From Nitrospirales bacterium (GTDB taxonomy: Bacteria; Nitrospirota; Nitrospiria; Nitrospirales; UBA8639), in the NCBI GenBank assembly GCA_963555755.3, contig OY820905.2, forward strand, positions 832,001-896,000: 64,000 bases of DNA, written 5' to 3'. This document shows, one piece after another, positions 1-64,000 of this stretch. Below the pieces are notes generated by a model. The model had not been told where the DNA came from. It was given only the letters and a program-made list of their open reading frames with translations, and did not search any database. Numbering within the stretch: the first letter of the stretch is position 1; every line of letters begins with the position of its first letter. Position numbers and translations under genes: made by a program.

Positions 1-1
1 T

Positions 2-94
2 CCAAACTTGACCGCTGATGACCTTCACGATGCCTTGCTCTTTGCCAGAAATGTAGCGGAGATTCCAGGCAACCCCACCTTACCTGCGGCATGA
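2..94 (+). CDS. C-terminal part of a DUF433-family antitoxin (truncated by window start)
   Basis: Frame 2 reads PNLTADDLHDALLFARN...*, resembling the DUF433 'YPxLTxxDIxAALxFA' end. Its stop overlaps the next start (ATGA). Confidence 0.7.
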   Translation, partial: PNLTADDLHDALLFARNVAEIPGNPTLPAA

Positions 95-438
95 AGGTTG
101 TCATCGATAACAACCTTCCGTGGAGTTTAGCGCGTTTACTGACCCAGAACGGTATTGAGGCGATTCATGTCGTTGACAAAGAACTTTCTGACGTATCGGA
201 TGATGTTTTGCGGAAAACATTCTCAAAACAAGACATTGTGTTTGTTTCTCGCGACGCGGACTTTTGGACCAACCACCCACCAACTTGGGCAATAATATGG
301 ATCGCCAGCCATAATCCCACCTTAGCCCAAATCAAAGGATCGATTTACAAGACGCTAGCCAACATAATCCCGACCTTGAAGCCCGGACAAAGAGTCCTTT
401 TAGCAACGGACCAAATCCGAATCTTTGAAGAGAAGTGA
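91..438 (+). CDS. DUF5615 PIN-like (VapC45-type) toxin
   Basis: MKVVIDNNLP...AIHV...SDD...VSRDADF PIN motif pattern; coupled to the DUF433-like gene. Confidence 0.8.
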   Translation: MKVVIDNNLPWSLARLLTQNGIEAIHVVDKELSDVSDDVLRKTFSKQDIVFVSRDADFWTNHPPTWAIIWIASHNPTLAQIKGSIYKTLANIIPTLKPGQRVLLATDQIRIFEEK

Positions 439-556
439 AGCCAAAACATAAGGCTGGAAATACAGGACGAGGAATAGTCAAGGGGCAGGGTGCTTGATTC
501 AATTCTGATTAATTTCAAGTACTGCTTCGTAGTTCGGAATAGCAGGAAAGGTAGGA

Positions 557-898
557 ATGGTAGCATTGCCCAAAACCCATAATACATTAGTAAATATGAT
601 TGACCCCTTTACTCAAGAAAAAGGCTCCGTAGAAATCAACCTAGAGCACGCCAACGGTATGGCCAAAATATCGGTGCAGGATAATGGGATTGGCATCAGT
701 CCCGATGAGCAAAAATTGGTGTTCGACCGCTTCTTTCGTTCCGATACCGCTCGCGCCCATGCCCAGAAAGGCACAGGATTAGGCTTGGCCATTTGCAAAT
801 GGATCGCCGAAACGCACCAAGGCCAAATCCAAGTCGAAAGCACCCCAGGCCAAGGCTCCCGCTTCACCATTTTCCTTCCACTGCACAGCCAAGCCTAA
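557..898 (+). pseudogene. Isolated HATPase_c fragment of a sensor histidine kinase
   Basis: G1 (VQDNGIGI), F (VFDRFFR) and G2 (GTGLGLAIC) boxes present; N box degenerate; no HisKA or sensor domain. Confidence 0.7.
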
Positions 899-974
899 CG
901 CCAAATATTTCCGGTTCCTTCTTCATGAGGATTGGGAAAAAAATAGCTGACCGTCCTTAGTCCCCACCCTCCAC

Positions 975-1047
975 TTGTCATTTCGACCCTTGGGAGAAAT
1001 CTCTGCCTTCCCCTGATCTAGATTTCTCACTCCGTTCGAAATGACAA
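975..1047. repeat. REP-like palindrome (family I: GTCATTTCGA...AGAAATCT / AGATTTCTC...TCGAAATGAC)
   Basis: Imperfect inverted repeat; inverted copies at 53542-53616 and 54881-54955. Confidence 0.8.
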
Positions 1048-1340
1048 TGAAATCGCATTGGGAGCGGCGAAGCGTACGTGTTCGGTGGAAAAGCAGTTCA
1101 GAGCCATATTGAATAAATACATCAATAGTAATGCCTGACCCCATTTCCTAAGCTCGATCACTTCGTGCGATGCCTAGAAAGCCTTTCAAGTGGGGCAGTC
1201 GAAATGTTGAGCGTTGTAATATCCCCAGCAAGGAAAGAAGCCCGCATTGACACACTCTCCGAGTCTTTCAGATATAACTTCAGCAGTTTGAATTCTAAAT
1301 TTTCAAACCTTTCACCATTCTCGGTAATTCGGTAATATAG

Positions 1341-1585
1341 TGGACCCCAGAATTCAGACCACAGGTTTAGTAAGATGAGGCCGTGGTTTGAAAGGGGGAC
1401 GCGATGGGGAAAATACGGGTCAGGCATAGTGCAGAATTTAAGGCCAAGGTGGCTCTTGAAGCGTTGAAAGGGCTGAAGACGGTCAACGAGTTGGCCGGAC
1501 AGTATCAACTACACCCGACGCAGATCAGCCAATGGAAGCGGCAGGTGCAAGGAGGAGCGAAAGACCTGTTTGCTCGAGGGCCGAA
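1341..1585 (+). mobile_element. IS3-family left-end remnant with truncated OrfA (ORF from 1404)
   Basis: TGGACCCCAGAATTCAGACCA terminus; HSAEFKAKVALEALKG...ELA...HPTQISQWK HTH; no OrfB. Confidence 0.8.
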
Positions 1586-1756
1586 AAAGGGGACGCTACC
1601 CTTTTATTCACCCTGAACTCCCAAGACGATCTCAAAAGCACAGAAACCCTGGATCTCCGATAAAAGCAGTCGGGGATGACGGCAGGGAACATTGATGGGC
1701 CACGCCGAACCAATCGGCTTCGATCAATCGAAACGTACGCTGTTCAATTCTTCTGC

Positions 1757-2072
1757 TGCGTTGGGCGCGGCGGAGCCGGAGTACCGAATCGGCCTTTTTG
1801 GCGAAGGCTGTTTGAGCGCAGCGAGTTCCTGAGCCATCTTATTCGGTGCGGAGGCGGAGGGACCCGGAAGAGAATGATCAAAACGTCCGTCAGCGGCGTT
1901 CTCGGCCCTTTGCCGTGCTCACGTACTACGCGTACGCTGCGCGCGCCAAAGCGCCTGCGGCCTTGCTGACGAACGTTTTGATCATTCTCTGGAGGGCCGC
2001 GCACAGGCAAAAATGGTTTGGGGTGCTTTTGCCGAAACAAAAGTGCCTCGTCATGCAGGGGCGAAACCCTGT
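1757..2072 (+). repeat. Family F intergenic repeat, interrupted by a family A element
   Basis: GCGTTGGGCGCGGCGGAG...GGAGGGCCGCGCAC...ATGGTTT...CCGAAACAAAAG; reverse partial copies at ~54726-54830 and ~53447-53490. Confidence 0.7.
1869..1990 (-). mobile_element. Family A MITE-like element (variant ends)
   Basis: Terminal IR AGAGAATGATCAAAACGT; GGA duplicated on both sides; the empty site CCCGGAGGGCC is present in the F copy near 54800. Confidence 0.8.
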
Positions 2073-2100
2073 TTTTAAATAAAAGGATTAATTGGAAAAT

Positions 2101-4353
2101 TTAAGACTGAGGGATTGGCTTAAAAAACACTGCCGAGAGCGGAGGAAGAGTAATCACCATCGAATGGGATTGGCCATGCCAGGGCATTTCTTCAGCAGTC
2201 GCGCCGCCGGCATTGCCCATATTACTCCCCCCATAGATGGCCGCATCACTATTAAGAAGTTCTTGATAATGTCCACCGAGGGGGACACCTAACCGATAAC
2301 CTTCCCGCGGGATAGGCGTAAAATTAAACACACAAACAATTTGGTCTGACTGATCCTTAGCTCGCCGAATATAAGAGAGCGTGGATTGGTCGCTGTCGTG
2401 CAGGTCGATCCATTGAAACCCTGTCCAATCAAAATCCACCTGATGGAGAGCGGGCTCTTTCACATACAAACGATTGAGATCAGCCACATACTTTTGCAAT
2501 CCTTGATGAGGTGCGTATTCCAATAAATGCCACTGCACGCTATCTTCATGATTCCATTCCCACCATTGCCCAAACTCACCACCCATGAAGATCATCTTCT
2601 TTCCCGGATGCCCCCACATGTGGCCGAACAACGCACGGAGATTGGCAAACCGTTGCCACTGGTCTCCTGGCATTTTATCCAGCAAGGCCTTCTTGCCGTG
2701 CACCACTTCATCATGGGAAAGGACTAACACGAAATTTTCCGTGAACGCATAGATTAATCCAAACGTCACATTGTGGTGATGATATTTACGATGCACGGAG
2801 TCTTCGCTGAAATACTTCAATGTATCGTGCATCCAGCCCATGTTCCATTTAAACGTAAATCCGAGGCCGCCGACATAGGTGGGGCGAGAGACGCCAGTCC
2901 AAGCGGTCGATTCCTCCGCAATCATCATGACGCCCGGATGTTCCTGATGCACCATCACGTTTAGCTCTTTGAGAAATTCCACTGCTCCAAGGTTTTCATT
3001 TCCACCATGTTGATTCGGCACCCATTCACCAGCTTTTCTGGCATAATCCAAATACAACATGGAGGCCACGGCATCCACGCGCAAGCCATCAATGTGATAC
3101 CGATCGAACCACAGCAAGGCGCTATTGATCAGAAAGTTTCTGACCTCCGTCCGGCCGTAATTAAATATCCGGCTTTTCCATTCGGGGTGATACCCCAATC
3201 GAGGGTCGGAGTGGTCAAATAAATGCGTGCCATCAAACCAGGCCAACCCATGCGGGTCATCGGGAAAATGCGCGGGTGCCCAATCCATGATGACACCGAT
3301 CTTTGCATGATGGCAGGCATCGACAAACGCCTTGAAATCCTCAGCAGATCCAAACCGGCTTGTTGGGGCAAAGTACCCAGTGGATTGATAGCCCCATGAT
3401 CCATCAAAGGGGTGCTCCACCACCGGCATCAACTCGATATGCGTAAAGCCCATGTCCTTGACGTAGGGAATGAGTTGTTCGGCAAGCTCTGAATAGGTCA
3501 ACCACCGTCCGCCTTCTTCTGTCACTCGCTTCCACGATCCCAAGTGCACTTCATAGATCGAAAGGGGTTCGGCTAACAGATCGAGGGATTGCCGCGCGTG
3601 TATCCATCCGGCATCTTTCCATTGGTACCCAGACACATCCCGGACAATCGATGCGGTCTGTGGACGCAGCTCGGCCTGCGTGGCATATGGATCGGCTTTG
3701 AGCAAGGGGACTGCACTATCCTTCGGTCGAATTTCATATTTATACTTTTCCCCTTCAGGCAGATCGGGCATAAACAATTCCCAAATCCCGGTACTCCCTC
3801 GCGAGCGCATGGGATTCCGACGACCATCCCACCCATTGAAATCTCCGACCACACTCACGCGCATGGCATTCGGCGCCCACACGGCAAAATTCACACCATG
3901 GACTTTTTGATGTTCACACGGGTGCGCACCCAGCTTTTCATATGCCTGATACAACTTCCCCTCACCAAAGAGATGCAGATCAAATTCGCTCAGGACTGGT
4001 GAAAAAGCGTAGGGATCATGCCCCTCGGTCGTTTTCCCTTTGGAATCGGTCACCCGGAACCGGTATCCGTCCGGTGTCATGCGTTCAGTGCACACAGCCT
4101 CAAAAATTCCTTTGGGATGGACAACTTGCATGGGAATAGGATCGAGAGTGGAATCGGCAGGGACCACCACAGCGGTGGCAGCATCAGGCAGAAACGCCCG
4201 AATAAAAAAGGATTGACGACCCTCCCGCTTTTCCTCGTGAGGTCCGAGGACGGCAAACGGATCCCAACACTCTGCTGAAATAATTTCTTCAAAGGTATCG
4301 GGGTATACGGATTTGGTAGATTCGTTTATACTCTTACGCGATTGTTTTTTCAT
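2101..4353 (-). CDS. glgB: 1,4-alpha-glucan branching enzyme
   Basis: GH13 motifs [50 protein letters not shown]. Confidence 0.97.
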
Positions 4354-4377
4354 GGAATTGAACCTTCAAACTAACTA

Positions 4378-4656
4378 ATGCCCTTTTCGCTCATTGCGGC
4401 ACTGATCATTGTCTTTTTCGCGGTCGCCTTTTCTTTACAAAATGACCAAATGGTTGCGATTACATTTTTTCAATGGGACTTTCAGGGCTCTCTAGTCCTA
4501 GTATTATTGACCACCCTGTTTCTGGGCATGCTGATTCACCTGTTGGCATCGATGCCTGCACGAATCAGGAAATCACGACACGCGTCACAATTACAGAAAA
4601 GGATTGCCGAATTAGAACATTCGCTTTCGGAAAAAGTTCAACCACCAAACCATTGA
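4378..4656 (+). CDS. LapA-family (DUF1049) membrane protein
   Basis: Two TM helices with 'FSLQN...V.I.FF.W.F..SL.LVLL' and a C-terminal coiled coil. Confidence 0.8.
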   Translation: MPFSLIAALIIVFFAVAFSLQNDQMVAITFFQWDFQGSLVLVLLTTLFLGMLIHLLASMPARIRKSRHASQLQKRIAELEHSLSEKVQPPNH

Positions 4657-4731
4657 CTTAGGACCTGAGGTCCTAAGAGCGTACTCTAGATTATCCATTA
4701 AAGAAACCCTTAACCTTGACCGGGAGACAGT

Positions 4732-5988
4732 GTGGTAGAACGATCCCCTCAACGTGTGTTGGCCATTATCATGGCAGGCGGCAAAGGCGAACGCCTCATG
4801 CCCCTCACCGAACAACGCAGCAAGCCGGCTGTTCCGTTTGCTGGCACCTACCGTATCGTGGATTTCGTCCTGAGCAATTTCTTGAATTCCGGCGTCCTGG
4901 CCATGTATGTGCTGGTCCAATACCGTTCGCAATCGCTGATTGAACATCTTCGACGGGCCTGGCGAATTGGCGGCCCTAATCGCCAGTCCTTTATTACCGT
5001 GGTCCCACCACAAATGAAAGGCCGTGGGAAATGGTATGAAGGCACTGCTGATGCGGTATTTCAGAATCTGAACATTGTGCAAGATTTTGCGCCAAACCTT
5101 GTGGCCGTCTTTGGCGCGGATCATATATACCGGATGGATCTTCGGCAAATGATTCAGTTCCACTTGGACAACCAGGCTGATGTGACTATAGCCGCACTGC
5201 CCGTGCCCATCCAATCCGCCAAAGGGTTCGGCATTATCCAGACCGATGCGGACCAACGAATCAAAGGGTTTGAAGAAAAGCCCAAACACCCGAAACCCAT
5301 GCCCGGCAATCCGAACATGGCGTTTTCGTCAATGGGCAATTACATTTTCAATGTGGATGTTCTCATGAAAGCCCTGGAGCAGGATGCCCGAAGTCCCGGC
5401 TCCCATGACTTCGGTCGTGACATCATCCCCTCCCTCATACGATCCCACAAAATGATGGCCTATAACTTTTTGGACAATGTGGTGCTTGGCGTCCATCCGT
5501 ATGAAGAATGGGGGTATTGGCGTGACGTCGGAACGCTCGAAGCCTATTGGCAAGCCCACATGGACATCCTCGGCGAGAACCCGATATTCGATCTCCGCAA
5601 TGTCAATTGGCCGATTACGACGGATGCGTCGGGGGAACCCATCGCCAGTGTCGTTCGGTCTCAGTTAGATGACGCAATGGTCGGGCAAGGCAGCCTAGTC
5701 GTTGATGCCAATATCCGTCGATCAGTCATCGGCCGCAACGTCAGAATTGGGGAGGGAGCGGACATTGAAGAATGCGTGATTCTCGATGGCACAGTCGTGG
5801 GCTCCAAAGCTCGGTTGCGTCGCGTGATTTCCGACCGCTTTAATCTGATCCCCCCCGGGACTGAATTAGGATATGAAAAACTTCAAGACAATAACATTCA
5901 GTACTCCGTCGATAAGTCTGGCATCATCGTTCTCCCTCGCGGGCACTCGTATGGTGGCCGGGCTGTTCCTCCAATCCCTAACCCTTAA
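4732..5988 (+). CDS. glgC: Glucose-1-phosphate adenylyltransferase
   Basis: AGGKGERL, RSKPAVPF, WYEGTADAV, FEEKP, SMGNYIF, YWRDVGT. Confidence 0.96.
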   Translation: MVERSPQRVLAIIMAGGKGERLMPLTEQRSKPAVPFAGTYRIVDFVLSNFLNSGVLAMYVLVQYRSQSLIEHLRRAWRIGGPNRQSFITVVPPQMKGRGKWYEGTADAVFQNLNIVQDFAPNLVAVFGADHIYRMDLRQMIQFHLDNQADVTIAALPVPIQSAKGFGIIQTDADQRIKGFEEKPKHPKPMPGNPNMAFSSMGNYIFNVDVLMKALEQDARSPGSHDFGRDIIPSLIRSHKMMAYNFLDNVVLGVHPYEEWGYWRDVGTLEAYWQAHMDILGENPIFDLRNVNWPITTDASGEPIASVVRSQLDDAMVGQGSLVVDANIRRSVIGRNVRIGEGADIEECVILDGTVVGSKARLRRVISDRFNLIPPGTELGYEKLQDNNIQYSVDKSGIIVLPRGHSYGGRAVPPIPNP

Positions 5989-6172
5989 CAGAGCCAATAC
6001 GGCTTCATCAGGGCTCATGGGAAGCCGAACTTCTGAACCCCTGATGCTCTTCCACCGTACAGCCAGCGAGCAGGCACATTCCACACATGTGACGGTATGA
6101 AGCTTTTGAATAATTCCAAAAAACTTCACAATGGCGACTTTGGCCTAACCTCCTCAAATGTCAGGAGCAAAG

Positions 6173-6294
6173 TGGGCTGTTCAAAAAGGCTCGTCCAGCA
6201 AGGCTGCAGGCCCGTTGGCGCGCGGAGCGTACACGGAGTACGTGAGCACGACAACGGGCCGAGAACGCCGCTGGCGACCTTTTTCAACAGTCCA
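6173..6294 (+). mobile_element. Family A MITE-like element (5' extension from ~6098)
   Basis: GGGCTGTTCAAAAAGG...CCTTTTTCAACAGTCC termini; core shared with the other A copies. Confidence 0.85.
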
Positions 6295-6305
6295 CCGGTG
6301 TCAAC

Positions 6306-9203
6306 ATGACCACACCTCGCGTTCCCATCTCCACCTACCGCTTGCAATTGAACCAACACTGTACGTTTCAGGATGCCACGCAGATCATTCCTTATCTCCA
6401 CAATTTAGGAATCTCCGACTGTTATACCTCGCCATATTTGCAATCTGCCCCAGGCAGTCTCCACGGCTATGACGTAGTTGACCCCACGCAGCTCAATTCC
6501 GAACTGGGGACTCAGGACGATTACCAGACCTTTATTCAAGCCTTGGCAGACCAGGAGATGGGACACATTCTAGATATTGTTCCCAACCACATGAACATCG
6601 CCGGGCCAGGGAATGCGTGGTGGCAGGACGTGTTGGAGAATGGGCCAAGCTCCCACTACGCCGATTTCTTCGACATTAACTGGCATCCCGTCAAACCCGA
6701 GTTAGACAACAAGGTCTTGCTGCCTATCTTAGGGGATCAATTTGGCATAGTGCTGGAAAACGGTGAGATCACGCTGTCGTATCAACACGGGAGGTTTTCT
6801 CTCCAGTACTATGAACACCAACTCCCCGTTGACCCTAGCACCTGGGCCCTTATCTTGAGTTTCCGGATCGAGGAGCTCATGGAGCAACATGATCCAACCC
6901 ACGCTGACATTCAGGAACTCCAAAGCATCATTACGGCCTTATCAAATTTGCCGAACCGAAACGACCGCAATCCTCATCACATCACGGAACGCTATCGCGA
7001 AAATGAAGTCATCACACGCCGGTTGACCACTGTGATGAAAGAGAGCCAGCTCATTGCGGACTTTCTCAACGAAAACATTCGACGCTTTAACGGGACCCCG
7101 GGAACCCCTCGAAGCTTTGACCTCCTTGATACACTGCTCGGCGAGCAAGCCTACCGTTTGGCCTTTTGGCAAGTCGCCGCCGAGGAAATCAATTATCGCC
7201 GGTTTTTCGATATCAACCAATTGGCTGCCATTCGAGTCGAACGGCCCAAGGTCTTTCAACGCACGCACGAATTTATTTTTTCTCTCATTAAGGCCGGGGC
7301 CGTCAGCGGACTCCGAATCGATCATGTCGATGGGTTGTACCATCCTAGAAAATATCTTCAGCAATGGCAGGAATGGGCCCAAAAAGAATTAGGCCTGCCG
7401 GCTGATCATAAAGGACGGGCACTCTTCATTGTGGTCGAAAAAATCTTGGGCAAAGGAGAAATGCTCTCGGAAGAATGGCCCATTTTTGGCACCACCGGGT
7501 ATGACTTTCTCGGCCTGGTCAATAACCTGTTCATCGACGCTTTTCATAAACGTGGTCTGGATGCGGCATACATCCGATTCACCAAGAACCCGATGCCCTT
7601 TGAGGATTTAGCCTATCACTCCAAAAAATTGATCATGAGCAGCTCAATGCCAAGCGAGCTGAATACCCTCGGGCATCAGCTCAATGTGCTCTCCGAAAAA
7701 AATCGTCACTCCCGAGACTTTCCCCTCAATAGCTTGACCTATGCCTTGCGTGAAATCATCGCGTGTTTCCCGGTCTATCGCACGTATGTCACACCAGACC
7801 CCAGAGAACCCATTACCGACCGTGATCGAGCCTATATTCGTCTCGCTGTCATTCAAGCCAAACGAAAAAATCCAACCACGAATAGCCACGTGTTTGATTT
7901 CATTCAAGAACTGTTGCTGAAAACTCCAACCGACAATGCCCATCTGCAATGGTCGGAAGTCCATCCCTTTGTCATGAAATTCCAACAAACCACCAGTCCG
8001 GTCACTGCCAAAGGGGTGGAGGACACCGCCTTCTATTTATATAACCGTTTGATCTCACTCAACGAAGTCGGTGGGGAACCCTCGCAATTTGGCACACCAC
8101 TGTCAGCTTTTCATGAACGCATGCGGGAGCGCCAACACCTCTGGCCCTCCAGTATCTCGGCCACCTCCACCCACGATACCAAACGTAGCGAAGACGTACG
8201 CGCGCGCATCCATGTGCTCTCGGAAATGCCTAAAGAATGGAAGGCGTGTATTACCAGATGGCATCGGCTCAACAAGAAAAAGAAAACACGTCTCGACGGC
8301 CAAGACGTGCCCAACCGAAACGAAGAATATCTACTCTACCAAACCCTCGTGGGCGCTTGGCCCTTTGCTCCCCTGAATTCCTCCATCTACGAGGATTTTT
8401 GTCAACGCATGGAACAGTACATGCTCAAAGCCCTGAGGGAGGCTAAAGCACACACCAGTTGGATCAATCCCAATGAAAACTATGAGCAAGCTGTCTGTAC
8501 TTTTGCGCGAAACATCCTCGACCCCAGACAGTCATCGCAGTTTCTTGAAGATTTCCTTCCTTTCCAGGACACCATTGCGCGATATGGGATGTATAATGCT
8601 CTGAGCCAGCTCGTCTTGAAAATTGCCGCCCCCGGCATTCCCGACTTCTATCAAGGGACGGAGTTGTGGGACTTTAGCCTGGTAGACCCGGATAACCGTC
8701 GGCCTATCGACTATATCCACCGACAACAGCTCCTCATACAACTCGAATCAGATGAACAAGATGCCCCTGAAGATTTCTTTCATACGCTGTTGAGCCACTA
8801 TACCGATGGTCGAATCAAGCTCTATATCACACAAGCCTTACTGAACTTCCGACGTCAGCACCATGCCCTGTTTCAGGATGGCGACTATCACCCCCTTGAA
8901 ACTCTTGGCGAAAAGCGGCACCATCTCTGTGCATTTCAACGAACATGGAAAGAGACAACTATTTTGATCGTGGTGCCGAGGCTCTTACACCACGTCATCC
9001 CCAACCCCGAAGAACTTGCACTCGGTGAATCTGTCTGGTGTGATACACTAATCAAGCTTTCCGACCACACTTCAGAATCCCAATATCGTAACGTGTTAAC
9101 CAAGGAAACGATTTCGACCGTCACCATAGATCAGCAGCACGTATTGCCAGTCGCGAACATTTTTCACTACTTGCCTGTAGCCTTGATGGAGCACATACCA
9201 TGA
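6306..9203 (+). CDS. treY: Malto-oligosyltrehalose synthase
   Basis: STYRLQ, HGYDVVD, DIVPNHM, GLRIDHVDGL, VVEKIL, STHDTKRSEDVRAR, SLVDPDNRRP. Confidence 0.96.
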   Translation: MTTPRVPISTYRLQLNQHCTFQDATQIIPYLHNLGISDCYTSPYLQSAPGSLHGYDVVDPTQLNSELGTQDDYQTFIQALADQEMGHILDIVPNHMNIAGPGNAWWQDVLENGPSSHYADFFDINWHPVKPELDNKVLLPILGDQFGIVLENGEITLSYQHGRFSLQYYEHQLPVDPSTWALILSFRIEELMEQHDPTHADIQELQSIITALSNLPNRNDRNPHHITERYRENEVITRRLTTVMKESQLIADFLNENIRRFNGTPGTPRSFDLLDTLLGEQAYRLAFWQVAAEEINYRRFFDINQLAAIRVERPKVFQRTHEFIFSLIKAGAVSGLRIDHVDGLYHPRKYLQQWQEWAQKELGLPADHKGRALFIVVEKILGKGEMLSEEWPIFGTTGYDFLGLVNNLFIDAFHKRGLDAAYIRFTKNPMPFEDLAYHSKKLIMSSSMPSELNTLGHQLNVLSEKNRHSRDFPLNSLTYALREIIACFPVYRTYVTPDPREPITDRDRAYIRLAVIQAKRKNPTTNSHVFDFIQELLLKTPTDNAHLQWSEVHPFVMKFQQTTSPVTAKGVEDTAFYLYNRLISLNEVGGEPSQFGTPLSAFHERMRERQHLWPSSISATSTHDTKRSEDVRARIHVLSEMPKEWKACITRWHRLNKKKKTRLDGQDVPNRNEEYLLYQTLVGAWPFAPLNSSIYEDFCQRMEQYMLKALREAKAHTSWINPNENYEQAVCTFARNILDPRQSSQFLEDFLPFQDTIARYGMYNALSQLVLKIAAPGIPDFYQGTELWDFSLVDPDNRRPIDYIHRQQLLIQLESDEQDAPEDFFHTLLSHYTDGRIKLYITQALLNFRRQHHALFQDGDYHPLETLGEKRHHLCAFQRTWKETTILIVVPRLLHHVIPNPEELALGESVWCDTLIKLSDHTSESQYRNVLTKETISTVTIDQQHVLPVANIFHYLPVALMEHIP

Positions 9204-9451
9204 CCCCTCTTTCATCTGATTCGACCAATCATACGAACCAAGAATCACGCTCCAACCCGTCCTCTCCAGAGGACGTCCTTGGGTGGGAAGGACATGTCAA
9301 TGTCCCCAGTTCCCCACTATGGACGAAACTCCTGGGTAACTGGCCTGAACTTCGTACAGGATTGGCGTTTAGTATAGTATTTGTCGTGGGAGCGGTAGTC
9401 GGAAGTAGTGTCGCGCTTCTCTTTGGTTGCAATCGTACAAAATCGGAGTAA
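9200..9451 (+). CDS. Small membrane protein
   Basis: ATGA-coupled to treY; one C-terminal hydrophobic helix. Confidence 0.55.
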   Translation: MTPLSSDSTNHTNQESRSNPSSPEDVLGWEGHVNVPSSPLWTKLLGNWPELRTGLAFSIVFVVGAVVGSSVALLFGCNRTKSE

Positions 9452-9576
9452 CTACTCAGGTGGATAGGCTGAAGGCCGAAGGCTTTTAGGAAGCCATCAT
9501 ATATGATCATACAAAACGCCGGGCATTACGAGGATTATCCTTCGGTCTTTAGCCTTCAGCCTAAATACCTGAGTAG
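9452..9576 (+). repeat. Family H palindromic element with GGCTGAA heptamers
   Basis: CTACTCAGGT...ACCTGAGTAG ends; second copy at 24156-24280. Confidence 0.8.
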
Positions 9577-9779
9577 ATACAAATCAGAAGACTAAGGATC
9601 CGTAAAGAAATACGTGGGATATTAAGACGCTTAGATTTAGGTCAGATTTGGTCGATCTGAATGAGAGGAACCGGAAGAATAGTTGTGCTATTTTGAACCT
9701 AGAAACGGCAGTTGGGCGCAAAAAAGACGTGTAAGATATTGGTGTGCATGGTGAAATACAAAAAGTCGTGGTCACCTTA

Positions 9780-9936
9780 GGGCTCGCGCAAGAATACCTT
9801 CCCCGGTTTGGGCGTCGATCCATCCTGTCTGGCGGCGTTGCTCGTCCTTTCCATACGAGGAGTATGCGCAGTCCTCGCGCCTTGCCAGACAGGTGTCTCA
9901 GCACCCAAACCGGGGAAGGTATTCTTGCGCGAACCC
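9780..9936 (+). mobile_element. Family B MITE (157 bp) inside C
   Basis: GGG(C/T)TCGCGCAAGAATA terminal IR; same length as the free copies. Confidence 0.88.
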
Positions 9937-9979
9937 TCCGTGGTGATGAGATATTTTTGTATTTTATCAGGTGCGCTAA

Positions 9980-10242
9980 GGGTCCGTCACGAAATAACCG
10001 GGACAATTGGGAGGCCCAGATTTGTGATCGGGGCAAGGCGCGACGAGGGAGCAGAGCGGGGCTCTGTGACCGAGGAGCAACGCCGCCCCGGGCCAAAGAT
10101 GGGCCTCCCCGGAAGGCCGGACGCTTTTGGGCTCCGCCGGCGTCGCTCATCGCTTCCATACTCCCGGTATGCGCGCTCTTCGCTCCTTGACTCGCTCCAA
10201 AATCGTCTCGGCCAATTGTCCCGGTTATTTCGTGACGGACCC
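9980..10242 (+). mobile_element. Family D MITE
   Basis: Perfect 31-bp terminal IR GGGTCCGTCACGAAATAACCGGGACAATTGG; flanked by TAA and TGA. Confidence 0.85.
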
Positions 10243-10245
10243 TGA

Positions 10246-10425
10246 GGACCTGCGAGAAAATAACTTGATCAATATCGCGCCAAGATTTGGGTCGGATTTG
10301 GACGGAACGATTGAGAAACACTCGAGGCATAGCACAGCTATGGTGAGGGTTTTTCGATTGAGGCCCGTTCAAAGATGGCCCGAAGATTGGATGCGAGATT
10401 GTTCAAGTTATTTTCTCGCAGGTCC
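10246..10425 (+). mobile_element. Family E MITE (180 bp)
   Basis: Terminal IR GGACCTGCGAGAAAATAACTTGA; partial copies at 53139 and 63937. Confidence 0.85.
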
Positions 10426-10585
10426 TAAGAGCTTGCGCGGACTTTTGTGATCCAACTGCGGTTTCTAGGTTGAAGGTTTCTCGATTGAAGATCGGCCAAA
10501 GATGGCCTGAAGATAAGATGTATACATGTTCCACTTATTTCTTTACGGATCCTACTAATAACCGCCGAAAAAAAAGGGGAGGACT

Positions 10586-10945
10586 ATGGGACAAGACATT
10601 TCATCCAATGATTCATGCTGGGTCACCACATTTGTGTTTATTTCTGGGTTTATTCTTGGAGCCGTGGGCGCAGTCCTGATGGCACCAGAGCCCGGTTCCT
10701 CCATACGAAGCCGGTTGGCCAAGGGCGCAAAGATCGCACAAGAAGAGTTCGGGGATGTCGCCAATGAGACCAGAGAAGCATTTCGCTCCATTTCACAAGA
10801 TACCAAACGAACAGTGAAACAAGCCGCAGCCCGTATAACCGATGCCGTCGAAGCCACCAAACAAGCCGTCATTGCTGACGAAGAGGACAAACACTCCGCG
10901 CCTTCGTTCGATCCTCCAGGATCAGACAAAAGTGCCTTGAACTAA
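10586..10945 (+). CDS. YtxH-domain protein
   Basis: FISGFILGAVGAVLMAPEPGSSIRSRL followed by a helical region; SD GGAGG upstream. Confidence 0.8.
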   Translation: MGQDISSNDSCWVTTFVFISGFILGAVGAVLMAPEPGSSIRSRLAKGAKIAQEEFGDVANETREAFRSISQDTKRTVKQAAARITDAVEATKQAVIADEEDKHSAPSFDPPGSDKSALN

Positions 10946-11040
10946 TAATGGCGCATCCGGTTTTTCCAAAAAAAGCAACGAGTCAACATAATGAAACGTC
11001 GAAGAGTTGAACCAAACAAAAACGAGGAGACCTCGATAAA

Positions 11041-11382
11041 TTAGGTCAGGGCGGAAAAGGTGGTGTAATCTTCGTTGGTCTGAAACATGGACAGGTATTT
11101 TGAAAAATTCACATTTTGCAAAGTACTTTTCACGGCATCTTGAGGATTCACGACAATCACACTTCCCTTCATACCCTGAAAAACCTTCACTGCAAGGGCC
11201 AGCGCCCCAAGTCCTGCACTGTCAATAAAGGAGACACCTTTCATATCAATAATCACCCGCTTGGCGTGCGCTTCCGTATGTTTTTCAATCGCTTCCTTAC
11301 ACGCATTTTTGGCGAACATATCCAGCTTCCCTGAAAGTACAAGGACGGGGACTCCTTGGGTTTTCCGTTCTTTAATGATCAT
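11041..11382 (-). CDS. STAS-domain anti-sigma factor antagonist
   Basis: LSGKLD...IDMKGVSFIDSAGLGAL. Confidence 0.9.
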   Translation of the reverse strand: MIIKERKTQGVPVLVLSGKLDMFAKNACKEAIEKHTEAHAKRVIIDMKGVSFIDSAGLGALALAVKVFQGMKGSVIVVNPQDAVKSTLQNVNFSKYLSMFQTNEDYTTFSALT

Positions 11383-11486
11383 TTCAGCCCATGGGTCGCA
11401 TTGTTAATCAACCTTTCCTAACGGGAAAGTCTAACAACTTTCTCTTATTAAAAAATACTTATCGGAACCAACCTTATATTCTTAAA

Positions 11487-11627
11487 GGGCACCTCTACAA
11501 ACCAGGCATTTTTTGTGAGGGCAAGGAAGCCGCGCGCGGAAAACCGGAGTGTATGGGCGAATACATGAGGATTTGAGCACGCGGCTAACGCCGCCATCAC
11601 GGAAAAGGACGGTTTGTAGAGGTGCCC
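11487..11627 (+). mobile_element. Family G MITE (141 bp)
   Basis: GGGCACCTCTACAAACC terminal IR, TAAA duplicated; copies at 26082-26222 and 60465-60605. Confidence 0.88.
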
Positions 11628-11836
11628 TAAAGTTTTCAGCGGGTTAACACAACCTTACTATGGGTTTCTGATCAACCCTATCCGAACATACCTCTAGTAA
11701 TAAACAATTTTTCACTTAATTTTCAACATGTTATATCAGACAAAGGCAATCAGGACAATTCAACATTTACCGTAAATTATTGAGAAGAAAGACCCCGTTG
11801 TGTGGGAGGAGAAAAAGGCAGAGGGCCCAATTTGGT

Positions 11837-13528
11837 TTAGGACCGATGACCGTAGAGGAAGGTAATATTGATACGTCGAGAGTCGTAGCCATCACGGAAG
11901 AGGCATCGGTCCGACTCATGAAAGAGATCGGAGTTAAAAATCAAAGCACGGTTTTCTCTATAAGGAACGGTCACCGGGGATGCCCCACTCGATCGCAAAA
12001 ACTCCATAATTTTGGGTTTGTTTTCTCTTCTATTATAGTCCTTAAAATCCCAATCCTTTGGCGCTTCTTTATCCCAGACCGTCAGTCCACCACAGGTTAG
12101 ATCCAAATTCGCCTCATTGGGTGTGATCCAAAAATTCACATTCACCGCAGCAGCATCGGCATGGATGTTCAGTGGACGACGCTGACTATCCTGCTTAAAT
12201 GCCCAAGCCTGCAACAGCTGGTGGTGGTGAAAAATACCAGGGAACTGTTCCCGCAGTTCTTCCGCCACCTGCAATAATAAGGGAGAAGCAAATCCATCAT
12301 TTAAAAATGCTCCAATATATCCTTCTTTATAATCCTTTTTCCAAATTGTGGATTCCAAACAAAAACGGCGGAGCGATTGCAACGCATCCTCTTTCAGTAA
12401 TTCATCAATAACAATAATTTCTGGGTGATTCGCCTGATAACGCCGCTGAATATCCTCCCGATTAAGATTCGGGTTTAACGCCCCTTCGGGAAGAGTGGGG
12501 TTATCGGCATAGTGCAAGATTCGGTTAAAAGACGGGGCCAAGGCTTTGGCCTGTGATGGACTCACCGCAATCGGTTCGTTGGTTCCCTGTAAGGAGGCCG
12601 CTTGCCGATTGAAAAAATCCAAGGTCTCAGAGTATGCCTCGGGAGTCGATATCGGAATTCCTTGGGTACAAAGATATTCCAATTGTTCAGCATCATGTTT
12701 AATCCGCGAGGGATACGCATATTGGACATTGACGGCACAGCCATGGTTTTGTAAGAGATCAGCAGACGTCCTGAATTCCGATAATGCGGCATCCCTCTGA
12801 CCTTGCCATAAAAGTGCCAAACCTAAATTATGATGCGCCTTGGCATACCCAGGGTTAATATGAATGGCTTTTCGAAAGGCTGCCGCGGCGTCCTCCCTTT
12901 GATCACGTTCGATATACACCATTCCAAGATTAAAATGAGATTCAGCATTTCGGGGATTGAGCCGCAACGCATGCTGATAGGCGCCAATGGCCCGATCGAA
13001 ATCATGCCGTTCTTTGAAGACCACGCCCAAGTTATTGTATCCGCCAGCATAATCGGGTTTGATGGCAATCGCATGTTCAAAAGCTAAAACCGCAGACTTC
13101 AAATCCCCTTGCTCTCGATAGACGTTGCCAAGATTACTGTGGGCCTCGACATAATCCGACTTCAGTTGCAACGCCTGTTGGTAGGCCCGCGCGGCCTCAT
13201 CCAGTTGGCCTGACTTCTCACAGACCAACCCCAGGTTATAATGGTACAAGGCCTTTTTCCCATCTTGTTGAATGGCTTGGCCAATCAAATCACACGCCCG
13301 GTCGTACTCCAACCCTTGATAGGCCACTAATCCGAGCAGGTGAAGAGCCTCCGCATGAGTAGGATGGCCCTCGAGTATGTTCCGATACAACTGTTCCGCT
13401 TGCTGGAATCGTCCTCCGCGATGATGCGCAACCGCTTCATCGAAAAGATGTTTCACAGCCAGGGTTTTGGAGTTCACTCCTGCTTTGGCCATCAATCGTT
13501 CTTTCCGTCTTCGTTCAGCGCGATTCAT
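11837..13528 (-). CDS. TPR-repeat protein with C-terminal 2OG-Fe(II) oxygenase-like domain
   Basis: About 7 TPRs (AHSNLG, YNNLG, HFNLG) then HAD...FHES...RRINITF; start placed at MNRAERRR. Confidence 0.8.
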   Translation of the reverse strand: MNRAERRRKERLMAKAGVNSKTLAVKHLFDEAVAHHRGGRFQQAEQLYRNILEGHPTHAEALHLLGLVAYQGLEYDRACDLIGQAIQQDGKKALYHYNLGLVCEKSGQLDEAARAYQQALQLKSDYVEAHSNLGNVYREQGDLKSAVLAFEHAIAIKPDYAGGYNNLGVVFKERHDFDRAIGAYQHALRLNPRNAESHFNLGMVYIERDQREDAAAAFRKAIHINPGYAKAHHNLGLALLWQGQRDAALSEFRTSADLLQNHGCAVNVQYAYPSRIKHDAEQLEYLCTQGIPISTPEAYSETLDFFNRQAASLQGTNEPIAVSPSQAKALAPSFNRILHYADNPTLPEGALNPNLNREDIQRRYQANHPEIIVIDELLKEDALQSLRRFCLESTIWKKDYKEGYIGAFLNDGFASPLLLQVAEELREQFPGIFHHHQLLQAWAFKQDSQRRPLNIHADAAAVNVNFWITPNEANLDLTCGGLTVWDKEAPKDWDFKDYNRRENKPKIMEFLRSSGASPVTVPYRENRALIFNSDLFHESDRCLFRDGYDSRRINITFLYGHRS

Positions 13529-13615
13529 CTTAAGACCTACGATAGCCCAAACCACACACCACTGTAAATAAAACCGGTAGGGCCAGAAAAAAAGTATAGC
13601 ATTATTGAAACAGGT

Positions 13616-13652
13616 AAAAAAAAGGTGGCCTTGCACTTAGTACAAGGCCACC
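13616..13652 (-). terminator. Intrinsic terminator of the sigma factor gene
   Basis: GGTGGCCTTG/CAAGGCCACC stem followed by U8 on the minus strand. Confidence 0.8.
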
Positions 13653-13686
13653 AAAATATTCTCTATGACTAGTATGTATGAAAGCC

Positions 13687-15501
13687 TTAAAATCCTTCGG
13701 CAAAACTTCTGAGCTTCCGGCTTTGGCTCGGGTGCCGAAGTTTTCGTAACGCCTTGGCTTCAATTTGCCGAATCCGCTCACGCGTCACATCAAAATCCTG
13801 CCCCACTTCCTCCAACGTATGATCCGTCGCCTCCCCAATCCCAAACCGCTTGCGAATAATTTTCTCTTCGCGCGGTGTCAACGCCCCCAATGTAGTGGAA
13901 ATCTGGCGCTGGAGATCATAGCGCACGGCAGCTTCTATTGGCGACACCGCTTTCTTATCCTCGATAAAGTCCCCTAAATGACTGTCCTCTTCCTCTCCGA
14001 TCGGGGTCTCTAACGAGATGGGCTCCTTCGCAATCTTCAAGATCTTCCGCACTTTCTCCAGCGGCATCTCCATCCGCTCCCCAATCTCCTCCGGCGTCGG
14101 CTCCCGCCCCAATTGCTGTACCAAATGCCGCGACGTCCGTACCAGCTTGTTGATCGCCTCGATCATATGCACGGGGATGCGGATAGTTCGCGCCTGGTCC
14201 GCAATCGCTCGCGTGATCGCCTGCCGAATCCACCACGTCGCATACGTACTAAATTTATATCCCCGCTGATATTCAAACTTATCCACCGCCTTCATCAACC
14301 CAATATTGCCTTCTTGGATCAAGTCTAAAAACTGCAGTCCCCGGTTCGTATACTTCTTCGCAATACTCACAACCAACCGCAGGTTCGCTTCAATCAACTC
14401 CGCCTTTCCCCGCTTCATCTTCTCCTCGGCCCGCTCTAACGTCAGGAACGCCCTCTTGAATTCGGCCGCCGGCAGCAGCACCTCTTCCTGTTCGATCCGC
14501 CGCACCGTCCCCTGCCCGTCCTGAAACGCCCGCATCAGCTTTTCCAAGGCCTCATCGCTATAGCCCGTCTTCCGCCGCATCGCCGTGTAGACCGTCCGCT
14601 TCCGCCCCATCTGCCGAATCACTTTGGCGGCTTCTGTCCGTGGCTTCCCAAGCCGCCGGCAACAATCCTCCACCACACGCTCGGCTCCCCGTAACGCGAC
14701 CCCTTTCTCTTTAATCCGCCGCAACAGCTCATCCCGTACTGCCTGTTGCACATTCATGGCATCAAGCCGCTCGACAATCTGTTGCTGCACTCCATGGAGT
14801 TGCTTCCCAATCCGGGCCTGCTGCGCTGACGAAGCCTTGCGCCGCTTGTCATAGATGGTGAGTAGGCTCTTGCCCACCCGGCGCATTTTCTCGAGTTCCG
14901 CCAGGGTGCGCTGCAGAAGTTCTTCTTCATCTTGTTCGTCTTCGACGTCTTCTTCCTCGATCTCCTCCTCTTCGGTGGGCTCATGAACCAGCACGAAATC
15001 TCGAACCCGTAAATCCCCTTTTTTTATCGCAAGGCGCAGAGCGTCCAAATAGGTCAATGTCATGGGCATACCGGCAATGGCAAAAGCTAATTCATGTTTG
15101 CCATCTTCAATCCGTTTGGCTAGCTCAATCTCGCCTTCGCGAGTCAACAACGAAACACTCGCCATCTCGTTAAGATAGAGCCGCACCGGATCATCGATTC
15201 GGCTAAGGGCACCTGGAGTTAAATCAATTTCCTTTTCATTTTCCTCTGAAGATTCCTCAGCCTCCTCAGCCGCCCCCACTTCGGCAGGATCTTCGGTATT
15301 TTTCTGGTTGGTGGTTGCCCCATCAGAGGCCCCCCCTGCCACTCCTTCAATGGCATGCTCTTTAAAGGAAGGAAATAAAGTGGACAAATTCTCTGAATCG
15401 ACGGTTAATGGTCCATTCAGTTCATCGTAATGTAATTGATCCGGGTCTTTTCCAATTCCTGAGAGCGGTTTGACCCTCCCCATAACGCTGTGTTTAGGCA
15501 T
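13687..15501 (-). CDS. rpoD: RpoD-type (sigma-70 group 1/2) RNA polymerase sigma factor
   Basis: [53 protein letters not shown]; region 1.1 degenerate. Confidence 0.9.
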
Positions 15502-16138
15502 TGTCTCTCCCCAAAAAGTTTACAAATTGGAATGATTGCCACATTCCTAATCTCGAATATTTTTTGCAGACGACGAGACTCGCTGTGTATTCTCTCGATA
15601 ACAATTTTTTACATACTTCACTGACCACAGAGCACACTGATAGAATTGTGCCAGTTTGGAGCCCGATATCACAATACGTAGAATATCGTAATATGTCGTT
15701 GATCGAAAAAGTTAACGTCGGGAAAACAAAGAAACTCAACCCTCGGGATCGGAACCAGTAGAAGTTGATTGTTCGGCCCAGACCTGAACCCAAACCTGAA
15801 AAAAGATTCTTTTGAAGGTTTCTAAAAAATAGAAACGCCTCCAGAAACCCGAAGACGTGCTATGGATGGCAACCCATACTTTTAGCCATTTGAGGACTTC
15901 TTTTTGATCTTTATAGAACCATCTCGTTTTCAAGCTTCCAGCCTAGAGAAATACCCATGTTGGCAAACCCTTATTACATACCAGAATAATGGTTCACTTT
16001 TCAAGAATAATCGGCTACTTTAGGCCTAAGCATTACAACCATCAATGGCTAAATGTCTTGCGAGAGAAATTAAAGCTTACAAAAACACGTATACCGCTAA
16101 AATATCACTAAAATTATATGAATCCTTATGACCCTATA

Positions 16139-17991
16139 TAGTGTCTGAGAGAAAACAGGATTGCCTAAGCGTGACGCGGGTTTTCTCGGTTTTTGGGTTG
16201 TGAATCTTTCACGGTATGTGAGAGAAATCCCTGAAAACAGCCTGTTTTTCGTGTAAACTGCCTCAACATTCACCGAGTGCACAGTGTTGGTTGAGGGAGG
16301 ATCGAGACGATGCGGCAACGATTTGAACGGCAGTTGGACTTAGGGCAGACCCCAATTGAGGAAGTGCCCATTCCCCCGAAGAGTCGAGATGAATTGCCGC
16401 CGGTGTTGCGGGGGCTCCAGTGGATTTTTCAGACCCCCGACGTCAATGAGCAAATCTTTGCCTTGCTGGAACAGAAGATCCAGGGGACGAAGAAGCCGGC
16501 GACAGGACGGCCGGGGATGGACCTCTGGCATGTTCTGGTACTGGGCGTCGTCCGCCTCGCCTTGGATTGTGACTATGACCGGGTGGAATACCTGGTTCAC
16601 TATGACACATGACTCCGGCGCATCATGGGTTTGGAGTCCCACTTCCGTGGAGAGTTTGGGAAAGGGTTTCATCAAAAGACGTTGAGTGAGACTGTCTGCC
16701 ACGTCGACGAGGCCTTATTGGCGGCCATCAATGCTAGTGTGGTCCAGGCCGGGCGGCCGCTGTTTAAAAAAAAAGACGACGAGCCCATTCACGCCAAAAG
16801 TGATACCTACGTGCTTGAGCCCAACGTCCATTTCCCCACGGATTTGAATCTGCTGTGGGATGCCTGTCGGAAATGTCTGGTCTTGCTCCCGCGTCTGGCT
16901 CAGCACCTGGAGCACTCGGGGTGGCGCAAGGCCTACACGTGGCGGAAGCAGCTCAAGACGTTACTCCGGGTCTGTGGGACGATTCACCATGGCGGCGGAG
17001 CCAAGAAGCGCGAGCGGCTCGACGCAGCGGTCACGGCCTATCTGCAGAAAGCCTACGCGCTGGAGCAGAAAGTTTTTGCCAGTCTGCTGGCTCTTCGGCC
17101 CCAGGCCTTCTCCCTGCTGGAGCAAGGGATCCTGGCCGAGGGGGAGTATTATCACGAGATGCTCATCAAGCACCTGGATCTCATCGACCGGCGGGTGCTG
17201 CAGGGGGGAAACGATTCCCCATGCCGACAAACTCTTTTCACTGTTTGAACCGCATACCGAATGGATCAACAAGGGGAAAGTCTCCCCAGCGGTGGAACTT
17301 GGCCATAAATTGCTCATCACTACGGATCAATATAGCTTGGTTCTGGATTATACGGTCATGGACCAACGCCGTGACGTCAAGGAAACTCTGCCCTTAGCCG
17401 ATCGGCGGCTGGCTCGGTTTGGCGAAGGGTGCCTCCAGAGTTGGAGTGTGGATAAGGGGTTCAGCGCCCAAGCGGATCGGGAACTCTTAGAGCTGTTTAT
17501 CCCCGAGGTCATCATGCCGAAAAAGGGACGGCACTCCCAAGCCGATCAGGCCCGGGAAACGCAGAAGACCTTTCGCCGCTTACGACAGCAGCACAGTGGG
17601 ATCGAATCGGACATCAATGCCTTGGAACACCATGGGTTGAATCGCTGCCCCGACAAAGGGTGGGTGGGGTTTCAGCGCTACGTCGGGTTTGGGATCTTGG
17701 CGTACAACCTCCACAAGATCGGTCACCGGCTGTTGGCACACGACCGCCGCCGCCAGCCACGACTCCAGCAAGCCGCTTAGCGCCGCCAGTTGCCGGAAAG
17801 AATCTTCCCACCGAGGGAGACCTCTCTCACAAATCGACGGCAACGTTCAGGGAAGGGCTCTCACCCAGGACCTGGCACGAAGGGAGCACGAAAAAAGACG
17901 TTTGTAAGCACGAGAGAGGATGCCTGAGAGAGGTATTGAAAAAATATCTCGGACCATGCCCGAAAAAAACGGCGTTTTCTCTCAGACACTA
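16139..17991 (+). mobile_element. ISNCY-type (ISLbi1-like) insertion sequence
   Basis: Perfect IR TAGTGTCTGAGAGAAAAC, TATA flanking both ends. Confidence 0.85.
16310..17780 (+). pseudogene. Disrupted DDE transposase
   Basis: GRPGMDLW, VHFPTDLNLLWDA, SLFEPHTEWI.KGK, DKGF, ES.INALEHHGL; in-frame TGA at 16610-16612 and a frameshift in the G6 run at 17203-17208. Confidence 0.85.
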
Positions 17992-18137
17992 TATACCTAA
18001 CTTTTAGGCAATTAATCTAAAAAGTCACAGTTTTTTCTCCTGTGGAAAGATAGTTCATTGCAGCCTGATTATCCTCACAGGATGCCAAAGGGTTGATTTA
18101 AGGGTACTTTGTGATAGCTTGATGCCCCTTGCACAAG

Positions 18138-18303
18138 AAGCCTGTCTAAGAATCGACGGATCTACTGTGGGTGCCCTAGATGTGGCCAAATCGTCCGATC
18201 CTTTGCGTTGAATAACCGACTATTTGCCGCAAACGACCCAAACATCTGACTTAAACCTAGAACCAGCATGCCCTCGCGACAATGGCTAACCTTGGACAAA
18301 CTC
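18138..18303 (+). mobile_element. Family J MITE-like element
   Basis: AGCCTGTC / GACAAACT ends, CAAG duplicated; homologous reverse copy at 57205-57364 (19-nt exact GACGGATCTACTGTGGGTG). Confidence 0.7.
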
Positions 18304-18363
18304 CAAGGGTTGGGTCAGTTGCCAAAACACAACAGACTTTGATCTTCAGAAACCTTGTCCTTT

Positions 18364-19686
18364 ATGCCACTCAACTATTCAGAACAATCTAGGAATCCCA
18401 GAAAATTGATTGCCCAAACTTGGGTACCCTTAGCTGCCAGTTGGCTGCTCATGGGCTTGGAGCGACCCATTGTGAGCGCGTTCATGGCCAGACTCGAAGC
18501 CCCTGAAATAAACCTTGCCGCCTATGCCAGTGCGGTGTTTCCACTTTCGCTGATTATTGAGTCGCCCATTATCATGCTCTTGGCAGCATCAACGGCGTTG
18601 TCGAAAGACTGGGCCTGGTATCGCTTTTTGCGAAACTTTATGGCTGGATTGGCAGCCGTTCTGACCGTCATCCATATGCTCGTCGCGTTCACCCCGCTTT
18701 TTGATTTTCTCGTGTCAACCATTCTCAAAATTCCAGAAGCGGTCGTCGAACCCGCTCGGGTCGGCATGATGCTCATGACGCCCTGGACTGCCTCCATTGC
18801 CGTTCGTCGATTTCACCAGGGGATATTAATTCGACATGGTCAATCACGTTGGGTCGGCATTGGGACCGCTATCCGACTCATCGCCCTTTTGGCGGGACTC
18901 ATTCTTGGCATAGGGATAGGGACGCCCTCAGGCATTATCGTGGGAACCTTTGCCATTTCCCTTGGGGTCTTGAGCGAGGCTGTGTTTGTCCGCTTGCGCA
19001 CACAACCCATTCTCAACAAACTGAAGCAGCTGCCTCACAACCAAACTGACCCGCCTCATTTCAGAAAATTTCTACGATTTTATATTCCCCTCGCCACCAC
19101 CCCGCTCCTCACCCTACTGTCCCTGCCGATTGCCGCCGCGGCATTGAGCCGTATGCCTTCACCTATGGAAAGCTTCGCCGTATGGCCGATCCTCGGCGGC
19201 CTCGTGTTTTTATTTCAGGGTCTTGGGCTCGCCTACCAAGAAGTGGTGGTCGCATTAATCGACAAACCAGCCTTCTATGTCCCACTACGCCAGTTTGCCC
19301 TCCAACTCGCCATGGGAAACAGCACGATTCTGTTGCTCATTGCGATCAGTCCACTCGCAGAATTTTGGTTTGTTACTCTGTCGGGGCTGGCCCCCGAGTT
19401 AGCCGCACTAGGGACAACGGCCTTATGGTTCGCCATTCTGTTGCCGGCCTTAACGGTGATAGAAAGTTGGTTTCAGGGAGTTCTGGTGCATTCTCATAAG
19501 ACGAAAGGCATCATCGAAGCTGTCGCCTTGTACCTCATCGTTAGCGCGACCATTCTGGGATATGGGATTTACCTTGGAACCGTGACGGGCATTTACATGG
19601 GCTACATTGCGACTGTCTGCGGACTCACCATGCAAACCCTTTGGCTTGGATTTCGGTGTCAACAATTCGTGAAGCGTGAAACGTGA
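18364..19686 (+). CDS. MATE/MurJ-like multi-pass membrane protein
   Basis: About 12 hydrophobic segments in two repeated halves (WVPLAASW / YIPLATT). Confidence 0.7.
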   Translation: MPLNYSEQSRNPRKLIAQTWVPLAASWLLMGLERPIVSAFMARLEAPEINLAAYASAVFPLSLIIESPIIMLLAASTALSKDWAWYRFLRNFMAGLAAVLTVIHMLVAFTPLFDFLVSTILKIPEAVVEPARVGMMLMTPWTASIAVRRFHQGILIRHGQSRWVGIGTAIRLIALLAGLILGIGIGTPSGIIVGTFAISLGVLSEAVFVRLRTQPILNKLKQLPHNQTDPPHFRKFLRFYIPLATTPLLTLLSLPIAAAALSRMPSPMESFAVWPILGGLVFLFQGLGLAYQEVVVALIDKPAFYVPLRQFALQLAMGNSTILLLIAISPLAEFWFVTLSGLAPELAALGTTALWFAILLPALTVIESWFQGVLVHSHKTKGIIEAVALYLIVSATILGYGIYLGTVTGIYMGYIATVCGLTMQTLWLGFRCQQFVKRET

Positions 19687-19827
19687 GGCGTGAAGCGTGA
19701 TCAGCTGTTCGAAAAATAATGATACCCGAGATAAGAACGACGAAATACCGCTTAGGTTTTTGAATTATTGAAAAATTTTCAAATATCGTTCACGTGTGAC
19801 TCATCTTATGAACATCCAAGAGCAACA

Positions 19828-19972
19828 GGGAATGTTCAAAAAGGTGCGCTCAGTCCTGTCCTGAGCTTGTCGAGGGAAAGGCCGCAGGCACTTTGGCGCG
19901 CGGAGCGTACTCATAGTACGTGAGCACGACAAAGAGCCGAGAACGCCGCTGACGCCCTTTTTCAACATTCCC
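19828..19972 (+). mobile_element. Family A MITE with a nested mini-hairpin (5' extension from ~19752)
   Basis: GGGAATGTTCAAAAAGG...CCTTTTTCAACATTCCC; insert TCCTGTCCTGAGCTTGTCGAGGGA at 19854-19877. Confidence 0.85.
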
Positions 19973-19976
19973 TGAG

Positions 19977-20444
19977 TTAGTCGTTGGGAGGTTCAAAGTG
20001 CCCGGATGGACGATTCTGCCAGGGAACTGTGGAGGTACGGGCTTGCTTAAGCAAGCTCCGCAAATTCACTTCAGCAGCGCGAAGCAGCTTAGGCTCTCCA
20101 TGGCGAAGCAAAGACGTGAGCAGCACGTACATTTCGCGATCGGTGTGACTGCCACGCAGGATACGTTCGGTCACGGGGTCGGGGGAATCAAGGTCAGGAT
20201 AGATAGATTCTTCTCCATCTGGATCTCCTAATACCAATTCAATCGCTTTCGGCGTGCTGTACAGCCAAGCCGGGGGAACCGCAAGCCCCTTGGCTAAGGA
20301 CTCGACCATTGACACGGATGGATCAAGAGCCCCGGTTTCAATCGACTCAATCGTCGAACTTTCCACTCCGGATTCTTTGGCTAATTTGGAGGTCGAAAAT
20401 TGACGAGCCTTGCGCCAAGCCTGAAGGGATTGATCAAGTGGCAT
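19977..20444 (-). CDS. XRE-family HTH regulator
   Basis: LQAWRKARQFS..KLAKESGV..STIESIETG..DPS. Confidence 0.8.
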   Translation of the reverse strand: MPLDQSLQAWRKARQFSTSKLAKESGVESSTIESIETGALDPSVSMVESLAKGLAVPPAWLYSTPKAIELVLGDPDGEESIYPDLDSPDPVTERILRGSHTDREMYVLLTSLLRHGEPKLLRAAEVNLRSLLKQARTSTVPWQNRPSGHFEPPND

Positions 20445-20521
20445 AATCTCAGATCATAACGAAAGAGTGGTCCCTTCGTCTACTCATTCATTTTTGAAAA
20501 TTGATGGATAGCCGACTCTTA

Positions 20522-20678
20522 GGGTTCGCGCAAGAATAACTTCCCATGTTTGGGCGTCGATCCATCCCGTCTGGCAGCGTTGCTCTTCCTTTCCATACGA
20601 GGAGTATGCGCAGTCCTCGTGCCTTGCCAGACAGGTGTCTCAGCACCCAAACATGTGAAGTTATTCTTGCGCGAACCC
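20522..20678 (+). mobile_element. Family B MITE, free-standing
   Basis: Long terminal IR; TTA duplicated, one copy being the stop codon of the adjacent gene. Confidence 0.9.
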
Positions 20679-21929
20679 TTAGGGCGTTGATGATTGGAAA
20701 TGAAACTGATGGACTTCGCCCGCATCGGGCATCTTTGATAGATCGCCATAGGGGGCCCCTACAACTAAGTGTGCGCCAACTCCATGCATCGAAAGACCAA
20801 AAAGATCCGCCGCACCGGTGGTCTTTGAGGGATTGGGAATAGTGAACTGAAGCTGGTTGGTGTGTTTATTGAAGACAAACACGGTACCCACATCAACACC
20901 CGCAGTATCATCCCCGGGAGCAGCAACCACATAGAAGTTTTCAAGAAGCCCAACCGCTTCCCCAAAATGACCTCCCTTTTGAGGGTTGGGCGCTTCGAAT
21001 TTCTTTTGAAATTTTCCCTGATGCGTAAATAGATACGCGGCGCCAGCTTCGCCATGGGTAATCTTGCGGCCTAGAGCTCCCACCAACAACGTGTCAGCAT
21101 CGCAGGCGAGAGACCATCCAAAATATTCATTGGTTTGCGGGTCGGGTGATTCGAGCGTTCGTATCAGCTTGCCAGTTTCAATATCAAACACAAACACCTT
21201 TCCATGATCGATGGGCTCAACGCCTCCCAATGGGGCACTAATTGCAAGAGTGGAACCCCAAAAAGCCAGGGTATGGCCAAATCCATCAGCCTTCCCATGT
21301 GAAGCTTCCGGCGCCAAGAACCTTTGAACCAATTGTCCAGTGGCAATCTCAAACACGTACACTTCTCCGACATCAAATTTTGTCGGCGAACTCGCGCCAG
21401 GATCTCCAATGGCCACCCATCGGCCTTGAGTGGCAACCGCGTGACCAAACACTGCCGCGTTCGAATTTGGACTGATGAACTCTCGAACAAGCTGCCCACT
21501 CTCCCGATCAAATAAAGCAACCATTCCTGACGATCGCCCCAACTTCCCCCTTCCCTTAGGAGCACCGACAATGACAAAACGATCAGTCAGTCCAACGGAC
21601 AAACCAAACATATCATCCCCGACAGGAGAAGGAGGCAAAAAGGAATGGAGGACCTTCCCGGTTTCTCGCTGAAACAAAAAGGCTTTGCCCATTTGCCCTC
21701 GGGACCCAGCCGCATGAGGTGAACCAACTAGGACCGAGTCCCCTTCGCTGGCCACGGCAAATCCAAACCCATCCAATAATGTGGGCTTCAAAGATTGAAG
21801 GCTGTGCCCCTGTTCATACCATGACTGTCCAAAAGCCTGGCCAATAAAAACCACCAGGAGAAGGAGCGGAAGCATGGATTGTAAAAAAACCAGAGATGGG
21901 GAACATATACGTTTTCTCATTTTGTACAT
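20679..21929 (-). CDS. Secreted FG-GAP (integrin-alpha beta-propeller) repeat protein
   Basis: Seven FG.S/AV...VGAP...G.V..F repeats; signal peptide. Confidence 0.85.
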   Translation of the reverse strand: MYKMRKRICSPSLVFLQSMLPLLLLVVFIGQAFGQSWYEQGHSLQSLKPTLLDGFGFAVASEGDSVLVGSPHAAGSRGQMGKAFLFQRETGKVLHSFLPPSPVGDDMFGLSVGLTDRFVIVGAPKGRGKLGRSSGMVALFDRESGQLVREFISPNSNAAVFGHAVATQGRWVAIGDPGASSPTKFDVGEVYVFEIATGQLVQRFLAPEASHGKADGFGHTLAFWGSTLAISAPLGGVEPIDHGKVFVFDIETGKLIRTLESPDPQTNEYFGWSLACDADTLLVGALGRKITHGEAGAAYLFTHQGKFQKKFEAPNPQKGGHFGEAVGLLENFYVVAAPGDDTAGVDVGTVFVFNKHTNQLQFTIPNPSKTTGAADLFGLSMHGVGAHLVVGAPYGDLSKMPDAGEVHQFHFQSSTP

Positions 21930-22085
21930 TCTCGCTCGTGCTCAGAGTTTGCGATGAAAACAAAAGAAGTTCAACATAGGATACTACAACATGCTATCAT
22001 GCCCGGAGGACAGAAACCCAACTAGCATCTCTCACCCAAATCCTATTTGCCGCAACGCATTCTTCATTACGAATTATTGTCACTC

Positions 22086-22871
22086 ATGCCAACTTGGCCT
22101 CTTCCCAAACGCGACCCGTGGTCTACTCCCTTTGCCGAAACATTGCTCTCTCAACTTGACCTCACACCTGGGTTAACGATTCTTGATGTAGCGAGTGGCC
22201 ATGGCCTTCCGGCATTTTACCTGGCGGAACAAACTGGGCCTACAGGGAAAGTGCTCGGGATTGATATTCACCCCACTCAACTCGCCCGAGCCCGGTCGAT
22301 TCAAGGCCAGCAACTCCCCTGGCTACAATTCGAGGAACACGATGTTCGACACCTCCCCTCCACCTTACCGTCCTTTGACCGGATCACCGGCAACCTGTCC
22401 TTTATGTTTTTTCGACCCAATCGTTTTGAGGCTCTTCAAGACTTGATTCGCCATCTGCAGCCTGGTGGGCAACTGGTTCTGACCTTTCCATCCATGGGCA
22501 CGTTTGACTCACTCTGGCAACGGGTCGATCAGGAGATGAACACTCGCCGGCTAGATAAAGAACGCACCAAGTTGTGGGACTATATTCACGAACGACCTTC
22601 CGCCCAAGACGCGCGCCACTGGCTCGAACAATTGCAGATGGAACGTATTGTCGTTGAAGATCAGCCGCTCGAAGTCGAAACCGGACCCGGGCAAGAGTTT
22701 CTATGGCACCCCCTACTCCGAGGAGGATTTCTCGATGATGTGTTTGAATGTTTTGAAGACCAACAACTCGCAGACAAATTCATGACGACTATCTCCCACG
22801 ATGTGTCCAGCTTCACACCCCTCATGGCTCAACGATGCGTGATGGCAGGATGGAAACCCCTTCAGCCCTAA
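22086..22871 (+). CDS. Class I SAM-dependent methyltransferase
   Basis: ILDVASGHG motif I, GID, LQPGG. Confidence 0.85.
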   Translation: MPTWPLPKRDPWSTPFAETLLSQLDLTPGLTILDVASGHGLPAFYLAEQTGPTGKVLGIDIHPTQLARARSIQGQQLPWLQFEEHDVRHLPSTLPSFDRITGNLSFMFFRPNRFEALQDLIRHLQPGGQLVLTFPSMGTFDSLWQRVDQEMNTRRLDKERTKLWDYIHERPSAQDARHWLEQLQMERIVVEDQPLEVETGPGQEFLWHPLLRGGFLDDVFECFEDQQLADKFMTTISHDVSSFTPLMAQRCVMAGWKPLQP

Positions 22872-22880
22872 AAGGGCACC

Positions 22881-23237
22881 TTATTCCTTCTCAGAATGAC
22901 TAGAAGGCAAATCAATCACATGGCGAGTCGGTTCCTTCGAAGACGATTCACGTGTACACAGTTCAAACGGCGGGATATCCTCCTGCAAACGTTTCAATAA
23001 TCGACGAATAAATTTTTGGCTTGGGGCTTCACAACGCCATACATACTTCCCCGTTTCAAGTTCATGGAAATGCCGCTTCATACAAAAACGTGGGTCTTCC
23101 ATAAAATACGCGGACAAAAACCCAGTGATCGCATGCACCACCCAATCATGTTCTTGGGTATAGCGAAAACTCACTTCAATCTCATGGATTTCAACTGACT
23201 CGTCACCAGCCATTGGGATCCTTTCGTCAATACTCAT
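22881..23237 (-). CDS. Hypothetical protein
   Basis: 118-aa ORF filling the intergenic space, convergent with the methyltransferase. Confidence 0.55.
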   Translation of the reverse strand: MSIDERIPMAGDESVEIHEIEVSFRYTQEHDWVVHAITGFLSAYFMEDPRFCMKRHFHELETGKYVWRCEAPSQKFIRRLLKRLQEDIPPFELCTRESSSKEPTRHVIDLPSSHSEKE

Positions 23238-23376
23238 TCAGAGCTGGAAGGTTTTCCGGCCTCGAGTGTCCCATGATGAAGCGATCCCGTTCAAGAACCG
23301 CGTAATTGTGCTAGTCATCAACCTTTGTTAACTTTACGAACCTTGTGCAACTTTGCCATCTTGAAAAGGACTTTTT

Positions 23377-24159
23377 ATGTCACAACATGCCAATCCACAG
23401 ACCAATGACTCAGATCCACCTGAACCACCCGAACCAACCTATGCGGAACGGGCTCGAACCCTCATGCACATTGCACCTGTCGCCACCCTGTGCACAACGT
23501 CTCAGAAACATCCCGATTGGCCGTTTGGATCGATCGTAACCTATGGCCTCGATGATACAGGCAATCCTTCGTTTCTCATCAGCACAATGGCCATGCATAC
23601 CAAGAATATCATGATCGATGCGCGAGCCAGTGTGTTCGTCATGCAACCTGGGGGAGAACAAAATCCATTGGGCGCGGCCCGCGTCACCATTATGGGCAAA
23701 GTAACGAAAGTGTCAAAAGATCAAGACGCTGCCATCCGCGCACCATATTTAGCCCGCCACCCGAAGGCGAGCTATTGGGCCGATTTTGGGGATTTCTCGT
23801 TTTACCTAATGGACACCATCGATGTGTATTATGTCGGTGGTTTTGGATCGATGGGATGGGTCTCCGCGGAAGAGTATGCCTTGGCCCAAGTCGATCCACT
23901 GGCCGATGCGGGACCAGGACTCATTGACCACCTCAATGCCGATCACACAAACACCTTGCTGTTACTCGCCAGAGCTTCTGGCCAGCCCGATACAGAGGAG
24001 GCCACCTTGACAGCCATCGATCGGTTAGGATTTCATCTGCGGCTTAAGATCAAGGACCGCTACACTGGCAGGCGATTGACCTTTCCACAAGAGCTCAAGA
24101 GTCCCGATGATGCCCGACCCGTTTTTGCAAACATGGTGAAGCACGCGAAGGGGGACTAA
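23377..24159 (+). CDS. HugZ-like pyridoxamine 5'-phosphate oxidase-related protein with DUF2470
   Basis: PFGSIV.Y...S.MA.HT.N..D.R.S; YVGGFG; IDHLNADH, IDRLGF. Confidence 0.85.
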   Translation: MSQHANPQTNDSDPPEPPEPTYAERARTLMHIAPVATLCTTSQKHPDWPFGSIVTYGLDDTGNPSFLISTMAMHTKNIMIDARASVFVMQPGGEQNPLGAARVTIMGKVTKVSKDQDAAIRAPYLARHPKASYWADFGDFSFYLMDTIDVYYVGGFGSMGWVSAEEYALAQVDPLADAGPGLIDHLNADHTNTLLLLARASGQPDTEEATLTAIDRLGFHLRLKIKDRYTGRRLTFPQELKSPDDARPVFANMVKHAKGD

Positions 24160-24280
24160 TCAGGTGGATAGGCTGAAGGCTGAAGGGTTTAGGAGTGGCA
24201 ATCATGCGTGATCATACAAAACGTCAGGTATTATAAGTGATAGCCTTCAGTCTTTAGCCTTCAGCCTAAATACCTGAGTC
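24156..24280 (+). repeat. Family H element, second copy
   Basis: TCAGGTGGATAGGCTGAAGG...GCCTTCAGCCTAAATACCTGAGT; left end contains the upstream gene's TAA. Confidence 0.8.
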
Positions 24281-24303
24281 ACCACACGACTTAAAGGAGT
24301 GAC

Positions 24304-25989
24304 ATGGCCACAAACGACAAACAAATAATTTTCTCACTCATTGGCGTCGGCCGAATCCATCCCCCGAAAAAACACGTGCTCAAAAATATCTACCTTTCGT
24401 TTTACTATGGCGCGAAGATCGGCGTCTTGGGACTCAACGGATCGGGTAAAAGCTCACTCCTCCGCATTATTGCTGGCGTGGACCAAGACTATATCGGCGA
24501 GATTACCATGTCCAAAGGTTACACCGTCGGGTTACTGGAACAGGAGCCACAACTCGACCCTGAGAAAACTGTCAAAGAAGTGGTGGAACAGGCACGGAAG
24601 GAACTCATTGACATGTTAGCCGAGTACGAGTCAGTGAGTAACCGGCTGGGTGACCCCATGGAACCCGATGAGATGGAAAAGCTGCTGGAGAAACAAAGCA
24701 CGCTGCAAGAAAAAATTGAGGCTGTGGATGGGTGGGAGTTGGAAAACCAACTGGACATTGCCATGGATGCACTTCGCTGTCCGCCGCCCGAGACTAAAAT
24801 CGGAATCCTCTCCGGAGGAGAAAAACGGCGCGTGGCTCTGTGTCGCCTCATGATTCAAGAGCCCGACATCTTGTTGCTCGACGAGCCTACGAATCATTTG
24901 GACGCCGAATCCGTGCAATGGTTGGAGCAGCACCTTCAACAATACAAAGGCACGGTGATTGCCGTGACCCATGATCGCTATTTCCTCGACAACGTGGCCG
25001 GATGGATTCTCGAACTGGATCGTGGGCAGGGCATACCCTACGAAGGCAATTACACCTCTTGGCTCGAACAAAAACAAGCCCGCCTTGCAAAAGAAGAAAA
25101 AACCGAATCCAAACGACGCAAAACGTTGGAACATGAATTAGAATGGATCCGAATGTCGCCCAAAGGCCGACAGGCCAAGGGGAAAGCCCGTGTCACCCGC
25201 TACGAAGAACTGGTCAGCGAGGAACATGAAAAAATTGCGGATGATTTGGAAATTTACATCCCCGCTGGTCCCCGCCTTGGTGAACTCGTCATCGAAGCGA
25301 AAGGCCTGACCAAAGCCTTCGGCGACAAACTCTTATTCGAAAACCTCACGTTTAATTTACCGCGAGGCGGAATCGTTGGGGTCATCGGTCCCAACGGGGC
25401 AGGAAAGACCACCCTGTTTCGGATGATCACGGGCGAAGAAAAACCCGACGCAGGCTCCTTCAATATCGGCGAGACCGTCAAGCTCGGTTACGTGGATCAA
25501 GACCGTACGTTGGATGGAATGAAAAACGTGTGGGAAGTCATCTCTGGAGGACAAGACACGATCAAGCTTGGCAAGAAAGAGATTAACTCGCGGGCCTATG
25601 TCAGCCGATTTAATTTTGGCGGCACCGAACAACAAAAGAAAGTGAAAGATCTCTCCGGAGGAGAACGCAATCGCGTCCACTTGGCGAGCATGCTCAAGGA
25701 AGGCGCGAACGTTCTCATCTTGGACGAACCCACCAATGATTTAGACGTGAATACATTACGCGCGCTTGAAGAAGGCTTGGAACAATTCGGCGGCTGTGCA
25801 GTCATTAGCAGCCATGATCGATGGTTCTTAGATAGGATCGCGACGCACATCTTAGCCTTCGAAGGAAACAGCCAGGTCGTCTGGTTTGAAGGCAACTACA
25901 GCGAATACGAAGCCAGTCGCAAAAAACGCCTCGGCAAAGACGCCGACCAACCCCACCGCATTCGCTATCGGAAACTGGCAAGGGAATAG
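24304..25989 (+). CDS. ettA: Energy-dependent translational throttle protein (ABC-F)
   Basis: Two ABC domains; ELEWIR.SPKGRQAKGKAR linker; HRIRYRKL C-terminus. Confidence 0.95.
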   Translation: MATNDKQIIFSLIGVGRIHPPKKHVLKNIYLSFYYGAKIGVLGLNGSGKSSLLRIIAGVDQDYIGEITMSKGYTVGLLEQEPQLDPEKTVKEVVEQARKELIDMLAEYESVSNRLGDPMEPDEMEKLLEKQSTLQEKIEAVDGWELENQLDIAMDALRCPPPETKIGILSGGEKRRVALCRLMIQEPDILLLDEPTNHLDAESVQWLEQHLQQYKGTVIAVTHDRYFLDNVAGWILELDRGQGIPYEGNYTSWLEQKQARLAKEEKTESKRRKTLEHELEWIRMSPKGRQAKGKARVTRYEELVSEEHEKIADDLEIYIPAGPRLGELVIEAKGLTKAFGDKLLFENLTFNLPRGGIVGVIGPNGAGKTTLFRMITGEEKPDAGSFNIGETVKLGYVDQDRTLDGMKNVWEVISGGQDTIKLGKKEINSRAYVSRFNFGGTEQQKKVKDLSGGERNRVHLASMLKEGANVLILDEPTNDLDVNTLRALEEGLEQFGGCAVISSHDRWFLDRIATHILAFEGNSQVVWFEGNYSEYEASRKKRLGKDADQPHRIRYRKLARE

Positions 25990-26081
25990 AATGCTAATTT
26001 CCCCCTACACCAAAATTTAGCAGGGCCGAAACTTTTTCAAGATCACGTGGCAGGAATTCCTACACTCTGTCTTCTATTCAA

Positions 26082-26222
26082 GGGTACCTCTAAAAACCAG
26101 GCATTTTATGTGAGAGCAAGGAAGCCGCGCGCGGAAAACCGGAATGTATGGGCGAATACATGAGGATGTGAGCACACGGCTGACGCCGCCATCACGGAAA
26201 AGGACGGTTTGTAGAGGTGCCC
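26082..26222 (+). mobile_element. Family G MITE
   Basis: Near-identical to 11487-11627; TCAA duplicated. Confidence 0.88.
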
Positions 26223-26314
26223 TCAAATCTTTCTCGGCACCATGGCCTTTAGGTGGCTTTGCAAATTTTGTATTCGTCGTTCTAAATCACTGGGGTTTTT
26301 TCACAATTGGACAA

Positions 26315-27100
26315 TCACGGATTGGTCGAGTCAGGATGTCCAACTGCCCTTTGTTGACAAGCCAATATCATCCAGGCTGTGGCTAGGGCAGCGATAACAT
26401 GTTTCAGAGAATGGCCGCTGATTATTTGCGTGATCGAATAGATCTCGGCATCAAAGAACTCAACAATTTTGGCCAGAAGGTACGTTCCCAAGATTGCCCA
26501 AAGAAATGGACTCCGCATGAACCGCGTTCCAAATAACCCGAGCATCACGGGAATGAGTAACATTGGCAGAAACTGGACCAAGCCATATGGCCGCAAATCC
26601 CCCATTTCCCACAGTTCGGTCACATACCAATATCCAACCGAACCGGCACCAATTCCAATAAGTGGCCACAGCAGAACCGTTCCAATTTTTGGAGACACGG
26701 TATCTGCGATGATCATGGCCAACAATGCCATGAACGACACGGTCATGGGCAACCGATCCCACACGAGCGTGGCGTTGTTTGGATTAACATGGTAGTAGGC
26801 AGAGCCCAGACCAACGAATCCAACCCCGAGAAAAAAGACATGGTAGGCCAGTCGCATGTCAGCAGATTCCAACGCGAACCCTTTTGCCCGCGATGCCAAG
26901 AACCCCAGGATTCCCACGAGAATAAACAACGAATTGGTGGCTACGTTTACAAAATTGTGGATGCCGAAAAATGCCGTGGTATCGGCAAAGCGATGATAGC
27001 TCGAATCTTGGGGAACTGGATCAATAAACCATGGGACGATGACCCCACAACCCAAAAGACCCACTAAGACACTGTGCCTCCAATTCCATTGGGCAGTCAT
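26315..27100 (-). CDS. Alkaline (phyto)ceramidase-like CREST-family membrane hydrolase
   Basis: QD.SYH.FAD, GSAYYH, WDRLPMT, SGHSLKH. Confidence 0.85.
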   Translation of the reverse strand: MTAQWNWRHSVLVGLLGCGVIVPWFIDPVPQDSSYHRFADTTAFFGIHNFVNVATNSLFILVGILGFLASRAKGFALESADMRLAYHVFFLGVGFVGLGSAYYHVNPNNATLVWDRLPMTVSFMALLAMIIADTVSPKIGTVLLWPLIGIGAGSVGYWYVTELWEMGDLRPYGLVQFLPMLLIPVMLGLFGTRFMRSPFLWAILGTYLLAKIVEFFDAEIYSITQIISGHSLKHVIAALATAWMILACQQRAVGHPDSTNP

Positions 27101-27285
27101 AGACAGCTCCCCCCAGAGGCCATGAAACACAAGGCCAACGCTCGTTTTCGGCCCATCTGGAAATCTTCAACCCCAATACCGTACAATCGCATTGCGCAGC
27201 GATGGGAATTTCTGATATCCAGCTTGTGTTACAATGGCTCATTTTTCCCATTGTTCATTGCTAGAAAAGAACAGGACGGCGCCCG

Positions 27286-27507
27286 TTGCACATTCCGACC
27301 CAACCAGACATTTGGATTGCACGAGTCATTGGCATCATCGCAATTGCCTCGGGGTTTGTTCTTGGGATCGAAGGCCTGGATCAGCCTGGTTCTATGTGGC
27401 TCTCCACTGCCCTGGGATTAATCGTGATAGGACTCTGCGCCCAAGGCTATGCCTTCTATCGCACCATCACCAAAAAAATTCAACCAACCGTCAAAAAGGA
27501 TGCATGA
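27286..27507 (+). CDS. Small two-TM membrane protein
   Basis: Two hydrophobic helices; stop overlaps the next ATG. Confidence 0.5.
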   Translation: MHIPTQPDIWIARVIGIIAIASGFVLGIEGLDQPGSMWLSTALGLIVIGLCAQGYAFYRTITKKIQPTVKKDA

Positions 27508-27953
27508 TGTTGTTTCATTTTCTTCTACCTGCCACACACCGCCCTCTGACCACTCTCAAACTCTGGGCTGGCTTGGCTATGATCATCGTGTCACTTGGAG
27601 CCTGTAGCCATTGGCGTGATTCCTATCTCAAAAGCGCCGTAGAGGAAGCGACCCAAGATGATATTGTCGCAAAATTTGGAGATCCCTGGCGCAAGAAAGA
27701 GTCACTGTTACATGGTGGATCGACGTGGATTTACCGCTATGTCTTGACCAAAAGCGAACTCGATCCCATGGGGATCAATACGTTAGGCAAGGGGGTGAGC
27801 CAGGCCGCCAACTCAGCGGCATCGATATTGGGGAAAGGCGATCCCAATGTTGGCGCAGATAAACTCCAATGTTTCCACTATCTGCTCACCTTTGATCAAG
27901 CCAAAATTCTTAAGGATTGGGTTCGAGAATCCTGCACTCGCACGTCTCTATGA
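27504..27953 (+). CDS. Putative lipoprotein (SmpA/OmlA-like pattern)
   Basis: Lipobox LGAC; T.DDIVAKFGDP...STWIYRY. Confidence 0.7.
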   Translation: MMLFHFLLPATHRPLTTLKLWAGLAMIIVSLGACSHWRDSYLKSAVEEATQDDIVAKFGDPWRKKESLLHGGSTWIYRYVLTKSELDPMGINTLGKGVSQAANSAASILGKGDPNVGADKLQCFHYLLTFDQAKILKDWVRESCTRTSL

Positions 27954-29131
27954 CCGGGACGCACCTATCGACATTCTTCGCTCCCTGCCCTCGAGGACTG
28001 GAGGCTGTCCTCCGTGACGAGCTCACTCACGTACAGGCTGAACACTCTGAAGCACTGCAGGGAGGAGTTCGATTTTGTGGGCCATTTGATTTGTGTTATC
28101 GTGTCAATCTTCACAGTCGGATTGCCAGCCGAGTGTTATGGGCCATCTCCGAGCGCTCCTATCGGACTGAGAAAGACATTTACCACGCAGCATTGGCACT
28201 CCCCTGGCCTTCCTGGTTTTCCGTCAACAATCGCATTAAAGTCCATGTCAGTGCTCACCATTGTCCCCTGCCCAGTCTGGACTTTGTCACGCTACGAATC
28301 AAAGACGCAATTTGCGATCACTTTCGCAAGGCCATAGGCACTCGCCCAAACGTGGATACTCGCCATCCCGACATCGGGATTTATGCATTTTTAGATGAGC
28401 ATACGGTCACCTTCTACCTGGATACCACAGGAGACCCGTTATTTAAACGAGGGCTTCGCAAAACCCAAGGCCCCTCCCCGTTAAGAGAAAACCTAGCCGC
28501 GGGCATTTTGCATCTAGCCGGATGGACACCAGGAGATGTGTTGCTCGACCCCATGTGCGGGAGTGGCACCTTTCTCCTCGAGGCAGCCCAAATGGCTGGC
28601 AACATTGCCCCGGGACTCAACCGTCACTTTGCCTTTGAAAATTTTTTGCACTTTGCTCAAGCAACATGGGCACAATTACGCACCAAAAGCTTGGCCGCGC
28701 AACGATCGATTCCACCGGAAACCCTGTTTGGATTTGACCACGATTCGCAAGCCGTCAAGGCAGCGAACACGAATGTAGATGCGGCTGGGTTCGGAGACGC
28801 GATCACCATTGGACAGGCGGATATCCTGGATGTCCAGCCCCCGCATCCGCACGGGCTGCTTGTGACCAATCCGCCATATGGAGTTCGCAGCGGGGAGGAT
28901 TCGAAACTGGCCGAATGGTACCCTCAACTCGGCGATGCGCTCAAACGCCACTTTGTGGGTTGGCGAGCGTTTTTCTTTACGGCGGATCTACGATTGCCAA
29001 AACTCATTAGACTATCAGCTGCACGGAGAACGCCTCTGTTTAATGGCGCACTCGAATGTCGACTCTTTGAATATTCCATTGTGCAAGGCAGCCATCGTGC
29101 GAAACTCAAAACCGAAACACTTACGACCTAA
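27950..29131 (+). CDS. THUMP-domain RNA methyltransferase (RlmL-like)
   Basis: CPRGLE, LFKRG.R, PLRENLAA, DPMCGSGT, NPPYG. Confidence 0.9.
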   Translation: MTGTHLSTFFAPCPRGLEAVLRDELTHVQAEHSEALQGGVRFCGPFDLCYRVNLHSRIASRVLWAISERSYRTEKDIYHAALALPWPSWFSVNNRIKVHVSAHHCPLPSLDFVTLRIKDAICDHFRKAIGTRPNVDTRHPDIGIYAFLDEHTVTFYLDTTGDPLFKRGLRKTQGPSPLRENLAAGILHLAGWTPGDVLLDPMCGSGTFLLEAAQMAGNIAPGLNRHFAFENFLHFAQATWAQLRTKSLAAQRSIPPETLFGFDHDSQAVKAANTNVDAAGFGDAITIGQADILDVQPPHPHGLLVTNPPYGVRSGEDSKLAEWYPQLGDALKRHFVGWRAFFFTADLRLPKLIRLSAARRTPLFNGALECRLFEYSIVQGSHRAKLKTETLTT

Positions 29132-29146
29132 CCAGAAGGTTTTCTG

Positions 29147-29494
29147 ATGCCACAGATTCACAAAAGCGGAGCATTCTTACAACAATGTTTCTCCGTCCAT
29201 CCGTTATCCCTCAGTGTAAAAATGCTAACGCTTCCGGACAAAATGGGAATAGCATGTGTCAATTGCAAGTTCCGCCACCGACTCACCATTGAAAAATTTT
29301 CTCGAATCATTGGAAATTTGGCATCGTTCGATGAAGGTGCGGCCACGAGCTTGGAATCCTGTATCAGCCAACATCAAGAAGCGATCCATGTGACTGAAGT
29401 CAGTGTAGGAAAAGATATCGTGCAATTCCGATGTCGCCACTGCAAAACAGGATTTCAAGTCCGCATCACCTTGTATGAAACCTACCAACCGTAA
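29147..29494 (+). CDS. Hypothetical protein with two CxxC pairs
   Basis: CVNC and CRHC in an internally duplicated pattern; possible zinc binding. Confidence 0.65.
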   Translation: MPQIHKSGAFLQQCFSVHPLSLSVKMLTLPDKMGIACVNCKFRHRLTIEKFSRIIGNLASFDEGAATSLESCISQHQEAIHVTEVSVGKDIVQFRCRHCKTGFQVRITLYETYQP

Positions 29495-29710
29495 AGGGAA
29501 TGTTGAAAAAAGCATGCCCTGAGTCTTTCCGAAGGGTCTATCCAGCAAGGCCGCAGCCCTTTTGACGCGCGGAGCGTACTCTCAGTACGTGAGCACGGCA
29601 AAAGGGCGAGAACGCCGCTGGCGGCTTTTTTCAACATTCCCTCCCACTGATGCGAGCAGGCTTACCTGGAGCAGGTATGGGTCATGGACCCGAAACATTC
29701 AACAGACCCC
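29495..29710 (+). mobile_element. Family A MITE (29496-29641) with 3' extension
   Basis: TAA on both sides, the left one being the stop codon; nested ATGCCCTGAGTCTTTCCGAAGGGT. Confidence 0.85.
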
Positions 29711-29794
29711 TAAAGATAAAACCTCGACGGCATTTCGTATCTCGTCATGCAAGAGCCAAAAAATTACCAGCTTCCTTTTCCAGCCTCTTGGCAG

Positions 29795-29830
29795 AAAAAA
29801 AAAGAGCCGCCCCATGTGGAACGGCTCTTT
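29795..29830 (-). terminator. Intrinsic terminator downstream of the peroxiredoxin gene
   Basis: AAAGAGCCG/CGGCTCTTT stem with a poly-U tail on the minus strand. Confidence 0.75.
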
Positions 29831-29858
29831 CGGAAAAAACGAGGCTTGCGAGAAGGTC

Positions 29859-30494
29859 TTACTTGTTGGGCTGTGGCGTGAACCGAAGATAAGGCTTCAC
29901 GGCCCGGTGGCCCTTGGGAAATTTGGAGGGAATCTCTTCATCCTTCACCGCAGGAACAATGATACAATCTTCCCCGTCCTTCCAATTGGCTGGGGTGGCC
30001 ACCTGATGCTTGGCCGTCAGTTGTAACGAGTCCACCACACGAAGAATTTCATCAAAATTTCTTCCAGTCGAGGCTGGATAGGTGAGGGTCAGTTTCACCT
30101 TTTTGTCCGGTCCAATCACAAACACCGACCGCACGGTCATATTATCCAACGCATTAGGATGAATCATGTCATAGAGATTGGCAACCGTCCGGTCCGGATC
30201 CGCGATGATTGGATAACTCACCGTACAATTTTGCGTCTCATTGATATCGTTTATCCAACTTTTATGAGAATCCAACGGATCCACACTCACTGCTAACACT
30301 TTCACGTTCCGCTTTTTGAATTCATCGGAAATTTTTGCGACAGCACCAAGCTCAGTAGTACAGACTGGGGTAAAATCTTTGGGATGGGAAAACAAAATAC
30401 CCCACCCATCACCCAACCATTCATGAAAATTCACGGTGCCTGCCGTGGTTTCCGCCGTAAAATTTGGAGCCTCGTCACCTAAGCGAAGTGCCAT
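29859..30494 (-). CDS. 1-Cys peroxiredoxin (Prx6)
   Basis: FSHPKDFTPVCTTE, YPASTGRNFDEILR, ATPANW; SD GAGGAGG before MALRLGD. Confidence 0.95.
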   Translation of the reverse strand: MALRLGDEAPNFTAETTAGTVNFHEWLGDGWGILFSHPKDFTPVCTTELGAVAKISDEFKKRNVKVLAVSVDPLDSHKSWINDINETQNCTVSYPIIADPDRTVANLYDMIHPNALDNMTVRSVFVIGPDKKVKLTLTYPASTGRNFDEILRVVDSLQLTAKHQVATPANWKDGEDCIIVPAVKDEEIPSKFPKGHRAVKPYLRFTPQPNK

Positions 30495-30737
30495 GATGTA
30501 TTCCTCCTCATTCAAAATAATATATCAGATGGATGATAGGATAGCCGAGCAGTCAAACCGCCAATCGGTTACCTTTTCAGACTACCAGAAAGTATACGCC
30601 CCCCTGAAAAACCGAGTCAACTAGGAGCCTGCGAATCCACGTTGGCGATCAAATCATACCCATGGGGACCCATCGTATTCCAGAAGATCCTCGGTTGCTC
30701 AGCCGTGAATTCAATTGAGGCGATCGACTTGATACTT

Positions 30738-31133
30738 TTAAAATCCATACTTCCACAGCACGGCCATAGTCCAGGGTTCGACGCACCGGTGTCGATACCG
30801 GCGCTCTTCCATCGGCATGATTCTAAGCAAATCAACGACATCGATGAGTTGAGGTTTGTGGACCAACCCTTTGCTCTCAAGAGTCCGAGACCGAGGCTTG
30901 AAATCACCGACACGTTTCCAAATGTCATCCTTGGCTTCACTGCATTCATAAAAGTTATTGTACGGAGCTGCAATATGTTCCTCCGTGATGGCCCGATCTC
31001 GTTTCAACTCCGAATTCCGTGTAGCCGGATACACCTGCCGATCCAAATCTGAACACTCAAAATTCTTGGGAGTCCTTGAAAATTCCTCTTCACTGACAAA
31101 CATCGAACACCCGGACAGTGCACCAGTGGCCAA
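30738..31133 (-). CDS. Possible lipoprotein, start uncertain or 5' damaged
   Basis: Lipobox LSGC near the N-terminus but no clear in-frame ATG upstream. Confidence 0.35.
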   Translation of the reverse strand: MATGALSGCSMFVSEEEFSRTPKNFECSDLDRQVYPATRNSELKRDRAITEEHIAAPYNNFYECSEAKDDIWKRVGDFKPRSRTLESKGLVHKPQLIDVVDLLRIMPMEERRYRHRCVEPWTMAVLWKYGF

Positions 31134-31260
31134 AACGCTCGGGAATACGCCAGGCAGGAGGAAGAATCACCTGAGACACAGTTGACCTTTTTAACCCAAC
31201 AAGAAATGATCGAACACACGCGTATATAACGTTACCCTACCAACCAAAATTTGGGATTTA

Positions 31261-31536
31261 TGGGAATGTTGAAAACGCCGCCAGCCTTCGCTAAAGCTAC
31301 GGCTGACAAGCCAGAGCGTTCCTTGCCTGCCGGAGCGGCTTCGCGCAGGCAGGTCGCCATTTTTCCGTGCTCACGTACTATGAGTACGCTCCGCGCTTCA
31401 AAATGGCTGCGGCCTTGCTGGATAGACCCTTCGGAAAGACTCAGGGCATGCTTTTTTGAACATTCCCTCCCATTGCCGATGCGTGGCTCATCTGCAGCTT
31501 TTATTTGCTATTGGAGTGAAATATTCAACAGGCCCA
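31261..31536 (-). mobile_element. Family A MITE (31262-31467) with extension and three nested mini-hairpins
   Basis: TTA duplicated; A core reversed; inserts at ~31285-31310, 31326-31353 and 31426-31449. Confidence 0.85.
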
Positions 31537-31573
31537 TTATCATTGCCGAGTAAACGACACCCACCTTCTCCAC

Positions 31574-31606
31574 AAAAAAAAGGAGAGGCTTTCACCTCTC
31601 CCTTTT
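31574..31606 (-). terminator. Intrinsic terminator of the csp gene
   Basis: GGAGAGG/CCTCTCC stem flanked by A8 and T4. Confidence 0.75.
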
Positions 31607-31666
31607 CATATTATCCTTCCAGGGCACATAACCCTTCGCTAGACATTGACTAGCAAAACACTCACC

Positions 31667-31900
31667 TCACCCAGCTGATTGCTCAGCAGCAGCAGTTTTG
31701 ACGACATTAGCAGCTTGCGGTCCCTTCGCCCCTTCAACCATATCAAATTCCACCGACTCCCCTTCCTTCAGGGTCTTAAACCCTTCACCTTGCAAAGCTG
31801 AATAATGGACAAACACATCCTGTTCATCATCGATACGGATAAATCCAAATCCCTTGCGATCGTTAAACCACTTGACCGTTCCGGTTTTACGCTCACTCAC
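31667..31900 (-). CDS. Cold-shock protein (CspA family)
   Basis: [29 protein letters not shown]. Confidence 0.95.
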
Positions 31901-32704
31901 TGTTTCCTCCTTTTCCCGGACCCTGGAAAATACTTTTCCTCGTGCAATAGGCCCTTAACAAACAAAACCGCAAAAGGACAGTTCGCCCCCTGCGGCATCT
32001 TGTAAAAAATATTATTCATTATAAAAACCTATAATAACAAGGAGGATCTACCATAGACGTTCCAATAAGTCAATAACATTAAACAAGTTTCTTTATGAGA
32101 AATATCTACCATTTACCTCTACCTCTGAGGATATTTGAGGACTTTCGTCAAGCTATTGATTCACTCTCCATGAATTTCTTCCTAGACAATTTAACTTGCT
32201 TTATGCTCACAGCCTACTCTCAGACCTACCCCAAGGGCTGACCCCTAATCATCACATTCGATTCTTCTAGCCCAAGGAAATATTTAAAAAGTATTCAGCC
32301 TGCCTCTGCCATGAAAATCGTCGGCAAGTAATTAACACGCCAATTTTTTCCCAGAGTTAGGATGCCGCCTACAGGTAACGAGACCCTTTGAAAAACATAC
32401 GATTTTCTTTTTATTACGTATATTAGCCGAATGCAATTCACTACACATCCCTGCACACCTTTCCCTGACGTTCCATCTATCATTTCCTTGTAACTCATTG
32501 ATTATTTGCAAAGTTTCAAATTAACCCCAGGAAGGCATCATTATTGCTCTCTTGGATATTATTTTCTGTGTGTTAAGGCCAATACACACATAGCTATCCT
32601 TCGTTTTTTTTTAATAAGCAAATTTTTACCACAGACCATAGGCGATTTTAGCGATTAATGGAAGGAATTCGACTGAAACCTTCAAGAGGAAAACCTGCCA
32701 TCCC

Positions 32705-35700
32705 ATGATTTTGATGACGAATAACTCATCGTTCATGAGGAAGACACCAATGGAACCCCCCGTGACAAGGGTTCAACACCTTTTTCGTGTAATCCCGTTC
32801 ACCGCCCTACAACTTTCGTTGCTTCTCATTTTTTCTGGGGTTGTCAATTCATCGGCAGTGCTGGGAGCCGAAACGTGTACGTGCACCGTCAGTTGGACCG
32901 CGAATACCGAACCTGATTTGGCCGGATATGAAATTTATATTGGTGATCAACCTGGGGTGTATAACCACCCTGATTCGCCTATTTCAGTTGGACCCATCAC
33001 GAGCTACACATTTCCACCTGGCACGCTCGTACCGGGAGTGACCTATTATTACGCCTTAAAAGCCCGAGACTTCTCCAATAACTTAAGCGGTCTCTCACTA
33101 GAGGTCCAAGGTGGGCTGCCTAGTGTTCCACCCCCACCACCGCCTGGCAACGGCTTCCTCCAAGACAGTGGCCCCGATGGCCTGCTCGTCGTGGAAGCCG
33201 AACATGCCCACACGAATACCCCCCAAGACAGCCATAGCTGGGTCTTGTCCACTACCCCCGCCGGCTTCTCCGGCTCCGGCAACATGACCACAACCCCCAA
33301 TTCCGGGACGTCCCACAATACCAACTATACCACCCTCAGCCCTCGCTTAGATTTTGAGGTCACCTTTGTCCAGACTGGGGTGCATTATATTTGGGTACGC
33401 GGCTGGGGAACCACGGGCACAGACGATTCCGTGCATGTGGGATTCAATGGCCAAGCAATAGCCTCCAGCGATCGGCTCTCTGGTTTCACATCAACATGGA
33501 CGTGGTCCAACCAAACCATGGATGGATCGGTCGCCACTATCAATGTCCCGAGCCCCGGCACGCATACCCTGAACCTCTGGATGCGGGAGGATGGCACCGT
33601 AGTGGATAAACTCTTGCTCACCACCAATGCCAGTTTGCCCACCCCCAATGGCACTGGCCCACCGGAAAGCCCTCAGGAGTCCCCACCGCCACCCACCCTG
33701 CATACCCTCACGGTGAATCTAAACGGCAGTGGCACGGTCACGAGTAGCACCACCGGCATTCGCTGTCCCGGAACCTGTACCGCGGACTTTGACGAGGGTA
33801 CGAGTGTGACGCTGTCCGCAGAAGCCGGCAGTCAGCAGGCCTTTGATGGCTGGAACGGCAGTGGCTGTACAGGGACAGGCACCTGTACAATAAGGATGGA
33901 TCAGGCCCAAGAGATAACCGCATCCTTCTCTCCGCTCCCCCCACCCCCACCGGCCGATGGCCCCGGCTTCCAACAAGCCACCGATGCCCAGGGACTCGTC
34001 GTGATGGAAGCGGAACATGCCCATAGCAATTTCCCCCAAGGTTCTCATAATTGGGATCTCATGACTGACGCCAATGCCGTCGGCACGCAAGGGATGACCG
34101 CAACCCCCAATCTTCAGACCAGTAACAATACCGGCTATACCACCAAGAGCCCGCGGCTGGATTTCACCGTGAACTTTGCGCACACCGGCACCCACTACGT
34201 CTGGATCCGCGGACTGGGCACGAGCGACTATGATGATTCCGTTCATCTGGGATTGGATGGCCAAGCCGTGAATACCAGTGATCGCATTTCCAGTTTCACT
34301 ACCAGTTGGAATTGGTCTAACAATACGATGGATGGCGTCATTGCCACCATTGATGTCCCCTCGGTAGGGGAACATACCATCAACATCTGGATGCGCGAAG
34401 ATGGCTTCCAAATTGACCGCATGCTCTTGACGAAACATGCAAAGTATAGCCCCACGGGCGAGGGCCCCGCGGAAAGCTCCCAGTCTGAAGAACCCGCTGA
34501 CACTACGCCTCCGACCATCCCTTCGATCACCTCGGCTGTCGCGGACTCCTCCACAGCCGCGACAATCACTTGGGAAGCCGCCACCGATAACGTGGCGGTC
34601 ACGGGCTATGCCATCTATCGTGATAATAATTTACTGACCACCACACCTGACCTGACCTATGTGGATACCAATTTGGCACCGTTCACGACCTACGGATACT
34701 CAGTCGTTGCTCAGGATGCCGCCAATAACGTTTCTTCCCCAAGTTCAACCATTTCTGTCACGACACTTCCCGAATTCACCGACCCTCATGGGGCCCCAAC
34801 CATTCAGGCAGTCCAGGTTGATTCTGATTCACAACTTACCATCAATTGGATCCCAGCCCCTGAAGATGTCTTGGCCGGGGTTGAGGCATCCGTGAATCTT
34901 GGAGCGGCAGCATATTGTCCGGCAATGGAACCACCCGAGTCTGGCCAACCAATTATCAACATTGCCAGTGGTGATGTGAATGACCTCTTGTCAAAAATAT
35001 CGTCCGCCCAATCGGGAACCACTTTCCTATTAGAGGATAGAGTCTATGTACTACCATCGAGTAAATCACTGGAAATTAAAACACCTGGGTTGATCATCCG
35101 AAGCGCCTCCGGCAACCGAGAGGCCGTCCGCATCGAGGGAGGCTACAACAATATTTCCGTCAATGTAGATGAATTTACAGTCGCCGACGTGACATTGAGT
35201 CAGCCCACCAATCACAACATTCAAGTGCGAGGGGAAAAGGGCATTACCGGAACAACGATTTACAATGTTCATCTGTTGGATGCCGGACAGCAATTTGTGA
35301 AAGTGAGCACTGGTGATGGCACCCTCGGGAAATTCGCTGACTATGGTCTCGTGGCCTGCTCCCGCATCGAATATACGACATTCTCCAAAGGAACTGACCA
35401 CTCACTGCCAAACTACACAAACGGGGTGGACATACTCGCGGGGAAGGGATGGGTCATTCGCGACAATGAGTTTCGTCGGATTCGAAGCGAAGCCGGTCCG
35501 GCTGGGCCTGCAATCCTAGTCTGGAAAAACTCGCTTGACACCATTATTCGCCGGAATCTGATTGTCGACAGTTGGCGAGGTATTGCGTTGGGGCTTAGTT
35601 CGCCAAATGACCTCTCACGGGGCGGAGCCGACGTACTCTATGATCACCAAAACGGACTCGTGGAAAATAATGTTATCTTGGCTCTCACAGAACCGGCAGA

Positions 35701-38617
35701 CGCCGCCATTGAAAATAATTATGCTCTCAATTCTCAGGTTCAACACAATACCATCTATTATCATGAAGGCCTGAATCACTCGGTGAACTGGTCAATTGAA
35801 TATCGCTTTGGACCCACCACCGTAAACATTTCCGACAATTTAACGAACTTTCCTATCATCGTTCGCAGTCCACTTCCAGCCCAGCAGGGAACACTTGAGG
35901 GTAATATCACAGATGCCCAAGCTAACTGGTTTATCGATATTATGGCAGAAAATTATCATCTTTCCCAAAGCTCTGGAGGGGGAACCGCGACGGCCTTTAC
36001 CCTCTATCGAGATGGGGTGCCTGTTGGAACCACCCCAAACTGGCATTATGCAGACTCTAACCTCACCCCGTCTACCACATACACCTATTCGGTGACCGCT
36101 CTTGACGCCACGGACAATGAGTCTGCTCACTCTGCCCCGGTTACGGGCACAACCCTCTCCCTCGCAGATACGACCCCACCCAGTACCCCCACGATTCAAT
36201 CGGCGGTGGTGGACTCCTCGACTCAAGCGACCCTCACCTGGTCGGCCGCTACGGATAATGTCGCGGTGACCGGCTACACGCTGTACCGCGATAACAACCC
36301 TCTGGCCACCACGTCCAATTTGTCTTACGTGGATTCCAATTTATCCCCATCCACGACCTATGCCTATTTCGTCGTCGCCCATGATGCCATGGACAACACT
36401 TCAGACCCTTCAACCACAATGTCCGTGGTCTCCCTGGAAGCGCCACCGGCCGATGGCCCCGGCTTCCAACAAGCCACCGATGCCCAGGGACTCGTCGTGA
36501 TGGAAGCGGAACATGCCCATAGCAATTTCCCCCAAGGTTCTCATAATTGGGATCTCATGACTGACGCCAATGCCGTCGGCACGCAAGGGATGACCGCAAC
36601 CCCCAATCTTCAGACCAGTAACAATACCGGCTATACCACCAAGAGCCCGCGGCTGGATTTCACCGTGTACTTTGCGCACACCGGCACCCACTACGTCTGG
36701 ATCCGCGGACTGGGCACTAGCGACATGGATGATTCCGTTCATCTGGGATTGGATGGCCAAGCCGTGAATACCAGTGATCGAATCGATGGCTTTAGTCCTG
36801 CTTGGCAATGGTCCAACCATACCAGAGACAATGCCCCAGCAATTATTGATGTCCCCTCGGTAGGGGAACATACCATCAACATCTGGATGCGCGAAGATGG
36901 CTTCCTCCTTGACCGCCTACTCTTGACGAAACAGGTAAATTATAGCCCCACGGGTGAGGGCCCACCGGAAAGCCCTCAGGAGTCCCTGCCGCCACCACCC
37001 CCCACCCTGCATACGCTCACGGTGAATCTAAACGGCAGTGGCACGGTCACGAGTAGCACCACCGGCATTCGCTGCCCCGGAACCTGTAGTGCGGACTTTG
37101 ACGAGGGTACGAGTGTGACGCTGTCCGCAGAAGCCGGCAGTCAGCAGGCCTTTGATGGCTGGAACGGCAGTGGCTGTACAGGTACAGGCACCTGTACAAT
37201 AACGATGGATCAGGCCCAAGAGATAACCGCATCCTTCTCTCCGCTCCCCCCACCCCCACCGACAGATGGCCCCGGCTTCCAACAAACCACCGACGCCCAG
37301 GGACTCGTCGTGATGGAAGCTGAACATGCCCATAGCAATTTCCCCCAAGGTTCTCATAATTGGGATCTCATGACTGACGCCAATGCCGTCGGCACGCAAG
37401 GGATGACCGCAACCCCCAATCTTCAGACCAATAACAATACCGGCTATACCACCAAGAGCCCGCGGCTGGATTTCATCGTGAACTTTGCGCATACCGGCAC
37501 CCACTACGTCTGGATCCGCGGACTGGGCACTAGCGACATGGATGATTCCGTTCATCTGGGATTGGATGGCCAAGCCGTGAATACCAGTGATCGGATCGAT
37601 GGCTTTAGTCCTGCTTGGCAATGGTCCAACCATACCAGAGACAATGCCCCAGCAATTATTGATGTCCCCTCGGTAGGGGAACATACCATCAACATCTGGA
37701 TGCGCGAAGATGGCTTCCTCATTGACCGCCTACTCTTGACGAAACAGGTAAATTATAGCCCCACGGGTGAGGGCCCACCGGAAAGCCCTCAGGAGTCCCC
37801 GCCGCCACCACCCCCCACCCTGCATACGCTCACGGTGAATCTAAACGGCAGTGGCACGGTCACGAGTAGCACCACCGGCATTCGCTGCCCCGGAACCTGT
37901 ACCGCGGACTTTGACGAGGGTACGAGTGTGACGTTGTCCGCAGAGGCCGGCAGTGAGCAGGCCTTTGATGGCTGGAACGGCAGTGGCTGTACAGGGACAG
38001 GCACCTGTACAATAAGGATGGATCAGGCCCAAGAGATAACCGCATCCTTCTCTCCGCTCCCCCCACCACCGCCTGGCAGCGGTTTCCTCCAAGACAGTGG
38101 CCCCGATGGCCTGCTCGTCGTGGAAGCCGAACATGCCCACACGAATACCCCCCAAGACAGCCATAGCTGGGTCTTGTCCACTACCCCCGCCGGCTTCTCC
38201 GGCTCCGGCAACATGACCACAACCCCCAATTCCGGGACGTCCCACAATACCAACTATACCACCCTCAGCCCTCGCTTAGATTTTGAGGTCACCTTTGTCC
38301 AGACTGGGGTGCATTATATTTGGGTACGCGGCTGGGGAACCACGGGCACAGACGATTCCGTGCATGTGGGATTCAATGGCCAAGCAATAGCCTCCAGCGA
38401 TCGGCTCTCTGGTTTCACATCAACATGGACGTGGTCCAACCAAACCATGGATGGATCGGTCGCCACTATCAATGTCCCGAGCCCCGACACGCATACCCTG
38501 AACCTCTGGATGCGGGAGGATGGCACCGTAGTGGATAAACTCTTGCTCACCACCAATGCCAGTTTGCCCACCCCCAATGGCACTGGGCCTGCCGAAAGTC
38601 AGGAGGTGACACCATGA
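32705..38617 (+). CDS. Large secreted modular protein: FN3 domains, five ~170-aa CBM-like beta-sandwich modules, three InlB-B-like repeats, one right-handed beta-helix
   Basis: Signal peptide; (V/M)EAEHAH...Y.W.RG...DDSVH.G...N.WMREDG...D.LLLT x5; LTV.LNGSGTVTS...C...F.GW.G.GC x3; FN3 W/Y/Y motifs; Pro-rich linkers. Confidence 0.85.
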   Translation: MILMTNNSSFMRKTPMEPPVTRVQHLFRVIPFTALQLSLLLIFSGVVNSSAVLGAETCTCTVSWTANTEPDLAGYEIYIGDQPGVYNHPDSPISVGPITSYTFPPGTLVPGVTYYYALKARDFSNNLSGLSLEVQGGLPSVPPPPPPGNGFLQDSGPDGLLVVEAEHAHTNTPQDSHSWVLSTTPAGFSGSGNMTTTPNSGTSHNTNYTTLSPRLDFEVTFVQTGVHYIWVRGWGTTGTDDSVHVGFNGQAIASSDRLSGFTSTWTWSNQTMDGSVATINVPSPGTHTLNLWMREDGTVVDKLLLTTNASLPTPNGTGPPESPQESPPPPTLHTLTVNLNGSGTVTSSTTGIRCPGTCTADFDEGTSVTLSAEAGSQQAFDGWNGSGCTGTGTCTIRMDQAQEITASFSPLPPPPPADGPGFQQATDAQGLVVMEAEHAHSNFPQGSHNWDLMTDANAVGTQGMTATPNLQTSNNTGYTTKSPRLDFTVNFAHTGTHYVWIRGLGTSDYDDSVHLGLDGQAVNTSDRISSFTTSWNWSNNTMDGVIATIDVPSVGEHTINIWMREDGFQIDRMLLTKHAKYSPTGEGPAESSQSEEPADTTPPTIPSITSAVADSSTAATITWEAATDNVAVTGYAIYRDNNLLTTTPDLTYVDTNLAPFTTYGYSVVAQDAANNVSSPSSTISVTTLPEFTDPHGAPTIQAVQVDSDSQLTINWIPAPEDVLAGVEASVNLGAAAYCPAMEPPESGQPIINIASGDVNDLLSKISSAQSGTTFLLEDRVYVLPSSKSLEIKTPGLIIRSASGNREAVRIEGGYNNISVNVDEFTVADVTLSQPTNHNIQVRGEKGITGTTIYNVHLLDAGQQFVKVSTGDGTLGKFADYGLVACSRIEYTTFSKGTDHSLPNYTNGVDILAGKGWVIRDNEFRRIRSEAGPAGPAILVWKNSLDTIIRRNLIVDSWRGIALGLSSPNDLSRGGADVLYDHQNGLVENNVILALTEPADAAIENNYALNSQVQHNTIYYHEGLNHSVNWSIEYRFGPTTVNISDNLTNFPIIVRSPLPAQQGTLEGNITDAQANWFIDIMAENYHLSQSSGGGTATAFTLYRDGVPVGTTPNWHYADSNLTPSTTYTYSVTALDATDNESAHSAPVTGTTLSLADTTPPSTPTIQSAVVDSSTQATLTWSAATDNVAVTGYTLYRDNNPLATTSNLSYVDSNLSPSTTYAYFVVAHDAMDNTSDPSTTMSVVSLEAPPADGPGFQQATDAQGLVVMEAEHAHSNFPQGSHNWDLMTDANAVGTQGMTATPNLQTSNNTGYTTKSPRLDFTVYFAHTGTHYVWIRGLGTSDMDDSVHLGLDGQAVNTSDRIDGFSPAWQWSNHTRDNAPAIIDVPSVGEHTINIWMREDGFLLDRLLLTKQVNYSPTGEGPPESPQESLPPPPPTLHTLTVNLNGSGTVTSSTTGIRCPGTCSADFDEGTSVTLSAEAGSQQAFDGWNGSGCTGTGTCTITMDQAQEITASFSPLPPPPPTDGPGFQQTTDAQGLVVMEAEHAHSNFPQGSHNWDLMTDANAVGTQGMTATPNLQTNNNTGYTTKSPRLDFIVNFAHTGTHYVWIRGLGTSDMDDSVHLGLDGQAVNTSDRIDGFSPAWQWSNHTRDNAPAIIDVPSVGEHTINIWMREDGFLIDRLLLTKQVNYSPTGEGPPESPQESPPPPPPTLHTLTVNLNGSGTVTSSTTGIRCPGTCTADFDEGTSVTLSAEAGSEQAFDGWNGSGCTGTGTCTIRMDQAQEITASFSPLPPPPPGSGFLQDSGPDGLLVVEAEHAHTNTPQDSHSWVLSTTPAGFSGSGNMTTTPNSGTSHNTNYTTLSPRLDFEVTFVQTGVHYIWVRGWGTTGTDDSVHVGFNGQAIASSDRLSGFTSTWTWSNQTMDGSVATINVPSPDTHTLNLWMREDGTVVDKLLLTTNASLPTPNGTGPAESQEVTP

Positions 38618-38705
38618 GCTTTCATCTCATGACTTGAATTGAACAATTTTAAAAAGTGCGAAGTAGGTGAGTTTCAGAGACCGCATTAACAAGAAAAAAT
38701 GCGGG

Positions 38706-40430
38706 TTATATTTCAAACTGCGCTTCATAGAGAATGCGATACACACCTTCTCGTGCGAGAAGAGTCGCATGCGTTCCTTCATCTACCAGATTCCCTCGGT
38801 CTAGCACCAAAATGCGATTGACCTTCTGAAGGGTAGAAAATCGGTGGGCAATCACGATCGTTGTTCGGCCCTGAGTCAACACCTCCAGGGCTTCTCGAAT
38901 TTTCACTTCGGTTTCCGTATCAATGTTCGACGTGGCCTCATCAAAAATAACGATAGGAGGATCTTTCAGAAGCACACGAGCAATCGCGACCCGTTGCTTC
39001 TGTCCCACCGAGAGTTTCACGCCTCGTTCACCAATCCAGGTGTCATACTTTTCCGGCAACTCCGAAATAAACTCATGAGCCCGTGCCGCTATGGCCACAC
39101 CTTCGATTTCAGATTGGGTGGCCTCCGGGTTGCTATAGGCAATGTTGTCTCGAACCGTTCCATTAAATAAAAACGGTTCCTGCTGCACGAATCCAATCTG
39201 ATTTCGAACAAACGCCAATGGCAAATCTCTGACATCAACACCCCCTAAGGATAGGCTTCCTCCTTTGACATCATAAAAACGCATGATCAATTTAATCAGC
39301 GTACTTTTGCCGGCCCCGCTCGGCCCCACAAGCGCGATTCGTTCGCCCGCAGGAATGTGCACGTTGACCCCTTTCAACACCGGAACATCGGGTCTGTAGG
39401 CAAACATCACATTCTTTAACGTCACCGTCCCTTCGAATGTTCCTCCTGGAGCCACAACACCGGGACGATCAACCACTTCGGGTTCGGTATCAAGCACATC
39501 AAAGATTCGCTCACTGGCAGCCAGAGCGTGCTGTAACATATGGTTCACCGAATGAATTTGGTTGACCGGCACATAAAACAGCGCTAGATAGGACACAAAC
39601 ATAAACAGTTCACCAATCGACAACTGACCCGACAACACTTCGCCCGGACTCACCCACAGGACCAAGATCGTACCCAAACTTCCGATGAAAATCATGCTGG
39701 GTGAATACACCGACCAGAGAAACATAGCCTTTAACGTGCTCGCGTTCACGGCCTGACTCTTCTGATCAAATCGCGCGCGCTCATATTCGTGCCGATTAAA
39801 ACCCATGGTCTCTCGAATTCCTGACAAGGCGTCTTGAAGGTATGCACTCAAATCCGCGGTATTTTTTCGGATCACATGATAGTATCCGTGCACTCGCCGT
39901 GAGAACGTGACACCGGAGATGGCCAAAATTGGAATCGGAATCAAGGCCAACAGCGCCAGCTTCCAATTCAGCGCAAAAAGGAGAATCGTAATACCCACGA
40001 GTGTGAGTGAGGCCGTCAACATCCCCTCCAGACCATCAATAAAAATCCGCTCCACATGTTCCGTATCACTCATCACCCGAGACATGATTTCTCCGGTTGA
40101 GCGGTTTTCATAGAAACTGATCGACAAGCGTTGCAGCGCATGAAACACTTGTTGCCGCAGATCAAAAATTACCCGCTGCTCCAGAATATTATTAAACCGG
40201 ATCCGAAAAGAGTTGAGGATATTTTTGAATCCATAGGCCCCAACCAACCCTCCTAACACCCAGGGAAGCAAGTCGGTTCGTTCGCCTTGGATGACATCAT
40301 CGATAATAACTTTAATCAGCCACGGCGGGAGAAGATCGAAAATCGTGGTGAGTGTCGCAAAGGACAACGTGGTCAACACCAGACGACGGTGAGGACGTAG
40401 ATAGCCAAGAATTCGGAAAAGAGAATTCAC
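38706..40430 (-). CDS. ABC exporter, fused TM and ATP-binding domains (MsbA-like)
   Basis: GPSGAGKST, LSVGQKQR, IFDEATSNID, IAHR. Confidence 0.92.
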   Translation of the reverse strand: MNSLFRILGYLRPHRRLVLTTLSFATLTTIFDLLPPWLIKVIIDDVIQGERTDLLPWVLGGLVGAYGFKNILNSFRIRFNNILEQRVIFDLRQQVFHALQRLSISFYENRSTGEIMSRVMSDTEHVERIFIDGLEGMLTASLTLVGITILLFALNWKLALLALIPIPILAISGVTFSRRVHGYYHVIRKNTADLSAYLQDALSGIRETMGFNRHEYERARFDQKSQAVNASTLKAMFLWSVYSPSMIFIGSLGTILVLWVSPGEVLSGQLSIGELFMFVSYLALFYVPVNQIHSVNHMLQHALAASERIFDVLDTEPEVVDRPGVVAPGGTFEGTVTLKNVMFAYRPDVPVLKGVNVHIPAGERIALVGPSGAGKSTLIKLIMRFYDVKGGSLSLGGVDVRDLPLAFVRNQIGFVQQEPFLFNGTVRDNIAYSNPEATQSEIEGVAIAARAHEFISELPEKYDTWIGERGVKLSVGQKQRVAIARVLLKDPPIVIFDEATSNIDTETEVKIREALEVLTQGRTTIVIAHRFSTLQKVNRILVLDRGNLVDEGTHATLLAREGVYRILYEAQFEI

Positions 40431-40451
40431 AAAGAGTTACACAATCTACAA

Positions 40452-40648
40452 AGGGACTGTTGAATAATTGAACATTTCCAATGGATATGGCCATCTGAGA
40501 CAGTTCATGCCATCTCAAGAGCAAGGGGGGTGTTCAAAAAGGCCCGTCCAGCAAGGCCGCAGGACCTTTGGCGCGCGGAGCGTACATGGAGTACGCGAGC
40601 ACGACAAAGGGCCGAGAACGCTGCTGGCGGACTTTTTCAACGCCCCCC
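40452..40648 (+). mobile_element. Family A MITE (core from 40525) with 5' extension
   Basis: Outer GGGACTGTTGAA, inner GGGGTGTTCAAAAAGG, right end TTTTTCAACGCCCC. Confidence 0.82.
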
Positions 40649-40680
40649 ACAAAGAGAAATTGTGATCAGGTAGGATGCCG

Positions 40681-41211
40681 CTATATCACGGCAGCGGACT
40701 CTTCCTTCCAATACGAGTCAAACTCTTTCAACTGAGTCAGCGTCGAGAGATCAGTCATTCGATCAAGAAACATCTTGCCAAGCAAATGGTCCATTTCATG
40801 CTGGATGCACACGCCATAGAGCCCGGTCGCTTCAAAATCCAAGACCTGGCCATACCGATCGAGCGCTTCGACGCGAATCGCGGAAGGTCGAGTCACTTTC
40901 CCCCGCAACCCATCAACACTCAAACACCCTTCCCACATCTCCACTTGCTCTGGCCCGTAAAAAACAATTTTGGGATTAATCAGCACGGTGTTGGGAAAGC
41001 CGGAATCTCCCTCACAGCCCATCACCACGAGTTGTTCCGACCGTGAAACCTGAGGAGCGGCTAATCCAATCCCATCATTTTCACCCATGGTCTCAAACAT
41101 ATCATCAATTAATTGTTGAAACGCCGAGGTCGCAATCACCTCCTGGACAATCGGGCTCGCAATCTTTCGCAAGACCGGGTTGCCTAACTTGGCAATGGGT
41201 AAAACCGGCAT
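40681..41211 (-). CDS. def: Peptide deformylase
   Basis: GIGLAAPQ, EGCLS, HEMDH. Confidence 0.95.
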   Translation of the reverse strand: MPVLPIAKLGNPVLRKIASPIVQEVIATSAFQQLIDDMFETMGENDGIGLAAPQVSRSEQLVVMGCEGDSGFPNTVLINPKIVFYGPEQVEMWEGCLSVDGLRGKVTRPSAIRVEALDRYGQVLDFEATGLYGVCIQHEMDHLLGKMFLDRMTDLSTLTQLKEFDSYWKEESAAVI

Positions 41212-41232
41212 ATGTATTTATCTCCTCTTTGA

Positions 41233-41551
41233 ACCTAGAAGCGGCAGTTGGATCACAAAAGGCCGCGCTTAGCGCACCTGGTAAAATAAAAAAAGGTCTC
41301 ATCACCACGGAGGGTTCGCGCAAGAATACCTTCCCCGGTTTGGGTGCTGAGACACCTGTCTGGCAAGGCGCGAGGACTGCGCATACTCCTCGTATGGAAA
41401 GGACGAGCAACGCCGCCAGACAGGATGGATCGACGCCCAAACAGGGGAAGGTATTCTTGCGCGAACCCTAAGGTGAACTCGACTTTTTATATTTCACCAT
41501 GCACACCAATACCTTACACGGCTTTTTTGCGCCCAACTGCCGTTTCTAGGT
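41233..41551 (-). mobile_element. Family C composite MITE containing B (41312-41468)
   Basis: ACCTAGAA...TTCTAGGT ends with TGA duplicated; lacks the D and E inserts. Confidence 0.88.
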
Positions 41552-41585
41552 TGAACGCAGCATGAGCAACAGAAAACCAGACCCC

Positions 41586-42413
41586 TTATGAAACCGGCTT
41601 TTCTGAAGGCGCCTCGGCCGGACTCTGCTGTTTCTTCAAAGCAGCCTCCCACCATTCCGTCCACTCAAGCGCCCATTGTTTTCGCTGTTCTTGTGTTGAC
41701 CCTTGCCAATCATGTGGCTTCCCGGCAAACCGCGTGAGCCGCCAAAATGAGTCTAAAGCCGTCGCCGCCACATATCGTTCAGGATCGGCTAGTAATTGAA
41801 TCAAGAGTGGCGGAATTTCGACATCTCGCACATAGCGTGATAAAAACGCGACAGCCCGACGCATGGTGTCACTGTCGTCATCCACAATAGATTTCAGGGC
41901 TGGAATGGACTGAATGGGGTCGAGCTTCACAGCTACACGAAGTCCACGTTCACGCACTCGCGTAACCTCATTGAGATCCATTGCCGCTTCCAACAGGTTC
42001 GGCACGGCCCTCGCATCTTTAATCATCGATAGGGTTAGGATCGCATTATATCGGAGACGCGTCCCTGGCAGTTTGAGCGCTTTGACCAACACAGGTACGA
42101 CAGGTTTTCCGAGATGCACAAATTCTCCCATAATGTACAATTCCTGTTGTCCTTCCAGAAGGGGCAAGAGACCCTCGGCACGCTTCAACTCTTTTTCGGA
42201 CAACACCTCAGGCGCCGGCGTGGCTTCCTGGATATCAGGAAATTCGGCTTCAGGAGGGGCATCATACGTTTGAACGGGAATGATGTGGCCGGCCAACGAA
42301 TCTTGCCACGCCCCAACCCACTGGGGTACGGCAAAAAAGATTCCTAACACGCAACTCGCCAATAACCCTAACGACTTTTTCATCATCACCCGTCTCCTCA
42401 CACTCACAAACAT
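41586..42413 (-). CDS. Secreted HEAT-repeat protein
   Basis: Signal peptide; VPVLVKAL, AVPNLLEA, SIPALKSI, IPPLLIQLL..D repeats. Confidence 0.75.
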   Translation of the reverse strand: MFVSVRRRVMMKKSLGLLASCVLGIFFAVPQWVGAWQDSLAGHIIPVQTYDAPPEAEFPDIQEATPAPEVLSEKELKRAEGLLPLLEGQQELYIMGEFVHLGKPVVPVLVKALKLPGTRLRYNAILTLSMIKDARAVPNLLEAAMDLNEVTRVRERGLRVAVKLDPIQSIPALKSIVDDDSDTMRRAVAFLSRYVRDVEIPPLLIQLLADPERYVAATALDSFWRLTRFAGKPHDWQGSTQEQRKQWALEWTEWWEAALKKQQSPAEAPSEKPVS

Positions 42414-42482
42414 TCTCCCACCTTCCCTTCCTTCAGTCTAGTGGGTTCCCCGCAAACTGGTCAAGAAAAAGAGAAGCAGCCC

Positions 42483-44386
42483 CAGGGCTATTTCATATTA
42501 AAGTGTAACTTTATAGATAATAAGGAATAATCGATTTAGGCTGGCTTTTTCTTTTCGTTTACGGCATACTCTTTTGCATGCCAGACGAATCGCCAAGCGG
42601 ACAGCCGGACATTGATCTGAGGCAAGTCGTGGTTCGCCCAATTGTCCGAGACGAAAAGGACGCCTTCAAGACCCTTCTCGACAGACACCACTACCTCGGT
42701 CATGCCCCGCTGATTGGCCAATCGATACAATATCTCGCCTGTGTGCAGGATCGCTGGCTGGCCTTGCTGGTGTTTGCGGCGGCGGCCCTCAAATCGAGAC
42801 CGCGAGACCACTGGATCGGCTGGCCCCCCTGTTTTCAATGGCAACGACTCCATTTACTGGCCAACAACACCTGGTTTCTCATGCTGCCGGGCTGTTCGCA
42901 AAAGAACCTCGCCTCGAAAGTCCTGTCGCTCTGCGCGAAACGGATCTCGGCCGATTGGCAACTGTACCACGGCTACCCCTTGCTCCTCTTAGAGACCTTC
43001 GTCGATCCTGCCCGCTTCACCGGGACCTGCTATCGGGCCGCCGGGTGGCACGAGCTCGGTCTGACACGAGGGTTTCGCAAGTCGAACACGTGTTATGTTC
43101 AGCATGAGAGACCGAAGCGCATCCTAGTCGTGCGGCTGCATCCCCAAGCCCGAGAGATCCTTGCACGCCCGATGCTTGATCAGCCCTATCAGAAAGGAGA
43201 AGCGCCTCAGATGAGATTGAATACAAAACAGACGGACTCCCTCTTTACGTATGTGGTGCAGCTGACCGATCCCCGCCATTTGCAAGGGCAACGGCACACC
43301 CGACGCGCCCTCACGGCGATCATGTTCTGTGCCACCTTGTGCGGCGCGCGCGGCTATGAAGCGATCTCGGACTGGGCCCAGCAGTTATCGCAGCCGATGC
43401 GCAAGCGGCTAGGCTGTACTCAGCGAGGGGGGCGCTACCTCGTCCCGAGCCGCAGCACTCTTTACCGCTTTATCACGGCCGTCGACCCCTGTGAAGTCGA
43501 TACCCTGCTCGGCCGGTGGCTGGACACCTTCGGCGGGGAGGATCAGGGCATTGCCATTGATGGGAAGACCATGCGGGGGACGTCGAAGGTCCCAAGCGAA
43601 CAGACCCACGTCCTCAGCGCCGTCACCCATCAAGCCGGGCGCCACCTCACCCAAAAAAAGTTCACTCCAAGACCAATGAGATCCCCTGCGTGCGGCCCCT
43701 GTTAGATGCGCTCGAGATCGCAGGGAAGGTGATCACGGCGGATGCGCTCCTCACCCAGAAAGAGATTGCCGAGTACCTGGTGCACGAACGCGGCGCCGAC
43801 TTCGTCTTCACCGTCAAGGGAAACCAGCCCACCTTGAAGCACGACATTGAGGCCTTAGCGTTGCGAGCACGCCGGTGCGATTATGCCACCACCGAGAAAG
43901 GCCATGGGCAGATCACGACCCGCAGGATCTGGTGCGATGACTCCCTGAATGCCTATGTCAACTTTCCTCATGTCCAGCAAGTCTTCTGCATTGAGAGGGA
44001 AGTGACGCATCTCAAGCAGGGCCTCACGACCGTCGAAGCGGTCTGCGGTGTCACGAGTCAGTCCAAAGACAAGGCGGGGCCGAAGACCATCCTCTCGCAA
44101 AACCGAAAGCATTGGAGTGTGGAGAATAAGCAGCATTATGTGTTGGACGTCACCTTTGATGAAGACAGGAGTCAGATACGAAGTCTCAATGGCCCAATGG
44201 TCATGACCTGTCTGAGACGCTATGCCATCAGTCTCTTACGCCTGAAAGGCTACACCAATATCGCGCAGGCGTGTAGACTGCTCTGGGGCAAGCCCCATTT
44301 AGCCATCCGCATGGCCCTGCCCTGAAAAAGAGCGCACAAAAAACCTCATGGAATCCCTTGCTTATAAAAAGAATGAAATGGCCCTG
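42483..44386 (+). mobile_element. ISAs1-family insertion sequence (1904 bp)
   Basis: IR CAGGGCTATTTCAT / ATGAAATGGCCCTG; 10-bp target duplication GAAGCAGCCC. Confidence 0.92.
42578..44325 (+). CDS. DUF4338 (DruA-like) domain fused to an ISAs1 transposase, completed by a -1 frameshift
   Basis: HHYLG, ANN.WFL.LP...NLASKVLS, LLETFVD, GTCYRAAGW..LG.TRG; then DPR, AIDGKT.RG, A_AAA_AAG at 43654-43660 giving KTNEIP, TADAL, VKGNQ, HWSVEN, DVTFDED. Confidence 0.85.
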
Positions 44387-44400
44387 GAAGCAGCCCCTAA

Positions 44401-44597
44401 TGGGATTGATAAAAAATTTAAAATTTTCATAATGCCGTCACATGTAACTCATCTCATGAACATTCAAGAGCAACAGGGGATGTTCAAAAAGGTGCGCTCA
44501 GCAAGGCCGCAGGCCCTTTGACGCGCGGAGCGTACTCATAGTACGTGAGCACGACAAAGGGCCGAGAACGCCGCTGACGCCCTTTTTCAACATCCCC
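44401..44597 (+). mobile_element. Family A MITE (core 44476-44597) with 5' extension
   Basis: TAA duplicated; core identical to 45790-45911. Confidence 0.88.
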
Positions 44598-45670
44598 TAA
44601 TGGACTTTCAACTCCGTCCAGGCACGATCATAGTATCGAGTGGCTTCTCCGGCATCGACCATCCATTCCATACGAGCAATGACTTCTGGTGGAGGATACA
44701 CCGCGGAGTTATTTCGCACGGAAGGAGACACCAGATCTTTCACCAAACGATTCGCTGAGGCAAACAAAAGTCGCTCCGACGTAGTTTGAGCCACCTGCGT
44801 ATCAATAAGATAGTTAATAAATTCGAACGCCATCGACTTCCGCGGTGATGTGGCGAGCACGGTCAGACAATCCGTCCAAATAGTTCCACCCTCTTGAGGA
44901 ACGACATAGCGAATGGAAGGACGCTCTCGCATCGCTCGAGCAATTGGCCCACCCCAGGCATGGGCCAACACCACATCGCCGGTGACCAATAAATGATCGA
45001 ACGCTTCACTCGTATAGATCAAGACCAAGGGCTTCTGTGCAATCAGCTTTTGTTTGGCCTGCTCGATGAGCCGAGGGTCTTGACTATTCAATGAATGCCC
45101 CAGCGATCTCAGGGCCATCCCAAACACTTCCCGCTGATCATTGAGCATGCTAATCCGCCCCGAATACCGTGCATCCCATAAAATATTCCAACTCGTTGGC
45201 GGCTCCTGGATCGTCGCCGAATCGTAGCCTATGCCTACGGTACCCCACAGATACGGCACTGAATATTCCTGCGCAGGATCAAACGGGAGGTTTTTCAGAA
45301 AGGGCTCAATAAATTGCTCATTGGGAATGCGACGGTGGTCTACCTTCGCCAAGAAACCCAGCTGTGCCATGATGGACACCATAAAATCCGATGGCACCAC
45401 CACATCATAACCCGTCGCCCCGCTCTGCACTTTGGCCAACAGTTCTTCATTGCTACTAAACGTATCAACCACAACCCTGATGCCGGTTTGATCTTCAAAC
45501 CCATCAAGCAATTCTTGGTCCACATAATCCGACCAGGTGAAGTAATACAATTCCTTGCCGGCAGTATCCTCAGGCTGTGCACTGTTGGAGGATTCTCCAG
45601 TGTTCTGCCCACACCCAGCCAGTACCCCGACAAGGATCAGAAGACTGACGGCCACCCTACACAACGGCAT
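44597..45670 (-). CDS. potD: Spermidine/putrescine ABC transporter substrate-binding lipoprotein
   Basis: Lipobox LAGC; WSDY, SNEE, YDVVVPSD, PYLWGT.GI, P.EGG.IW.D. Confidence 0.88.
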   Translation of the reverse strand: MPLCRVAVSLLILVGVLAGCGQNTGESSNSAQPEDTAGKELYYFTWSDYVDQELLDGFEDQTGIRVVVDTFSSNEELLAKVQSGATGYDVVVPSDFMVSIMAQLGFLAKVDHRRIPNEQFIEPFLKNLPFDPAQEYSVPYLWGTVGIGYDSATIQEPPTSWNILWDARYSGRISMLNDQREVFGMALRSLGHSLNSQDPRLIEQAKQKLIAQKPLVLIYTSEAFDHLLVTGDVVLAHAWGGPIARAMRERPSIRYVVPQEGGTIWTDCLTVLATSPRKSMAFEFINYLIDTQVAQTTSERLLFASANRLVKDLVSPSVRNNSAVYPPPEVIARMEWMVDAGEATRYYDRAWTELKVH

Positions 45671-45711
45671 CCAAGCTTTATTGAACGTTCGAGTTTTAAT
45701 AATCGCGTGTC

Positions 45712-45911
45712 TGGAACCATTGAATAATTGAAAATTTTTCATCATGCCGTTCACATGTGACTCATCTTATAAAACATCCAAGAGCAACAGGGGATGTTCA
45801 AAAAGGTGCGCTCAGCAAGGCCGCAGGCCCTTTGACGCGCGGAGCGTACTCATAGTACGTGAGCACGACAAAGGGCCGAGAACGCCGCTGACGCCCTTTT
45901 TCAACATCCCC
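45712..45911 (+). mobile_element. Family A MITE (core 45790-45911) with 5' extension, between potC and potD
   Basis: Core identical to the 44476 copy. Confidence 0.88.
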
Positions 45912-46679
45912 TCATTTTCGTTGAAAGACGAGCGATAGGCCAATCAGCAGCATGGACACCGTCACCAGAAGCGCCGACAGCGCGTTGATCTCGGGTGTGA
46001 TCCCGGTACGCATCATCGAAAATACTTTGAGGGGTAAGGTTGTGGCTCCGGGACCAGTGGTGAAAAACGTCACCACAAAGTCATCCAACGACAGGGTGAA
46101 TGCCATCAAACCGGCGCCCAACAATGCGGGACGAAGCAAGGGAAACGTGATATGCACAAAGGCCTGCCACGGAGTCGCGCCTAAATCACGAGCCGCGTCT
46201 TCCCACACGGGATCAATCTTGCGAAGCCTCGCCCGAAGCACCATGATCACCAACGGCAAATTAAACACACAATGTCCAATCGTCACCGTCGCCAGGCCAA
46301 GCGGCCACTCGATCATGACAAAAAACAGCAACAAAGCCACACCCAACATGACCTCCGGAATGACCAAGGGCAGCAGCAAGATTCCTTCAAGCAAGGGCTG
46401 GCTCGAAGCCCGTCCTCGCTCCATATACACGGCTGCGCCAATCCCCAACGCCAGAGACACTAATGTTGAAATCCCTCCAATGATGAGTGAATTGCTCGTC
46501 GCCAGCCACAACGCGTGATTTTCTGCTAATTGCCGATACCAGTAAAACGTGCCCCCCTCCCACACTGCGGAGATCTTTGAGGCATTGAACGAAAAAATGA
46601 GAATGACCACGATGGGGCCATATAAAAACACAAGCGTACCAGCACTGATTCCCGTAAGCCATCTGTAGCGACGATGCAT
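45912..46679 (-). CDS. potC: Polyamine ABC transporter permease
   Basis: FLYGP..ILIFSFN, EDAARDLGA, SLDDFVVTFF, TPEINAL. Confidence 0.88.
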   Translation of the reverse strand: MHRRYRWLTGISAGTLVFLYGPIVVILIFSFNASKISAVWEGGTFYWYRQLAENHALWLATSNSLIIGGISTLVSLALGIGAAVYMERGRASSQPLLEGILLLPLVIPEVMLGVALLLFFVMIEWPLGLATVTIGHCVFNLPLVIMVLRARLRKIDPVWEDAARDLGATPWQAFVHITFPLLRPALLGAGLMAFTLSLDDFVVTFFTTGPGATTLPLKVFSMMRTGITPEINALSALLVTVSMLLIGLSLVFQRK

Positions 46680-46681
46680 GG

Positions 46682-47527
46682 TTATCCCCAGAACTTCCGT
46701 CGTGTAAACATTGGGATGCCCACAACCACGACAAGCAACATCAAGACAAAGGATATGGCCGACCCAAAGGGCCAATCCCGAACTACCAAAAACTCATGTT
46801 GAATGAGCGTGCCCAGCATCATACTTTGCCCACCCCCCAACAAATGCGGCGTAATAAACGCGCCCACTGAAGGAATAAACACCAGGATACATCCGGCCAC
46901 AATCCCCGGTCTGGCCAAAGGAATGACCACATGCCAAAAAACCGACAAACCGCTGGCATAGAGATCCAACGCGGCTTCTTCAAATGAAGGACTGATACGT
47001 TCAATGGCGACATACAACGGGAGAATCATGAACGGCAGATACCCATACACCAATCCAATAAACACCGCACCGTTCGTATACAACAGGTCAAGAGGGGCAT
47101 CCAGAATCCTCAGATGCATCAACACACTATTGAAGAAACCTTCGGTCCGAAGCAGAAAGATCCAGGCATAGGTGCGGACAAGGAAATTTGTCCAAAATGG
47201 AATCATGACTAACAGAAGAAGGATATTCTGCATCCTGGGAGAAGATCGTGCCATCACATAGGCCAAAGGAAATCCTACCGCCAGGCAGACCACCGTCGTC
47301 GCCCCAGCCAGGAACAAGGATCGCCCATAGATATTCCAATACAACGGATCAGCCAAACGCAGGTAATTCTCGAAATTCAGGGTCCATTCAATACCACCGT
47401 ATAATCCGCGAGAGGCCAGGCTCACTCCGAACATGAGGAGTACGGGAATGCAGAAAAAGACTCCAAGCAGAAGGAGTGTCGGAAGTAAAAGAAATGACGG
47501 GTGGCGAGCGAGAGAAGAGTTCATCAT
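46682..47527 (-). CDS. potB: Polyamine ABC transporter permease
   Basis: PFWTNFLVRTYAW, LPFMILPLY, EEAALDL, DWPFGSA. Confidence 0.88.
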   Translation of the reverse strand: MMNSSLARHPSFLLLPTLLLLGVFFCIPVLLMFGVSLASRGLYGGIEWTLNFENYLRLADPLYWNIYGRSLFLAGATTVVCLAVGFPLAYVMARSSPRMQNILLLLVMIPFWTNFLVRTYAWIFLLRTEGFFNSVLMHLRILDAPLDLLYTNGAVFIGLVYGYLPFMILPLYVAIERISPSFEEAALDLYASGLSVFWHVVIPLARPGIVAGCILVFIPSVGAFITPHLLGGGQSMMLGTLIQHEFLVVRDWPFGSAISFVLMLLVVVVGIPMFTRRKFWG

Positions 47528-47570
47528 GAAAACACGAGCTGGACCAAAAACACGCGGAAATTCAAAAGGA

Positions 47571-48668
47571 CTACTGAGGAAAGATTAACCCATGTTGAGC
47601 CTCCCACCTGATAAAGGCTTTTTCACCAGGACAAAATCGGGCATTCCGATCAGGCTGGGAAGCCATGCGTACCGTCCATGAGAGATTCGGGGCTACAGTG
47701 ACCACATATTGCATTTCATCGCCCAGATAGAAATCCTGATTGATTTTGACCTCAAGTGAATTCTCTGTCGGACCACACTCGTGTTCGCGGGACAAGGTCA
47801 ACTGTTCCGGCCTGAGAATCATCACTACCCTGTTTCCCGTCATGCCCTGAGAGACACGAGGAATGTGAATGGGTTTGAGTCCAACGGATTGAAAGACACT
47901 ATGGGTTTCATTTGTGGCAAGAACCTCCCCCTCTAGTCTATTGGATTGGCCAACGAATTGCGCCACGAACAAACATCGAGGCTGAGAGTACAGCGCTTCC
48001 GGCTCACCAATTTGCATGAGCCGGCCTTCGTTCATCACGGCCACCCGATCGGACATGAGAAGGGCTTCCGACTGATGATGTGTAACACAGATAAACGTGA
48101 TGCCCACTTGTGCTTGAATCACTTTCAGCTCGCGCTGCATTTCTTGGCGTAATTGCTGATCGAGCGCACCCAACGGTTCATCGAGCAAAATCACGGCTGG
48201 GCGATTGACCAACGCCCGAGCTAACGCCACCCGTTGTTGCTCCCCTCCTGACAGCGCTGATGGCAACCGATCCGCCTTGCCCGGCAAATGGACGATCTCC
48301 AACACCTCTCCGACTCGTGCGGAAATTTCCGAATGAGCAACCCCTTGCATCCGTAACCCAAAGGCGACATTATTCCAGACGGTCAGGTGAGGAAATAACG
48401 CATACTCCTGGAAGACGGTATTAACCGGTCGTTGATTGGGAGGCAATCCCTTCATGGATTGCCCATCAATCACAATATCACCCTCGTCCGGTTGAATGAG
48501 ACCGGCAATCAACCGTAACGTTGTCGTCTTTCCAGATCCGCTTGGGCCTAAAATCGAAAAAAATTCGTCGCTCTTGACCTCAAAGGACAGGCGATCCACA
48601 GCCAACGTGTCCCCATGACGCTTTGTCAATTCGTTGATTTGAACACGGGGGAACTTTTCAGATTTCAT
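47571..48668 (-). CDS. potA: Polyamine ABC transporter ATP-binding subunit
   Basis: GPSGSGKTT, RPVNTVFQ.YALFPHL, LSGGEQQR, TOBE-like tail. Confidence 0.88.
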   Translation of the reverse strand: MKSEKFPRVQINELTKRHGDTLAVDRLSFEVKSDEFFSILGPSGSGKTTTLRLIAGLIQPDEGDIVIDGQSMKGLPPNQRPVNTVFQEYALFPHLTVWNNVAFGLRMQGVAHSEISARVGEVLEIVHLPGKADRLPSALSGGEQQRVALARALVNRPAVILLDEPLGALDQQLRQEMQRELKVIQAQVGITFICVTHHQSEALLMSDRVAVMNEGRLMQIGEPEALYSQPRCLFVAQFVGQSNRLEGEVLATNETHSVFQSVGLKPIHIPRVSQGMTGNRVVMILRPEQLTLSREHECGPTENSLEVKINQDFYLGDEMQYVVTVAPNLSWTVRMASQPDRNARFCPGEKAFIRWEAQHGLIFPQ

Positions 48669-48992
48669 ACGGCGACTCAGTTGGAATGGCTACCTCTTCA
48701 ACAAGAAAACGATTTTAGGTGGCATGGAAAAATTATGTCAAATCAATCGCTTCGACCTAAGTCAAGTTTCACCTATCCCCATTCCCTCCAGATAACGCTG
48801 TCTGTTTCCGCTTGAGCATGTATTTGCTATGGGAATGAAATATTCGACAGGGCCCCTTATGCCTGTAGTCAAGACTATTGGACGAACAATTAACGCGGGC
48901 AAAAAGAAGGACGGCCCGGCTCCTCGCATTCCTAATTCGCTTTCCCTTAGAATACACGTCAATCATCTTGAACATCCAGAGAGCACATCATA

Positions 48993-49718
48993 ATGGCAAC
49001 GCAAGAACACCTTTCTTATCTCAAGCAAGGGCAGCAGATCTGGAATACATTTCGGAGGGAACAGCCTTCTATTCATCCAGATCTATCCAGTGCGAATCTT
49101 TCAGGATGGGACTTGGCGGGCTTCGACTTATCCGGAGCAAATTTAATGGACGTGAACCTCAGCCAAGCCAATCTCACCAAGACCATACTGACGGGCGCCA
49201 ATTTGGCAGAGGCGAATTTATTCGAAGCCAACCTGACTCACGCGGTTCTCAAACTCGCCAATTTAAACGAAGTTGACGCGGTCAATATCACGGCTATCCA
49301 AGCCGACTTTTCCCATGCGAGCCTGATCAAGGCAGACCTGTCTAAGGGGAACCTCACCGGCGCTAATTTTTCCGGTGCCAACCTGCATTACATTCATTTT
49401 CAAGGCGCCCTACTGAAAGGGGCCACCCTCCAAAACACGAAGCTCAGAGAATCCCATCTCGATGGGGCCATGCTCGCAGAAACGGATTTGAGCCGAGCTG
49501 ACCTGGGACAGGCCTCTTTAGCCCATGCAAACCTAGAGTGTGCGAATTTCATGGAAACCTCTTTGGTCCAAACCAACCTTCAAGGATCCTGCTTAATCGG
49601 GGCGTCGAACCTTACCCAAGAACGATTGGCGAAAGTCAAAACCCTCACTCATACCACAATGGATCCTACCCTGCTGGAACACATGACCACGAACTACCCT
49701 GGGTTATTTAAGGACTGA
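48993..49718 (+). CDS. Pentapeptide repeat protein
   Basis: Continuous A(N/D)LXX repeats. Confidence 0.92.
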   Translation: MATQEHLSYLKQGQQIWNTFRREQPSIHPDLSSANLSGWDLAGFDLSGANLMDVNLSQANLTKTILTGANLAEANLFEANLTHAVLKLANLNEVDAVNITAIQADFSHASLIKADLSKGNLTGANFSGANLHYIHFQGALLKGATLQNTKLRESHLDGAMLAETDLSRADLGQASLAHANLECANFMETSLVQTNLQGSCLIGASNLTQERLAKVKTLTHTTMDPTLLEHMTTNYPGLFKD

Positions 49719-49779
49719 GGCCTACCTTTGCGACCACATTCCTTGGAAGGCCCCCTCGTCGAGGAGAGAAGATACACGA

Positions 49780-50673
49780 TTATAATCGACCAGGAAATGT
49801 TAGCTCAGCAATGCCTGATTTATCCAAATGACCCTTTCCGATTTCCATGAGGCATTGATATTGTTCATACGTGGCCTTCGCGACCGGTAAGGCCATTCCC
49901 AATTCTTCCGCTAGCGATAACGCAATACGGGAATCTTTCGCCGCATGCTCGGCTGAAAAATAGCATTCATGATCGCGAGCCTCCATATCAGCTCCATCAG
50001 TCTCCAAGACACGGGAAGCGGCGCCGGTTTGAGAGAACACTGCACGCAACAGGCCAATATCCACCCCTAACGCCGCCCCCAATCCTAATCCCTCAGCCAA
50101 GGCTACCGTGTTCGCATTCATGACCATATTGACCAGGGCTTTGACCTTGGCGGCCTCTCCGGCAGGCCCCATATATCGACATACCACGCTCAATGAGTCC
50201 AACAGTGGCCTGACCCGCTCAAACACGTCTCGTTTCCCACCACACATCAGATACAAGGTTCCTTCCCGCGCTTGCGTAATACTACTTGCCATACAGGCTT
50301 CAAGGGTCTCTCCCCCATGGCTGTTGACTACCCGCTCAACGTCACAATGCACGCGGGGCGACACCGTAGCACAATTGATAAAGATTCGACCTTGGGCATG
50401 TTGCACAAGACTGAACTCGGCCTCTTCATCAAAAATGGTCCGCATTACCGAGTCGTCTGTCACAACCGTCAAAATTATATCAGCGTGTTTCGAAATCCCG
50501 GCCGGATTGGCACACACGTCACAACCCAACTCCTGACCCAACGCGTCAGCCTTGGCACCATCACTGTCATACACACCCACAAGGGTATAGCCCACATCCT
50601 TGAGACGCCTGGCCATATTCCCACCCATTCTCCCCACACCAACAAACCCTATGCGATCCTGACCGTGTTCCAT
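49780..50673 (-). CDS. NAD(P)-dependent beta-hydroxyacid dehydrogenase family oxidoreductase
   Basis: IGFVGVGRMG; catalytic K..VN; KD. Confidence 0.88.
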   Translation of the reverse strand: MEHGQDRIGFVGVGRMGGNMARRLKDVGYTLVGVYDSDGAKADALGQELGCDVCANPAGISKHADIILTVVTDDSVMRTIFDEEAEFSLVQHAQGRIFINCATVSPRVHCDVERVVNSHGGETLEACMASSITQAREGTLYLMCGGKRDVFERVRPLLDSLSVVCRYMGPAGEAAKVKALVNMVMNANTVALAEGLGLGAALGVDIGLLRAVFSQTGAASRVLETDGADMEARDHECYFSAEHAAKDSRIALSLAEELGMALPVAKATYEQYQCLMEIGKGHLDKSGIAELTFPGRL

Positions 50674-51061
50674 GATTTTTCCTTTCCTACATTGCCATGT
50701 TGAGCATCATACCCCAGCTGAAAACTCACGTCCTTTTCTTTCAGAAGAATCCTCAATAACCAACCAACGGGGACGAACCACGGGCAGCCATCATACGCTT
50801 AAGATTCACAATCCCGAAACCGATCACTTTCATACAGGCTCATTCAGGTTGAACTCAATACCTCATGATCAACACGATCCCCTCCCTTTCAGATGGTCTC
50901 ACCGGCCATCGTGAGGCAATGAGAAACAATCTGTTCCACCAAAAAGCCTGCCCCTTCCGTAAAACTACATGAGCCGGGTACCGTTTCGATCCTCAATATT
51001 TCACAACCAATTACGCACAGTCGAATTGATTTTCAAATAAAGAAAGGGACCAACCTCAAGC

Positions 51062-51748
51062 ATGGACATCCTCCTCGTGAGTCTCTTGATTTTTCTCTTC
51101 GTTGCCGGCGTCTTGGTTTTTACTCTTGGGGGAAAACCCTCGTCTAATACCGCTACCACAATTCCACCGATGGCTTGTCCACCAGGGTTTTCCCCATCAT
51201 TATCCTATCTGGAAAAATATGGTGACACCGGAATCGCCTATGATGAAAAACAGAAAGCCATCTGCATCTTGCAACCGGACGTACAGCACAGCCAGATCAT
51301 TTCCTATAAAGATATTTTGGTTGCCGCGGTGGTTGAAGATGAAAGTCTGGCTGCGAAATCCATGCGCACGGACGAACCTGGCAAGCAACTGCTTTCACAC
51401 ATTCTTTCTGAAGAGATCAAAGTCCTTTTTCAAGACCATACCGAACAGACAGAAGGAGAACAAAAAATTCCCTCCGGCGGAACCAGCAGCAACATCCAAC
51501 TCAGAATCCTCATCAACAATCCGGAACATCCGGTACATCACATCCATTTTCTGAATATGGAAGCAAAAAAAGGAGGCCTCATCCACAACGAAGCCGTGGT
51601 GCAGGTGAAAAACTGGCAGGATCTATTGAGCTTTTTGATCAGAATGGCAGGAAAAGTAGGGACAGGCCCAGGTCAGACCCCATCACCAGACGGCCAACTG
51701 GCCACCTCTCAACAGCAACCCGAACCGGCGGTTGCGGAACAAGCATAG
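51062..51748 (+). CDS. Membrane-anchored hypothetical protein
   Basis: N-terminal TM helix, 228-aa ORF. Confidence 0.65.
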   Translation: MDILLVSLLIFLFVAGVLVFTLGGKPSSNTATTIPPMACPPGFSPSLSYLEKYGDTGIAYDEKQKAICILQPDVQHSQIISYKDILVAAVVEDESLAAKSMRTDEPGKQLLSHILSEEIKVLFQDHTEQTEGEQKIPSGGTSSNIQLRILINNPEHPVHHIHFLNMEAKKGGLIHNEAVVQVKNWQDLLSFLIRMAGKVGTGPGQTPSPDGQLATSQQQPEPAVAEQA

Positions 51749-52082
51749 CCACCGACCCATCAGAGGGTCGGTCACAGTTTTCAGCACTTCCCCCAAGTAA
51801 GCAGAGCGAAAACCACACATTGGTGATCGCATTGTATTCACTCACCGCCCAGTAATCCTGAACACGAGGACTCCAGTTAAAATTGTTCCATCTGTTCCTT
51901 GCATCTGCCCACATCGCCGGCAAGATATAGATATTTTTACCTAGTTATTTAAACCCAAATTCAAACACATACAATCTCCCTACCCCCTCTTTTGGGGAAT
52001 TGCGCGACGCCATTGTTTCCGTGTCCAATAAGCCGTTAACTGTGTAGCTGACCCAGGTTGGGTTTCAATATGTGACGGATTC

Positions 52083-52979
52083 ATGTTTATGAAAAGCTTA
52101 ACCAGTACGAACGGAGCCCTCATCAGCATACTCATCCTGAGCGCAGGGCTCACGTGGCTCAATCTGGTCTCTCCCCTACCTCTGATCTCGCATCCCTCAG
52201 CATTACGGACAGGCGATGTCGAAACCATCAAACCCTTAGTCCTCGCCGGGATCGATATCAACTACCCAAATTCGAAAGGGATCACTCCGTTGCATGTGGT
52301 GGCACAAGAAGGCCATGTAGCCGTGGCCCAAATCCTCCTTCAAAACGGCGCCAATCTCCATGCTCGATATGACGACCTGTGGACCCCGCTTCACCTCGCC
52401 GCCCAGAACGGACATTTAGAAATGACTACCCTGCTGATCAATTACGGAGGAAGAGTCCTTGGCCCAAAGGACGACTTTTCCCCCTTACACTTTGCGGCGC
52501 AGGAAGGGTATCTCGATATTGCGCAACTTCTTCTCACGCATGACGCCGACGTCCGGGCCCGATACCAAAATGGATGGACACCCCTTCATCTCGCCGCGCA
52601 GGAAGGCCACACGCCGATGGTAACCCTGTTGCTTGAAAATGGAGCGCCAATCAACGCGATGACAGCTCAGGGCTTTACCCCACTCCATTCAGCGGCGTTT
52701 CTGGGCAGACTGGATTCCGTACGAGCCTTACTCGTCAACCACGCAACCCCCGAGGTCAAAGATCACGAAGGACAAACACCGCATCAGTTAGCGCTGGCAG
52801 GAGGATTTCACGACGTGGCACACTTGTTGTTTGAATTTGAGAAAACCGGAGAATTTCCAAAAGAGTTTCAGGACGGTTTCGGTGAAGGCCGAAGCACGAC
52901 ACCTTCCCTGCCGAGAATCCCAGATACCATGCCATTGATCGATTCATTTCCCGATGCGGGTTCTTGGGGTCAAGTGTAA
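52083..52979 (+). CDS. Ankyrin repeat protein (exported)
   Basis: About six TPLH.AA..GH repeats after a hydrophobic N-terminus. Confidence 0.9.
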   Translation: MFMKSLTSTNGALISILILSAGLTWLNLVSPLPLISHPSALRTGDVETIKPLVLAGIDINYPNSKGITPLHVVAQEGHVAVAQILLQNGANLHARYDDLWTPLHLAAQNGHLEMTTLLINYGGRVLGPKDDFSPLHFAAQEGYLDIAQLLLTHDADVRARYQNGWTPLHLAAQEGHTPMVTLLLENGAPINAMTAQGFTPLHSAAFLGRLDSVRALLVNHATPEVKDHEGQTPHQLALAGGFHDVAHLLFEFEKTGEFPKEFQDGFGEGRSTTPSLPRIPDTMPLIDSFPDAGSWGQV

Positions 52980-52988
52980 AGAAACAAT

Positions 52989-53111
52989 CGTGATGCGTGA
53001 TGCGTCAAGCGTGATGAGTAAGAGTGATGACACTCGTTATTCTTTCCCCGTTACTCTTTAGTCATTACTTTTTTCCATTACGGATCACGCATCACGATTT
53101 ACGAATCACGA
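52989..53111. repeat. Heptamer arrays in inverted arrangement (CGTGATG ... ATCACGx)
   Basis: Tandem 7-mers on each arm; related CGTGAAG array at 19668-19700. Confidence 0.7.
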
Positions 53112-53138
53112 TTTCCTCCCCACCGCCCTTCACCCTAA

Positions 53139-53446
53139 GGACCTAAGAGAAAATAACTTGAACAATATCGCGCCAAGATTTGGGGCAGATTTGGACGGAA
53201 CGATTGAGAAAAACCCGAGGCATAGCACAGCTATGTTGAGGGTTTTTCGATTGAGGCCCGTTCAACCTAGAAACGGCAGTTGGGCGAAAAAAGCCGTGTA
53301 AGATATTGGTGTGCATGGTGCAATACAAAAAGTCGTGGTCGCCTTAGGGTTCGCGCAAGAATAACTTCCCCTGTTTGGGCATCGATCCATCCCGTCTGGC
53401 AGCGTTGCTCGTCCTTTCCATACCGAGGAGTATGCGCAGCCCTCGC
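53139..53446 (+). mobile_element. Nested truncated E (53139-53264) > C (from 53265) > B (from 53347)
   Basis: Left ends of all three present; C entered E at TCA; right ends missing. Confidence 0.8.
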
Positions 53447-53470
53447 CGGGAGGTCGATTCGGTACGGAGG

Positions 53471-53783
53471 CTCCGCCGCGCCCAACGCGAAGACCCACGA
53501 TCGAGGCAGAAAATGAAAGAGCAACCTTACATAACAATTGATTGTCATTTCGAGCGAAACGAGAAATCTCCCCCCAATGTCGAACGAGAGATTTCTCCCA
53601 AGGGTCGAAATGACAAAGGAGGGGTGGAAGTGCCAAGCAGTTTGCGAAATGACAGGAGGGAAAGCCTGACTTCCCGATTAAGGATGTCTGGAATGACGGT
53701 AAGGAAAATTGCTAGGTGGAATTGGGGGCAGGTATGAGTATTGAGTTTTCAACGAACTCTTTAAAATGTGGCTTAATAAAGGT
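53471..53783 (+). repeat. 313-bp direct repeat, copy 1
   Basis: Near-identical to 54810-55122. Confidence 0.92.
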
Positions 53784-53906
53784 TAACACCCACATTTTCT
53801 CAGAAATCTGAAACGGTAAAAGAAGCGAGCCTTCAGAAGGGAGATTTTTCCAACATGGACCATGAGAGGTGTTAAACAATTTTAAGGCCAATTCCGAGGC
53901 TTTAGG

Positions 53907-54215
53907 TTAGCCTTGAACCAGTTCCATTTTTACGGGTTTGACCTTAATCTTTTTCGCCCGTTCTTCCACGTGGGCCGCATCATACTGAAACTGTACACGC
54001 ATCCAGCCTTCGGGCGTCGAGCCAAAGGCTTTCGACAGCCGGATCGCCATATCCCACGACAAATCCGCATGTTCATTCACGAGATTATTGAGTGCAGATC
54101 GGGAAACCCCAAGGAGTTTTGCCCCTTCAGTGACGGTTAATTCAAATGGTTCTAAGCAATCTACGCGCACCAGCTTGCCGGGATGCGCTGGGTTTTTCAT
54201 TTTCAGTTCCTTCAT
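53907..54215 (-). CDS. higA: HigA-family antitoxin
   Basis: NPAHPG...LGVSR..L..LVN....LS.DMAIRLSKAFGSTPE.W...Q..YD. Confidence 0.92.
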   Translation of the reverse strand: MKELKMKNPAHPGKLVRVDCLEPFELTVTEGAKLLGVSRSALNNLVNEHADLSWDMAIRLSKAFGSTPEGWMRVQFQYDAAHVEERAKKIKVKPVKMELVQG

Positions 54216-54228
54216 GTCATCTTCCTTC

Positions 54229-54507
54229 CTAATGATAATCTTCCAAATTCACATCAAAGGCTTGACCATTCTCAAATCCGAAGGTCATGCGCCAATTCGC
54301 CCGCACTGTGACGCTCCACGTCCCCTTTCGATTTCCTTTCAGTTCATGTAAGTGATAAGAATGCATATCCATTTCCTGGATCGTCGCCGAGGCGTATAAT
54401 TTGGTGAGCAGCGTGTCAATCCGGTTGATCATGTCTTGGGGTAACCGACTGGCGTCTCCCAGGAGAAAAAAACGTTTCAGGCCCCGATGCTTAAAACTGA
54501 CGATCAT
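54229..54507 (-). CDS. higB: HigB (RelE/ParE superfamily) toxin
   Basis: MIVSFKHRGLKRFF...LHELKG.RKG.WS.TV.ANWR.TF.F....DYH. Confidence 0.92.
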   Translation of the reverse strand: MIVSFKHRGLKRFFLLGDASRLPQDMINRIDTLLTKLYASATIQEMDMHSYHLHELKGNRKGTWSVTVRANWRMTFGFENGQAFDVNLEDYH

Positions 54508-54513
54508 GCTTTA

Positions 54514-54542
54514 AATGTAGCGTGATGAGCGGCACTAGTCAA
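54514..54542 (-). promoter_or_regulatory. Sigma70-type promoter of higBA, probably leaderless
   Basis: TTGACT-17 nt-TACATT, then 6 nt to ATG; imperfect palindrome between the boxes. Confidence 0.65.
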
Positions 54543-54809
54543 TTATATAGTTACACTTCCTCCACCCTCTCCCTTGCCATGACTGTCGGAAAAGTCTCGT
54601 CCCGAGAACAGCCTGACTTTTCGGTTAATACAGGCGGTTTTGTCGAAAAATAGTGCTTTCCTTTGGATCTACGAAAAATTTTCCCGGAATTGGGGTTACC
54701 CATGAGAGTGTTTTGTATCATACAGGGTACCGTCACCAAACGACGAGTCCCTTTTGTTTCGGAAAAAGGAACCAAAACCATGTTTGCCCGTGCGCGGCCC
54801 TCCGGGTGC

Positions 54810-55122
54810 CTCCGCCGCGCCCAACGCGAAGACCTCTGGCCGAGACAGAAAATGAAGGAGCAACCTTACATAACAATTGATTGTCATTTCGAGCGAAACG
54901 AGAAATCTCCCCCCAATGTCGAACGAGAGATTTCTCCCAAGGGTCGAAATGACAAAGGAGGGGTGGAAGTGCCAAGCAGTTTGCGAAATGACAGGAGGGA
55001 AAGCCTGACTTCCCGATTAAGGATGTCTGGAATGACGGTAAGGAAAATTGCTAGGTGGAATTGGGGGCAGGTATGAGTATTGAGTTTTCAACGAACTCTT
55101 TAAAATGTGGCTTAATAAAGGT
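54810..55122 (+). repeat. 313-bp direct repeat, copy 2
   Basis: Offset 1339 from copy 1. Confidence 0.92.
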
Positions 55123-55400
55123 GGGGCTTCCGACATTAGCATGGGTAAAGATCCAGCCCGCCACAGTGAAAATAGATAGCCGTCTTGAAGTTCTCGATGT
55201 TACGGAAACCGCAGGCCATGTTCTTGATCTTCTGAATCTTACTGTTGAGTCCCTCGCTCCTTGCGTTGGTCACGGGATGCTGGTAGTACGTCAGGATGTT
55301 GTCGATATGCCGGCGCACCGTCTGGGCCGCCTTGCGCATGGGTGCCACCCGGCTGTACGTGGCCCCGAAATACCAGCGCTTCCAGAACTTCCCGCCTGAG
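55123..55400 (-). pseudogene. ISL3-family transposase 3' remnant with terminal end
   Basis: TNARSEGLNSKIQ.IK..A.GFRN..NF..AIYFHCGGLDLYP. Confidence 0.88.
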
Positions 55401-55410
55401 GCGGGATAGA

Positions 55411-56790
55411 GAGCTATTGTCAAATCTGGTGCCTGAGCTGTTGATTACGCGGCGACCGGATCAAGCCTGGTTTCCTCGATGCCATCCATAAAATGAATGC
55501 CCTTGATAACTTTTTCCAACTTTTTGAATCCACGGAGGCGTCGCCAGTTTTTCTCCGCACACCGTCCCAGCTTGAACATCATCTGTAACAGGCCATCACG
55601 AGTCAGGCAGCCCTTGGTCCGCTTGGTCCGATGGCGAATTGTTCCAAAGGTCGATTCAATTGGATTCGTGGTGCGAAGACTCTGCCAGTGCGAAGCCGGA
55701 AACGCATAGAATGTCAGCAACTCCTCCCGATCTTTTTCTAAACACGCGGTGGCCTTCGGATACTTGGCCTCATAGGTTCGAAGAAAGCGATCGAAGGCGC
55801 GGGTGGCAGCGGTTTTGGTCTCGGCCCGCCAGATCTCCTGTAACGCCTGTTTCGCCTTCGGCTGCCCACTCTTCGGCAACACATTCAGCACATTGATCGT
55901 CTTGTGCACCCAACACCGCTGCTGGCGCGTGGTTAGATAGATTTCCTCCACAGCTGCCCAGAAGCCCATCGCGCCATCGCCAATGGCCAATTCGGGAGCG
56001 TGCATCCCCCGGGCTTTGAGATGCAGCAGCACTTCCCGCCAGCTCTGGGTGGACTCACACGCACCCCGTCTTCGATCGCCAAGAACTGCTTGTCCCCCTG
56101 GCTCTTTACGCCAATGACGACTCACGCACAGAGCCGTTGAGTCTCTGCCCGCAGGCCACTGTAAATCCCATCCACCCCAATATAGACCCACTGTGCATCA
56201 TCGAGCTGTCGCTGCCGCCAGGTGTCGTATTCTTCTCGCCACACCTGCTTGAACCGGGCGATGGTACTGGCGGAGAGGCCCTTCGCCTCGGAACCGACTC
56301 ACGCTTCCAAAGCCGCCTGCAGCTCCCCGGTCGAGATGCCCTTCATATACAGCCAGGGGAGGGCCGCTTCCAGGTTCCGCGTCTTGCGTACGTAGGGTGG
56401 AACCAAGGCCGACCGAAAGGTGACGGGCTCCCCCTCTCGACTGCGCACCTTTGGGACCTGCACCGTCACCGGCCCGATCCCTGTCTGAATCTCTCGCGTC
56501 GGGTGATGGCCACTGAGGACGACCCGCGCGTGGCCCTGCTCATCCTGTGGGTCAGCATAGGTGGCTAACAATTCCGCCACCTCCGCGTTCAAGGCTTGCG
56601 CGATGAGCTTCCGAGCTCCCGCACGCATGAAATCCGTGAGCTCATCTTGGCCTCCTCGCTCTTCTTGCTCTGTTTTGTTACGCGTCTTCATCGTGGCGTC
56701 TCTCCTTTGTGGTGGAAGGTGGGTCAGGTGCTGCTTTAACTTCACGACACACCGATCACATGCCTCATACAGTTGCGTATCCACCAGGAA
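55411..56790 (-). mobile_element. Decayed IS256-family element (transposase pseudogene ~55445-56691)
   Basis: End GAGCTATTGTCAAATCTGGTG; GDGAMGFW, QRCWVHK, RTTNPIESTF, LPWLY.KGISTG in several broken frames. Confidence 0.85.
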
Positions 56791-56871
56791 AAGGTAAGGG
56801 TTGTCCATGAGACAATAGACATGAAATTTGCCACCAAAACGCCTGTGGGTTTAGGCGAGGGGTCCACTGAA

Positions 56872-56955
56872 TTCCGTTCATGTCCTTCGATACACTCAGG
56901 AGAGCGTTTGACAGGCCACTCCGGAGCAAAGTCGAAGGGCTCGCCACGAACGGAA
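56872..56955. repeat. Composite REP-like hairpin
   Basis: TTCCGTTC...GAACGGAA outer stem enclosing CCTTCGA.../TCGAAGGG sub-hairpin motifs. Confidence 0.6.
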
Positions 56956-56975
56956 GGTAGGTTCCGAGACCCTGA

Positions 56976-57155
56976 TTAACACCGACCTTTTTTCGCTTGA
57001 CCGGGCGGACAAAACTTTCCACCGCCTTGCACTCCAATTTCCACACCAGGAATTTCCACTTTGGGCCCTTTGACTTTTACTGATGGTCCCGTGAACTCGC
57101 AGCCTGTCATCCATACCATCATCGCACAAATCATGATTACCGCTGAAATCTTCAT
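56976..57155 (-). CDS. Small lipoprotein with FCPPGQAKKGxC tail
   Basis: Signal peptide, lipobox MTGC, C-terminal CPPGQAKK motif; SD GAAAGG. Confidence 0.75.
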   Translation of the reverse strand: MKISAVIMICAMMVWMTGCEFTGPSVKVKGPKVEIPGVEIGVQGGGKFCPPGQAKKGRC

Positions 57156-57204
57156 GTTGTTTCCTTTCCGTATTGGTTCTCGATGCATTCTTATTCTTCC
57201 CTTC

Positions 57205-57364
57205 TAGCCTGTCCGGGATTCACGATCATTGCGAGGGATGCTGGTTGGGGTCCGATGTGTCGATCCTTTGAGGCGAATAGTTTGGCCAAGCAACGAAAAG
57301 GACTGGAAGATACGGCCAAATCCAGCACACCCACAGTAGATCCGTCTAATCTGGGGACAGGCTC
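57205..57364 (-). mobile_element. Family J element, second copy
   Basis: AGCCTGTCC...GGACAGGCT ends; homologous to 18138-18303. Confidence 0.7.
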
Positions 57365-57688
57365 CAAGTTCGTCCCACTTCTTTTCGGTCTATTTTCAAA
57401 ATTCTGCACTATCGCCTGGATTTGCCTCGTAGGGGAAAACCTTTTACGATCATACGAACGAAGAATCAAAATCCAACGGGATCGATTCCAAAGAAACTTG
57501 ACGGTTTTCTACACCAGAAAAGTCTCCTGATCTTTCAATAGACTCAAAACAAGGTCTGTCGAAGGTACGATCGCAAGGCCTCCCGGCCTTCGTAAGCCAA
57601 AGGGCACTTCGGCGAAGGAGGTCCAGAGGAAGATAGGAACGTCGCTGACACCCTTTTTCAATATTCCCCCGCTCTCATTGCTTCAACC

Positions 57689-58825
57689 ATGCCACAAACC
57701 TCAAAGATAAAAGAATTTGGCGCTCGACTCTTACTTCTCGCCCTGGGCTGTGGGGTAGGATTTCTGTTAGGAGAAGGCGCACTCCGCCTGTTTTTGCCAA
57801 ACTATGTCGCCAGTGCTGGAATCGAGCGCAACTTCTTCTGTCATTTTGATCCCCAACTCGGGTGGGCTCCCCTACCAAATGTTTCAGGCCTCCATCGACG
57901 AGACGGATTTGCCGTATACATCGAACAAAACCAATTTGGGTTACGCGGCCCCAAGACCATGCGAAAGGAAAGACTCCCCACCCAACAACGCACCTTAGTA
58001 CTTGGCGACTCATATGTCTGGGGTTACGGGGTTGATCAAGACAAGGTGTTTACCGAACCGGCAGTCCATGGTTCGGAGATGGAACTGATCAACTTTGGAG
58101 TATCCGGGTATGGCACGGATCAGGCCTATTTGCTGTATCAGCGGGAGGGAATATCCTTTGACGTCGATGAGGTGGTCCTCGTGTTCACCCCGTACAACGA
58201 TGTAGAAAATAATCTTTCGTCACGACAATACGACCATGATAAATCATACTTTACGCTGAAACACCAAGAACTTGAATTGCATAGCGAACACCTTAGGGAA
58301 AATTACGCCCAAACGATCATTAATACAGTGTGGGCGGAAAGCCGCGTGATCAATGTCCTATTCACCGCGTATCGCGCCTTTCAAAATTGGCACATATTGG
58401 AAAAAACCAAAGGCGGCACCGCGCCCCCTGGGACGGGCCCACTCGGTCCCTCCGCCGTGTCTTCTCGCGATCAAGAGGGAATCGCCTTAACCATGAGAAT
58501 TATCGCCAAACTTCGTGATGCCGTTCTTGCCACGGGGGCCAAATTTTCCGTGGTGTTTGTCCCGTACAAACCACACATCCTGCACAAGGTCTCCTATAAC
58601 CATCCCCTAGTACCACTTTTAGCCAAAGAACTGGAAACGGCCGGCATCCCGTACTACGAACCGTACTTCATGTTTCTGAAGGAGGAATCTTCGAAAGATC
58701 TCTTTAATCCAATTGACAACCATTTCAGTCCGGAAGGGCATTCGGTGTTTAGCCGTACATTCGTCGATCCAGCAACTCGTGCACGAACCAAAAATCTCTA
58801 CAAAAAGATCAAGCCAACACCTTGA
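57689..58825 (+). CDS. SGNH/GDSL hydrolase-family protein
   Basis: LGDSY, NFGVSGYGTDQ, ND, DNH catalytic blocks; N-terminal TM. Confidence 0.88.
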   Translation: MPQTSKIKEFGARLLLLALGCGVGFLLGEGALRLFLPNYVASAGIERNFFCHFDPQLGWAPLPNVSGLHRRDGFAVYIEQNQFGLRGPKTMRKERLPTQQRTLVLGDSYVWGYGVDQDKVFTEPAVHGSEMELINFGVSGYGTDQAYLLYQREGISFDVDEVVLVFTPYNDVENNLSSRQYDHDKSYFTLKHQELELHSEHLRENYAQTIINTVWAESRVINVLFTAYRAFQNWHILEKTKGGTAPPGTGPLGPSAVSSRDQEGIALTMRIIAKLRDAVLATGAKFSVVFVPYKPHILHKVSYNHPLVPLLAKELETAGIPYYEPYFMFLKEESSKDLFNPIDNHFSPEGHSVFSRTFVDPATRARTKNLYKKIKPTP

Positions 58826-58992
58826 TTGCATAACATCTCCCCTTCCGCCTCACGACGAAGAAACTCCGTGGACATGGCATATTTTACCAAACCTTTGACT
58901 TTTGTTTTAATTAGTACTATATTAATGAATACTTAAATCGTAGCCCTCACGCCAAACAATTCCTCACTGAACAACAAAGAAAGGGGGAGGAC

Positions 58993-59394
58993 ATGAAGAC
59001 AGAAACGACACACAAACCAGAAATCCCGCCAGGAGTAGCAATTGGCCATGTTGATTTGCTCGTCACAAACGTTCCGCAAGCTGTTGAGTACTTTGTTCAT
59101 TTGGGAATGCGCCACATTCACCACGATCATGACTTTGCCGTCCTCGAACTCCGCGGTGGCACACACTTGGTTTTAGAGACACCTGAAAATGGTGCCACCA
59201 TCGAACCAAACCAGACTCCCAATTTCGATTTGATGGTGGATGACCTTACAGAGGCACGACAACGCTGCGTGGACCTTGGCATGGCTCCCTCGGATATCGA
59301 GACAGGACGAATCCACGATAATTTCTACCTGAAGGGACCTGATGAGTACAGAATACGCGTCACCTCTTCGCATACATCAGGCAGACCAGTGTAA
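58993..59394 (+). CDS. VOC/glyoxalase family protein
   Basis: IGHV.L.V....A..YF..LG...AVLELRGGTHL; DLMVDDL; GPD. Confidence 0.85.
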   Translation: MKTETTHKPEIPPGVAIGHVDLLVTNVPQAVEYFVHLGMRHIHHDHDFAVLELRGGTHLVLETPENGATIEPNQTPNFDLMVDDLTEARQRCVDLGMAPSDIETGRIHDNFYLKGPDEYRIRVTSSHTSGRPV

Positions 59395-59423
59395 CGAATT
59401 GCTAAAAGAGGAGGCCCACCACC

Positions 59424-60368
59424 ATGACACAAGCAGCAACCAGCACACCCCTGAATACACACGAAGGACACGACACTATGGAACCATCACACACACCCGA
59501 ACCACGCCGAGTGAAAAGCATTGTGACGGCTCATCGGCAAACAGAAGGAGGCGGTTTCATCGTGCGACGCCCTTTTCCTTCCCAGGATCTTGATCTCTTA
59601 GATCCCTTTCTTCTTCTTGACGAAATGGGTCCAGTCACGTACGCGCCAGGGAAAGCGGTTGGAGCTCCCGACCATCCCCACCGCGGATTCGAAACGGTGA
59701 CCTATCTTCTGGAAGGCGAAATGAAACATAAGGATTCGGCTGGGCATCAAGGCGTGTTGAGGCCTGGCGATGTGCAATGGATGACAGCAGGCTCCGGTGT
59801 GGTCCATTCCGAAATGCCTTCCCAGAAAATGCTCGACAACGGCGGCCCCATGCACGGTTTTCAAATTTGGGTGAATCTTCCCGCGCGATTAAAAATGACT
59901 CGACCTCGATACCAGGAAGTCGCACAGCATCAGATACCCACCGCGACTTCACCGGATGGTTTAGCCACAGTCAGAGTCATTGCAGGGAAGGCATTAGGGG
60001 CTGAGGCCATCATCGATACTCATACACCCATGGTGTATCACGATTGGACGATACAACCTGGAGGTCGCGTCTCGATTGAAATCAGTCCAGACCATAATGT
60101 TGGCGTGTACGTCTTTTCCGGCAAGGTGTTGGTCGGATCAGAGAGCCAAGAAGTCGAAGATGGCCAACTGGCCGTCCTCACCACTGGCTCGACCATTCAA
60201 ATGGCGGTCTCGACGGTGCAACAGACCGCAGCACGCTTTCTCGTCTTGGGCGGAATTCCCCACGGCGAACCAGTGGCCCAGTATGGACCCTTTGTGATGA
60301 ACACAAAAGAGGAACTGCAACAAGCCTTTGCGGATTATCAAAGCGGACGCATGGGGCAGATTCGTTAA
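59424..60368 (+). CDS. Pirin family protein
   Basis: DPFLLLDE, HPHRGFETVT, QWMTAG.G..HSE, GPFVMNT. Confidence 0.95.
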   Translation: MTQAATSTPLNTHEGHDTMEPSHTPEPRRVKSIVTAHRQTEGGGFIVRRPFPSQDLDLLDPFLLLDEMGPVTYAPGKAVGAPDHPHRGFETVTYLLEGEMKHKDSAGHQGVLRPGDVQWMTAGSGVVHSEMPSQKMLDNGGPMHGFQIWVNLPARLKMTRPRYQEVAQHQIPTATSPDGLATVRVIAGKALGAEAIIDTHTPMVYHDWTIQPGGRVSIEISPDHNVGVYVFSGKVLVGSESQEVEDGQLAVLTTGSTIQMAVSTVQQTAARFLVLGGIPHGEPVAQYGPFVMNTKEELQQAFADYQSGRMGQIR

Positions 60369-60464
60369 CCGCATGAAAACACTTTGTCCACAAAAAACAG
60401 GCCAAAAATTTTTTAGAGGTCTTTACGCGCCTCTCAATGGAGAAAATGGTACAATCAAACATTA

Positions 60465-60605
60465 GGGCACCTCTAAAAACCGTCCTTTTCCGTGATGGCG
60501 GCGTCAGCCGCGTGCTCACATCCTCATGTATTCGCCCATACACTCCGGTTTTCCGCGCGCGGCTTCCTTGCCCTCACAAAAAATGCCGGGTTTTTAGAGG
60601 TGCCC
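60465..60605 (-). mobile_element. Family G MITE
   Basis: Reverse complement of the 11487 copy. Confidence 0.88.
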
Positions 60606-60615
60606 AATAAAAGAT

Positions 60616-60727
60616 CCCCGCAGCAAGCTGACGGGGTATTCAGAGGAACAATATGATTTTGAAAATCCCCCTACCCCCCTTTTCCAAAGGGGGAACCTAA
60701 GCGGTAACCCCGTAGCAAGCTACGGGG
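60616..60727. repeat. Cluster of short REP-like hairpins
   Basis: CCCCG(C/T)AGCAAGCT..CGGGG twice, around CCCCCTT.TCCAAAGGGGG. Confidence 0.65.
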
Positions 60728-60741
60728 AATAGCAAGTTAAT

Positions 60742-61608
60742 ATGAATGATGACCATTCACATTTCTCAGCTCCAACCAAGGTGTCCACCAATCCCTCCAA
60801 ACCACCAAACGGCATCACGCGCCGACGGCTTCTACAAGTTGGCGCGGGTACGTTAGGACTCCTCGCGACATCCGGCATAGCGCTCTCCGCGCTGTGTCCC
60901 TCAACGGCAACGCCACGACAAACCCGTGGGCCCTTTTTTCCTTTTGATCATGTCGTGTCGTTTCCCATACGCGAAGGCGAGGATACAAGCCTTCCCCTCA
61001 TTTTAGCCAATGACAATGACCTCACCTGGGTAAAAGGAAAATCGGGAAAGGCGCAGGGGCAAATCATTTACTTTCGGGGCCAGGTGCTGAGAACCTCTTC
61101 CCCGGGCTCGGATGTATGCCAACCAATGGCTGAAGCCACGGTGTTACTCTGGCAGGCCAATTTTTCTGGAAGATACAATCACAGGGGGGATGATTCGGCT
61201 CCACAACAATTCCCTCATCCCAAAACAGGAAAGATCATCGAGCGTGTCCATGACAAACATTTTCAATATTGGGGCAAAGCCATCACGGACGAACATGGCT
61301 ATTTTTTATTTAAATCCGTGCTGCCCAGCTTTTATCCTGCCACGGATGATTGGTACCGTCCTCCCCACCTCCACTTTTCCATTCGGGCCAAGGGCAACCC
61401 CGAGTTTGTGACGCAAACCTATTTCAAAGGCGACGCCCTCCCCAACATCGGCATCATCCAGGACCTCAATGCCAAAGATTGGATTTTAGGTGACCCAGGC
61501 ATTTCGCCTGCACAGCAAGAACAAGTCATTGTGGAGTTTCAACCAGATCCAACTGGCGAATTAACTGATGGGTTAGTGGGAACGTGTCAATTACTACTCC
61601 CGTCCTAA
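60742..61608 (+). CDS. Tat-exported intradiol ring-cleavage dioxygenase family protein
   Basis: TRRRLL Tat motif; GPF, WQAN..G.YNH, P.FY, RPPHLHF iron ligands. Confidence 0.85.
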   Translation: MNDDHSHFSAPTKVSTNPSKPPNGITRRRLLQVGAGTLGLLATSGIALSALCPSTATPRQTRGPFFPFDHVVSFPIREGEDTSLPLILANDNDLTWVKGKSGKAQGQIIYFRGQVLRTSSPGSDVCQPMAEATVLLWQANFSGRYNHRGDDSAPQQFPHPKTGKIIERVHDKHFQYWGKAITDEHGYFLFKSVLPSFYPATDDWYRPPHLHFSIRAKGNPEFVTQTYFKGDALPNIGIIQDLNAKDWILGDPGISPAQQEQVIVEFQPDPTGELTDGLVGTCQLLLPS

Positions 61609-61680
61609 CAAGGAAATATCTCCCCGCAACTAGCTACCCATTGAATTTTGTTTAAATTCAAACTATATACTTAAAGGCTA

Positions 61681-62133
61681 ATGGATAATTACGATTTAAA
61701 AAATGATCCGTATTTGAAAATCTTGCGGCCGCTGGTGGAGGCGTCGCGGGCTATTTTTGAAGTGGGCGACCGGCACATTCGATCGATGGGACTGACACCT
61801 CCCCAATTTTCCGTGATTGCTGAATTGGGAGGCACTGAGGGGATGACCGCCGTGGAGTTGGCTTCCTCCACCTTACATGCCAAAGCCAGTTTGACAGGGA
61901 TTATTGATCGCTTGGAAGAAAAGGGCTTGGTTGAGCGTCAGCCAATTCCCGGCGATCGTCGAGCTATGAATATTCGCCTCACGAAAAAAGGCGAGGCTAA
62001 ACATCGGAAATGTTTCCCTGCCCAAGCCAATTTCATACGTCCATATTTTGAACGGGCTCTTACGAAAAAAGAGATTAACCTATTACAGGATATGCTCATC
62101 CGGTTACGGAACAGCTGTCGGGAAGAAAAATAG
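61681..62133 (+). CDS. MarR-family regulator
   Basis: GLT.PQF.V...EL...SLTGIIDRLEEKGLV.R...DRR...LT.KG. Confidence 0.92.
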   Translation: MDNYDLKNDPYLKILRPLVEASRAIFEVGDRHIRSMGLTPPQFSVIAELGGTEGMTAVELASSTLHAKASLTGIIDRLEEKGLVERQPIPGDRRAMNIRLTKKGEAKHRKCFPAQANFIRPYFERALTKKEINLLQDMLIRLRNSCREEK

Positions 62134-62325
62134 AAGAATCGATGGAGCGGATCGGCCATTTTTTCCGCGGTCATGTGCCCATGCCTGCATCAAGGGTTAC
62201 TTTCGCGAATAGCAAAAGCAAGGAATTAGACATGATGTTCCACAATGCCGGGTTTGGCAAAAGTGAGATTCACGCAGTCCCGAATTCCAAAGAACACGTC
62301 ATAATTACTCAGAAATCGTAAGAGG

Positions 62326-62364
62326 CCCCCTCACCCTAGCCCTCTCCCCAATGGGGAGAGGGGA
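62326..62364. repeat. REP-like hairpin CCCCCTCACCCTAGCCCTCTCCCC..TGGGGAGAGGG
   Basis: GC-rich palindrome; contains the spurious ATG at 62351. Confidence 0.7.
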
Positions 62365-62374
62365 CAAAAATAAC

Positions 62375-63016
62375 ATGTTTTCATTACCTAAGACTCTACT
62401 CTACATCGCCGATCCCATGTGTTCATGGTGCTGGGGATTTTCTCCGGTGATGGAGGCGATCGGAAAAAAGTATCAGGATCATGTGAACATTCAATTGCTC
62501 GTGGGAGGATTACGGCCAGGCAATACCGAACGGTTTGATGAACACAGACGAGAGTATATTCTGGGCCACTGGCGTGCCGTGCATCAACGAACCGGGCAAC
62601 CGTTCAATTTCGATTTCCAAATGGGTCCAGACTTTACCTACGACACAGAACCCGCTTCCCGAGCCGTGGTCGCTGTGAGAAAACTCCAAGCCGATCAAGT
62701 ATTTCATTTTTTCCAGGACGTTCAACGAGCCTTTTATGTTGAGAATCTCAATGTCACGAAGGTAGAGGTGTTGGCAGATTTAGCATCTTCACGTGGAATC
62801 GATCGGGAACAATTTCTGACCTCATTTCAGAGCGCGGAATTACGAAAAGAAGTATTGGAGGAGTTTGATTCTTGTCGAAAATTGGACATCAGTGGATTTC
62901 CTACTCTCCTTGCTCAAGACGGTCAACAGGCCACGCCTTTAGCTCATGGCTACCAGCCCATTGAGGTGCTCATTCCTTTAATTGACGAAGGGTTGGAAAA
63001 AGCGTCAGTTTTGTAG
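62375..63016 (+). CDS. DsbA-family thioredoxin-fold protein
   Basis: DPMCSWCWGF and cis-Pro GFPTL. Confidence 0.88.
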   Translation: MFSLPKTLLYIADPMCSWCWGFSPVMEAIGKKYQDHVNIQLLVGGLRPGNTERFDEHRREYILGHWRAVHQRTGQPFNFDFQMGPDFTYDTEPASRAVVAVRKLQADQVFHFFQDVQRAFYVENLNVTKVEVLADLASSRGIDREQFLTSFQSAELRKEVLEEFDSCRKLDISGFPTLLAQDGQQATPLAHGYQPIEVLIPLIDEGLEKASVL

Positions 63017-63084
63017 ACATCAGAAACACAATGGAATTGTGGGCGGTGCCTACCCTACATTTATTTCACAACGGAGGCTTCATC

Positions 63085-63720
63085 ATGAAATTCTTTTCTC
63101 AAATCACCCTGCTCGCCGTCACCTTTTCATTGTTTGTGTTGGGAACATCACACAATTCCCACGCTGAAATGGCCCGATGGAACGTGGATCACGCCCACTC
63201 TACCGTAGGCTTTCAAGTGGCGCATATGGTCATTTCCAAAACGAATGGAAAGTTCACCGAGTATAGCGGTTTTATTGAAATGGATGCCGTGACTCAAAAG
63301 GTCAAGGCAATTGAAGTCGTAATCCAAACCCAGTCAGTGTTTACCGATCACAAAAAACGAGACAAACATCTCCGAAGCCCGGACTTTTTTGATGTCGAGA
63401 AGTTTCCAACGATGACCTATACGATGAAGAGTTACAAGAAAGCCGGCGACACATATACTGTCGTAGGAGAATTGACCTTGCTAGGAATCACCAAAGAAAT
63501 CACCTTGGTCGGCACAATGAACGGCGTTGCGAAAGATCCCTGGGGTAACACCCGTGCAGGCTTTACCGGTAAGGGCACGATCAATCGCAAAGACTATGGC
63601 ATGAAATTTAGCGCCACGTTAGACAACGGCGGACTCCTCGTCGGCGATGAGGTCAAAATCAAATTAGAAATGGAAGTGATAAAAGAGAAACCACCTGCCA
63701 CGAAAACGAAGAAGGGCTAA
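63085..63720 (+). CDS. YceI-family periplasmic protein
   Basis: W.VD.AHS..GF, RD.HLRSPDFFD, G.LTL.G.TK, DPWG..RAGF, INRKDYG. Confidence 0.92.
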   Translation: MKFFSQITLLAVTFSLFVLGTSHNSHAEMARWNVDHAHSTVGFQVAHMVISKTNGKFTEYSGFIEMDAVTQKVKAIEVVIQTQSVFTDHKKRDKHLRSPDFFDVEKFPTMTYTMKSYKKAGDTYTVVGELTLLGITKEITLVGTMNGVAKDPWGNTRAGFTGKGTINRKDYGMKFSATLDNGGLLVGDEVKIKLEMEVIKEKPPATKTKKG

Positions 63721-63722
63721 TC

Positions 63723-63776
63723 ATGAGGCGAACTGCTGTAGTGACAGGAGTTGGGTCGGGGTTAGGCGCTTCCTAA
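63723..63776 (+). pseudogene. N-terminus of a short-chain dehydrogenase interrupted by MITEs
   Basis: MRRTAVVTGVGSGLGAS* (TGxxxGxG), ending at the TAA that flanks element B. Confidence 0.65.
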
Positions 63777-63933
63777 GGGTTCGCGCAAGAATAACTCCCC
63801 ATGTTTGGGCGTCGATCCATCCCGTCTGGCGGCGTTGCTCGTCCTTTCCATACGAGGAGTATGCGCAGTCCTCGCGCCTTGCCAGACAGGTGTCTCAGCA
63901 CCCAAACATGGGGAGTTATTCTTGCGCGAACCC
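63777..63933 (+). mobile_element. Family B MITE
   Basis: 157 bp, long terminal IR, flanked by TAA/TTA. Confidence 0.9.
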
Positions 63934-63936
63934 TTA

Positions 63937-64000
63937 GGACCTGAGAGAAAATAACTTGGACAATATCGCGCCAAGATTTGGGTCGGATTTGGACGGAACG
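63937..64000 (+). mobile_element. Family E MITE, left part (runs off the window)
   Basis: GGACCTGAGAGAAAATAACTTG...; matches the 10246 copy. Confidence 0.85.

Follow-up and report, generated by a model that had tools for sequence, protein, structure and literature searches.

A conserved hairpin core in miniature transposons with different ends, ERIC and Rickettsia palindromic elements

Four families of short repeats (A, B, D and G) in the window, i.e., the whole 64,000-nt stretch of DNA analyzed here, have an imperfect hairpin in common, in the following termed the core, which is a conserved module of many miniature transposons with different ends. MITEs of bacteria are conventionally grouped according to their ends and treated as genus-specific (PMC11602168), their interior being seen as decayed IS sequence. 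In case of the core, the interior and not the ends is the part conserved, with about ten phyla represented, and it links ERIC and RPE-1/RPE-5, two classic repeats that had been described independently of each other. The core is a real cross-phylum structural module within an otherwise known kind of element. New are the joint blind test (ERIC, RPE-1, RPE-5), the spacing in two classes, the test for selection at the level of copying and the boundaries of family A.

Miniature elements of the window and their ends

The host genome of the window (4.6 Mb, 99 % complete) is dense in short repeats. Copies reaching at least 85 % of the window query number 160 for family A, 163 for B, 123 for G, 40 for D, 93 for H (label of a 190-bp family) and 39–44 for E. 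Families A, B, D and G display traits of MITEs: they are short, non-coding and present in many dispersed copies with terminal inverted repeats (Table 1). Named records with matches to the A-type core belong to Nitrospira or Nitrospirales.

Table 1 Core-bearing elements, cores and motifs in the window
Feature	Position	Strand
Family A mobile unit (A-long type, 195 bp): left end, 74-nt unique part, hairpin	44402..44596	+
5-bp target duplication CTAAT, left copy	44397..44401	+
5-bp target duplication CTAAT, right copy	44597..44601	+
122-nt rod hairpin; 5' arm is the right end copied inverted	44476..44597	+
Outer motif, 5' half, GCAAGG	44501..44506	+
Inner motif: GGAG, 5-bp stem, variable loop, TGA	44527..44549	+
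Outer motif, 3' half, AACGCCGC	44567..44574	+
Family A core, long class	45815..45888	+
Family A core	6198..6271	+
Family A core; short hairpin inserted just upstream	19873..19952	+
Family A core	29545..29618	+
Family A core; insertion breaks 3' side	31346..31421	-
Family A core	40551..40624	+
A-type core within another repeat, hairpin arms different	1893..1966	-
Family G element, IS5-type ends, 4-bp duplication; core 11521-11594	11486..11630	+
Family G core	26113..26192	+
Family G core	60495..60574	-
Family B element, 3-bp TWA duplication; short-class core 41363-41416	41312..41470	+
Family B core	9832..9885	-
Family B core	20574..20627	-
Family B core	63829..63882	-
Family D element: two short-class cores in opposite orientation	9980..10240	+
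First D core (D1), three opposed GA/GA steps	10033..10086	+
Second D core, B-type centre (CATAC/GTATG)	10134..10193	-
Family H (190 bp) centre; weak match only, E 0.07	53208..53250	+

The first-pass annotation had regarded the 122-nt hairpin as the element. However, this hairpin forms the 3' part of a longer mobile unit, since the CTAAT duplication flanks 44402-44596. Many A copies start about 70 nt upstream of the hairpin with a second end, which represents the true left end of the family, and an exact 5-bp duplication is present in 58 of 116 A-long units versus 3 of 104 bare 122-nt hairpins. The hairpin stretch has a folding z of about −9.5 to −9.9 on both strands, and the two strands of this A copy fold equally well (−71 and −74 kcal/mol). 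A role of the hairpin in bringing both ends together fails for family A, where it lies off-centre between the true ends. All hairpins quoted in the annotation are present in the window (6 exact copies of the A type, 2 of G, 1 of D; CATAC/GTATG at 6 places), but the second D core, supposed to be a copy of the first, proved to be of B type.

Family G carries a 4-bp target duplication in 71 of 88 cases, and family B a 3-bp duplication in 49 of 73, with 31 expected from the common target. B and H have the 3-bp duplication and the target C-TWA-G in common; the target of E is CTAG, and the D flanks read C-TNA-G, albeit with too few independent sites. The 16-nt end of G recurs in an IS5 element from another record, which is flanked by a 4-bp duplication, and E shares its end with an IS1182 element of the host genome. 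For A, B and D no partner IS was found; the viral-contig scans for such a partner provided 7 loci for A (none of the 7 being an IS) and 1 candidate locus for B (L578). Since the duplications (5, 4 and 3 bp) and the matches to IS ends differ by family, several DDE enzymes are likely to move these families, in agreement with the different transposases originally proposed. Judged by sequence, the ends can also be called unrelated, although IS5 and IS1182 are kin.

Several candidate origins and movers were rejected. Inspection by eye of the terminal regions of the host genome's IS1182 and IS5 elements revealed no core, arguing against its derivation from an IS interior, and the IS5 element with G ends contains no core according to covariance model R2 (see below). 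Relation to REP/REPIN or IS200/IS605-type elements is contradicted by the presence of target duplications, by the lack of a Y1/RAYT enzyme among 47 neighbouring proteins and by the lack of a replichore bias. An IS110-family element (NF033542), a bridge-RNA element with the MITE as landing site, occurs at 13 places in the genome (e.g., L577:134-1493), and all 13 BLAST matches have at least one junction at the same position of a 24-nt insert in the A arm; this site is outside the core, and IS110 was dismissed as its mover or targeter.

The repeats of the window are frequently nested. In the clusters at 9575-10553, 41220-41562 and 53125-53699, B, D, H and other repeats are inserted into each other at common C-TNA-G targets, short REP-like hairpins recur as inserts directly beside the outer motif in A copies (among them those at 19850-19880 and 31290-31360), and family A is found inside E about 28 times genome-wide. 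Further multicopy repeats (9445-9580, 24154-24280, 960-1051; about 25–30 copies each) are devoid of the core. The IS at 42479-44389 (about 43 copies) has two overlapping frames, one combining a DruA-like domain with DDE_Tnp_1_assoc, the other encoding a DDE domain; this IS is deeply covered by contigs of one RNA run.

Anatomy and spacing of the core

The core comprises an outer motif (GCAAGG..RACGCMGC), a paired stem of free sequence and an inner motif (GGAG-YRTA..TAYR-TGA). On one strand, GC-AAG-GC is located opposite RAC-GC-M-GC, followed by the middle stem and by a centre in which GA faces GA, next to a G-T pair, and a 5-bp stem containing a TA step is capped by a loop that varies; the opposed GA/GA and the G-T pair are also those of the inner motif at 44527..44549. 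The pattern GCAAGG N14-26 GAGYNTA N5-10 TANRTGA occurs 7 times in the window (0.00 expected from 100 shuffles), and the strict pattern GCAAGG(30-90)AACGCYGC 368 times genome-wide (2 in one shuffle).

Covariation across families, as predicted by the annotation, was found in both classes of the core distinguished below. In the long class (57 sequences), 18 of 23 pairs show two-sided changes, and 80 % of cells are paired as compared to 56 % when shuffled and at most 54 % when slid; this alignment is fitted to the model, and the two outer helices are only 39–49 % paired in its register. In the short class, 12 of 17 pairs changed on both sides, with 87 % versus 71 % (shuffled) of pairing and 84–88 % in the outer helices, based on a plain MAFFT alignment of 16 hand-picked cores. 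Moreover, in a set of 185 cores reduced to 66 by dereplication (mean identity 39 %), arms pair at −17.0 kcal/mol with their own partner and at −7.6 kcal/mol when swapped. The perfect stems turn over, and it is the mismatches, i.e., GA/GA, G-T and AAG/RAC, that are invariant. The loops vary freely without enrichment of tetraloops.

The distance between outer and inner motif was determined from 129 distinct matches in metagenome contigs, allowing spacers of 5–35 nt. Stem and 3' motif are present in 98 of them, 8 with spacers of 9–11 nt, 90 with 18–21 nt and none elsewhere. The mean spacers are 9.9/10.9 nt in the short and 19.5/20.0 nt in the long class, a difference of about 9.5 nt per arm. Families B and D belong to the short class, as do further families met incidentally, one of them with at least 148 copies. 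By the usual values of helical pitch, a spacing of about 10 or about 20 nt fits one versus two helical turns; it does not discriminate DNA from RNA. A spirochaete genome with at least 148 core copies contains head-to-tail arrays with periods of 170 and 126 bp (G024:C1:450780-452731, 2568892-2569477).

The strand carrying the GA steps (GA strand) is predicted to be the better folder in 59 of 63 cores when modelled as DNA and in 56 of 63 when modelled as RNA, there with a mean advantage of 6.9 kcal/mol; this does not hold for the copy at 44476..44597. Isolated mismatches of the middle stem (AG 25, AA 21, GT 17, AC 15, GG 14) display no G-U excess, while the outer arms show an excess of both G-T and A-G, isolated G-T amounting to 54 versus 12 A-C. 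Kink-turns have a 3-nt bulge in their consensus; the bulge beside the GA/GA step of the core is 0 or 1 nt, and an assignment as kink-turn was rejected.

Occurrence in ERIC, Rickettsia palindromic elements and other phyla

Three covariance models with rough E-values were employed: R1 trained solely on nine copies of families A and G in the window, R2 from 57 cross-phylum cores (including one ERIC-like and two Rickettsiales loci, for which it is not blind) and the short-class model R3. The expectation that a model trained on one family finds the others was borne out in part. R1 missed B and the second D core and reached D1 only at E 1.2, but the broader models succeeded, with R2 picking up D1 (E 9e-4) and three B copies (E 0.026), and R3 the A/G copies (E 4e-4 to 0.15); to H, R3 gave only weak matches (E 0.07 and 2.6). 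For E, E' and J the looser ATAG..TAT hairpins described in the annotation do exist, but membership of these families finds no support, since none of R1, R2 and R3 matches them. Rfam provided no match in the window at gathering score and nothing meaningful up to E 10 at 44476..44597.

Searching the whole chromosome of E. coli K-12 with R1 yielded 10 matches at E≤1, all of them ERIC (4 aligning to ERIC by BLAST, 1 ERIC-like by eye) or members of a second repeat family (5). This blind test agrees with the core common to ERIC that had been suggested for the window. With R2, 20 matches were obtained, i.e., 13 ERIC (BLAST), 6 of the second family and 1 ambiguous. The spacer between aceF and lpd, which we take to carry an ERIC, has the core layout of the window families, confirming the layout that the annotation had given for ERIC. 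The reverse complement of the ERIC consensus (PMC2759123, Table 1a) agrees by eye with this copy. ERIC/IRU/RU-1 of enterobacteria and vibrios thus possess outer and inner motifs like the window families, at the long spacing. Nevertheless, the window families are not ERIC: they have the core in common but differ in ends and lengths and have 3–5-bp duplications, whereas ERIC is 127 bp long with TA at its termini (PMC2229807). According to the latter review, no DNA motif besides the terminal repeats was found in ERIC.

The second E. coli K-12 family (6 copies of about 115–125 bp; L122, L123, L125, L127, L129, L490) is close to family G in its inner 50 nt, with two-sided change in the inner stem, but lacks the GCAAGG/AACGC outer motif. 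It is possibly the RSA repeat; the literature consulted contains no name for it.

The genome of a Rickettsia endosymbiont harbours 20 matches to R1 at E≤0.1 and 35 to R2. From 25 loci fetched, nine frames were scanned, three of which scored above the NCBIfam cut-off for RPE1, three for RPE5 and three without match; four of those six RPE frames were found blindly by R1 (E 2e-4 to 7e-3). RPE-5 (TIGR03776) retains outer and inner motifs, RPE-1 (TIGR01045) only the inner one. In contrast to the window families, RPEs often reside in frame in genes, and their ends differ by eye. Ogata reportedly likened RPEs to enterobacterial repeats in size and shape in 2000, and part of the link may be in print. 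Reviews treat RPE and ERIC as separate families, and the literature searched, with the primary ERIC, RSA and RPE papers outside the search, contains no account of a core joining ERIC, RPE and other MITEs.

The proposed occurrence of the core far outside Enterobacteriaceae is substantiated by a pattern scan of GTDB contigs, from which the number of matching stretches was estimated at about 10,000; the titles of the 119 loci listed span about ten phyla. Among these 119 loci listed, the inner stem is fully paired in 106, and the 3' motif, absent from the search pattern, is present in 89. At E≤1e-4, R2 detects the core in at least 5 of 50 random Bacillota and at least 16 of 50 random Pseudomonadota genomes (seeds excluded), these being lower bounds with 91 candidates scored per genome. 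The first viral-contig scan, with the inner stem paired in 29 of 120 matches, mostly reflects chance.

Level of selection and possible role of the core

Selection on the core, as postulated in the annotation, was analyzed for families A, B, D and G by comparing private mutations (in one copy) with shared variants (in three or more copies), significance being assessed by permutation within family and base. Private mutations occur in the core at background rate (58 observed, 58.3 expected), yet shared variants avoid it (22 observed, 54.4 expected, p<1e-4), so that selection is likely to act during copying. Damage to its core thus seems to end the copying of an element without leading to its removal. 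Against such a copying-level reading, the signal comes mainly from family A: without A the contrast keeps its direction but loses significance (Fisher p=0.19), and counting changes on trees gives the same result in A (p=5e-4) and in B (p=0.013), but not in G. The 36 copies of an ERIC variant hold too few changes for this scoring. Two orthologous single-copy pairs keep the core at 49–56 % fourfold-site difference, pointing to selection at the level of the host for at least some residents; some of these copies may be host-adopted, or later arrivals. One pair occupies the sdhD-sdhA spacer, the other adjoins a ThiS-family gene; the copies run antisense to the genes, at near-saturated synonymous divergence (L511/L514, L510/L516).

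It is plausible, if not quite probable, that the core works as folded single-stranded DNA acting during copying by borrowed DDE transposases. The strand would fold during transient unpairing of the DNA, both motifs could be read on one helix face by a host protein, or a pair of proteins, of wide conservation, and the folded core might help a very short element to assemble or resolve the transposition complex and thereby raise its rate of copying by the borrowed enzymes. DNA is preferred to RNA because orientations are mixed, the middle stem has no G-U excess and the loops are free. Beside gene 3' ends (crude gene calls), the orientation is 13:55 for A, 27:15 for G and 35:29 for B, with H flat; A and G thus face neighbouring genes in opposite ways. 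Against the reading as single-stranded DNA, no bias for the lagging-strand template or replichore was found in six families of the host genome, nor for the lagging strand at 94 sites in a spirochaete genome (p=0.88), and both strands of the A copy at 44476..44597 fold equally well.

Two known systems are comparable by description. Correia/NEMIS elements are MITEs with a functional internal module, an IHF site (PMC10969869, as cited), and the role of the core may resemble that thought for this site; in contrast to what is proposed for the core, the latter is duplex DNA read by IHF and limited to one element. The interpretation as folded single-stranded DNA also recalls attC sites of integrons. 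These adopt a purine-skewed single-strand fold with fixed unpaired features, but are set apart from the core by their GTT/AAC recombination boxes and cognate integrase.

Also against the proposed role, the outer motif is not needed for spread: an ERIC variant that has been copied often (36 copies) carries it in altered form, and both RPE-1 and the second family of E. coli lack it. Families H and E spread without a clear core.

Alternatively, the core could be an RNA structure by which a transcript bears an insertion or even profits from it (via processing, stability or escape from RNase III), so that core-bearing elements persist and multiply; we consider this somewhat unlikely. An effect of ERIC RNA on mRNA stability via RNase E, dependent on orientation, was described for Yersinia (PMC2229807, as cited), RPEs are tolerated in tmRNA and M1 RNA, and sense-strand copies exist in rRNA spacers and a 16S leader. 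The better folding of the GA strand as RNA, the G-T bias of the outer arms and the conservation of old orthologous copies would likewise agree with it. However, orientation to genes differs between families, many low-copy core matches inside operons have the GA strand antisense, resident copies mutate in the core at background rate, and neither tetraloops nor middle-stem G-U pairs are enriched. The sense-strand copies, which speak for RNA, comprise 6 of 7 copies in one Bacillus, located on the transcribed strand in five 16S-23S spacers and a tRNA cluster (L496-L501, G022), and a core element found twice in a 16S leader of a Coriobacteriales genome (L216). In RNA contigs, the summed depth over the repeats tracks copy number and is silent on strand, ends and level.

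Unlikely is also that the hairpin represents a second-level mobile cassette or recombination substrate, with an enzyme moving the core among IS-ended shells. The hairpin is indeed found at the 3' end of A-long, inside E (the roughly 28 A copies mentioned above), in a re-armed repeat and twice in D, outer and inner motifs combine differently, and ISs with matching ends lack it. Yet the bare 122-nt hairpin rarely duplicated its target as compared to the long unit, and no dedicated enzyme was detected beside low-copy core matches, none of the 47 proteins from 26 loci being a transposase, nuclease or recombinase. Finally, inverted repeats correct each other, which alone yields covariation, and copies within one genome can homogenise, but an old common ancestor kept by such palindrome mechanics (template switching, gene conversion) without function is very improbable, since correction should erase the mismatches, yet GA/GA, G-T and AAG/RAC are invariant, and since the two-class spacing and the deficit of shared variants need selection.

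Extending the reading as folded single-stranded DNA, one may tentatively speculate on a pan-bacterial class of mobile DNA that is defined by its centre, i.e., a hairpin with two helically phased motifs, a host factor and parasitised transposases of IS5, IS1182 and IS630 type. If so, ERIC and Rickettsia palindromic elements would be members of this class, and the reason for their conservation would be directly testable. The core model offers a way to detect such elements regardless of their ends, and given the fixed spacing of 10/20 nt together with the copying-level signal, the purpose of ERIC is now testable with few mutants.
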